From Thermodesulfobacteriota bacterium (GTDB lineage Bacteria > Desulfobacterota > WTBG01 > JAGOGO01), in NCBI GenBank assembly GCA_026625185.1, contig CP113000.1, forward strand, positions 180,001 to 212,000: DNA of 32,000 bases, in the 5' to 3' direction. This document shows, piece by piece, positions 1 to 32,000 of this stretch. Position 1 is the stretch's first letter; the number at the start of each line of letters is the position of its first letter. The notes beneath the pieces were generated by a model that did no database searches, was not told where the DNA came from, and worked only from the letters and a program-made list of their open reading frames with translations. The translations under genes were made by a program, and so were the position numbers.

Positions 1-219
1 ATTTTTCCACCCCAAAAACCCATGGCCTTGGTACCCCTCAGCCTTTCCCAGAAAAACATCTTGTAACCCGCCAAACGACTTTTTTTGGTCCTCCTCATAA
101 ACTTTTAAGACCTTCTCAATATACTCCGATGATAAAATTACATCATCATGAAAATAAAAGATGGTATCCCCCTGAGCAACCTTAGTGCCCACGTTTCGTG
201 ATTCGGTCAGAGCAGGTTT
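1..219 (-). pseudogene. Glycosyltransferase family 2 fragment, 5'-truncated; its 3' part runs off the window edge
   Basis: The frame open from 219 down to 1 reads KPALTESRNVGTKVAQGDTIFYFHDDVILSSEYIEKVLKVYEEDQKK... This matches the GT2 core (RNxG..A.GD.I.F.DDD), which normally lies ~70-80 aa into the protein. The frame starts directly after the dinB stop (220-222), so the N-terminal part is absent. The only possible start is GTG at 190-192. Confidence 0.5.
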
Positions 220-825
220 TTATTTTTTAAGTAAGGTTCCTGGAAGGATGGCGCCCTCGCCGAATTTTTCTTGAATCGCATCAATTGTCTTATGAAGTCG
301 CTTGGTTTTCTGCGCACCTGGGTGGCGAGGAAAAAGAGCGAGCTGTTTTACTTCCGAACTCGTTAAATGAGAAACCGATACCCCTAAGAGCCTTATCGGC
401 TTTCTCCCAACTTCAGTTTTTTTCAGAAGAAGATAGCAAGCCTTCGTGATTTCTCCGCCGTGGTTCGTGGGTTCTACTATAGTTAGGGAACGTGTTATCT
501 GGACAAAGTCATAGTACTTTACTTTTAACGTAATGGTCTTTCCCCGCAATCCTTCTTTTCGCAAGCGCCGACCTACTTTAGTAGATAGGGAAAGAATTTC
601 TCGCTTGGCTATTTCCTCGTCAATGACATCTTCCGCAAAGGTCTCTTCCTGGCCGATTGATTTAACCTCATCTTCTATTTCAACCTCACGTTCATCTATT
701 CCCCGGGAAAGCAGGTGGAGGTGGAGTCCCATTAACCGATTTCCATTTCAAGCTGGGATTATCTATTAACTCCACTGAAGCATAGAAGGCATCCATATCC
801 AGATGGATTATTTTTTGGGTTCCAT
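220..825 (-). pseudogene. dinB: DNA polymerase IV (DinB) remnant with a ~200-aa internal deletion and a start-proximal frameshift
   Basis: The N-terminal signature KIIHLDMDAFYASVELIDNPSLK is encoded at 746-814. The C-terminal half (MGLHLHLLSRGIDEREV..KSIGQEETF..IRLLGVSVSHL, 220-732) is in another frame. Together they give ~200 codons versus ~350-400 for intact Pol IV, so the palm/fingers region is missing. The only ATG (823-825: ATG GAA CCC AAA AAA TAA) is one base out of frame with the DMDAF segment at an A6 run (811-816). Confidence 0.7.
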
Positions 826-845
826 TTTCGTTCCATAAATAGTAA

Positions 846-2573
846 TCAGACCGCGGCACAAAGAAGTTCCCGGTCTTTAAACCGCACATACCCGCTATGA
901 GTAATGCGAAGATGAGGGATAGCAGCAGTCCCAAGAACATCAATCGTAAGGAGCGGGTTTGCCCAGGGCACCCCATTACCCTGCAAAGCGGTTTCAAGTT
1001 TTTTAATCTCTTTCCCTAACACCTCCATGGGTTTTAAAGAGGCCATACCGCACAGAGGAGCTGGAAATTCAGCAATCACTTCATTGCCAATAGCATACAC
1101 TGCTCCGCCGTTAATTTCTTGTAATCTTCCCACGACGGTCTCCATGGATTGCCGGTCACATCCTGCAATGATCATATCAACTGAATCCCAGCAAATGGTG
1201 GAACCACATGCTCCTCGTTGCAAACCAAAGCCCTTAAGAAAACCCAGGAATTTCTCTCCGCTTCCAAGCCGGTTTAAGGCAAGAAGCATGATAACATCCC
1301 GGGCTGTTTCCGGGTCTTTCAAATCCACCACCCGTTCTCTGGTAACTAACCCCGTAACAAGATCCATAACCCGGACCTTCCCTTCTTGAGGTCTCATCGG
1401 GAAGTCAAAGCCATTCAAGGCAACTGTGTGAAACATATACTCAGGGCAGGAAACCTTTTTTGGTTCGGTCAGGTTGCGGCCATACTGAAAAATTATTTTT
1501 CCATTACACATAACTATTTGAGGTGAATATTCCTTTGGTGAAGGTATGAGCACTATATCAGCCATTTTTCCGGGAGCAAGAGACCCGATAAAGTTATCCA
1601 GATGGAAATGTTCAGCTACATTAATCGTTACCATCTGAAAAGCCACTTCCGGCGGAACACCAAGACTGAGAGCTTTTTTCAGCCCGGCATCAAGAAACCC
1701 TTTTCTGATGAATCCTTCGGGATCCGAGCCGTCAGTGGTTAATGTTAATTTTCGAAAATCAATATCCTTGGTGAAAATATTTTTTATTGCCTCGAGCTCT
1801 TCCCTTACAGCGCCTTCCCGGATCATTACCCAATACCCAAGCCGCAGTCTTTCCAAAACCTCCTCTTCTGTGGTCGCTTCATGACAGGAGGAAACGCCAA
1901 AATTGGTATATGCCTGAAGCCTTTTCCCTTTTGCGCCCGCAGAATGCCCCTCAATCGGCTTCCCCAGAGCCAATCCTAGGTCCGCCAGTTCTCTTACCCG
2001 CTCTCCCTGCGGGCCATCTAAAAACAGATTGCCCCAATAAATTTCACCCACTCCAACACATTGGGATTTCTTCAAAAGTGGCAGGAGCTCTTCATTCGAA
2101 GGAATGTTCGTTTCCTCAGAGGAGGTGAGTCCACAGTGCGGACTGACCGTATAGTAAAACCGTATTGGCTGGCCTTCAAGACCTTTTACAAAACACTCAA
2201 TGCCATCCTTCCCAACGATAGTGCAAATTCCAATGGTTTCGGTAATAACAGTAGTAACGCCCGAAGGGATGACATACCGTACAAACTCTTCGATACCACA
2301 GCGGTTCATCACGTGGGCGTGCCCTTCAATAAGGCCGGGGAGAAGAACCATCGCCTGCGCATCAAGGATGGTCGTCTCCCGATCCCGGTTAAAGTCAGTT
2401 TCCGGGCCCACATAGGCAATCATTCCATCTTTTATCCAGACCGACTGTCCCTTTATAAACTCCCGGGTGAAAACATTAAAGATGGTAGCATTGGTTATTG
2501 CCGTATCAAGAGGTATAATGCCTAAAACCACGTCGCTAAGGATTTTGCTTTTCCATTTAATCTCGTATTCCAT
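846..2573 (-). CDS. ade: Adenine deaminase-like amidohydrolase
   Basis: Long ORF of the size and layout of AdeC-type adenine deaminases (~576 aa), with the N-terminal beta-sandwich and the metal motif LPGLIEGHAHV. I moved the start to ATG 2571-2573, which has GGAAGGA 8 nt upstream, rather than the ORF-track start at 2645. Confidence 0.65.
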   Translation of the reverse strand: MEYEIKWKSKILSDVVLGIIPLDTAITNATIFNVFTREFIKGQSVWIKDGMIAYVGPETDFNRDRETTILDAQAMVLLPGLIEGHAHVMNRCGIEEFVRYVIPSGVTTVITETIGICTIVGKDGIECFVKGLEGQPIRFYYTVSPHCGLTSSEETNIPSNEELLPLLKKSQCVGVGEIYWGNLFLDGPQGERVRELADLGLALGKPIEGHSAGAKGKRLQAYTNFGVSSCHEATTEEEVLERLRLGYWVMIREGAVREELEAIKNIFTKDIDFRKLTLTTDGSDPEGFIRKGFLDAGLKKALSLGVPPEVAFQMVTINVAEHFHLDNFIGSLAPGKMADIVLIPSPKEYSPQIVMCNGKIIFQYGRNLTEPKKVSCPEYMFHTVALNGFDFPMRPQEGKVRVMDLVTGLVTRERVVDLKDPETARDVIMLLALNRLGSGEKFLGFLKGFGLQRGACGSTICWDSVDMIIAGCDRQSMETVVGRLQEINGGAVYAIGNEVIAEFPAPLCGMASLKPMEVLGKEIKKLETALQGNGVPWANPLLTIDVLGTAAIPHLRITHSGYVRFKDRELLCAAV

Positions 2574-3026
2574 GATCAACATCCTTCCCTTCAAAGGGAC
2601 CGGCTCAGTGAGGCAAGCCGGCAAAAATATTCCCCTTTCGTGCATTTATTGGTGAACTTATGAAATTACCTAATTTTTTTATTGGGTGATACTACTAATT
2701 TGTAACCTAAAGTACATTCAGATAAATTTATTTAAAATTATTATTCTATTTTTACTATCTTAAATCAAGAGGAAATCAAAAGACCGTTTTTTTAATAAGT
2801 TACCCGGCATCACCCGCTCATCCTTTATTATTGATGAAACCGTAAAATTATTGCGCTCTGGTATAAAATCAGTCCGCTCGACACCGTGCCCGAGGCATTA
2901 AAAGTGCTGGAAAATTAATCCGCAGAAGTAAAAGGATAAAATAAACTCTTTGAAATCAATGGCTTTTGCCTTAGCGGCAGTAGTTCCGTTTGTGCTGATC
3001 TTATGTCTGGTTTTCAAGAGGTGAGG

Positions 3027-3455
3027 TCATGGCTTTGTACTATCCAAAAGCTCCGTCTCGTCGAGCTTCCAGAGACCATCTTCCAGGACCAGATGTTCTA
3101 TGTTGTGCTCTATCAACCCATTTTTATTACATTCGTCCCGGGAATTGACAACACTGTTCACTTGGGCTTCTTGCCCCGAAACCAGTCCGGGAGTGGCGGA
3201 AACCTCAGTAATCGCTACCTTACCAAATTCAAACATTTTTTTCGTAGTCTCAGCCCACTCTTCCTTGCTTTTATCATTGAGCATTTCCCGAGAAACGCAC
3301 TCAGAAGCCCCTTTGTAGTCTTGGTTTTGCAAGGCATGATAATACTTAAGAACTACCTCACAAGGAGTCAAGCTACCGCTCCAGGCCGCATTCAGGAAAA
3401 AAACAATCAAAGAAAATACCGCTGCCAAAGTAATGCTCCATTTAAATCTTTTCAT
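3027..3455 (-). CDS. Secreted NTF2-like/DUF4878-like small protein
   Basis: Start at ATG 3453-3455 with GGAGG 5 nt upstream. The N-terminus MKRFKWSITLAAVFSLIVFFLNAAWS looks like a signal peptide. It is followed by PCEVVLKYYHALQNQDYK, typical of NTF2-like/DUF4878 proteins. Confidence 0.55.
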   Translation of the reverse strand: MKRFKWSITLAAVFSLIVFFLNAAWSGSLTPCEVVLKYYHALQNQDYKGASECVSREMLNDKSKEEWAETTKKMFEFGKVAITEVSATPGLVSGQEAQVNSVVNSRDECNKNGLIEHNIEHLVLEDGLWKLDETELLDSTKP

Positions 3456-3875
3456 AATGCCTCCCTCATGAAAAATTTGTATTGTCAAACACCTCATCAG
3501 CAACAGTACGCCTCTTCCGCCACCTTCGGTTACTATTAAACCATAAAAAGCGACAGGACACAATTTTTAACCAAAAACCAATGGCTTTCCATCTTCCGCC
3601 TCAGACGCTATCTGGGTCGGAAGGCGCCAAGTTTGGGAAAATTTATAGCGATAAATCTGACCATTAAGTATGATGAAAAGATAGGGACGGGTTACCGCAT
3701 TAAAGTGAGCGGTTTTACCAAAAAAAATGGTTCAAGTCCTGTTTGTTTCAAACCAACAGCATAGATGAAATGGTTACTTGACAATTTTCCCAATTTCAAT
3801 TAAGGATATACCCAAGCGCGCAGTGCGTTGAAAAATTACTAAAAAGGTGTTTGAAAATTTTTTTTGGAGAAACCG

Positions 3876-4655
3876 ATGACCTACGAAATTGAAGAAAAGA
3901 TCAATCTTATTGCGAAATGGATAAAAGACCATGACCGGGTAGTCATTTTTACCGGCGCGGGTGTAAGCACGGAATCAGGAATTCCGGATTTTAGAAGTCC
4001 GGGCGGAATTTGGGAGCGTTTTGATCCCAATGAGTTTCTTTTTGATAAATTTTTAGCCAGTGAAAAAGCCCGGAGAAATTACTGGCAGCTTCATACGGAG
4101 ATTTACTATACTATCCTTAAGGCCAAGCCAAACCCCGCTCACCTGGCATGTGTGGCGTTAGACCGGATGGGGAAGTTAGACTGTGTGATTACCCAAAATA
4201 TTGATAACCTCCACCAGAATGCCGGGCTCCCCCGGGAGAAAGTGATCGAGCTTCACGGAAACGCCCTTAAGGTCACGTGTCTTTCCTGTAAAAAAGAATA
4301 CGACCGCAAAGATATTCAGCAACGAGTCGAAGGTGGCGAAAGTGACCTCCGGTGTGATGACTGTAAGGGGCTTCTCAAGCCGGCCACTATCGCCTTTGGC
4401 CAGCCTATGCCTTTTAAAGAAATGCACGAAGCGGAAACGCGTTCTGCTGCTGCCGAGGTTTTTTTAGCCATCGGTTCCTCATTAGTCGTGTATCCAGCGG
4501 CTTATATGCCCATTTATGCCAAACAGGGGGGCGCCAAGCTCGCTATTATCAACCTGACCCCAACCCCTTATGATCACCAGGCAGATGTGGTAGTCCAGGA
4601 AAAAGCAGGGGTGGCAATGGACATGATTTTCGAGAGCATGAAAAAACGGGTGTAA
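3876..4655 (+). CDS. cobB: NAD-dependent protein deacylase, Sir2 family
   Basis: Contains GAGVSTESGIPDFRSPGGIW, TQNIDNLH and a Zn ribbon (CLSC...CDDC). ATG at 3876 has GGAGA 5 nt upstream. The ORF-track TTG at 3864 is less likely. Confidence 0.85.
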   Translation: MTYEIEEKINLIAKWIKDHDRVVIFTGAGVSTESGIPDFRSPGGIWERFDPNEFLFDKFLASEKARRNYWQLHTEIYYTILKAKPNPAHLACVALDRMGKLDCVITQNIDNLHQNAGLPREKVIELHGNALKVTCLSCKKEYDRKDIQQRVEGGESDLRCDDCKGLLKPATIAFGQPMPFKEMHEAETRSAAAEVFLAIGSSLVVYPAAYMPIYAKQGGAKLAIINLTPTPYDHQADVVVQEKAGVAMDMIFESMKKRV

Positions 4656-4927
4656 GTTTTGATCACCGCAAAGACTCGCCGGTTTACTCAATGTTTATCA
4701 TTTTGTATCTTTTACCGAACGACCAATCCCAAACGACGGGGTTAACGGAATGTGATATTTTTTTGACCAAGCTTCAAGTTTCTAAATAAAATTTACGACA
4801 CCGATTCATTAAACGCTTTGTCAATTTTTATTGTTTTTATCTTTCACTCCCGGCAACTGACCAGGATCAACTGCCAACAGATATGTCCTCCAGCCGTTCA
4901 AATATTACCTCGTCCCGTCTGTTCCTT

Positions 4928-5707
4928 TTAATTTTTTTGTTTTTTGGCAGTTTTTCTCTTTGCCAAGTATTTTCCCAGAAACACGACCCCTACCGTAAAG
5001 AAAATTTCTACTGAGTACTGCAGAACGGCAATCGGAAGCAATCCCGGTTTCCCATGTGAGACAACGGTTCTCACCAGTCCGTTATTTACTCCGTGAAGCA
5101 GATTTACTACCCACGAATCGGTAATCATCATTTCGCCCCCCACCCTTCCAAGCACAGCTGCGCCAAGAAGAATAATGATGGGCAATTTATCCATAAGCAT
5201 GGAAAGCAGGTTGCTCGTGAAAATCACAAAAGGGATGCTCAGGGCGAGTCCGAAAACAAGCAAAAACAAATTTCCCTGCGATGCTCCGGCAACCGCCAGC
5301 ACATTGTCCGTGGACATGGTGACATCGGCAATCACAATAAGCTTTATCGCCTGCCAGATGTTCTTTGCTTCCTTGTCCGGAGTTTCATCGCCACCTCCCT
5401 CAACCAAAAGTTTGACCGCAATCCATACAATGAGGGCTCCGCCGCCAAGTTTCAAGAATTTTATCTGCAGCAACTGAGAGACAAAAAAAGTCAGCACCAC
5501 CCGCAATACCACCGCTGCACCGGCTCCGAAGAGGATTCCTTTAAATCGCTGGCTTTTGGGAAGCATCCGCACCGCCATGGCGATAATCACCGCATTGTCT
5601 CCGGCTAAAACCAGATCAATCAAAACAATACTCAAAAGACCGGTAAAAAATTTCACATCCAAGGTAATAAAGCTACCAAGTGATCCTAGTGTTCCTACAT
5701 CCACCAA
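4928..5707 (-). CDS. TerC/YjbE-family integral membrane protein
   Basis: Polytopic membrane protein with DLVLAGDNAVIIAMAV and the repeated MSTDNVLAVAGA motif. The start is ambiguous: TTG 5707 or GTG 5704, the latter with AAGAGG upstream. Confidence 0.8.
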   Translation of the reverse strand: MVDVGTLGSLGSFITLDVKFFTGLLSIVLIDLVLAGDNAVIIAMAVRMLPKSQRFKGILFGAGAAVVLRVVLTFFVSQLLQIKFLKLGGGALIVWIAVKLLVEGGGDETPDKEAKNIWQAIKLIVIADVTMSTDNVLAVAGASQGNLFLLVFGLALSIPFVIFTSNLLSMLMDKLPIIILLGAAVLGRVGGEMMITDSWVVNLLHGVNNGLVRTVVSHGKPGLLPIAVLQYSVEIFFTVGVVFLGKYLAKRKTAKKQKN

Positions 5708-5830
5708 TAACCTCTTTTGCTATGAATTATTGCCCCTATAGTTTTAATTTTTATTCCCTATTTCAAACCACAAGCCAGGGCAAAAAAAATCCAAGCAAGA
5801 ACTACACCTCACTCATAGACCGCATATTGA

Positions 5831-6925
5831 TTAAAAATTGAATTTAAAGGTGATGATATCGCCATCGCAAACCTCATAGTCGCGCCCCTCTAAGGCAACC
5901 ATTCCTTTTTCGCGGGCCGCGGGTAATGATCCGGCAACAATAAAATTTTTATAGTTAATCACCTCGGCCTTTATAAAACCTTTTTCCATATCCGAATGAA
6001 TTTTGCCCGCCGCTTCGGGGGCCTTTGTGCCTTGCACTACGGTCCACGCTCTTAATTCCTTGCTCACGACCGTATAAAAAACAATAAGGTTAAGCAGATG
6101 ATACCCTTCGGCCACAAGCATTTCTAAACCGGATTGTGGCAGCCCATATTCCTTAAGAAATTCTTTTTTTTCCTCTTCTCCCAGGTCTTCGAGTTCAGCT
6201 TCTAATTTTCCACAAATGGCAACCACTGGGGACTTTTCCTCGGCAGCAACCTGGATCACTTTTGCCCGGTAAGTTTCCTCTTCTTTGCTTTTGTTTTCTG
6301 ATATATTGGCAACATATAAAACCGGCTTGGAAGTAAGCAGCTGTGGGTCTTTTAACCCTTTCGTCAATCCCGCAAGCGTGGGCATGCCCCGCACCGGAAT
6401 CCCGTTATTGAGACCCGCTTCGATTTCTTTCAGTATTTCCAATTCCTCCCGATACCCTTTTTCACCAACCCTCGCCAGTTTTTCGATTTTGGTTATCCTC
6501 CGCGACACTATTTCGAGGTCAGCCAGCAAAAGTTCGGTATTCACCATATCGATATCCCGGCGAGGATCGATCGTTTCTCCTGGGTGGGAAACATTTTCAT
6601 CTTCAAAGCATCGAACCACATGAAGCAGGGCATCAACATTGCGAATATGGCTTAAAAACTGATTACCCAATCCTTCTCCCTGGCTGGCTCCTTTCACTAA
6701 ACCGGCAATATCCCAGATCTCCAACGTGGCCGGAATAGTTTTCTTTGGCTGGATAAGTCGGGCAATTTCCTTTAGACGGAGATCGGGGACAGGTGCTATC
6801 CCCTGATGAGGCTGAATGGTGGAAAAGGGATACGAAGCAACTTCTGCTTTAGCAGCAGTGAGGGCATTGAAAATAGTTGACTTGCCCGCATTGGGCAAGC
6901 CAACTATTCCACATTTAAAACCCAT
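5831..6925 (-). CDS. ychF: Ribosome-binding ATPase YchF
   Basis: MGFKCGIVGLPNAGKSTIFNALT P-loop and a full-length (364 aa) YchF/OLA1 layout with a TGS-like C-terminus. Confidence 0.95.
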   Translation of the reverse strand: MGFKCGIVGLPNAGKSTIFNALTAAKAEVASYPFSTIQPHQGIAPVPDLRLKEIARLIQPKKTIPATLEIWDIAGLVKGASQGEGLGNQFLSHIRNVDALLHVVRCFEDENVSHPGETIDPRRDIDMVNTELLLADLEIVSRRITKIEKLARVGEKGYREELEILKEIEAGLNNGIPVRGMPTLAGLTKGLKDPQLLTSKPVLYVANISENKSKEEETYRAKVIQVAAEEKSPVVAICGKLEAELEDLGEEEKKEFLKEYGLPQSGLEMLVAEGYHLLNLIVFYTVVSKELRAWTVVQGTKAPEAAGKIHSDMEKGFIKAEVINYKNFIVAGSLPAAREKGMVALEGRDYEVCDGDIITFKFNF

Positions 6926-6998
6926 TTATTTCCTTTTAACGAGTTCTTTGTAAATCAAACTCCCGTAAATCACGAAGCATTTTGCGTTACCAAAATTA

Positions 6999-9461
6999 CT
7001 ATACCTTCGGTATCCGCATGCGATAAAAGGATCTCCAAACAAAAATTAACGCGATAACAAAAAAGATCGAGCCTACCCAGCCGGCTTTGCCCAGCATACC
7101 CGGAGCAATGGCAATCTCCATCGCCAACAGCCCAAACAGGGTGGTGAACTTAATGATCGGGTTCAAGGCTACCGATGACGTGTCCTTATAAGGATCCCCC
7201 ACGGTATCACCAATAACCGTGGCCGCATGCAGATCAGTGCCTTTTTCCCGCAAATCAACTTCTACCACCTTCTTAGCATTGTCCCAGCAGCCGCCGGCAT
7301 TGGCCATGAAGAAGGCCTGGAAGAGACCGAAAACGGCGATGGACAGCAGGTAGCTGACGAAGAAAGAAATGGGGGCACCCGCAAAAATCTTCTCTTGACC
7401 GGTTAACGTGGCCATATCGCCAGTAGGTGCGGCGAAGAAGGCAAAGGCCAAAGCAAAAGAGAAGATGGCGATGAAAATGTTGATCATACCCTTCTGGGCA
7501 TATTGCGTGCAGATCTTTACCACTTCTTTGGAGCTTTCCGTGGAAGCGCTTAAGGAGGCACTGTCATCAAGTTTGATATTATTCTTGATATATTGAACCG
7601 CCCGGTAAGCGCCGGTGGTGACTGCCTGGATGGAAGCGCCAGTGAACCAGTAGATGACCGCACCGCCGCAGATCAAGCCGAGCAGGGTGTAGGGATTGAG
7701 CAAATTGAGGATAGATTCCGGCTCTACTTGGAGCTTCGTTTTAATGAGCAGGATGAGCGAGAAGATCATGGTGGTGGCTCCGACAACGGCCGTACCGATA
7801 AGAACCGGTTTCGCGGTGGCTTTGAAGGTGTTGCCGGCGCTGTCATTTTCCTCAAGATACTGTTTGCCAACATCAAAGCGCGGTTTAAAGCCGTAGTCCT
7901 TCTCGATTTCTTTTTCCACATTGGGAATGGATTCAATCAGGGAAAGCTCGTACACGCTCTGGGCGTTGTCCGTAACCGGACCATAGCTGTCGACCGCGAT
8001 GGTGACCGGTCCCATGCCCAGCATGCCGAAAGCCACCAGACCGAAGGCAAAGACCGACGGATAGATCATGAATTCGGCCAGTCCCATGGTACTGGTTATG
8101 TAGGCGATGAACATGAGCCCGAAGACCGCCATGCCGAGCCAGAAGGCGCTAAAGTTACCGGCCACCAGACCGGAGAGAATATCGAGAGAGGCGCCGCCTT
8201 CACGGGCCGCGGTAACGACCTCTTCGCAATGTTTGGACTTGGAGCTGGTGAAGATCTTGACAAACTCCGGAATGACAGCCGCGGCGAGCGTACCGCAACT
8301 GATGATGACCGAAAGCTTCCACCACAGGCCATTGGGAAGGGCGCCCAGCTGCCATTTGCTCGCGGCAAAGGTTACGGCGATGGAAACGAGCGACGTAATC
8401 CAGACCAAAGTGGTCAGTGGGTGCTCGAAATCAATCTTCTCCTTACCCCCCTGGGTGGCGCTGGTGAGGACACCATTGATCCAGTAGGAGCCAATGGACG
8501 TGACGATCATAAGGACACGCATGACGAATACCCAGACCAGGAGCTCAGCTTGAAAAGCCTGATAGTCCGTACCCTTAGTACAGGCCAACACGATGAAGCT
8601 GATGATGGCAACACCGGTAACGCCATAGGTTTCAAAACCGTCCGCGGTGGGACCCACGCTGTCGCCCGCGTTATCACCGGTACAGTCAGCGATAACACCA
8701 GGGTTGCGCGGGTCGTCTTCCTTGATGGTGAAGACGATCTTCATCAGGTCGGAACCGATATCGGCGATCTTGGTAAAAATACCGCCGCAGATACGCAGGG
8801 CCGAAGCGCCCAGTGATTCGCCGATGGCGAAACCGATAAAGGCGGCACCGGCCACGTTGCGTGGCAGGAACACGAGAATAATGAGCATCATGATAAGTTC
8901 GACGCAGACCAGCAGCACGCCGATGGACATGCCGGCGGTCAGGGGAATGTCGAGGAGTTTGCTCGGTTTGCCTTCCAGCGAAGAGAAGGCCATTCGGCTG
9001 TTGGCCAAAGTGTTCATGCGAATGCCAAACCAAGCCACGCCGTAGGAGCCCAGGATACCAACGACGGAGGAGGCCAGAACAATGGCCACGTCCCCGAGGG
9101 GCATCTCTGACAACACGCGGAAATAATAAAAGATACAGATGCCGATGATGATCTCCAGGCCTAACAGGAATTTGCCCTGCTGGATCAGATACGTCTTACA
9201 GGTCTGGAAGATGATCTCCGAGACATCCAGCATGCTCTTGTGGGACGGAATCTTCTTGACCTTGGTATACATATACACGCCGAAAAACATGCCCAAGATA
9301 CAAATCAAAAATCCCCAATACAGCAGGCCATTCTGAGCCGGACTAAGATCCGGAATTTTCAGGTCTGCTTCACTGGCAAAAAGCGGGGTTGCCATAGAGA
9401 AACAAAGCAGGCTAAGAATAATAATGTTTGCGAAACGGATCATCTTTTCTCGTGAAACCAT
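6999..9461 (-). CDS. hppA: Membrane-bound proton-translocating pyrophosphatase
   Basis: 820-aa polytopic protein with GVIADCTGDNAGDSVGPTADGFETYG, CWDNAKKVVE and GDTVGDPYKDTSSVALNPIIKF. ATG 9459-9461 follows AAGGAG. The motif reads GNTFKA (Lys at the A/K position), which tentatively suggests the K+-independent class. Confidence 0.95.
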   Translation of the reverse strand: MVSREKMIRFANIIILSLLCFSMATPLFASEADLKIPDLSPAQNGLLYWGFLICILGMFFGVYMYTKVKKIPSHKSMLDVSEIIFQTCKTYLIQQGKFLLGLEIIIGICIFYYFRVLSEMPLGDVAIVLASSVVGILGSYGVAWFGIRMNTLANSRMAFSSLEGKPSKLLDIPLTAGMSIGVLLVCVELIMMLIILVFLPRNVAGAAFIGFAIGESLGASALRICGGIFTKIADIGSDLMKIVFTIKEDDPRNPGVIADCTGDNAGDSVGPTADGFETYGVTGVAIISFIVLACTKGTDYQAFQAELLVWVFVMRVLMIVTSIGSYWINGVLTSATQGGKEKIDFEHPLTTLVWITSLVSIAVTFAASKWQLGALPNGLWWKLSVIISCGTLAAAVIPEFVKIFTSSKSKHCEEVVTAAREGGASLDILSGLVAGNFSAFWLGMAVFGLMFIAYITSTMGLAEFMIYPSVFAFGLVAFGMLGMGPVTIAVDSYGPVTDNAQSVYELSLIESIPNVEKEIEKDYGFKPRFDVGKQYLEENDSAGNTFKATAKPVLIGTAVVGATTMIFSLILLIKTKLQVEPESILNLLNPYTLLGLICGGAVIYWFTGASIQAVTTGAYRAVQYIKNNIKLDDSASLSASTESSKEVVKICTQYAQKGMINIFIAIFSFALAFAFFAAPTGDMATLTGQEKIFAGAPISFFVSYLLSIAVFGLFQAFFMANAGGCWDNAKKVVEVDLREKGTDLHAATVIGDTVGDPYKDTSSVALNPIIKFTTLFGLLAMEIAIAPGMLGKAGWVGSIFFVIALIFVWRSFYRMRIPKV

Positions 9462-9510
9462 GTGATCTTCTCCTTTCTCATTACTAAGTGCTTAAAAAAT
9501 TAAGAGCCAT

Positions 9511-10077
9511 TTACACTTTTTGGTTGAAGCGATTCATGGCCTGAGCAGTACTTTCTAACATAATCGTCTTTACTGCCTCCGTGGCCTGATTAATAAGAAT
9601 GTTCAACTTCTTCTTTTCCTGTTCATCGAAATCGGCTAAGACATAATTCCTTCCCTCCCCTTTTTTTTCAGGACGGCTAATGCCCAACCTCACTCGGATG
9701 AACTCGCTTTCCCCCAAGCTCTGGATTATTGATTTTAGTCCTTTATTGCCGGCGTCACCTCCTTTGTTGCGGATTTTCATTTGTCCAAAATTTAAATCAA
9801 GATCATCGTGGATGATGATCACCTTGTCCGTTTCAATCCTAAAAAAATTTTTAAACCTTACAACCGCCTCCCCGCTTAAGTTCATAAAAGTCTGAGGCTT
9901 AGCCAATATTACTTTTTGCTCTTCCCAACTTCCCTTACCCCATAGGGCCATCATCCTTTTTTTATCGAGAGGAATGGATAATTCTTTCGAGAGCTGGTCG
10001 ATGACTCGAAATCCAATATTATGGCGAGTAAATTTAAATTTTCGACCAGGATTACCGAGACCGACTATTAACCACAC
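9511..10077 (-). CDS. pth: Peptidyl-tRNA hydrolase
   Basis: N-terminus (GTG start) WLIVGLGNPGRKFKFTRHNIGF; 188 aa. Confidence 0.95.
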   Translation of the reverse strand: MWLIVGLGNPGRKFKFTRHNIGFRVIDQLSKELSIPLDKKRMMALWGKGSWEEQKVILAKPQTFMNLSGEAVVRFKNFFRIETDKVIIIHDDLDLNFGQMKIRNKGGDAGNKGLKSIIQSLGESEFIRVRLGISRPEKKGEGRNYVLADFDEQEKKKLNILINQATEAVKTIMLESTAQAMNRFNQKV

Positions 10078-10104
10078 GTAACTAATTTGGGTTTCGAATT
10101 ATTA

Positions 10105-10758
10105 TCAGGCTTCAGACTCTTTAGTTTTATCCTCTTTTTCGGCCACTGCTTCGCCTTCTTCAACTACCTCCTCTACCGCTTTTTCAACTTCTAATTTCGG
10201 GCTTAAAACAGTAACCACCGTTTGTTCTCCGGAAGAGAGGACCTCAATGCCTTCCGGTACCGCAATATCCCTTACATGGATTGATTCACCCATCAGCAGG
10301 CTACTGACGTCAACTTCAAACCGGTCAGGGATCGCAAGAGGCATACACCGAATTTCCAGTTCCCTTTCAACCTGCTGTAATATCCCTCCGAGTTTCACTC
10401 CTTCTGCTTTGCCGATTAATTCAATAGGAACTGCTACCGTAACCTTCTTTTCCAAATCAATTTTTTGGAGGTCAAGATGGATAACATCCCGCTTTATCAG
10501 GTCGACCTGAAAATCTCGGATCATCGCAACCTGGGGGCCTATATCTTCCTTGCCCTCGACCGTGAGGTTTATGATAATGTTTTCTCCCACCTTTCCCTTC
10601 AAGGCTTTTTTAAATTCGGTTTGTGTTATCGCCAAGGGGATTGAGTCTATCTTGGGACCATAAAAGACTCCGGGAATCAATCCATTTTGTCGGCACCGGT
10701 GGGCAGGCCCTTTGCCGGTTTCTTCGCGTAATTGAACTTTTAAATCTATTCGTTCCAT
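10105..10758 (-). CDS. rplY: 50S ribosomal protein L25/general stress protein Ctc
   Basis: Two-domain L25/Ctc layout (REETGKGPAHRCRQNGLIPGVFYG...) with an acidic C-terminal tail. It sits in the conserved prs-ctc-pth position. Confidence 0.9.
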   Translation of the reverse strand: MERIDLKVQLREETGKGPAHRCRQNGLIPGVFYGPKIDSIPLAITQTEFKKALKGKVGENIIINLTVEGKEDIGPQVAMIRDFQVDLIKRDVIHLDLQKIDLEKKVTVAVPIELIGKAEGVKLGGILQQVERELEIRCMPLAIPDRFEVDVSSLLMGESIHVRDIAVPEGIEVLSSGEQTVVTVLSPKLEVEKAVEEVVEEGEAVAEKEDKTKESEA

Positions 10759-10767
10759 ATTTTTTCC

Positions 10768-11718
10768 TTATATAAATAAAGCACTCACTGACTCATTATA
10801 GTGGATTCTCCGGATTGCTTCACTAAGCAGTCCCGCCACTGACAATACTGTTATCTTCTTACTTTTTTGCTTTTCTTCGGTCAGAGGAATCGTATTCGTA
10901 ACAATAACTTCTTTAATGACCGAGTCCTCAAGCCTTTTTACCGCGTTCCCGGAAAGTACCCCGTGGGTACAGCACGCAAAAACTTCGTGAGCACCATCAT
11001 CTTTGAGGGCTTGGGCTGCCTGGACAATTGTCCCTCCGGTATCAATCATATCATCAATGATAATAGCACTTTTCCCTTCCACTTCCCCGATAACATGCAT
11101 AATTTCAGAGACATTCGGCGCGGGTCTTCTTTTATCAATAATTGCCAGTCCCGCATTGAGTCTTCCGGCAAAATCCCGAGCTCTTTCTACTCCACCGGTA
11201 TCCGGTGACACTACCACTAAGTCATTTAAAAATTTTTCCTTAACATATTGATAAAGAACCGGGGTGCTGTAAAGATGATCAACCGGGATATTAAAAAACC
11301 CTTGGATCTGACCAGCGTGTAATTCCATAGTGAGTACGCGATTTGCTCCCGCCACTGATATAAGATCAGCCATCAATTTGGCGCTTATAGGCACTCGGGG
11401 AGAAACCTTCCGATCTTGCCGGCCATAACCATAATAAGGAATTACTGCGGTAATCCGAGCCGGTGATGCCCTTTTTAACGCATCTAATATTATCAACATT
11501 TCCATAATATGTTCATTTGCCGGGGTACAGGCAGACTGAACAATAAAAACATCCATCCCCCGAACATTTTCACAAATATCAACCGAGATTTCGCCATCGC
11601 TAAATTTTTTTAAGGAAGCCTCTCCCAGGGGAATATGGAGGAGATCACACATCTCTTGAGCCAAAGCAACATTGGAACTTCCGCTAAATATCTTCAATTT
11701 TTCCAATATATTAACCAA
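10768..11718 (-). CDS. prs: Ribose-phosphate pyrophosphokinase
   Basis: [16 protein letters not shown]...[17 protein letters not shown] and [12 protein letters not shown]; 316 aa. TTG start, with some ambiguity. Confidence 0.95.
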
Positions 11719-12287
11719 AGTCTCCCTTTCGCCCCTAAAAGATTGATCCTGTCTTCAAAATGAGCACTGGATAACTAACTTAAAAATCTTACCTTTTTTA
11801 AAAACCAGCTTATCGATTCAAATTCCAATAATCAATAATATTTAAATATAAAAAGTTTTTTATTAGTTCATAAAAAATAAAAAATCAAGTATTTTTTGTT
11901 TGCCGAGTTACCGTGAACGATTTTTGTTTGCTAAGATGCCCAAACTATGGCAGGACAAGCCGGAATATTTCAATCTTTAGGACAGAGGAGACGCCAATCC
12001 TACCCTGTTTTGTTATAAAAATCGCTCAGTTCGAAATAGGTAACATATCGTTACGCAAAAAAAATTGCCAATTTTTTATTGGTTTTTTTGTTTAAAAATA
12101 ATTTCTATGGGAGAAAAAACAGAAAAATAGTGAAGGGGAAATTATTAAATAATATAGGTTGCTTATTAGAAAAATTTTTGATTTTATTGTGGACTAAATC
12201 TTTGGCTTTAAAATAAAGTCTTCATCTTCCTTATTTCCAAAACACAATTTTCACCTTGGTGAAAAAACTTAAAAAATTTCTTACACT

Positions 12288-12319
12288 ATTTCACACGGGG
12301 TAAATGCCCCATGTGAAAT
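12288..12319 (-). terminator. Hairpin just downstream of asd (13-bp stem, one mismatch, 6-nt loop)
   Basis: ATTTCACACGGGG (12288-12300) pairs with CCCCATGTGAAAT (12307-12319), with one C.A mismatch. On the minus strand, T-runs follow ~11 nt later (AGTGTAAGAAATTTTTTAAGTTTTTT). The U-tract is not adjacent to the stem, hence modest confidence. Confidence 0.4.
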
Positions 12320-12333
12320 TCTTCTAACGAGGT

Positions 12334-13386
12334 TTACTCAACATATCCTTTTACCTTCATATACTCAGCATTGAGAATCGCCGCACCGGCAGCTCCCCGG
12401 ATAGTATTATGGCTTAAGACTAAAAACTTATAGTCAAGAACGGAGCATTTTCTGATCCGTCCCACCACACAAGCCATCCCTTTTCCCTCATCGCGATCAA
12501 AGCGGGGCTGAGGCCGATCATTTTCTTCACTGACCACAATTGGCTGAGGAGGCGCAAAAGGAAGATCAAGTCCCCTGAGAGGGTTGTAAGTCTCAAGGGT
12601 TGCGATCAACTCCTCGCGGGATGGTTTTGCTTTCATTTCGACGCTGACGGTTTCCAGGTGGCCGTCTTTCACGTTAACTCGGTTGCAGCTTGCGCTGATA
12701 AGCATGTCGGCCATGACAAATCGGCGGTTTTTAACCGTACCCAAAATCTTTTGCGGCTCAGTCTCCACCTTGTCTTCTTCCCCACCGATATAGGGGACTA
12801 CATTGTCAAGAATATCCAATGAAGCAACACCAGGATATCCGGCTCCACTTAAGGCCTGCATTGTGGTAACCACAATCTTTGTGACCCCATATTTCTTATG
12901 CAAAGGTGCAACCCCCATTACCAGGCCTATCGTTGAACAATTCGGGTTTGTAACAATAAAACCATTTGACCCAATTCTTTTTTTCTGCGCGGAAATTATT
13001 TCCAGGTGATCGCCATTGATTTCAGGAATAAGAAGCGGAACATCATCATCCATCCGATGGTTTTTAGAATTACTGCTTACTACATAACCTGCACAGGCAA
13101 ATTTTTCTTCTACTGGTCCTGCCACGCTCGAATCAAGTGCAGAAAAGACAACCCCGCAGTCCAGGTCAGGAGTACATTCCTTCACTTCCATCCCCCTTAC
13201 GTCTTTAGGAATAGGGGTTTCGAGTTTCCACCTTCCGACCATACTTTCCTGATAAGTTTTACCTGCGCTCCTTTCAGAAGCTGCCAAAGCAGAAATTTCA
13301 AACCAAGGATGGTTTTCCAGGAGCTGGATAAACCTTTGTCCTACCATCCCGGTTGCTCCTAAAATCCCAACTTTTATTTTTTTCAT
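12334..13386 (-). CDS. asd: Aspartate-semialdehyde dehydrogenase
   Basis: [19 protein letters not shown] and the active-site region TNPNCSTI; 350 aa. Confidence 0.95.
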
Positions 13387-13412
13387 CCTTTATACTCCTT
13401 GCGACAAAAAAC

Positions 13413-14288
13413 TTATAAAATTTTTTGTTTTTCTAAAACCACCTTAAGTTTTTCTCTATTTTGGGGATCCATCGTGCACAGGGGAGAGCGAAAAACCTCT
13501 TTAACCATTCCCAACATCGTCAGAGCAGTTTTTATGGGAATAGGATTCGTCTCAATAAAAAGCGCTTTAAAAAGAGGTAATAAAAGATAGTGGTACTCCC
13601 GGGCTTCGTCCCATTTCCCCTGCAATGCACATTGTACCAATTTTGAAACCTGCCGAGGAACAATATTGCTGGCTACGGAAATAACCCCATCACCACCAAG
13701 AACCATAAGCGGTAACGTCAAGTTATCATCGCCGCTTAACACCGTAAACCCTGCCGGCCGTCGGCTTAAAACATCCATCATCTGGGGGATACTCCCGGAA
13801 GCTTCTTTAACTCCAACAATATTTTTATGTTCTGCCATCATCAGAAGGGTATCAGTTTCGATATTAATTCCTGTTCTTCCGGGGATGTTGTAAATAATCA
13901 TCGGCAGATCAATTGCTTCGGCAATGGAAATGAAATGTTCATAAAGCCCTTTTTGAGTAGGCTTATTATAATAAGGGGCCACTTGAAGGCTGGAGTGCGC
14001 ACCAGCTTTCAAAGCGTGTTGAGTAAGAAGTATTGCCTCGTCCGTGGAGTTGCTTCCCGTTCCCGCGATAACGGGAACTCGCCCCCGGGCTTCATCAATA
14101 ACAATGTCGATCGCCTGATTGTGTTCTTCATAGGTGAGCGTTGGGCTTTCTCCCGTCGTTCCGCAAGGAGCGATCCCGGAGATACTATTCTCGATCTGAA
14201 AGTTTACCAGTTTTCTTAACGCCTTTTCATCAATCTTCCCCTTTTCGTCAAAAGGGGTTATAATAGCAGTTATGGCTCCTTGGAGCAT
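13413..14288 (-). CDS. dapA: 4-hydroxy-tetrahydrodipicolinate synthase
   Basis: [13 protein letters not shown]... and [11 protein letters not shown]. The start is set at ATG 14286-14288, which has GGAGGG 7 nt upstream, rather than the longer ORF-track start at 14330. Confidence 0.95.
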
Positions 14289-14387
14289 CTTTTTTCCCTC
14301 CTTTGAAAAATTTTTCTTTAATATCATCATAAAAAATTCTTTTCAACAAAAAATGATTAATTGCGTCTTTTTTAAAGAAAGAAGTTT

Positions 14388-17057
14388 TTAGGGAATAACT
14401 GAGGTCTCCTCTGGCTTTACTATGAGAAGGGTATATTTATTAAGGTCTAAATATTTTTTTGCCGCTCTTTTTACATCTTTTACAGAAACTTTAAGTATTT
14501 TATCAAGGTAACTCTCAGAATAATCATACCCCAAGCCATAGCGTTCGTTGAATCCCATATCTGCAGCTATAGACGCATTGGTCTGGTGTTCGATGCTAAA
14601 ATTTCCCACCAAATAGTTTCTGGCTCGTTCTAATTCTTGCGGGCTTACTTTTTCCTCGGTAATCTTTTGGATTTCTTTTTTTATTCCATCAACGGCTTTT
14701 TCCACTTTGGAAGGTTCACAGCCAATATAAAAAGCAATATATCCCGGGTCAATCCCCTCCCAAGCAAAGGAGGTTACCACATATGCCAAGCTCTGTTTAT
14801 CACGAAGCTCGGTAAAAAGTCTTCCTCCCTGACCGGCAAGAATTGTATTTAACACCTCCAAGGAATGCTTATCAGGATTTTTTATATCTACCCCGAAAAA
14901 TCCCAACATTACCTGGGCTTGGGCTTTTTCCCCTTGTTTTATTTCTTTTTGGCGGGAAACAGCAGACGGTGATCCTTGAGATACTGTTGGGTAGGCACAA
15001 GTCAGACCTGAAAATCCATGAAAAAGAGCCTCGACCATTTTCTTAACGTTATCTGCCTTCACATCTCCCACAATAGTGATAACCAGGTTTTTGGCTCGCG
15101 CCAAGCTGCCATAGTATTCCTCCAACTCCCGGGAGGTAAGTTTGCTCACAACGTCTTTCGTTCCTAAAGAATCCATCCCATAGGGCTGGTTTTCAAAAAA
15201 GAAAGCATCAAAATTTTTGCGGATAAAAGAAAAAGGTTGATCTTTCTCCTGGTCAATGGCGGCTATAATATCTGCTCGTTTCTTCGGTAACTCTTCTTCC
15301 GGGAAAGTAGGGTTGATAATAACATCGGAAAATAAGTCTAAGCCCTGATCCAAAAACTGACTTAGGATCGTGCAGGAAACTCCGAAGCTGTTCCGCCCTG
15401 AAAATCCGTTCACCACTCCGGCCATTGATTCAATTTCCTTGGCAATTTCGAGCGCTGAACGCTTCTTCGTTCCCTTCGTAAGCATTTCAGCAATAAAATT
15501 GTTAATTCCATTGTTATCTTTTTTTTCAAAGCGAACCCCGCCCAAGAAAACTGCCTGCATTGAAACAATCGGTAAATTCCGATTTTCCCGAACAACCAAG
15601 GTTATTCCGTTGGGCAAAATAAATTTTTGGGTTACCTGATAAGGAGTGGTCAAAGCCAATACAGACGGCTTTCCCCGCTGAGGAATTGATTCCCTAATCC
15701 CCTCGTATGTTATAGGAGAAGTCTCCTTTGCCGGAACAAGCAGTCCGATGGTAGCGTTTTGGGGAGTAAGATATTTCTGCGCTACTTTGATAATATCCTG
15801 AGCAGTTACCTGATTTACCCGTTCCACATAGGTTTGTTCAAAAGCCACATCTCCCATAACAGATTCAAAATAACCGAGTTGACGCCCTTCGCCCTGGATG
15901 GTTTGTTGACTATAGATAAAATCGCTTGTCAGTTTTAGCTTGGCCTTTTGAATTTCTTCTGAAGACGGTGGTTCATCCTGAATCCGGTAAAGCTCTTGAA
16001 AAATTTTTGTTAAGGCGGGCTTAGCCTTATCCGCCTCCAACAGGCATCCGATCATCATGACCCCGGGATCCCTGGGAGTATATGAAGAAGCATTAATAGA
16101 GTGCACCACCCCTGCTTCCGCCTTTACCTTTTGGTACAGGCGGGACGATTCACCATCCCCCAGGATGGACGCCAGCAGATCCAGCGGATAAAGATCATTA
16201 TGGCTAACCGCTGGTATATGAAACGCCATTTCAAGATACGTTTTCTGCACATCTTCCGACAAAATAACGCTCCGCATTTCTCTTTGTGTCGGCTCGGCAG
16301 GCCGGTTTGGATTTCCCGTCATATGAGAAGTAAAATTCAAAAAGGCTTTTTTTATGGAGTCCAACGCCTCGTCGGATTTAAAATCTCCGGTTACCGCCAA
16401 TACCATGTTATCCGGAGCGTACCATTTACGAAAATATTCCATGGCCTTTGTCCGATCAAAACTTTGCACCGTCTTTTGAAAACCGATGATCGGCCGTTGA
16501 TAAGGATGAACCGTATAAGCAGCGGAAAAAAGCGCTTCATCAAGCTTGGTCGAAGGCTGATCAGTCCTCATTCTGACCTCTTCCAGCACAACTTCTTTCT
16601 CTTTTCTAAGTTCTTCGGGATCAAAGGAGGAGTTTTGAATCGCATCCGCTATAATATCCAAGCCGGAAGAAAAATATCGATTCGGGATCACCAGATAAAA
16701 GACGGTCTGGTCATAAGAAGTAAAGGCGTTGATCTCCCCTCCGGCCGTCTCGACCTCCCGGGCGATTTCGCCTACTTTCCTTTTAGCTGTGCCTTTAAAA
16801 AGCATATGTTCAATAAAATGTGTTATGCCCGCCTCTTTATCCTGTTCATCCGCGCTGCCGACTTTAATCCACATTTGAAAGGAGACAAGGGGAGAAGAAT
16901 GGTTCTCTTTTAAAATTACGGTTAAGCCATTATCCAAGGTATGCTTCTGGATCGGGGAATTTCCCCAGCTCGGCATTACCCACAACATGCTAACCCATGA
17001 GGTTAAACAAAGAATTATCCCTTTTTTAACCGAGGGAAAAAAGAACCTGTTTCGCAT
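14388..17057 (-). CDS. Tandem M16-family (pitrilysin-like) zinc peptidase, secreted
   Basis: 889 aa with an N-terminal signal-like segment. The first M16 unit has the HxxEH motif (GITHFIEHMLFKGT). The second unit lacks the His residues (NNFIAEMLTKGT), as is typical of fused active/inactive pairs. Confidence 0.9.
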   Translation of the reverse strand: MRNRFFFPSVKKGIILCLTSWVSMLWVMPSWGNSPIQKHTLDNGLTVILKENHSSPLVSFQMWIKVGSADEQDKEAGITHFIEHMLFKGTAKRKVGEIAREVETAGGEINAFTSYDQTVFYLVIPNRYFSSGLDIIADAIQNSSFDPEELRKEKEVVLEEVRMRTDQPSTKLDEALFSAAYTVHPYQRPIIGFQKTVQSFDRTKAMEYFRKWYAPDNMVLAVTGDFKSDEALDSIKKAFLNFTSHMTGNPNRPAEPTQREMRSVILSEDVQKTYLEMAFHIPAVSHNDLYPLDLLASILGDGESSRLYQKVKAEAGVVHSINASSYTPRDPGVMMIGCLLEADKAKPALTKIFQELYRIQDEPPSSEEIQKAKLKLTSDFIYSQQTIQGEGRQLGYFESVMGDVAFEQTYVERVNQVTAQDIIKVAQKYLTPQNATIGLLVPAKETSPITYEGIRESIPQRGKPSVLALTTPYQVTQKFILPNGITLVVRENRNLPIVSMQAVFLGGVRFEKKDNNGINNFIAEMLTKGTKKRSALEIAKEIESMAGVVNGFSGRNSFGVSCTILSQFLDQGLDLFSDVIINPTFPEEELPKKRADIIAAIDQEKDQPFSFIRKNFDAFFFENQPYGMDSLGTKDVVSKLTSRELEEYYGSLARAKNLVITIVGDVKADNVKKMVEALFHGFSGLTCAYPTVSQGSPSAVSRQKEIKQGEKAQAQVMLGFFGVDIKNPDKHSLEVLNTILAGQGGRLFTELRDKQSLAYVVTSFAWEGIDPGYIAFYIGCEPSKVEKAVDGIKKEIQKITEEKVSPQELERARNYLVGNFSIEHQTNASIAADMGFNERYGLGYDYSESYLDKILKVSVKDVKRAAKKYLDLNKYTLLIVKPEETSVIP

Positions 17058-17181
17058 TGTGTGCCTCTGATTTAAAATAATGAAAAATTGACGATTTTTC
17101 AGATAGACTCTTTAACAATAAAGAAGGTTCTAAAAAAACAGTAAAAACTTCCTCGCACCCCGTTCCTTGGCACCTCGCCCC

Positions 17182-17412
17182 TTATTTCCAAAACACCTGC
17201 TCCTGATCTGCCTGATTCCAGGAACCATTGTGGGCTTGTTGTTCCTTTGGTTGCTTCTTTTCCTGCAATTTGTGGATAAACCGGGGGGAGACTTTCTTTA
17301 TGGGTAGGAGAGTATTAATATTTTTGGAAAAAATCAAGGTAATAGCGCAGCCATTTTTTATACATTCACTAAAAACTATTAGGAATTGCCCTGTTTCGTA
17401 AATATTCTTCAA
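17182..17412 (-). CDS. Hypothetical 76-aa ORF (weak)
   Basis: Open frame with a TTG start, no Shine-Dalgarno sequence (the upstream is C-rich) and no motif I recognise. Listed only because it occupies an otherwise empty ~600-bp spacer. Confidence 0.2.
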   Translation of the reverse strand: MKNIYETGQFLIVFSECIKNGCAITLIFSKNINTLLPIKKVSPRFIHKLQEKKQPKEQQAHNGSWNQADQEQVFWK

Positions 17413-17674
17413 ATATTGCCGGTAACGCGGGAGGGATGGTCAGCATGAAGAATTCTTCCCCTTCTGTATATCCTGAAAATTGATATGATATCCAGAAGGA
17501 CAAAATAAATGGTTGCAAAAAATTGTCAAGGAATTAATTTTTATAGCAATGAATTTAAAGGAGATAAATAGTATTGGGAATTGCCGGTTAGAAAAATCCA
17601 AACAAAATTTTTGTTTATGTTTCCAAAAGAACCCCTTGTGTTAGGGAGATAGACAGAAACTATAGAATAACTGG

Positions 17675-17704
17675 TTCCCCCCCCCCGCTTCGTTCCGGGG
17701 GGAA
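17675..17704 (+). repeat. C10 homopolymer inside a TTC(n)...G6AA hairpin
   Basis: C run at 17677-17686 (10 C) and G run at 17697-17702 (6 G). TTCCCCCC can pair with GGGGGGAA around a GCTTCGTTC-type loop. This is the longest G/C homopolymer in the window. Confidence 0.9.
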
Positions 17705-17808
17705 TGCGGCAGTTTAGCAGTAAACTCCTGATTTCCCCTTCGCTCCGCTACGGGGAGAACTAGGAGTTGGAGACAGATGCCCTTCGGGCACTGCTCAACT
17801 GCCGCATT
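17703..17808 (+). other. 106-nt inverted-repeat element predicted to fold as a three-way junction (unclassified RNA or DNA structure)
   Basis: P1: AATGCGGCAGTTTAGCAG (17703-17720) pairs with CTGCTCAACTGCCGCATT (17791-17808), 18 bp with one T/C mismatch and the outer 12 bp perfect. P2: AACTCCT (17723-17729) with AGGAGTT (17762-17768), extended by TTTCCCC (17732-17738) with GGGGAGA (17752-17758, one G.U). P3: TGCCC-TTC-GGGCA (17778-17790). The element ends 20 nt before the ORF start at 17828. Confidence 0.5.
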
Positions 17809-17827
17809 GAACGAGAGGATTTGAGTA

Positions 17828-18520
17828 ATGTGCGAGAGTGCTGATCTGAAACGTGTGAATGGCGTTATTGCCCGCTTCTGCCACGATGTCGTCGCGGAGC
17901 CCCTATGCTTTTTCTCGGAAGCAGATCTTCAGAGCATGCTGTTTGCGAAACTTTCAATGGAGTTCCCGGAGCAGATAGAGACATCGTGCTCCAGAGGACC
18001 GGATTCAAAAGGAAAGTACAAGGCTGGTTTGGTCCACCGCGAGTATGGCGCAGGAGGGGGACGCAGGATAGATATTTCGGTGTTCGATCCTGACGATGTT
18101 GCGCGTATTGATGAAGTCACTCTTAAGACTGCCGGCAAGTACATTAAACCTCGCTTCGCTATCGAACTCGGAACAGAGAAATCATTAGATGCAACTGGCC
18201 AAATCAGCAGAGATCTCGACAAGCTGGCCGATGCAACTGAGCGAGGGTATCTCATTCATTTCTTTCGCGACACGAGCCGTTCGGCAGTGGGCACAGGAAG
18301 GAGAGAGAACAAAGAGCAAAGCATCGAATCGAAGTTTAGGAATCCGGTCAATAAGGCTAAGGTTCCTCAGAAAGTCCGCAGCTTGTTCTTCTTAATTCGA
18401 GTTGCCCGAAGGCAGAAAAAAATCTGGGGAAAATGCGAAATGTATTTGCCTGAGACTGGCAAGTGGCAGAAGGTCAATCTACAAAATGTATGCAGTTGCG
18501 TGGCAGAACGCTTGCGCTGA
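17828..18520 (+). CDS. Orphan 230-aa protein with PD-(D/E)xK-nuclease-like motif arrangement (function unknown)
   Basis: Uninterrupted 690-nt frame with ATG preceded by GAGAGGA ~11 nt upstream. The motif order is reminiscent of restriction-endonuclease-fold proteins: FFSEADLQSML (E31), GGRRIDISVFD (D82), RFAIELGTEK (E113, K118), then DLDKLADATERGYLIHFF. The canonical ExK is not exact (ELG..EK). Confidence 0.6.
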   Translation: MCESADLKRVNGVIARFCHDVVAEPLCFFSEADLQSMLFAKLSMEFPEQIETSCSRGPDSKGKYKAGLVHREYGAGGGRRIDISVFDPDDVARIDEVTLKTAGKYIKPRFAIELGTEKSLDATGQISRDLDKLADATERGYLIHFFRDTSRSAVGTGRRENKEQSIESKFRNPVNKAKVPQKVRSLFFLIRVARRQKKIWGKCEMYLPETGKWQKVNLQNVCSCVAERLR

Positions 18521-18526
18521 TAATGT

Positions 18527-18573
18527 GCCAACCACCGCTTGCACCCCATTCGGGGTGAAGCGGATTGTTGGGC
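18527..18573 (+). terminator. Composite hairpin 6 nt after the ORF stop (no U-tract)
   Basis: CCGCTT-G-CACCCC (18535-18547), ATTC loop, GGGGTG-AAGCGG (18552-18563): 12 bp with one bulge. It is enclosed by CCAAC (18528-18532) pairing with GTTGG (18567-18571). It is followed by GCATGAG, not a T-run. Confidence 0.3.
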
Positions 18574-18722
18574 ATGAGAAGGTATTACAACCAAAATGAT
18601 CATAGGTGACCTTAATACAGAGATAGTGACAGCACAGCTCAATCTCTTATTCGGCATAGAGTCGATTTTTAAGAGAAGGGGCAGAATCGTATCGAGCTGC
18701 GAAGACATCGGCCAACTCCTCT

Positions 18723-18920
18723 TTGATCCTACACCATATGATGCCATTCGAACCCTATTACCCCATGTTCCATTCGCACTCATTCAGGCGAGTGGTGAGC
18801 CTCGTAGCAAATTTTCAAAAAGCGATATCACTTGAAGAGATCGTAACTAAATTCCCCGACCTGAAGACCGAGAGGATCAAAGACATTCTGGATAAAGCGG
18901 TTACAGCTGGTTGTTCCTAA
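18723..18920 (+). pseudogene. DUF433-like (antitoxin-type) degenerate ORF
   Basis: The C-terminal part RRVVSLVANFQKAISLEEIVTKFPDLKTERIKDILDKAV aligns by eye to the DUF433 pattern (GTRIPV..IL..L..G.S.EEIL..YP.L..EDI.AAL.YA). The N-terminal DP....GKP..GTR part is not recognisable. There is no SD, and the only starts are TTG 18723 or ATG 18738. Confidence 0.35.
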
Positions 18921-19005
18921 TCATAAGGAACTTGACAGGGGTACATTAAGAGCCATTTTAAGGCAAGCAGATTTAGGGATCGAAGAACTTCTAAAATTAT
19001 TATAA
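18865..19005 (+). pseudogene. HicA-like toxin C-terminal fragment
   Basis: The frame open only from 18865 (after TGA 18862-18864) reads RPRGSKTFWIKRLQLVVPNHKELDRGTLRAILRQADLGIEELLKLL*. This matches the HicA pattern GSH...VP.H..k.L..GTL..IL.QAgL. There is no ATG/GTG/TTG upstream of the conserved part, and it overlaps the DUF433-like frame by 56 nt. Confidence 0.5.
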
Positions 19006-19084
19006 ACTCCCAAATCAGTTTACCGGATTCTTTAAGCCGTCGCTTTTTCAAAATGTCGTCCATCAGCAACAATGACTTCAATAT

Positions 19085-19528
19085 TCATTTCTGTTTCTCA
19101 GAATGAGCAATTTTGTCCAGAATACCATTGATAAAAGAAGCGGATTTTTCAGCGCCAAATTTTTTCCCCAATTCAATGGCTTCGTTTATGCTCACTTTAG
19201 AAGGAATATCATTACACCATAGGATTTCAAAAATTCCCATTCGCAAAATATTTCGATCTACTGATGAGAGCCGATCCAAAGCCCAATGCTCTGAATAATT
19301 CTTTAAAAGCTGGTCTATTTCCCCCTGGTATTGTCCGACTCCTTGGACCAAACGGTTGGTAAAGTCATCTGCTGTTCTGTGGGAGGCAAGGTTGGTAAAT
19401 AACAAAGGAACAACTTTTTTCCCCCGCTGGTTGGTAAATTCCATTTGGTAGAGAATCTGCAAGGCAAGTTCTCGTGATTTTCTTCGACTGGTTGCCAATG
19501 TATAATTTTTAGATTTAAAAGAGCTCAA
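19085..19528 (-). CDS. nusB: Transcription antitermination factor NusB
   Basis: SRRKSRELALQILYQMEF... ends in a typical NusB C-terminus, and the gene sits directly downstream of ribH as in many bacteria. The start is uncertain: TTG 19528 or TTG 19498. Confidence 0.9.
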   Translation of the reverse strand: MSSFKSKNYTLATSRRKSRELALQILYQMEFTNQRGKKVVPLLFTNLASHRTADDFTNRLVQGVGQYQGEIDQLLKNYSEHWALDRLSSVDRNILRMGIFEILWCNDIPSKVSINEAIELGKKFGAEKSASFINGILDKIAHSEKQK

Positions 19529-19626
19529 AAACAGGGAGCGTTAATGAAAAGCAAAAAGATTACCTGAGGGATCAACCTAACCCCGCAAAACAAACGTAAT
19601 TCTTATTGCTAACCCCAATGAGATAT

Positions 19627-20094
19627 TTAAGAAAAATTTTTAAAGAGGTTTACTATTTCTATGGCCGCATTAGCGGCGTCAAAGCCTTTGTTGCCCGCTT
19701 TGGTGCCTGACCGTTCGATGGCTTGTTCAATATTTTCCGTAGTAAGTACTCCAAAAATAATTGGGGTGCCGGTATCCAGACCAACCGAGGCGATTCCCTT
19801 GGATACCTCAGCAGCAATATACTCAAAGTGCGGAGTATCACCCCGAATAATCACCCCAAGACATATAATTGCATCGTATTTTTTGGTTAGCGCTAACTTT
19901 TTCGCAGTGAAAGGGATCTCAAATGATCCGGGAACCTTAAACACATTAATATCAGCTTCGTTTGCTCCATGACGAAGAAGCGCATCAATCGCTCCCCCAA
20001 CCAGCTTCTCTCCAATAAAGTCATTGAACCGGCTCACGATGATTCCAAATTTTAATCCTGTAGCATCTAGGTTTCCTTCAAATATTTTCGGCAT
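19627..20094 (-). CDS. ribH: 6,7-dimethyl-8-ribityllumazine synthase
   Basis: 155 aa with [12 protein letters not shown] and [10 protein letters not shown]. Confidence 0.95.
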
Positions 20095-20106
20095 GGGTAT
20101 TCTCCT

Positions 20107-21318
20107 CTAAGCGTTAATGATATCTAACAAATGCCCCAACTTGTCCCTTTTTGTTTGAAGATAACGGAGGTTATCTGCATTCGGGGGGATCACTATGGGG
20201 ACTCGTTCCTCAATCGTGAGCCCAAAGCCTTGAAGCCCAATGATTTTCTTCGGGTTATTGGTCATGAGACGAAGCCGCCTGATTCCCAGATCTCTCAAAA
20301 TCTGAGCCCCAACTCCGTAGTCCCTTAAGTCAGGTTTAAAACCCAGGGCTTCATTTGCTTCCACCGTATCATGTCCGCTATCCTGAAGAGCATACGCCTT
20401 ACATTTATTTACCAGACCAATTCCTCTTCCTTCCTGTCGCATGTACAAAATTACACCTTTCCCCTCCTGCTGCACCATTTTCATCGCCGTCTGAAGTTGA
20501 GGACCGCAATCACAGCGCCGGGAACCAAAAGCATCTCCGGTTAAACATTCAGAGTGAGCGCGGACCAAGACCGGCTCATCAGCACCCCATTCCCCTTTAA
20601 CCAGGGCCACATGGAAAAAGCTATCCAGTTCACTTTCGTAAACAATAGCCTTAAAGTCTCCACCGTAATTGGTCGGTAAGTTCGTAGTAACAACGCGTCT
20701 TACTAAAGACTCCTTTTGGATCCGGTAGGTTATAATGTTCGCCACCGTAATAATTTTTAGGTTATGTTCAGCGGCGAATTTTTCTAGATCCGGCATGCGA
20801 GCCATACTTCCATCATCTTTCATAATCTCGCAGATAACCCCGGCTGATTTTAATCCCGCCAACCGGGCCAAATCTACGGAACCTTCGGTCTGTCCGGTTC
20901 TTTTTAACACTCCTCCCCGCTTTGCCTGCAAAGGGAAAATGTGGCCAGGCCGAACCAGATCATCAGAACGGGCATCATCAGCAATTGCTGTAAGAATCGT
21001 GGCAGCCCGGTCATGAGCTGAAATCCCGGTCGTAACCCCCCGCCGCGCATCAACGGAAACCGTGAACGCGGTCGTAAAAGGTGAGGTGTTATTATCGACC
21101 ATCATGGGAATATCAAGTTGTTTAAGCTTTTCTTCGGTCAAGGTAAGACAAATAAGGCCCCGGCCATGTTTCGCCATAAAATTGATTGCCTCTGGGGTGA
21201 CTTTCTCCGCTGCCATGGTTAGGTCTCCCTCATTTTCCCGGTCTTCATCATCGCAAAGAATCACCATTTTCCCGAGTCTCATATCATTAAGCGCTTCTTC
21301 TACCGTACAAATTGGCAT
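20107..21318 (-). CDS. ribBA: Bifunctional 3,4-dihydroxy-2-butanone-4-phosphate synthase/GTP cyclohydrolase II
   Basis: DHBP synthase motif [11 protein letters not shown] plus the GCH-II zinc site [18 protein letters not shown]. The start is set at ATG 21316-21318, which has GGAAGGAA 8 nt upstream. Confidence 0.95.
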
Positions 21319-21398
21319 GTCAAAATTCCTTCCATTCTTCAAAATTCAAACAACAAAAAGTTAAAACTTCAAATAACTTACTACAACCATCAAAAAAA

Positions 21399-22061
21399 TC
21401 AAGTAAATCCATGTTTATTCAAAAAATTATAATCAATTGAAGAAGATTCTCCTTTTTCTTTGGAAATTAACCCTGACTCTTTCAGAAACTTTTCCACGTA
21501 TTTTCCAATGAGATCAGTCTCAATATTGACCTCATCTCCGACTATCCTTCTGCCAATAGTGGTGATCTGAGCAGTATGAGGGATAATATTCACCGAAAAA
21601 GCATTACCCGTAACTTTGTTGATAGTGAGACTTATTCCATCTAATCCCACCGAACCCTTTTCAATTAAATACTTAGAAATTCCTTTGGGCACCTCGATCG
21701 AAATTACGATGGAATTTTCTTTTTTGTCGATAGATTTAATTGTCCCGACTCCATCTATGTGTCCGGTTACTAAGTGTCCGCCTAAGCGATCAGAAATCCT
21801 CAAGGCCCGCTCGATATTGACAAAATCTCCCCGCTTCCTTTTCTGCAGGGTAGTTCTTCCCAAAGTTTCCGGCGACACGTCAACCGTAAATTTTTGCTTA
21901 TCTAATTTCACGACCGTAAGGCAAACCCCATCCACCGAAATGCTTGTCCCAATGTCTTGAGTATCTAAATCAAAATGGGAGGCAATCGTGAGTTGGAAGG
22001 AATTTTCCTTTTTCCCAATCTGAACAATTTCCCCCAAATTTTCAATCAAACCGGTAAACAT
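21399..22061 (-). CDS. ribE: Riboflavin synthase alpha chain
   Basis: MFTGLIENLGE and two lumazine-binding repeats (SVDGVCLTV, GLDGISLTI); 220 aa. Confidence 0.95.
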   Translation of the reverse strand: MFTGLIENLGEIVQIGKKENSFQLTIASHFDLDTQDIGTSISVDGVCLTVVKLDKQKFTVDVSPETLGRTTLQKRKRGDFVNIERALRISDRLGGHLVTGHIDGVGTIKSIDKKENSIVISIEVPKGISKYLIEKGSVGLDGISLTINKVTGNAFSVNIIPHTAQITTIGRRIVGDEVNIETDLIGKYVEKFLKESGLISKEKGESSSIDYNFLNKHGFT

Positions 22062-22115
22062 AATTTTTGCCTTTCACTTTAAAAGACTTTAGTTAAGGCT
22101 TGCCAATATTTTTCG

Positions 22116-22130
22116 ATTTCTAATAGAAAT
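22116..22130. promoter_or_regulatory. Perfect 7-1-7 palindrome ATTTCTA-A-TAGAAAT upstream of ribE
   Basis: Read directly at 22116-22130, ~55 nt upstream of the ribE ATG (22061) and 6 nt after the HEPN-fragment stop. A possible minus-strand sigma70-like promoter lies next to it: TTGGCA (complement of 22101-22106), 17-nt spacer, TTTAAA (22078-22083). Confidence 0.25.
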
Positions 22131-22135
22131 TGCGA

Positions 22136-22342
22136 TCAGACCTTGTAAACATTCTTCAACAAATCTTCTAATTGTGCTTCCTCAAGCATAAATTCATACG
22201 CATGAAGAAAGAAAGGCCGTAAAGTAAGATGTTCAAAAAGTTCATCAGACGGCCTCTCCGATATTATTCCAAGAGATACTGCAACATTCAACAAATCCTT
22301 ATGCCATGTTTCTGATTTGGGGAGCTCTATTTCTTTTTTAAA
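22136..22342 (-). pseudogene. HepT-like HEPN ribonuclease toxin, C-terminal half only
   Basis: The frame open only between TGA (22343-22345) and TGA (22136-22138) reads FKKEIELPKSETWHKDLLNVAVSLGIISERPSDELFEHLTLRPFFLHAYEFMLEEAQLEDLLKNVYKV. WH.DLL, an Rx4H motif (RPFFLH) followed by AY, and L..e.l..LL resemble HepT-like/HEPN toxins of MNT-HEPN pairs. No start codon is present and ~60 N-terminal aa are missing. Confidence 0.5.
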
Positions 22343-22470
22343 TCATTTTTTCTTACCTACCAGCCAATACCATCAATGAAACCTAAATGCTAATAACGCG
22401 TCGGTTTGGGTCGGGGTAGTTTAACTTACCACAAAGTTCTTCCTAAAGGGAAGTGTTAAATTCGACGGCT

Positions 22471-22498
22471 ATATAAAAAGCCCCGCCTTGCGGCAAGG
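22471..22498 (-). terminator. Rho-independent terminator, minus strand only
   Basis: The minus strand reads CCTTGCC-GCAA-GGCGGGG-CUUUUUAUAU: a 7-bp stem (two G.U pairs), a GNRA loop and U5. On the plus strand the same pairs become C.A mismatches, so the hairpin is strand-specific. Confidence 0.55.
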
Positions 22499-22692
22499 GA
22501 TAAAGAACTGAAGCGCGCCATCTGCGGCACTGCGTTCCTTGTCACGCTCGGAGCGGGAAAGCTTTTTACTGTGCCGTCTGATTTTCGACTTTTTACGGCT
22601 TCATCAAATTTAGATTGATAAAAAGCTGACTTAGGGAAAAGATAGTGAAAATGTGTAACCCTCTCCGGGCAATTTTTCCCCCGGCAAAGCCT
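22499..22692 (-). ncRNA. Candidate structured 3'-UTR/sRNA between the ybeY stop and the terminator
   Basis: No ORF with a start codon on either strand. Hairpin CCGGG/CCCGG (22665-22684) lies 10 nt after the ybeY stop. A 52-nt composite hairpin at 22525-22576 has three nested helices: CGGCAC/GTGCCG, GCGTTCC/GGAAAGC (one mismatch) and CGCT/AGCG. The local line counts 58% GC versus 32% nearby. Confidence 0.3.
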
Positions 22693-23139
22693 CTACAACA
22701 CCGTTGCTTTCATGAGGGAAAACAGTTCGTTTTCTTTTTTTCGCATTGCCCTTGCGCGCGGCCCAGGGATTTCATGCTCATATCCCAATAAATGGAGGAT
22801 GCCATGGATGAGAAGCAGGCAAACTTCTTCTTCGAAAACGTGTCCTTTAGCGTCTGCTTGTTTTTTTGCCGTCTCTACCGAGATAACCACATCTCCTAAA
22901 AGGCAAGGATTTATTTCAATAAAATCCCCCTCTCTCATAGAGAAAGCGAGCACATCAGTAGGACGAGGGCGTAAGAGGTGCTTCTGATTGAGCGCGGTGA
23001 TTTCTTGGTCAGTAACAAAACTCAGACTTAATTCTCCATCAGGAAATCCCAAGGCGTTTAAGGTCTCTTTCGCGATCTTCCTGACCATTCTTTGGCTTAT
23101 CTTTTGTTTCCTTTGGTGATTCTCGATCCAGAGTTTCAT
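22693..23139 (-). CDS. ybeY: rRNA maturation endoribonuclease YbeY
   Basis: PTDVLAF and the zinc motif HGILHLLGYEH. The start is set at ATG 23137-23139 (MKLWIENHQRK...), which gives the usual N-terminal length. It overlaps the pgpH 3' end. Confidence 0.9.
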   Translation of the reverse strand: MKLWIENHQRKQKISQRMVRKIAKETLNALGFPDGELSLSFVTDQEITALNQKHLLRPRPTDVLAFSMREGDFIEINPCLLGDVVISVETAKKQADAKGHVFEEEVCLLLIHGILHLLGYEHEIPGPRARAMRKKENELFSLMKATVL

Positions 23140-25423
23140 GTTTTTTAGGGTAAAGGGTTGCCGGAAAATTTTTGTCCGGATACTCAACCCGATGGTGGAA
23201 AATTCCGGTGAGTATACGATTAAAGCTCTTGGTGATCAGGTGGATGTCCCTAAGGGTCAGTTCACATTCGTCAAGCTGGCCATCAGTAAAGAAATTATTG
23301 ATCGTTTTCTGAACCATACCCTGAATACGCGCTGGAGTTGGATCATTAAGCGTGCGGGAGGATGCCTCTACGGCATCAGCCAGCATGACCAGACCTGCTT
23401 CTTTGGTCTGAGGTTTTGGTCCCGGATACCGAAAATCATTTTCATCCACCGTCGCCTCAACAGAGTTTTCTTTTTCTTTTGCCTTTTGGTAAAAATAGGC
23501 GATCAGGCTCGTGCCATGGTGCTGCTGGATAATGTCCGTAATCACTTTTCCGAGCCGATGGTCTTTCGCCTGTTCAACCCCTTCTTTAATGTGAGAGATA
23601 AGAATAAGGCTGCTCATATTAGGAGAAAGCTTGTCGTGTTTATTTTCGCTCCCTCTCTGGTTTTCAATAAAATAAAGGGGCTTTTTCATTTTTCCAATAT
23701 CATGATAATAGGCCCCCACTTTTGCCAACAAAGGGTTCGCCCCAATTGATTCCGCTGCTGCTTCCACTAAAGAGCCGGTGAGGATAGAGTGGTGGTAGGT
23801 CCCGGGAGCCTCCACAACAAGTTCTTTTAAAAGCAGGTGGTTTAGATTGCCCAATTCGAGAAGTTTAATATCCGTGGTATAAGAGAACATAACTTCAATA
23901 AGCGGGACAACTCCGGTAGCAATAATGCCTGAAAGAATTCCGCTTGAAAATCCTAAAATTAAATCACCAGTCAAAGGCTGCCAATCAAAAAAACCTCCGA
24001 GCTTAATCTTAAGGCAGAGAATAACCAGAAGATTGGTCATGCCCACGGCAACGCCGGCTTTTAATAAAGTTGAACGCTGTCGACAATATACGGCTTCGCG
24101 GGCTCCGATAAAGCTTCCTAGCAAGGGATAAAACAAATAATCGATTTTATTACCGAGCACCATGGTGGCAAAAATCGCAATGAGAACGGAAAATATAGCT
24201 GCATGCCTAATCCCCTTTACTACACTGATGACAATTGCTCCTGCTGCAACCGGGACGGCAAACCATAATGAATTTTCGGATAAGAATAATGATTCCGGCT
24301 GCGGTAAAGAGGCGCCGATGCGGACCATGATGGTGATAAGGATTAACATCGCACTCATAAAAGAAAGGTCATGACCCCACTGGCGCGGAATGGTTGATTT
24401 TCCGGCAACAAAGAAACGAAAGATTACCGAAAGAATCAAGAACAGAATGAGAAAGTTGCCTCCGTTATAAAGGATGGGATTCCGGTCGGTCTTAAGGTGA
24501 CTTAATTGGTTTAGTTTAAGAAGATGTTCGGGGTTTACTTTTTCACCTTCCCGGATAATCATTTCTCCTTTTTTTATCTCAAAAAGCACGGGTTTAACCG
24601 CTTCCCTGGCAGCTTTCTTTCTTTCTTCGGTTTCAATTTTATTAAAGGTGAGGTTTGGTTTAATCAAGCCTTGAACTATTTCTACAATCGGTTTTTCCAA
24701 CGATTTCTCTAAGGAAGGGATTAATAAACGCGCCTCTTTTTGAACTTTGAAGCGTGCCTGATTAAGGTCAAGAATCTGGGAGAAATCCTGGAGATTAATC
24801 TCTTCTCGAGTGGAAAAATCCCGTACTACAATTCCGCGGTCTTTTTCTGAGAGGAGAAGCTCCCGATTGCCCACAATTTTTTGCTCAAAAATAGGGCTTA
24901 AGATTGTATCAACATAATCAACAATCTTTGCATCAAATTTTTTTTTCTCAAGCACTTCAAAACTTGAGTTGGAGATAGATATCCCCATTAATTGTTCGAG
25001 GTCTTCATTGGTAACTTTTCTTTCCGCGTTGAACTCTGGTTCATTAAGTGAACTAAATACATCTTCAGTTTTTCCCTCAATTTCGCTCAGGAGATTTGGG
25101 TCAAAATCATAAACCGCCCGAACATCTTCGGCGGCACTTTTTCTTTTTTCCAGGGTGGATGGTTGGTCTTCGACTAAAAAGTCCTGAGGTGCCTTAATGT
25201 CTCGGAGAGCAATTTGACCTAAACTGTAAGGATAAGTTCGGGAAGGCATCCGTGAGAAAATAATAAGACTTAAAATCACGCTTAAAAAAATAATTAAGGC
25301 CCATTTTTGGGTAGAATAAAGATTGACTTTAGGCAAAGTTAAAGGTTGGTGGAAAAGGTCTCTTTTTAACTTTTCCCGGTTTCGTGTAAAAGGAGCTGGG
25401 CTATTTTTATTAAAAAATTTCAT
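23039..25423 (-). CDS. pgpH: 7TM-receptor/HD-domain phosphohydrolase (PgpH/YqfF family)
   Basis: 794 aa with an extracellular N-domain, seven TM helices, and an HD domain containing AYYHDIGKMKKP and QQHHGT. It sits in the conserved phoH-pgpH-ybeY arrangement. Confidence 0.85.
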   Translation of the reverse strand: MKFFNKNSPAPFTRNREKLKRDLFHQPLTLPKVNLYSTQKWALIIFLSVILSLIIFSRMPSRTYPYSLGQIALRDIKAPQDFLVEDQPSTLEKRKSAAEDVRAVYDFDPNLLSEIEGKTEDVFSSLNEPEFNAERKVTNEDLEQLMGISISNSSFEVLEKKKFDAKIVDYVDTILSPIFEQKIVGNRELLLSEKDRGIVVRDFSTREEINLQDFSQILDLNQARFKVQKEARLLIPSLEKSLEKPIVEIVQGLIKPNLTFNKIETEERKKAAREAVKPVLFEIKKGEMIIREGEKVNPEHLLKLNQLSHLKTDRNPILYNGGNFLILFLILSVIFRFFVAGKSTIPRQWGHDLSFMSAMLILITIMVRIGASLPQPESLFLSENSLWFAVPVAAGAIVISVVKGIRHAAIFSVLIAIFATMVLGNKIDYLFYPLLGSFIGAREAVYCRQRSTLLKAGVAVGMTNLLVILCLKIKLGGFFDWQPLTGDLILGFSSGILSGIIATGVVPLIEVMFSYTTDIKLLELGNLNHLLLKELVVEAPGTYHHSILTGSLVEAAAESIGANPLLAKVGAYYHDIGKMKKPLYFIENQRGSENKHDKLSPNMSSLILISHIKEGVEQAKDHRLGKVITDIIQQHHGTSLIAYFYQKAKEKENSVEATVDENDFRYPGPKPQTKEAGLVMLADAVEASSRTLNDPTPARIQGMVQKTINNFFTDGQLDECELTLRDIHLITKSFNRILTGIFHHRVEYPDKNFPATLYPKKHETLDRESPKETKDKPKNGQEDRERDLKRLGIS

Positions 25424-26400
25424 GGCCTTTGTGAATAAGCGTCAATAATTTCTTGTACCAAAGGGTGCCGCACAACATCAATGCTGGAAAAGTAGATAAA
25501 CCTGATACCAGAAATGGACTTAAGGATTTCCTGAATCTCGATCAAACCGGACGTTTTTTCCGGGGGAAGGTCAATTTGAGTTATATCTCCGGTAATCACT
25601 ACTTTGGAATCAAAGCCCATGCGAGTCAAAAACATCTTCATTTGTTCAGAGGTGGTATTCTGGGCTTCGTCTAAAATGATAAAAGAATCATTGAGCGTCC
25701 GACCACGCATAAAGGCTAATGGAGCTACCTCGATAATACCGTTTTGAATTAACCGGGAAGCCTTTTCAAAATCCATCATATCGTGGAGCGCGTCATAGAG
25801 GGGGCGGAGATAGGGATTTATTTTTTCCACGATGTCGCCCGGCAAGAAACCTAATTTTTCTCCCGCTTCCACTGCCGGGCGGGTAAGGATAATGCGTTCC
25901 ACTTCCTTGTTCATCAGGGCGGCGATCGCCAGTGCCATTGCCAAATAGGTTTTTCCGGTTCCCGCTGGTCCAATGGCAACCACGATATCGTGTTTTCGCA
26001 TAGCATCAATGTATCTTTTCTGGTTGACGCTTTTTGGGGTAATAAATCTTTTTTTGGTAGCAATGGGAATGTTATCAAGAAAAAGATCTTTCAGGTTAAC
26101 TGACGGGTTATGTTTGAGAATACGCAGCGCAAAGGCTATATCCACAGGATAAACCGAGTAGCCGCCTTTAATTACTTCATAGATTTCAGTGAGCAACTTT
26201 GCTGCTAAGCCTATTTTTGCTTCATCACCGCTGATGGTAATCTGATTGCCGCGTACGTGGATGTGGACGCCGACTCTTTCTTCCACCGTCCGGACATTAC
26301 TATCCCGTTCGCCGAAGAGGATCTTCAAGACATCATTATCCTCAAAGATAAGGCTTTGAAAGTTTTTGTCGGCACTCTCGGTTGATAATTTTCTCGTCAT
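25420..26400 (-). CDS. phoH: PhoH-like ATPase
   Basis: Walker A GPAGTGKTYLAMALA and IILDEAQN; 326 aa. ATGA overlap with pgpH. Confidence 0.9.
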   Translation of the reverse strand: MTRKLSTESADKNFQSLIFEDNDVLKILFGERDSNVRTVEERVGVHIHVRGNQITISGDEAKIGLAAKLLTEIYEVIKGGYSVYPVDIAFALRILKHNPSVNLKDLFLDNIPIATKKRFITPKSVNQKRYIDAMRKHDIVVAIGPAGTGKTYLAMALAIAALMNKEVERIILTRPAVEAGEKLGFLPGDIVEKINPYLRPLYDALHDMMDFEKASRLIQNGIIEVAPLAFMRGRTLNDSFIILDEAQNTTSEQMKMFLTRMGFDSKVVITGDITQIDLPPEKTSGLIEIQEILKSISGIRFIYFSSIDVVRHPLVQEIIDAYSQRP

Positions 26401-26448
26401 AATGGAAAAAGTAATGCGCAGGAAAGAAAATGTTTTTGATAAGAGTTC

Positions 26449-26868
26449 TTAGTTGCCAAGGATTTGAACAACTACCTCTCTCTCCCTCGGACGATTATCA
26501 AAATCGAGGAGGACAATTTGCTGCCATGCTCCGACCAGCAATTTTTTATTAGTCACGGGGATATTAAGGGAGGGGCCTAATAAACTGGCCCGAACATGGG
26601 AATATCCATTGCCATCACCCCATCGGAGGTTATGTTGATAGGAAATATTTTGAGGGGCAATTTTTTCAATAGTCCGAATTAAATCGTTTACCACCCCTTG
26701 TTCATATTCAATAGTGGTAAGAGCAGCGGTTGATCCAGCTACAAATAAAAATACCACTCCTTCCTTAATGCCCGAGCCTCGAAGGGCTTCGGTTACCTGG
26801 GGAGTGATATCAATAACATCAGTATTGCCAGATGTCTGACAGTGAATCGCGGTGCGGTGTATTTCCAT
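26449..26868 (-). CDS. yjbQ: YjbQ/UPF0047-family protein (secondary thiamine-phosphate synthase-like)
   Basis: 139 aa with DITPQV, STAALTTIEYE, GYSHVRASLLGPS and QQIVLLDFD, typical of the family. Confidence 0.85.
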   Translation of the reverse strand: MEIHRTAIHCQTSGNTDVIDITPQVTEALRGSGIKEGVVFLFVAGSTAALTTIEYEQGVVNDLIRTIEKIAPQNISYQHNLRWGDGNGYSHVRASLLGPSLNIPVTNKKLLVGAWQQIVLLDFDNRPREREVVVQILGN

Positions 26869-27037
26869 AGAATATCGTTTTTTTGCCCAACCTAAAAATA
26901 ATAGGTATGTTATTAGTTACCATACCCAAACCCAAAATGCAAGTATTTAACCATTGATTTTCAAAATATAATTAGTTTAATTTATTTAGTTATTTATCGA
27001 AATCGCTTATTTTAAAAACTTGAAGGAGTTAAATCAC

Positions 27038-27139
27038 CATGACAGGATTTGGAAAACGTTTTCCTAAAATTTGGGGGTTTTGTAAAAAAAATCATCTGCG
27101 GCGTACAAATGTTAACCAGGGCATAAATATGACGACCTA
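27038..27139 (+). CDS. Candidate 33-aa basic small protein
   Basis: ATG 27038 is preceded by AAGGAG (27022-27027, 10-nt spacing). The product is MTGFGKRFPKIWGFCKKNHLRRTNVNQGINMTT. A strong plus-strand terminator follows ~100 nt downstream. No homology assessment was possible. Confidence 0.3.
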
Positions 27140-27239
27140 ATACCTCTTCCTGTCCGTAAAACGTAAATTGTAAGTCGTGAAGCGTGAAAGGTAAAAAGTT
27201 CAATACCGAGTAGAAGTTTTAAGTCTAACTTTTAAGTTT

Positions 27240-27289
27240 TAAGGGTTAAGATTTAATCTTACCTCTTAAAACTTAACCCTTTTCTTTTC
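27240..27289 (+). terminator. Rho-independent terminator-like hairpin 18 nt upstream of mazG
   Basis: AAGGGTTAAGATTTAA (27240-27255) pairs with TTAAAACTTAACCCTT (27265-27280): 16 positions with one A.A mismatch and a 9-nt loop, followed by TTCTTTTCC. The left flank carries TTTTAAG-type heptamer reiterations. Confidence 0.5.
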
Positions 27290-27307
27290 CTTAATAAAGG
27301 TTATGTT

Positions 27308-27991
27308 ATGGAAAAAGCTGAAAAACTTTTTAGAGATTTAGTATTTCTTATCCGTACATTAAGGGGTGATGGAGGGTGTCCCTGGGATAGAAAACAAACA
27401 ATTGAGACCCTGAAATACTATCTCCAGGAGGAATTTCAAGAGTTTATTGAGGCATTAGAAAAAAAATCTCCAGAGAAAATTCAGGAAGAAATGGGTGATT
27501 TAATTTTTCTGCTTCTTTTTTGTGCGGAAATTGCACGCGATGAAGGTAATTTTAGTATTGGGGATGTGTTGGAAAATGTAAAAAAGAAGATGGTCGGCCG
27601 TCACCCCCATGTTTTTGAAGGCCGGGAAGCAAATAATATTTTTGAAATCAGAGAGAATTGGCAAGAGATAAAGAAAAAAGAAAAAGTCATAGCTTCACAA
27701 CGCACCCTGAAAGAAAAACTCCCCCGTCATCTTCCTGTCTTACTTCAAGTCTACTGGCTAACGAAGCGTTTAGGGGAGAGTACGTCTCCTTTAAAGGTGA
27801 TGGAGAAAATGGAAGCAGAGACTACAAAGCTTAAAAAGGAATTAATTGACGAAAACCAAGAGATGGTAAAGCAATGCTTAGGAGATATCTTTCTTGATTT
27901 AGTTAACCTCAGTCGGTTCATAAAAGTTAATCCCGAAGCGTTGTTAAGAGAATCCCTAATGAAGCGCATTCAAGAAAACTTTGGGGTTTAA
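27308..27991 (+). CDS. mazG: MazG nucleoside triphosphate pyrophosphohydrolase
   Basis: GCPWDRKQT, EEFQEFIEA and EEMGDLIFLLLF; 227 aa. Confidence 0.9.
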   Translation: MEKAEKLFRDLVFLIRTLRGDGGCPWDRKQTIETLKYYLQEEFQEFIEALEKKSPEKIQEEMGDLIFLLLFCAEIARDEGNFSIGDVLENVKKKMVGRHPHVFEGREANNIFEIRENWQEIKKKEKVIASQRTLKEKLPRHLPVLLQVYWLTKRLGESTSPLKVMEKMEAETTKLKKELIDENQEMVKQCLGDIFLDLVNLSRFIKVNPEALLRESLMKRIQENFGV

Positions 27992-28025
27992 GCACTATTG
28001 TTTTTGAGAAATTATATTTCTCGTC

Positions 28026-28054
28026 TTGACATTACGAGGTTGAATGACTAATAT
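28026..28054 (+). promoter_or_regulatory. Near-consensus sigma70-type promoter
   Basis: TTGACA (28026-28031), 17-nt spacer, TAATAT (28049-28054). It lies ~220 nt upstream of the htrA start. Confidence 0.45.
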
Positions 28055-28155
28055 AACCCAATAAAATTTAAAATTTTTTCGGCAAAAGAGAAAAAACTTT
28101 TCTACACCCTGCTTCTCTGGCAGTAACTCGTAGATGATCAACCGGGGTGAAAGGC

Positions 28156-28182
28156 GAACTTTATCCACTCGCGTACTGTCTT
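28156..28182 (+). promoter_or_regulatory. ECF (RpoE-like) promoter candidate upstream of htrA
   Basis: GAACTT (28156-28161), 16 nt, GTCTT (28178-28182). This resembles the GGAACTT-N16-TC... / AAC...GTC pattern of ECF sigma promoters that commonly drive degP/htrA. Confidence 0.3.
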
Positions 28183-28276
28183 CTCATGATTAGGTAATAT
28201 ATAAATCCGGGTCTGTTAGTTACGTCATGAAGCGACCCTTGAATATAACTTTAACCATTTATTGAGGAAATTAATT

Positions 28277-29776
28277 ATGAAAAAAATTTCTATTCGTTTT
28301 TCTATCGGTACATGGCTGGCGGTAACTATTCTATTGGCGTGGATTTTACCTGCCTGTAATAAACCGAGCGAACAACCTGGAAAAACTAAAGGGGTTGCTG
28401 TGGCGACGCCTCCGCCCCTTACTACTAATGCGACCCCGGCGGCTGAATCCACCACCGGGCCCTTAGACTTACGAACTGCCATCATCCAGGTTGCCCAAAA
28501 AAACATTCCGGCGGTAGTGCACATTGAGGTAACTGAGCGTCAAACAATACCTAATCCCTTTTCCCCTTTTAACAATGATCCCTTTTTTCGGTTTTTCTTT
28601 CCGGACGTCCCTCGAGAGCAGAAACGGGAATTAAAGGGTATCGGGACCGGCATCATCCTCGACACCAAAGGTCATATCCTTACGAATAATCATGTGGCCG
28701 GAGGGGCAACCAAGATTCAGGTTCTCATAGCCGATGGCCGAACCTATCCCGGAAAATTAGTGGGGGCTGATCCTAAAACGGATTTGGCAGTTATTCAGAT
28801 CGAAGCCAAAGAGCCGCTTCCGTATGTTACCTTTGCTGATTCTGACAAAGTGCAGGTAGGAGAATGGGTAGTTGCCATCGGCCATCCCCGTGGTTTGGAC
28901 CAGACAGTTACCCAAGGAATCATCAGCGCTAAACATCGCACGGGTATTACTGATCCCAACTCATATCAAGATTTTCTTCAGACTGATGCCGCTATAAATC
29001 CCGGCAACAGTGGCGGACCATTACTTACTCTTACCGGGAAAGTAATCGGAATCAATTCCGCAATTATCTCCGAGTCAGGAGGTTATGAAGGGATCGGCTT
29101 TGCCATCCCCGGCAATATGGCCCTCCATGTTGCCAACTCGCTCATTGCTCGTGGCAAAGTAGAGCGCGGATGGTTGGGCGTGAGCGCTCAAGACCTTACT
29201 CCGGATCTTGCGCAGTCCTTTGGATTGGGGTCTCCCAAAGGAGCTTTGGTTGCCGAGGTAACAAAAGATGGACCCGCGGATAAAGCGGGAATTAAGCGGG
29301 GTGATGTGGTACTTGCTTATAAAGCCAAAGAAATTCCTGACGCCAGCACCCTGAGAAATGAAGTAGCAAATACTCCGAGTGGCGAACCGGTTAAGGTGAT
29401 CCTCTGGCGAGACAAAGAACGGAAGGAAATTACGGTCACCATGGGGAACTTAGAAAGTGTCGCCAAAGTAGAACGCTCGTCTCTTAAAAAAAGGTTAGGG
29501 GGAGAATTTCGGGCAGTACGTTCGGAGGACGTTGAAAAATATAATCTGGAGTCACAAACCGGGGTGGTGATTACGTCAGTAGATCCCAAGGGGGCGTTAG
29601 CTGAAGCGGGCTTTGAGGTGGATGATATTATTCTTAGTATCAATCGTGCGCCAATTGATGACCCATCAACCTTTGCTGAACTTATCAGCAAAGTTCCTCC
29701 TCGTCAAAAATTGGGGGTTCTGATCCTGGACCACCGAACGGGCAATGCCACGTATGCCCCGTTGGTAGTGAGATAA
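28277..29776 (+). CDS. htrA: Do/HtrA-family periplasmic serine endoprotease with two PDZ domains
   Basis: Catalytic His (ILTNNHV) and Ser (INPGNSGGPL), with two PDZ-like C-terminal segments. ATG 28277 has GAGGA 8 nt upstream. The N-terminus has a lipobox-like LPAC. Confidence 0.9.
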   Translation: MKKISIRFSIGTWLAVTILLAWILPACNKPSEQPGKTKGVAVATPPPLTTNATPAAESTTGPLDLRTAIIQVAQKNIPAVVHIEVTERQTIPNPFSPFNNDPFFRFFFPDVPREQKRELKGIGTGIILDTKGHILTNNHVAGGATKIQVLIADGRTYPGKLVGADPKTDLAVIQIEAKEPLPYVTFADSDKVQVGEWVVAIGHPRGLDQTVTQGIISAKHRTGITDPNSYQDFLQTDAAINPGNSGGPLLTLTGKVIGINSAIISESGGYEGIGFAIPGNMALHVANSLIARGKVERGWLGVSAQDLTPDLAQSFGLGSPKGALVAEVTKDGPADKAGIKRGDVVLAYKAKEIPDASTLRNEVANTPSGEPVKVILWRDKERKEITVTMGNLESVAKVERSSLKKRLGGEFRAVRSEDVEKYNLESQTGVVITSVDPKGALAEAGFEVDDIILSINRAPIDDPSTFAELISKVPPRQKLGVLILDHRTGNATYAPLVVR

Positions 29777-29814
29777 GTTTCCTTCTTAAAAATTCAGAAG
29801 AAAAATTTTTCTCA

Positions 29815-30657
29815 ATGGAACTATTTACTGCCAGGAGCTATTTCGAATTAATCGCCTTTGGTTTTGGCACGGGGGTTTACGGCACTCTCATCGGGGCAGG
29901 GGGAGGCTTTGTGTTAATGCCCCTGTTGGTTTTATTGTACCCCCAGCAAAATCCGGAAAAGCTCACGAGTATTTCTTTAGCGGTAGTTTTTTTTAATGCT
30001 TTGTCGGGATCAGAGGCTTATGCCCACATGAAACGGATTGATTACCGCTCGGGAATCATTTTCGCTCTCGCCACGATCCCCGGTGCCATTTTGGGGGCAA
30101 TTCATACCAGTTTTATTTCTCGGCGCTTATTTGATGGCCTCTTCGTTATCTTACTGTTGGCAGCTTCGATATTTTTGCTCTTCCATCCGAATTTGGTTGA
30201 ACGACCCCGTAAAGGGTCTGCTCCCCGTCAGAGCGAACGCCACCTGGTTGATGCGGCCGGCATGAGGTATAATTATTCTTTTAACCTTTCGATCGGAGTC
30301 GTAGTGAGTGTTTTTGTAGGTTATATTTCAAGTTTTTTAGGGATTGGTGGCGGAATTATCCATGTCCCGGCACTTGTATATCTCTTGCATTTCCCGGTGC
30401 ATATTGCTACTGCAACCTCTCATTTTGTATTAGCTATTATGGCGCTTACGGGAACGTTGGTTCATATGGTAATGGGTACCTTTAGCCATGGGGTACATCA
30501 GACTATCGCTTTGGCAATAGGAGTAGTTCTGGGAGCTCAAGTGGGAGCCTACCTTTCTAACCGGATTAAAGGAACCTGGATTATTCGAAGCCTTGCACTT
30601 GCTTTAGGGTTTATAGGCATCAGGATCCTGATGATTCTTTTTCAAGGAAAAATATAA
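29815..30657 (+). CDS. TauE/SafE-family anion exporter
   Basis: 280-aa polytopic protein with an internally repeated architecture (GAGGGFVLMP and GIGGGIIHVP). Confidence 0.8.
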   Translation: MELFTARSYFELIAFGFGTGVYGTLIGAGGGFVLMPLLVLLYPQQNPEKLTSISLAVVFFNALSGSEAYAHMKRIDYRSGIIFALATIPGAILGAIHTSFISRRLFDGLFVILLLAASIFLLFHPNLVERPRKGSAPRQSERHLVDAAGMRYNYSFNLSIGVVVSVFVGYISSFLGIGGGIIHVPALVYLLHFPVHIATATSHFVLAIMALTGTLVHMVMGTFSHGVHQTIALAIGVVLGAQVGAYLSNRIKGTWIIRSLALALGFIGIRILMILFQGKI

Positions 30658-30694
30658 AATTATCGATAATACCCTTTAGGTATCTTCAAAGAAG

Positions 30695-31276
30695 ATAAAC
30701 CTCGAGCTTTTAGTTTCAACGTATGGGTATCCAGCGCTTTTTATAGGTACCTTTTTAGAAGGGGAAACGATTTTGGTGATCGCCGTTTTTTTGGCGCATC
30801 GCGGTTACCTCGAACTTCCCTGGGTGATTTTAATCGCTTTTTGGGGAACCTTCTCCGGAGATCAGCTTTATTTCTGGCTTGGCCGGACCAAAGGGGTTAG
30901 CTTTCTAACCAGAAGGCCTTCTTATCGGCGGGGAGTAGAAAAAGCCCAGGACCTTCTTGGAAAGCATCAAAAGCTCATTATCTTAGGATTCCGTTTTGTC
31001 TACGGACTTCGCAACGTAATACCTTTTGCCATTGGGATAAGTAATATTAACCCCAAACAATTTATTGTGCTTAACGCTCTGGGCGCGATCGTATGGGCAA
31101 TGATAGTAGGCAGCGGAGGTTATTTATTCGGCAATGCATTGGAAATTATCATTGGCGACATAAAGCACTACGAATTGGAAACCCTGGCAGTCATTGCTAT
31201 TAACGGCGTCATAGTGTGGTTGGTATATTTTTGTCGCCACTGGAGAACTAACCATTTTGCAATAAAAAACAAGTGA
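30695..31276 (+). CDS. DedA-family membrane protein, start codon uncertain
   Basis: DedA motifs YGYPALFIGTFLEGETI, FSGDQLYFWLGR and GFRFVYGLRNVIPFAIG. The conserved YGY...FLEGE segment (30719-30769) lies upstream of the first canonical start (TTG 30773). The frame is open only from 30680, and the best candidate start is ATA 30695. Confidence 0.75.
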   Translation: MNLELLVSTYGYPALFIGTFLEGETILVIAVFLAHRGYLELPWVILIAFWGTFSGDQLYFWLGRTKGVSFLTRRPSYRRGVEKAQDLLGKHQKLIILGFRFVYGLRNVIPFAIGISNINPKQFIVLNALGAIVWAMIVGSGGYLFGNALEIIIGDIKHYELETLAVIAINGVIVWLVYFCRHWRTNHFAIKNK

Positions 31277-31313
31277 ATACCATCATCCGTTATCTGGATA
31301 TAGAAATAAAAGG

Positions 31314-31339
31314 GGAGGTAAAACAGGGAGATAAAACAG
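31314..31339 (+). repeat. Tandem 13-nt direct repeat
   Basis: GGAGGTAAAACAG (31314-31326) is immediately followed by GGAGATAAAACAG (31327-31339), 12/13 identical, in the dedA-cls spacer. Confidence 0.6.
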
Positions 31340-31444
31340 CTAAAGACTTGAAGACCTAAACCCTTATTACCCATATTAACCCAACAAAATGCTTGTTAAA
31401 TCTGTCATGAATACGATGAGGACTAACGTCAGGAATAGACTGCA

Positions 31445-32000
31445 ATGACGACGACCGTTGGTAATCTGGCACACTACGTCTGGCACATCGCTGCCATCGG
31501 ACTTGGGTTGCTTCTCTCTGTGTTGGCGACTGGGCACGCGGTTCTCAACAAGCGCGATCCGCGTGCCGCCATCGCGTGGGTAGGGTTTGTTTGGTTCGTG
31601 CCCTTGGTCGGGGCTGTCATGTACTTCATGTTCGGAGTCAATCGCATTCGCCATAAGGCCGCTTTGCTGCGAAGGAACCTTGAGCGGTACCGGGCACAAG
31701 CGGCGCAACCAGAATGTCTGCCCGAAGACCTGCAGCGTCATCTGCCGGATCACGGAGGGCATCTCAAGGTACTGGCTCGGGTCGTTGGGAGTGTGGTAGA
31801 GCGTCCCTTGCTGCCGGGCAATCGGATCGATCCGTTGGTGAACGGAGATGAAGCCTATCCGGCCATGCTGGAAGCGATTCACAACGCACGCCGGACAGTC
31901 TCTTTCGTGACCTATATCTTCGATCGGGACGAAGTCGGGATTGCCTTTGCGCATGCGCTTGGTGAGGCCGCCCGCCGGGGCGTGGAAGTGCGGGTGCTGA
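31445..32000 (+). CDS. cls: Cardiolipin synthase, 5' part (runs off the window)
   Basis: MTTTVGNLAHYVWHIAAIGLGLLLSVLATGHAVLNKRDPRAAIAWVGFVWFVPLVGAVMYFMFGVNRIRHKA... then NGDEAYPAMLEAIHNARRTVSFVTYIF. This is the typical Cls N-terminus (two TM helices) and the start of the first PLD domain. An in-frame TAG at 31436 fixes ATG 31445 as the first start. Confidence 0.85.
   Translation, partial: MTTTVGNLAHYVWHIAAIGLGLLLSVLATGHAVLNKRDPRAAIAWVGFVWFVPLVGAVMYFMFGVNRIRHKAALLRRNLERYRAQAAQPECLPEDLQRHLPDHGGHLKVLARVVGSVVERPLLPGNRIDPLVNGDEAYPAMLEAIHNARRTVSFVTYIFDRDEVGIAFAHALGEAARRGVEVRVL

Follow-up and report, generated by a model that had tools for sequence, protein, structure and literature searches.

Gene cassettes of integrons have been documented in isolation, as has their insertion at non-att sites of the genome (bioRxiv 10.1101/2022.09.11.507474; PMC4889954). 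In the terms of the literature, an attC site that occurs singly and without an integron integrase is a SALIN, and a cluster of such sites is a CALIN. The experimental demonstration that cassettes are seeded outside integrons is only recent. Toxin-antitoxin genes are plentiful in cassettes (PMC10661359), and phage defence genes are also borne by them (bioRxiv 10.1101/2024.07.02.601719; 10.1101/2024.07.02.601686). The locus that we analysed lies between nusB and an M16 peptidase gene of the window (the whole stretch of DNA under study, 32,000 nt) and resembles a SALIN (bioRxiv 10.1101/2022.09.11.507474) in several respects. A single promoterless ORF with a short leader is directly followed by a hairpin that is imperfect, contains R''/L''/L'/R' boxes and has GTTRRRY as its core; there is no integrase nearby, the islet occupies a chromosomal intergenic spacer, is missing in close relatives and has toxin-antitoxin cargo, and homologues of its gene occupy cassettes bounded by attC as well as an array of cassettes. 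We consider that 17139-19079 is probably a strain-specific insert of the integron-cassette type outside an integron (a SALIN or a small CALIN), carrying a probable defence nuclease. Its features are the following:

17139-19079, no strand: accessory islet of 1,941 nt, flanked by nusB and the M16 peptidase gene
17139-17664, no strand: AT-rich left part (GC 0.376) without recognisable gene
17665-17718, plus strand: C10/G6 hairpin, core 17677-17702, closed by GAATAAC...GTTTAGC (seen in the sequence and in a relaxed scan for AAC...GTT hairpins)
17703-17808, plus strand: 106-nt inverted repeat enclosing two hairpins, a three-way junction
17815-17827, plus strand: conserved ribosome-binding region (GAGGATTTGAGTA) that moves with the gene (upstream alignments; DNA homology to L014-L020 starts at 17815)
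17828-18520, plus strand: intact 230-aa gene of an uncharacterised family (homologues, dN/dS, predicted fold)
18367-18783, minus strand: 138-aa ORF, no family match
18526-18573, plus strand: attC-like hairpin (relaxed scan, alignment to model R2)
18596-18835, plus strand: 79-aa ORF with ATG start just 3' of the attC-like site, no family match
18738-18920, plus strand: 60-aa ORF (60/65 aa) with sub-threshold DUF433 resemblance
18811-18825 and 19040-19054, no strand: 15-nt inverted repeat, 93% complementary, flanking the hicA remnant
18865-19005, plus strand: hicA toxin pseudogene (HicA_toxin Pfam match, frame translation)

The boundaries were set by comparing the nusB-peptidase junction with three related MAGs (L101, L102 and L103), whose flanks are ~90-93% identical to the window in DNA. 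In all three relatives nusB is joined directly to the M16 gene, so the insert corresponds to 17139-19079: passing from 19080 to 17138 of the window, the relatives have only ~29-31 nt, a short unrelated spacer and not a deletion scar. The initial annotation had placed an accessory islet at 17670-19005 and had called for this comparison; the accessory nature holds, the islet being missing in 3/3 relatives, but the real span is larger. Contigs of several samples contain the islet with identical sequence. Its composition is foreign, as judged from GC3 (0.535 in the 230-aa ORF vs 0.37-0.47 in native genes) and codon choice. The preference for GAG and AAG that had been noted by eye agrees with the counts (GAG:GAA is 11:6 in the ORF vs 58:112 in seven native genes, and AAG:AAA is 10:10 vs 56:129). 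The left flank is AT-rich as described (23.3% GC at 17521-17580). ORFs of the left part (43-76 aa) gave no significant Pfam match, and a sigma-70-like site there (minus strand, 17529->17502) is directed at the M16 gene.

Searches for the usual signs of mobile elements were negative. No integrase or transposase was found in the islet (Pfam search of its ORFs, no Phage_integrase match), and IntI1 had no tblastn match at E ≤ 1e-3 in the window and 103 loci, in agreement with the first inspection. No integron integrase was found in any homologue locus, and the islet does not form a complete integron (IntI and attI beside cassettes). DNA and protein searches of plasmid and phage collections with the islet yielded no similarity, and its left and right parts had none to any fetched locus (blastn, tblastx). 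No terminal repeats were found, no attC was detectable at either end, and nothing credible emerged as a remnant of DUF6308, AbiJ, NucS, DUF433-PIN or HD partners.

The 230-aa ORF is intact, as initially reported, and the homologue search that had been proposed for it recovered 55 homologues and ~250 related clusters (50% identity). Ratios of dN/dS of 0.12-0.24 against six homologues indicate purifying selection, which shows that the gene is real and under selection. Sequence searches of Pfam, PADLOC, NCBIfam, PHROG and the PDB gave no match for the ORF; PADLOC 2.0, which lacks the family, gave no match for one distant homologue either. The same gene is found at 71-91% identity in unrelated contexts without synteny, and DNA homology to L014-L020 is limited to 17815-18533, i.e., the ORF with its ribosome-binding site and 13 nt beyond it. 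This fits a mobile unit made up of an ORF and its attC, with flanks that vary by genome. Many homologues adjoin defence genes, which fits the defence setting first suggested by toxin-antitoxin debris beside a nuclease-like gene: neighbours include AbiJ-like PDC-S32, NucS-like PDC-S02, HEPN, Mrr and a PLD nuclease, and further Azaca ZacC, Cas4-like proteins, GmrSD and RM methylases.

Homologues occur as attC-bounded cassettes or within an attC array, and several of the close ones (55-85% identity) sit between attC-type hairpins. Locus L014 is a cassette array, in which small same-strand ORFs alternate with xxxxAAC...GTTAxxx hairpins; its homologue is bounded by GTTAGGT (-40) and ACCTAAC...GTTGGGT (+11 to +73). 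AbiJ-like, NucS-like and HEPN cassettes adjoin the homologue in one array. At L028 and L039, a site ACCTAAC-AACGG-...-GCGTTGGGC overlaps the stop codon, and L025 and L036 present canonical sites just 5' of the start. We used two covariance models, both crude (5-8 sequences with artificial loops). Model R1 was built from 8 attC sites of the class 1 type whose loops had been exchanged for GAAA; its best match in the homologue loci lies 26 nt upstream of the L025 homologue. It recovered only 60-nt sites and missed 5/8 of its own training sites in native form, and it is therefore too insensitive to serve as a negative test. Model R2 was built from five homologue-flanking hairpins only, with trimmed loops. 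Its top two matches in 91 kb are true attC sites (those of the aadA2 and DUF1010 cassettes of class 1 integrons) and its fifth is another integron site, in L111.

Across 75 loci, the motif GTTRGGY was observed 4 times downstream (1.6 expected) and 5 times upstream (1.4 expected), whereas GTTRRRY was not significantly enriched (p = 0.23 on the downstream side and 0.12 on the upstream side). The enrichment of GTTRGGY is only modest because most of these loci belong to a distant clade that is not cassette-borne. No attC-like site was found at L007, L010, L013 and many other homologues.

The hairpin directly 3' of the stop codon, whose presence we confirm at 18526-18573, has the layout of an attC site. 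Its 5' side consists of R'' (TGCCAAC), a spacer (CACCG) and L'' (CTT(G)CACC, with a bulged G); after an 8-nt loop region come L' (GGTGAAG), a spacer (CGGATT) and R' (GTTGGGC). R2 aligns the hairpin end to end (model positions 1-44, register 7-5-8-loop-7-6-7, 9.8 bits, E = 0.24 in 2.2 kb). The bulged base falls on position 4 of L'' and the GTTGGGC core is exact; this is the best R2 match within the islet. R'' has two mismatches to RYYYAAC, and the unpaired spacers measure 2 and 3 nt vs ~5 and 6 usually. A strict scan (RYYYAAC and GTTRRRY with ≤ 1 mismatch, ≥ 6/7 bases paired) missed the hairpin and chose unrelated ones. In the relaxed scan used after it, the hairpin is the sole match in 32 kb, and shuffled sequences gave 0. 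It was reported neither by R1 nor by R2 in the 91-kb search. The terminator scan did not call it, and a T-run is absent. An upstream cassette boundary would read G|TTRRRY, but 5' of the ORF the window is without a canonical core site and carries ATTGAAC / GCTCAACTG where L014 has GTTAGGT and L021 has GTTACTG. We infer that the hairpin is an attC site. Together with the cassette-borne gene family, this architecture would provide a mobility mechanism that needs no local integrase. Neither the attC likeness nor the cassette-borne nature of the family had been recognised in the initial annotation.

Downstream of the hairpin, the ~200 nt said to contain stops in all frames are in fact spanned by the 79-aa (plus strand) and 138-aa (minus strand) ORFs; the 79-aa ORF is probably not a gene, or is a decayed one. 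The 60-aa ORF overlaps the hicA remnant in a different frame and is called a gene by JGI (L002 6911-7093). Its match to DUF433 (PF04255) reaches 17.6 bits vs a cut-off of 23.6 (E = 0.0036), and among 5.8 billion proteins the 60/65-aa ORF has no homologue except itself. The HicA-like fragment is real and longer than first thought (~18865-19005): it encodes residues matching positions 19-58 of the 58 of the HicA profile (PF07927), with 35.7 bits against a Pfam cut-off of 27. Unlike a HicAB system, it lacks the N-terminal third, has in-frame stops upstream and is not followed by hicB; no full-length HicA match in an intact ORF was found, and it is a pseudogene. The idea of toxin-antitoxin debris is borne out for hicA, but the DUF433 part stays below threshold.

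Upstream of the gene, the C10/G6 hairpin (17677-17702) and the 106-nt three-way-junction repeat (17703-17808) are both present as described. The arms of the repeat (AATGCGGCAGTTTAGCAGT) are 19 nt long and 95% complementary, and a second hairpin (17719-17772) is closed by AGTAAAC...GTTGGAG. Folding of the 171-nt leader yields -75.4 kcal/mol (z = -5.3; 0/200 shuffles as good). Neither the 19-nt arm nor the element has a further copy in the window or 103 loci, the element is lacking 5' of every homologue examined, including those 77-91% identical, and a search of 17000-19600 with Rfam 15 covariance models gave no match at E ≤ 1. Being unique to this genome, the three-way structure is a local feature that lies outside the conserved unit of the gene. 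The 106-nt repeat was rejected as a single attC because its arms carry GTT...AAC, the wrong order; a reading of it as permuted attC halves was also considered. As an attC, the hairpin at 17665-17718 scores ≤ 6.7 bits with R2.

These observations bear on two readings of the upstream element. It had been proposed that the ORF and its structured leader form a single-gene module with an RNA part, which might be, for example, a leader regulating in cis, a guide RNA or an antitoxin RNA. The stability of the leader (z = -5.3) is unusual, it ends ~15 nt before the ribosome-binding site, and its right arm overlaps a 5' untranslated region common to L021 and L014. However, the element is missing at homologues of 91%, 85%, 82%, 79% and 77% identity, is unique in all sequence compared and belongs to no Rfam family; an RNA component is therefore not supported, nor is the co-occurrence of element and gene elsewhere, and this non-conservation largely refutes the module, which we regard as very unlikely. 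It is quite possible, if short of probable, that 17665-17812 is instead attC debris of neighbouring empty or lost cassettes, or a MITE-like palindromic element that landed beside the cassette. The hairpins 17665-17718 and 17719-17772 are closed by AAC...GTT in attC polarity, the element is placed exactly where the attC of a preceding cassette would be, and the 19-nt arms hold GTTTAGC and GCTCAAC, which are similar to attC half-site boxes. Debris of this kind is at odds with the R2 scores of the element, which are ≤ 6.7 bits and come from truncated local alignments only, and with the order of GTT and AAC in the long stem; a MITE is at odds with the single copy and the lack of an evident target-site duplication.

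Two further readings concern the islet as a whole. A decayed defence or addiction island of non-integron origin (e.g., an old prophage, an ICE or a transposon-borne island), trimmed by deletions, would explain why the islet lacks both an integrase and a second clear attC, and pseudogenes and unexplained non-coding DNA make up most of it. The hairpin would then be a terminator or a REP-like palindrome and its GTTGGGC coincidental, as its non-significant model scores and the many homologues without attC-like site (L007, L010, L013) would allow. Yet the hairpin has no T-run, is not called as a terminator and aligns end to end to the attC architecture; homologues of 55-85% identity are flanked by attC-type sites that were validated against genuine integron sites; and the islet resembles no phage or plasmid and contains neither a transposase nor terminal repeats. 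We regard such an island as rather unlikely. We give hardly any credence to the ORF being an ordinary core gene of the lineage that three relatives have lost. The stability of the islet across samples would agree with it, but the foreign composition and the short unrelated spacer of the relatives would not. Homologues in unrelated neighbourhoods also contradict what the initial annotation had named as the outcome that would count against it, namely a protein with only syntenic orthologues in a core-genome context.

The reading as a cassette-type insert suggests the following route of arrival. The live gene would be a promoterless single-gene cassette of the kind that lies between attC hairpins in other genomes, and the islet copy would have retained its ribosome-binding site and, after the stop, a 48-nt hairpin of attC architecture. 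The hicA pseudogene and the doubtful DUF433-like ORF may be decayed toxin-antitoxin cassettes, which are typical cargo of arrays. At least one cassette could have been put into the AT-rich nusB-M16 spacer in trans, by an integron integrase that is encoded elsewhere or was once present, and later deletions would have blurred the other boundaries.

The AlphaFold model of the 230-aa protein is confident (pLDDT 92.2), and its helix-strand order fits an alpha-beta-beta-beta-alpha-beta core. It resembles PD-(D/E)xK enzymes (single-gene type IV restriction enzymes; type IIS BbvCI and PaqCI) in predicted core order, in having D82 and E113 on adjacent core strands and the conserved E31 at the start of the first core helix, and in its defence-gene neighbours. 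The best Foldseek matches were a phage restriction endonuclease in BFVD (E = 2.5e-3, probability 0.89, TM 0.30-0.35) and BbvCI in the PDB (E = 0.044, TM 0.30); PaqCI, SfsA, UL24 and RecB-like proteins were also weakly matched, and with TM-scores of ~0.3 none reached E ≤ 0.001. D82 and E113 are invariant in 98 members, down to 21% identity; conservation is ≥ 90% at E31, E117 and K132, and within the 51 closer members K118 does not vary. Unlike the known enzymes, the protein has no normally spaced triad: the motif runs E113-L-G-T-E-K118 and the canonical (D/E)xK spacing is absent. At E ≤ 1, no nuclease Pfam is hit consistently by any of the 98 members, weak Pfam matches pooled across them reveal no recurring family, and profile searches of PDB sequences (51 and 98 members) returned only noise and nothing relevant. 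The PD-(D/E)xK-like motifs of the initial annotation are thus upheld in part, by the weak fold matches and conserved acidic residues, but their spacing is noncanonical and no sequence profile matches.

The predicted structure suggests a metal-dependent nuclease with a restriction-endonuclease (PD-(D/E)xK) type core, with E31, D82 and E113 as putative acidic ligands of the metal and a lysine in a displaced position (K118 or K132) as the residue that would complete the site. Nuclease chemistry is probable on the basis of the model, and a role in defence is probable as well: the protein may act alone on foreign DNA, with a type IV restriction-like or abortive-infection function. Quite tentatively, we propose that the ~230-aa family is an undescribed stand-alone anti-phage nuclease that travels as an integron cassette in one clade and works as part of a conserved DUF6308 module in a distant clade. 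The latter would comprise a DUF6308 protein encoded ~90 nt upstream of the homologue and often a Cas4/DUF2779-type nuclease downstream, and would frequently lie beside Azaca. A literature search on DUF6308 and DUF6508 returned no functional information.

The islet departs from a SALIN in that its hairpin is short (48 nt) and non-significant with crude models, its R'' being imperfect and its unpaired spacers very short; it is also without an upstream GTTRRRY boundary and without attC at its ends, and ~1 kb (left part ~530 nt, right part ~500 nt) is unaccounted for. The 230-aa gene, a candidate nuclease, has no methyltransferase partner. The islet is fairly ordinary accessory DNA and the window itself is not extraordinary; its value lies in the protein family, an uncharacterised defence candidate, and in the three relatives, which allow a clean comparison of the site before and after insertion. 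If our reading is true, the islet exemplifies how integron cassettes can place individual genes in the core chromosome, here that of an uncultured sulfate-reducer lineage, at a distance from any integrase. The family is compact, well conserved, confidently folded and unannotated, and its recurrence in cassette arrays and defence islands makes it a candidate for a new single-gene defence nuclease. Relative to the phage-defence cassettes described recently (bioRxiv 10.1101/2024.07.02.601719; 10.1101/2024.07.02.601686), it differs in being absent from PADLOC 2.0 and in having a defence role that is only predicted, but it resembles them in forming a compact single-gene cassette with a predicted nuclease-like fold.

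The islet lies in a minus-strand gene order of riboflavin genes, ribH, nusB, the M16 peptidase gene, dapA and asd. A NusB scan over one genome per species yielded three related MAGs for comparison of the junction. Both flanks of the islet align to these MAGs at about 90-93% DNA identity, and all three carry about 30 nt (GAAGAAGGTATGGATAAAATGGGGAACAAAA) in place of window 19080->17138, so the accessory stretch spans 17139-19079 (1,941 nt). The initial annotation had recognized an accessory stretch, which stands, but its limits of 17670-19005 do not, since the related-MAG alignments place the left edge about 530 nt further out. The islet is identical in contigs from several samples and is thus fixed in this population. 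Its main features, and the genes that flank it, are:

14388-17057, minus strand, M16 peptidase gene
17502-17529, minus strand, sigma-70-like site
17677-17702, C10/G6 hairpin
17703-17808, 106-nt inverted repeat
17828-18520, plus strand, ORF230, the intact 230-aa ORF
18526-18573, hairpin directly past the ORF230 stop codon
18596-18835, 79-aa ORF beginning right behind this hairpin
18738-18920, 60-aa ORF, the DUF433-like frame
18865-19005, HicA-like frame
19085-19528, minus strand, nusB

All items listed in the initial annotation were found, and its observations were largely right. The left part of the islet is AT-rich (GC 0.376, falling to 23.3% at 17521-17580) and holds no ORF matching any family; neither the left nor the right part resembles any other fetched locus. 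The sigma-70-like site (TTGACA-16-TATTTT, 10/12) lies within this AT-rich part and faces the M16-dapA-asd genes, which the insertion parts from nusB. Because of this, the site may now drive their transcription or add to it.

ORF230 is a real gene, with a dN/dS of 0.12-0.24 against six homologues. Its codon choice differs from that of native genes, as had been noticed by eye (GAG:GAA 11:6 versus 58:112), and its GC3 is 0.535 versus 0.37-0.47. The window stems from a Thermodesulfobacteriota MAG, and an NCBI entry for that organism has the same protein sequence (100% identity). We identified 55 homologues, all of about 230 aa (35-100% identity) and none with a Pfam domain, and, by profile search, 250 clusters at E <= 1e-3 among 1.84 billion representatives, a few of them with an N-terminal DUF6508 extension. 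In the family proteins P0059 (383 aa) and P0060 (371 aa), an N-terminal DUF6508 domain is fused to the ORF230-like domain, and other long members (P0102, P0139, P0144 and others) carry N-terminal extensions without a Pfam match. ORF230 matched nothing in Pfam, PADLOC, NCBIfam, PHROGs or sequenced plasmids and phages; the family profile matched no PDB sequence, and 98 diverse members scanned singly gave no match. In this set of 98, which reaches down to 21% identity, D82 and E113 are the only invariant residues; conservation is at least 90% at E31, E72, R80, E117, H125, D129 and K132.

The AlphaFold model of ORF230 is confident (pLDDT 92.2, pTM 0.90). Foldseek returned no match to it at E <= 0.001; the best matches were restriction-endonuclease-fold proteins, namely BbvCI (E = 0.044), PaqCI and SfsA in the PDB, and a cyanophage restriction endonuclease (E = 2.5e-3, probability 0.89), UL24 and RecB-like nucleases in BFVD. 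In the model, D82 lies in strand 79-85, E113 in strand 110-115, and E31 opens helix 31-45, a placement that we take to fit a nuclease core of alpha-beta-beta-beta-alpha-beta order whose lysine is displaced. We consider ORF230 a probable nuclease of restriction-endonuclease fold that would act alone, with a putative role in defence.

The neighbours of the homologues vary between loci. In locus L014, the homologue sits among about a dozen same-strand small ORFs separated by hairpins (GCTTAAC...GTTATAC, GTATAAC...GTTAGGT, ACCTAAC...GTTGGGT, GCCCAAC...GTTATGA and TCATAAC...GTTATGG), several of which share a GACGC-A(n)-GCGCC centre. Integron cassette arrays have this layout. The homologue itself lies between GTTAGGT, 40 nt upstream, and ACCTAAC...GTTGGGT just downstream. 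In L028 and L039, ACCTAAC-AACGG-...-GCGTTGGGC overlaps the homologue's stop codon; in L025 and L036, canonical sites end 26-31 nt ahead of its start codon; and the motif AACCTAAC immediately follows the stop in L014, L018, L021, L025 and L028. The close clade of the family is cassette-borne. No integron integrase was found in any locus, so these are integrase-less arrays or fragments; L014 1-8091 (ENA ERZ27251135 k141_1941083), for instance, looks like an integrase-less array. Separately, L006 encodes an 86-aa integrase-like fragment, unlike IntI1, 1.7 kb upstream of its homologue. Loci L007 (3116) and L008 (6693) share an identical P0010 protein and the same upstream genes and diverge totally right after the stop (TGATAG), a pattern suggesting that a recombination breakpoint lies at the 3' end of the gene.

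The hairpin past the ORF230 stop reads TGCCAAC-CACCG-CTT(G)CACC-CCATTCGG-GGTGAAG-CGGATT-GTTGGGC. It shows the attC register 7-5-8-loop-7-6-7. The base at L'' position 4 is bulged and the GTTRRRY core is exact; the R'' box is imperfect and the unpaired spacers are short. No T-run follows it, and it was not called a terminator. A relaxed attC scan matched it alone in 32 kb and matched nothing in shuffles. As two independent checks on the cassette-borne close clade, we built covariance models, R1 from class 1 integrons (eight genuine attC sites, loops trimmed) and R2 from five of the environmental hairpins only. Across ten homologue loci, R1 scored highest at the L025 site (15.4 bits, E = 0.093). 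R2 was run on 91 kb comprising the window and five class 1 integron regions; it ranked two true attC sites, those of aadA2 and a DUF1010 cassette, first and second, and a third integron site fifth. Although the models are crude and every one of the E-values is marginal, such ranks would be very unlikely by chance. The post-stop hairpin is the best R2 match within the islet, with all 44 model positions aligned (9.8 bits, E = 0.24 in 2.2 kb), and its score is not significant in larger searches. On balance, we regard it as a probable attC site, possibly degenerate. In the class 1 integron control L111 (1633-1682 and 2198-3547), both models match a site adjoining a group II intron reverse transcriptase gene, which fits the known targeting of attC by group IIC introns. 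Elsewhere in the window, an 84-nt AT-rich hairpin (27223-27306; GTCTAAC...GTTATGT closure) just upstream of ORF 27308-27991 passed a strict attC-box scan, failed a later energy-per-length filter and is probably a terminator or regulatory hairpin.

The structured leader had been proposed as the RNA component of a single-gene module. The structure is real: both the C10/G6 hairpin and the inverted repeat (19-nt arms, 95% complementary) are present, and the entire leader folds at -75.4 kcal/mol (z = -5.3). The upstream DNA is wholly different at all six homologue loci compared (L021, 91%; L014, 85%; L023, 82%; L006, 79%; L018, 77%; L007, 71%), the 19-nt arm has no further copy in the window or 103 loci, and the element has no Rfam match; the RNA-component idea is thus not supported. 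Indeed, nucleotide homology between the window and L014-L020 is limited to 17815-18533, and the upstream structure lies outside the gene's unit. It occupies the place expected for a preceding cassette's recombination site, and its two larger hairpins (17665-17718 and 17719-17772) are closed by AAC...GTT; the element scores 6.7 bits or less against the attC model, and a single attC would need the GTT and AAC boxes of the long stem in the opposite order. The homologues in L006 (about 5880-6000) and L023 (about 615-735) share a conserved upstream block of ~100 nt, TTCGATTTTCGAACA...TTGTTGTGATAT.GCCA...AATGATATATGCA, which is missing from other loci and may be a promoter or operator region.

To the right of the post-stop hairpin, the 79-aa ORF has no relatives. 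The DUF433-like frame exists, but its family assignment falls below the Pfam cut-off and its only homologue is itself. The HicA-like frame is longer than first seen (HicA_toxin, 35.7 bits, cut-off 27); it covers profile positions 19-58 in a different frame from the DUF433-like ORF, with stops upstream, and is a hicA pseudogene. Toxin-antitoxin genes are hallmark cargo of cassette arrays (PMC10661359; PMC4889954). A 15-nt inverted repeat (18811-18825 / 19040-19054; 93% complementary, ~0.06 such pairs expected by chance) flanks the hicA remnant on both sides.

The homologues show a qualitative association with defence genes. Neighbours include AbiJ-like PDC-S32, NucS-like PDC-S02 and HEPN in L014, and DUF433-PIN, Mrr and a PLD nuclease in L018; the 150 neighbours scanned also comprise Cas4-like, Azaca ZacC, type I/II methylases, GmrSD, REase-ARP, mad2 and HEC-06. 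The L014 cargo was annotated as NucS_C/PDC-S02, AbiJ_NTD4/PDC-S32 and HEPN proteins. In a distant clade (36-43% identity), the homologue follows a DUF6308 gene at a distance of about 90 nt in 17 loci (among them L049, L056, L064, L066, L067, L071, L073-L075, L083, L084, L086, L088, L094, L098, L100; for example L073 5225-6678). Its downstream neighbour is a Cas4/DUF2779 nuclease gene in 9 loci, and 4-5 loci have an Azaca ZacC helicase (E = 0) on the upstream side. ZacC is a component of the Azaca system (bioRxiv 10.1101/2025.07.10.664194). This distant-clade arrangement is possibly a multi-gene module absent from PADLOC.

Overall, the reading of the islet as accessory and defence-flavoured holds, without its RNA component, and its main interest lies in the uncharacterised ORF230 protein family. 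In the simplest account, cassette-type DNA would have been mobilised in trans by an integron integrase, come to rest between nusB and the M16 gene and decayed there, with one selected gene staying intact. Phage-defence genes encoded in cassettes are on record. The literature likewise describes cassettes that stand alone (SALIN/CALIN) and insertion by the integrase at genome sites other than att sites (PMC4889954; bioRxiv 10.1101/2022.09.11.507474).

Follow-up and report, generated by a model that had tools for sequence, protein, structure and literature searches.

A compact three-way junction of 106 nt (17703-17808) was found in the 32-kb stretch of DNA analysed here (the window), with its 3' end 19 nt upstream of the ATG at 17828 of a 230-aa ORF, and the question raised by this locus is whether the structure acts as an RNA or as a site in the DNA. 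The first-pass annotation had offered four roles for it, namely a leader or riboswitch, an RNA partner of the downstream protein, a retron msr-msd and a DNA-level recombination site. Only the last of these found support; the edges of the element coincide with attC crossover points. The three-way junction is probably an atypical integron attC site that makes up nearly all of a tiny, gene-free mobile cassette. Judging from the sequences in which it was found, this mini-cassette is most likely carried by many environmental bacteria. The coordinates of all features are collected in Table 1.

Structure and conservation of the element

As annotated, AATGCGGCAGTT (17703-17714) is the exact reverse complement of AACTGCCGCATT (17797-17808), giving a perfect terminal repeat of 12 bp. 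The helix continues beyond this repeat, the repeat finder giving arms of 19 nt (17703-17721 and 17790-17808) with 95% complementarity, and in the window the stem has a single T/C mismatch at 17715/17796. Such complementarity had been considered to be far above chance and this was borne out, the 19-mer of the arm (allowing at most 3 mismatches) being present only at these two sites in the 32-kb window where 0.02 were expected. The minimum free energy (MFE) fold contained the outer helix, the AACTCCT/AGGAGTT helix extended by TTTCCCC/GGGGAGA and the TGCCC-TTC-GGGCA hairpin, thus reproducing the three-way junction, and it added a G/C hairpin just 5' of the element (hairpin 1). The folding energy of the plus strand was -75.4 kcal/mol compared with -52.1 ± 4.4 kcal/mol for shuffled sequences (z = -5.3), and none of 200 shuffles was as good. 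The minus strand of the element folded equally well (z = -5.2), and folding as DNA gave z = -6.4 and -7.1 for the two strands. The 106-nt structure at 17703-17808 therefore stands as described but its extent does not, since the natural unit is larger (17675-17806) and takes in the upstream hairpin. The description of the element as unclassified also holds, as Rfam searches of the whole window at the gathering score and of 17500-17900 at E ≤ 10 gave no meaningful match; the best match was to Vault, which at 14.9 bits (E = 2) falls short of the threshold of 34.

Copies of the element were sought in metagenomes with the pattern GCGGCAGTT N55-85 AACTGCCGC, which matched at least 120 loci, about 100 of these by chance. 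True relatives were sorted out by BLAST and motif content; they are an under-sample of the family, their termini are biased by the pattern, and the invariance of GCGGCAGTT and AACTGCCGC in the family alignment is a product of it. In total 23 copies were found, comprising the window copy, those at 20 metagenome loci, a second copy in locus L046 and one more, identical in two IMG/VR contigs, in L159/L160. The second copy in L046 (L046:618-743) was detected by the covariance model alone and shows compensatory changes even in stems which are otherwise invariant. The covariance model scored the window copy at 128 bits and 20 others at 110–153 bits, and located just the one copy in the 32 kb of the window. 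The element is a discrete mobile unit: the sequence 17675..17806 shows 87–93% homology with copies in unrelated contexts, and the flanks of the copies are unrelated on both sides. A BLAST search of plasmids and phages with the element gave no match.

The structure is conserved by compensatory changes. In the family alignment of 20 copies, 97.5% of cells were paired compared with 32–44% in slid controls, double-sided changes were found in 11 pairs (52 cells) compared with at most 4 pairs (7 cells) in the controls, and the covariation score was 0.210 against at most 0.044. Helix 1 shows double-sided compensatory changes, such as the UA/CG exchange seen at columns 7:30 in 7 sequences, and helix 3 is an uninterrupted run of 18 pairs (99.2% of cells paired) which lacks conserved bulges. 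The first-pass annotation had proposed that a lack of compensatory changes would argue against a functional RNA. The stems are in fact maintained, but this does not favour RNA because the same would be expected of a DNA hairpin acting as a recombination site.

Junctions of the copies and likeness to attC sites

The left edge of the unit was found, in about ten loci, to lie directly after the G/TT of an imperfect-palindrome attC with a RYYYAAC box at its far end. In locus L097 the left flank with its GTT shares 96% identity with the attC region found under sat2 or beside aadA cassettes in more than 5000 plasmids. On the right side, the pairs of loci L123/L127 and L055/L137 have the left flank and the element in common and then diverge completely after RTTA, and in most copies the bases just past the crossover fit TTARRY. 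Recombination at attC sites would explain why the unit is inserted exactly at the G/TT of an ordinary attC and why other cassettes follow from TTA onward. The left flank of the window copy (17645..17674) is similar to those of L101, L123 and L127 over the last ∼30–35 nt before GTT only, and the arrays in these three loci likewise begin with the mini-cassette; this flank may be an attI-like or entry site.

The order within the L046 array is ORF, attC, mini-cassette, ORF. A divergent integron integrase (TIGR02249, 382.5 bits against a cut-off of 265) is encoded ∼650 nt from the copy in L044, the one related locus in which an integrase was seen. The genes downstream of the element comprise at least 18 unrelated ones, among them AbiGi, PD-(D/E)xK, Mrr, FMN reductase and unknowns. 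The ORFs that flank the L159 copy run antisense to it and the next canonical attC is co-oriented with it, so the orientation of the element tracks the array and not the gene.

An attC site is defined by a hairpin of L and R boxes with an unpaired central spacer and 2–3 extrahelical bases that direct strand choice (PMC11641012). The order along the stem of the element is R''(..AAY)-6 nt-L''(GTTGAGC)...L'(GCTCAAC)-6 nt-R'(RTT..). On each arm, 6 nt thus separate the L box from its AAY or RTT triplet, the GTT...AAC of the stem being the L boxes while the R triplets are further out. AAY and RTT covary (column pair 34:141), with AAT/ATT in 14 of the 20 copies including that of the window, AAC/GTT in five and AAT/GTT in one. 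The element shares with known attC sites (59-base elements such as the aadA7/sat2 attC and the Vibrio cholerae VCR) an imperfect palindrome at the 3' end of a cassette (55–141 nt in attC, 106–114 nt in the element), inverted R and L boxes with ∼6-nt spacers, R-box triplets placed low in the stem where attC has AAC/GTT, a variable and sometimes branched terminal structure, a G/TT crossover, co-oriented arrays and conservation of structure rather than of sequence. It differs from them in that most copies have an 18-bp stem paired throughout, without an unpaired spacer or extrahelical bases, and in that AAT/ATT takes the place of AAC/GTT in most of them. The R'' box of the copies is purine-rich (GGRGAAY) and not RYYYAAC, the cassette 5' end is TTCYCC and not TTRRRY, and the terminal structure holds a conserved block and an internal duplicate of the left half of the element. 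Copies of the element are also ∼90% identical across many unrelated arrays, whereas VCRs are alike within one array.

The internal duplicate, the region of helix 2 and hairpin 2 (17723..17768), is a paralog of hairpin 1 plus R''-spacer-L''. The paralogy alignment scored 23 for the L097 copy compared with -7.3 ± 3.9 for shuffles, and 11 for the window copy compared with -10.5 ± 3.8. The internal block AACCAGGAGTTCRAGAC is conserved beyond the needs of a variable terminal structure, which hints at an additional or different function. Hairpin 1 itself arises by pairing of the cassette 5' end (TTCCCC...) with the R'' region of the cassette's own attC. This complementarity would be expected of a circularising cassette, and in a linear array it would then give the upstream hairpin.

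For recombination to occur, the imperfect palindrome would fold when the DNA becomes single-stranded during replication, conjugation or transformation. Near the stem base, integron integrase monomers would bind an R box, which is AAT/ATT in the window and AAC/GTT in some copies, and, 6 bp away from it, an L box (GTTGAGC/GCTCAAC). The variable terminal structure would be formed by the two inner hairpins, and strand exchange would take place at R/TT. By analogy with attC sites, we infer that the element is bound and cleaved by an integron integrase and that one of its strands is chosen as the active one. A cassette of 132 nt is far below the sizes otherwise known for cassettes. This small size, the paired stem, the AAT/ATT triplets and the TTCYCC 5' end all weigh against an attC, as do the lack of an integrase in the window and the presence of one in a single related locus only.

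Gene-less cassettes in Vibrio superintegrons, Treponema and Xanthomonas likewise carry an attC but no protein gene and are interspersed in arrays (bioRxiv 10.1101/2023.11.21.568050; PMC8876359). It has been proposed that they affect expression of neighbouring cassettes, and the known ones are promoters or sRNAs (bioRxiv 10.1101/2023.11.21.568050; PMC8876359). The mini-cassette differs in being only ∼125–140 nt long with ∼13–20 nt of cargo and in having no sigma-70-like promoter, a consensus scan of the window copy and of L097 finding none inside the element.

The island between nusB and the M16 peptidase gene

In three related loci (L154, L156 and L157), whose NusB is 88–93% identical to that encoded in the window, the gap between nusB and the M16 peptidase gene is only 115–184 nt. 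BLAST homology of these relatives to the window ends at 17138 and restarts at 19080. Compared with these empty sites, the intervening 1.94-kb island is an insertion, and ∼30 nt of the original nusB-M16 spacer has been replaced by it. No Phage_integrase or IntI domain was found in window ORFs of at least 100 aa, and a search for an intI remnant in 17139-17640 found small ORFs without NCBIfam or Pfam match.

The 230-aa ORF had been called an orphan, a description which can no longer be used as 55 homologous protein clusters exist. The window ORF is 85% identical to its homolog in L021, where attC-like sites lie on either side of the gene (2270-2365 and 3102-3164). The DNA homology between the two loci is confined to about 17803-18535, its boundary falling between the element and the ORF. 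A further attC was recognised after the ORF at 18526-18573; on the bottom strand its R boxes pair, its spacer is unpaired and one base is bulged. This site folds at -17.8 kcal/mol (z = -5.2, none of 200 shuffles as good) and was also flagged by a heuristic attC scan, a crude method used as a pointer only, which reports palindromic sites on both strands. The 230-aa ORF lies in an ordinary integron gene cassette with its own canonical attC. A D...ExK-like motif in the protein led us to consider a PD-(D/E)xK nuclease, but this found no support, no Pfam or PDB sequence match being obtained. The AF2 model of the protein (pLDDT 89.7) gave no Foldseek match in the PDB at E ≤ 0.001, with TM about 0.2. 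The right part of the island seems to hold decayed toxin-antitoxin remnants (18738..19005).

If 17699-17812 is accepted as an attC, the window contains at least two close attC sites with no intI nearby, the arrangement by which a CALIN is recognised. The island resembles CALIN, SALIN and attG loci in having two attC-type sites in a housekeeping region and no integrase near, and its left junction, G/TT, fits the GWT motif for off-site insertion by IntI1 (bioRxiv 10.1101/2022.09.11.507474). It differs from them in its size, since 1.94 kb exceeds the two cassettes, with a further ∼0.5 kb to either side of them. Given these extra sides and the loss of ∼30 nt of spacer, the island is not a clean insertion of two cassettes at one GWT. 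The best explanation of its sequence is a CALIN-type remnant or an off-site insertion in a Desulfobacterota-like genome, and further movement of the window cassettes would require an integrase supplied in trans.

Table 1. Features of the island and its neighbours in the window
Feature	Position	Strand	Remarks
Inserted island, 1.94 kb	17139..19079		Between M16 peptidase gene and nusB; without integrase
M16 peptidase gene	14388-17057	minus	Left neighbour of island
nusB	19085-19528	minus	Right neighbour of island
Left flank, ∼30 nt, GGAGATAGACAGAAACTATAGAATAACTGG	17645..17674	plus	Ends in G of left G/TT crossover
ORF-less mini-cassette, 132 nt	17675..17806	plus	From TT after left crossover to A before right crossover (GCA/TT)
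Hairpin 1 (CCCCCCC / GGGGGGG)	17681..17702	plus	Fold and compensatory changes
attC-like site	17699..17812	plus	Boxes and 6-nt spacers read from sequence; crossover between 17806 and 17807
attC-like site, left boxes	R'' GGGGAAT 17699-17705; spacer GCGGCA 17706-17711; L'' GTTTAGC 17712-17718		
attC-like site, branched terminal structure	17719-17792	plus	
attC-like site, right boxes	L' GCTCAAC 17793-17799; spacer TGCCGC 17800-17805; R' ATTGAAC 17806-17812		
Helix 2 (AACTCCT / AGGAGTT)	17723..17768	plus	Bears hairpin 2; fold
Hairpin 2	TTTCCCC 17732-17738 / GGGGAGA 17752-17758	plus	Fold
Candidate micro-ORF, MPFGHCSTAALNERI*	17777..17824	plus	AGGAG at 17762-17766, 10-nt spacer; runs through attC 3' arm
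Micro-ORF stop TGA	17822-17824	plus	3 nt before ATG of 230-aa ORF (17828)
Hairpin 3 (TGCCC-TTC-GGGCA)	17778..17790	plus	Fold; double-sided changes in 3 of 4 pairs across family
Integron gene cassette with 230-aa ORF (17828-18520)	17807..18567	plus	DNA homology with L021
Canonical attC of ORF cassette	18526..18573	plus	R'' TGCCAAC, R' GTTGGGC; crossover between 18567 and 18568
60-aa ORF, weak DUF433 match	18738-18920	plus	Pfam E = 0.003, below curated cut-off
HicA C-terminal fragment	18922-19005	plus	HicA_toxin E = 1.6e-4, profile positions 39–58 of 58 only

Other possible functions and implications

A role in translation, additional to that of a recombination site, was considered. The ORF-11 of attI1, which couples translation to that of the first cassette, consists of a Shine-Dalgarno (SD) sequence and a micro-ORF of 11 codons that runs across the recombination point and takes its stop from positions 3–5 of the core site in the following cassette (PMC8876359). 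The element could be a portable analog of ORF-11, a translational coupler in which the micro-ORF would be read in the mRNA through the 3' arm of the hairpin and end at the crossover or shortly past it. This would unfold the hairpin and pass ribosomes on to the following cassette, in which a ribosome binding site (RBS) is often missing. In 17 of the 23 copies an SD-like AGGAG is followed by an ATG at a distance of exactly 10 nt, the other six having no ATG at that place, although nearly all copies have the AGGAG paired within helix 2. Five copies (L046, L055, L080, L101 and L130) have the geometry of ORF-11 (PMC8876359), with 11 codons and a stop (TAA or TAG) on positions 3–5 of the core site RTTAR; against this, the frame and the peptide vary with the length of hairpin 3. 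The stop of the micro-ORF abuts the next ATG in L101 (CAT TAA ATG) and is 3 nt before the ATG in the window, but several micro-ORFs end at least 30 nt from the next start or overlap it out of frame. Some 8–9 of 20 downstream ORFs start at most 13 nt past the junction, too close to it for an SD of their own. In L044 helix 2 has a non-complementary 5' strand and CCAGGAGTT is kept there despite this, yet a degenerate internal copy of R''-spacer-L'' would also account for the conserved block. The candidate micro-ORF is like ORF-11, ORF-17 and ORF-18 of attI1 in its SD and ATG, its 11 codons and its crossing of the recombination point (PMC8876359), and unlike ORF-11 in being located in a mobile attC rather than in the fixed attI, in having its SD in a helix and in being absent from some copies. 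Coupling by the element is thus possible but doubtful. It would be equally tentative to describe the mini-cassette as a mobile expression helper, that is an attC with an ORF-11-like micro-ORF and a predicted SD/anti-SD gate in the hairpin, which integrons would shuffle to positions before promoter-distal or RBS-less cassettes so that their translation is switched on. In a weaker version, the mini-cassette would be selfish and of the minimal size that an integron integrase can move, and it would seed new attC sites outside integrons, as in the nusB-M16 spacer.

It is improbable that the unit is instead a small non-autonomous transposable element (IS200/IS605-type palindrome-associated or a MITE) inserting 3' of GTT in DNA hairpins by means of a transposase encoded elsewhere. 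Such an element would be expected to be small, dispersed and highly structured, as the unit is, and all insertions lie immediately 3' of (G/A)TT without a visible target duplication. However, the insertion point is the exact integrase crossover of a canonical attC, the stem has the geometry of R and L boxes and the right end acts as a recombination site where downstream cassettes are exchanged. The copies in the window, L072 and L153 adjoin ordinary genes instead of attC sites, which would suit transposition, though the 32-kb window holds one copy only. Neither a transposase nor a reverse transcriptase (RT) adjoins any of the copies, as judged from a Pfam search of 10 downstream ORFs and from the ORF lists of all the loci, whereas L044 has the integron integrase.

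A structured cis-regulatory RNA in the 5' UTR (a leader, riboswitch or thermometer), its mobility being incidental, is very improbable even though the structure is highly stable and maintained by compensatory changes. In most copies an unrelated ORF on the plus strand begins 2–80 nt past the right junction, as would be expected downstream of a leader, but these ORFs have no function in common. Homologs of the 230-aa ORF at 15 genomic and ∼10 metagenomic loci (34–85% identity) have no element upstream, so the leader or riboswitch of the first-pass annotation must be abandoned. Helix 2 could be read as SD/anti-SD pairing, yet GAGAGGAT, the actual SD of the 230-aa ORF, is outside the structure. 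Wobble pairs of the G:U type, which fit a plus-strand RNA, occupy 11 cells compared with 4 for the A:C type, cells which are too few and not independent enough to distinguish RNA from DNA. The lack of an Rfam match, the coincidence of the edges with integrase crossover points, the antisense neighbours in L159 and the equally good folding of the minus strand all argue against a cis-regulatory RNA. Finally, an RNA partner of the 230-aa protein (type III antitoxin-like or guide-like) or an RT-less retron msr-msd is hardly credible, the one argument for either being the nested inverted repeats and the position upstream of a protein of unknown function, while the protein family lacks the element at all other sampled loci, the 22 other copies lack the protein and precede unrelated genes, neither tandem repeats nor an RT were found in any context, the window included, and the homology with L021 stops between the element and the ORF.

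If the three-way junction is indeed an attC site, then a perfectly paired attC with AAT/ATT triplets has apparently recombined repeatedly in nature. This would bear on the needs of the integrase for an unpaired spacer, extrahelical bases and the AAC triplet. It would also mean that a cassette of ∼130 nt can still spread through arrays and into non-integron loci, and so tiny a cassette would be relevant to the origin of integrase-less attC clusters. The SD-ATG micro-ORF ending at the crossover would be a candidate for a mobile version of attI1 ORF-11. For annotation of the window, the structure would be a mobile-element scar in a small foreign island and not a regulator dedicated to the 230-aa gene.

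Fold, covariation and dispersal of the hairpin

Both 12-mers of the terminal inverted repeat at 17703-17808 reported in the first-pass annotation are exact reverse complements, and the helix is longer than 12 bp, as a repeat finder gave arms of 19 nt that are 95% complementary. With up to three mismatches allowed, the stem 19-mer occurs only at these two sites in the window (0.02 expected). The predicted fold is the three-way junction drawn previously, with an extra G/C hairpin directly upstream at 17681-17702. As RNA, the plus strand folds at −75.4 kcal/mol versus −52.1 ± 4.4 kcal/mol for dinucleotide shuffles (z = −5.3; 0/200 as good). The minus strand gives an RNA fold of equal quality, and DNA parameters give z = −6.4 to −7.1. 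The structured hairpin is thus confirmed by sequence, fold and shuffles, and the shuffle z-scores and 19-mer count place its nested complementarity far from chance, as had been claimed. The element was also correctly called unclassified: an Rfam search of the window gave no match at gathering score, and the best result of a permissive search of 17500-17900 was Vault (14.9 bits, threshold 34, E = 2).

Relatives were sought in one scan of a metagenome collection for both stem ends. Most matches were due to chance, and the true relatives were separated from them by BLAST and motif sorting. A covariance model built from 20 relatives gave 110-153 bits for relatives and 128 bits for the window copy, and added a second copy in the comparison locus L046 and one copy identical in two IMG/VR contigs, L159/L160. 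Because nine bases at each stem end were fixed by the search pattern, the invariance of the stem ends in the alignment is uninformative. The scan under-sampled the family and copy counts are lower bounds. Homology among the copies always covers window positions 17675-17806, comprising the upstream hairpin (hairpin 1) and the junction (∼125-140 nt), with a sharp edge at both ends; this unit is termed the mini-cassette.

A covariation check found the stems to be kept by compensatory changes, with double-sided changes in 11 pairs (52 cells) versus at most 4 pairs (7 cells) in slid-partner controls. Over the whole structure 97.5% of cells are paired versus 32-44% with partners slid, and the covariation score is 0.210 versus at most 0.044 in the controls. 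The model-only copy L046:618-743 has GCGGGGCTGAGC/GCTCAGCCCCGC and TGCCCCT/AGGGGCA, that is, compensated changes even in stems invariant across the pattern-selected copies. The upstream hairpin also shows compensatory changes (UA/CG at columns 7:30).

The L159 copies (2200-2361 and 2942-3077, minus strand) lie ∼740 nt apart and one is weaker. The L159/L160 contigs, 83 kb and 46 kb, are classed as viral in IMG/VR and also bear canonical attC-like sites; small ORFs beside their copies are antisense, as is typical for toxin-antitoxin cassettes.

Junctions and attC-like anatomy

At about ten loci the unit starts directly after the GTT of an imperfect palindrome whose RYYYAAC box, in most cases GCCTAAC, lies 60-130 nt upstream. 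At L097 the left flank, including this GTT, is 96% identical to the attC region that is annotated under sat2 or lies beside aadA cassettes in >5000 plasmids. The right edge of the element is GC(A/G)TTA, and two pairs of loci (L123/L127 and L055/L137) share an identical left flank and element and then have no similarity right after RTTA. The post-crossover bases fit TTARRY in most copies, and mutually unrelated plus-strand ORFs start 2-80 nt past the crossover, among them AbiGi, a PD-(D/E)xK protein, an Mrr-type nuclease, an FMN reductase and several unknowns. A divergently oriented integron integrase (TIGR02249, 382.5 bits, cut-off 265) lies ∼650 nt from the copy at L044. The array at L046 runs ORF, canonical attC, mini-cassette, ORF, and has two same-orientation copies ∼880 nt apart. 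At L159 the adjacent ORFs run antisense to the element and the next canonical attC is co-oriented with it, so the orientation of the element follows the array and not the gene. These comparisons indicate that both edges of the unit are integron crossover points.

What defines an attC is a folded hairpin that carries two integrase-binding boxes in inverted orientation (PMC11641012). The element stem likewise bears R and L boxes in the same inverted arrangement, and its two inner hairpins would take the place of the variable terminal structure. The AAY/RTT triplets covary (AAT/ATT in 14 copies, AAC/GTT in 5, AAT/GTT in 1). The unit opens with TTCYCC, which can pair with the unit's own R'' box. 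This is expected of a cassette that circularises, since its 5' end then supplies the new R'; in the linear array this pairing gives the upstream hairpin.

In canonical attC sites the central spacer is unpaired, and two or three extrahelical bases steer recombination towards the bottom strand (PMC11641012). In contrast, the element stem runs through 18 contiguous pairs and 99.2% of its cells are paired (the window copy has a single T/C mismatch), AAT/ATT occupies the AAC/GTT cleavage-triplet position in most copies, and R'' is purine-rich. Cargo beyond the recombination site amounts to only ∼13-20 nt. A significant internal paralogy links hairpin 2 plus GAGAAC-CAGGA-GTTCGAG to hairpin 1 plus GAGAAY-GCGGCA-GTTGAGC (alignment score 23 versus −7.3 ± 3.9 for shuffles), and therefore the left half of the site is repeated, in degenerate form, within its terminal structure. 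Helix 2 again begins AAC...GTT, like a nested miniature attC. Given the atypical stem, triplet, R'', cargo and paralogy, the label "attC-like" is used: in the comparative data the element behaves as a recombination site, and it is a candidate rather than a proven integron integrase substrate.

Two degenerate relatives of the element lie in one array on the reverse strand of L046 (oriented coordinates 315-405 and 2006-2090). One is without hairpin 1 and directly follows an ORF stop, and the second is a hybrid site, with a 5' half like an ordinary attC (GCCTAAC...) and a 3' end, CGGCTCAGCCCCGCATTA, that matches the 3' arm of the adjacent mini-cassette exactly. Such a pattern suggests rearrangement between the two site types.

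Features of the island and anatomy of the element (window positions)
Feature	Position	Details
Left part of island	starts 17139	∼0.5 kb
21-nt motif, two direct copies	17370-17390, 17565-17585	86% identical, 195 nt apart; TAAA(A/T)A(C/G)TATT(A/G)GGAATTGCC; second copy followed by GGTTAGAAA
Sigma-70-like site	17529-17502, minus strand	TTGACA-16-TATTTT, 10/12; faces M16 gene
Left flank	17645-17674	30 nt; common to three other loci whose arrays start with the mini-cassette
Mini-cassette	17675-17806	
Internal duplicate	17675-17718 vs 17730-17776	same regions in L097, L101
ORF cassette	17807-18567	230-aa ORF (17828-18520)
attC of ORF cassette	18526-18573	canonical fold, one bulged base, z = −5.2
Small ORF	18738-18920	weak DUF433 match
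HicA fragment	18922-19005	27 codons; matches only C-terminal 20 positions of HicA toxin
R box		5' arm R'' GGRGAAY; 3' arm R' RTT + next cassette
Spacer		5' arm GCGGCA; 3' arm TGCCGC
L box		5' arm L'' GTTGAGC; 3' arm L' GCTCAAC

Micro-ORF and the downstream 230-aa ORF

Conservation across the family peaks in the block AACCAGGAGTTCRAGAC, and an ATG lies exactly 10 nt after AGGAG in 17/23 copies. Five copies have an 11-codon micro-ORF with a TAA/TAG stop on core-site positions 3-5; in the window it is 15 codons long, with its stop 3 nt ahead of the 230-aa ORF's ATG, and at L101 the stop abuts the next start. The geometry is that reported for ORF-11 of attI1, through which first cassettes without an RBS are translationally coupled (PMC8876359). 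A second function of the cassette as an ORF-11-like device is conceivable but rather unlikely: the kept SD-ATG spacing, the 11-codon geometry and the many ORFs 3' of the mini-cassette that begin too near the junction for their own SD would fit it, whereas the SD is base-paired in helix 2, six copies are missing the ATG, the reading frame varies between copies and the conserved block could be left over from the internal duplication. Cassettes that lack a gene have been described before, with demonstrated promoter activity (bioRxiv 10.1101/2023.11.21.568050; PMC8876359); no sigma-70-like promoter was found inside the mini-cassette.

At L123/L127, whose 30-nt left flank is that of the window, a promoter-like GTAACA-17-TACAAT lies ∼90 nt upstream of the mini-cassette (L123 1109-1081, minus strand, the element orientation), and further upstream is a YkwD-family gene, not an integrase. 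The promoter-like site may be a Pc-like promoter of an integrase-less array.

The 230-aa ORF, previously called an orphan, has homologs in at least 55 protein clusters (35-100% identity) from Acidobacteriota, Planctomycetota, Myxococcales, Bacteroidales, Haloplasma and DPANN archaea, and the family has no match in Pfam, NCBIfam, PADLOC or PDB sequences. The element is upstream of the homolog at 0/15 genomic loci (34-57% identical) and is absent upstream of metagenomic homologs 71-85% identical. DNA homology to L021, the locus of an 85%-identical homolog, is limited to ∼17803-18535, covering the ORF, its ribosome-binding site and a few bases past the stop, so a homology break separates the element from the gene; in this comparison the ORF behaves like a cassette. 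Given homologs without the element and unrelated genes downstream of its copies, an RNA leader, riboswitch or RNA partner of the ORF does not hold. A retron-like msr-msd fails as well, since no reverse transcriptase (and no transposase) was found among the ORFs downstream of the copies. A DNA-level recombination site is the sole survivor of the four interpretations originally offered.

Invariant residues of the 230-aa family are E24 P25, FSEAD 29-33, HREYG 70-74, R80, D82, E113, G115 T116 and K118. AlphaFold predicts the structure with confidence (pLDDT 89.7, pTM 0.89), and Foldseek against PDB gave no significant match. Homologs (loci L001-L033) are often beside defence-type genes (AbiJ_NTD4, Mrr_cat/PLD, NucS_C), and at L003, L006 and L008 the homolog is the second gene after a conserved upstream ORF. 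The 230-aa ORF is a candidate for a new defence or toxin gene carried on a cassette.

The island between nusB and the M16 peptidase gene

In relatives with NusB 88-93% identical, nusB and the M16 peptidase gene are 115-184 nt apart, and homology to the window ends at 17138 and restarts at 19080. Thus 17139-19079 (1941 nt) is an insertion, and it took the place of ∼30 nt of spacer. Contigs from several samples carry this island too, and their sequence is identical upstream of the ORF. The small ORF and HicA fragment are decayed toxin-antitoxin remnants of a kind common in cassette arrays. No integrase is encoded in the 32-kb window, the remainder of which is housekeeping, and the island fits a small CALIN. 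Off-site insertion at GWT motifs is described for IntI1 (bioRxiv 10.1101/2022.09.11.507474); the island is compatible with such an origin, which is not proof of it.

The island splits a gene arrangement that is tight in relatives and is oriented against it. Its sigma-70-like site could now drive the M16 gene. The 21-nt motif lies in the left part of the island.

The description that fits the element best is that of an attC-like hairpin in an integron cassette of 132 nt that contains no gene, and the mini-cassette family is widespread in environmental metagenomes. The ORF-11-like feature is testable, and the element would inform the minimal requirements of attC sites and cassettes.
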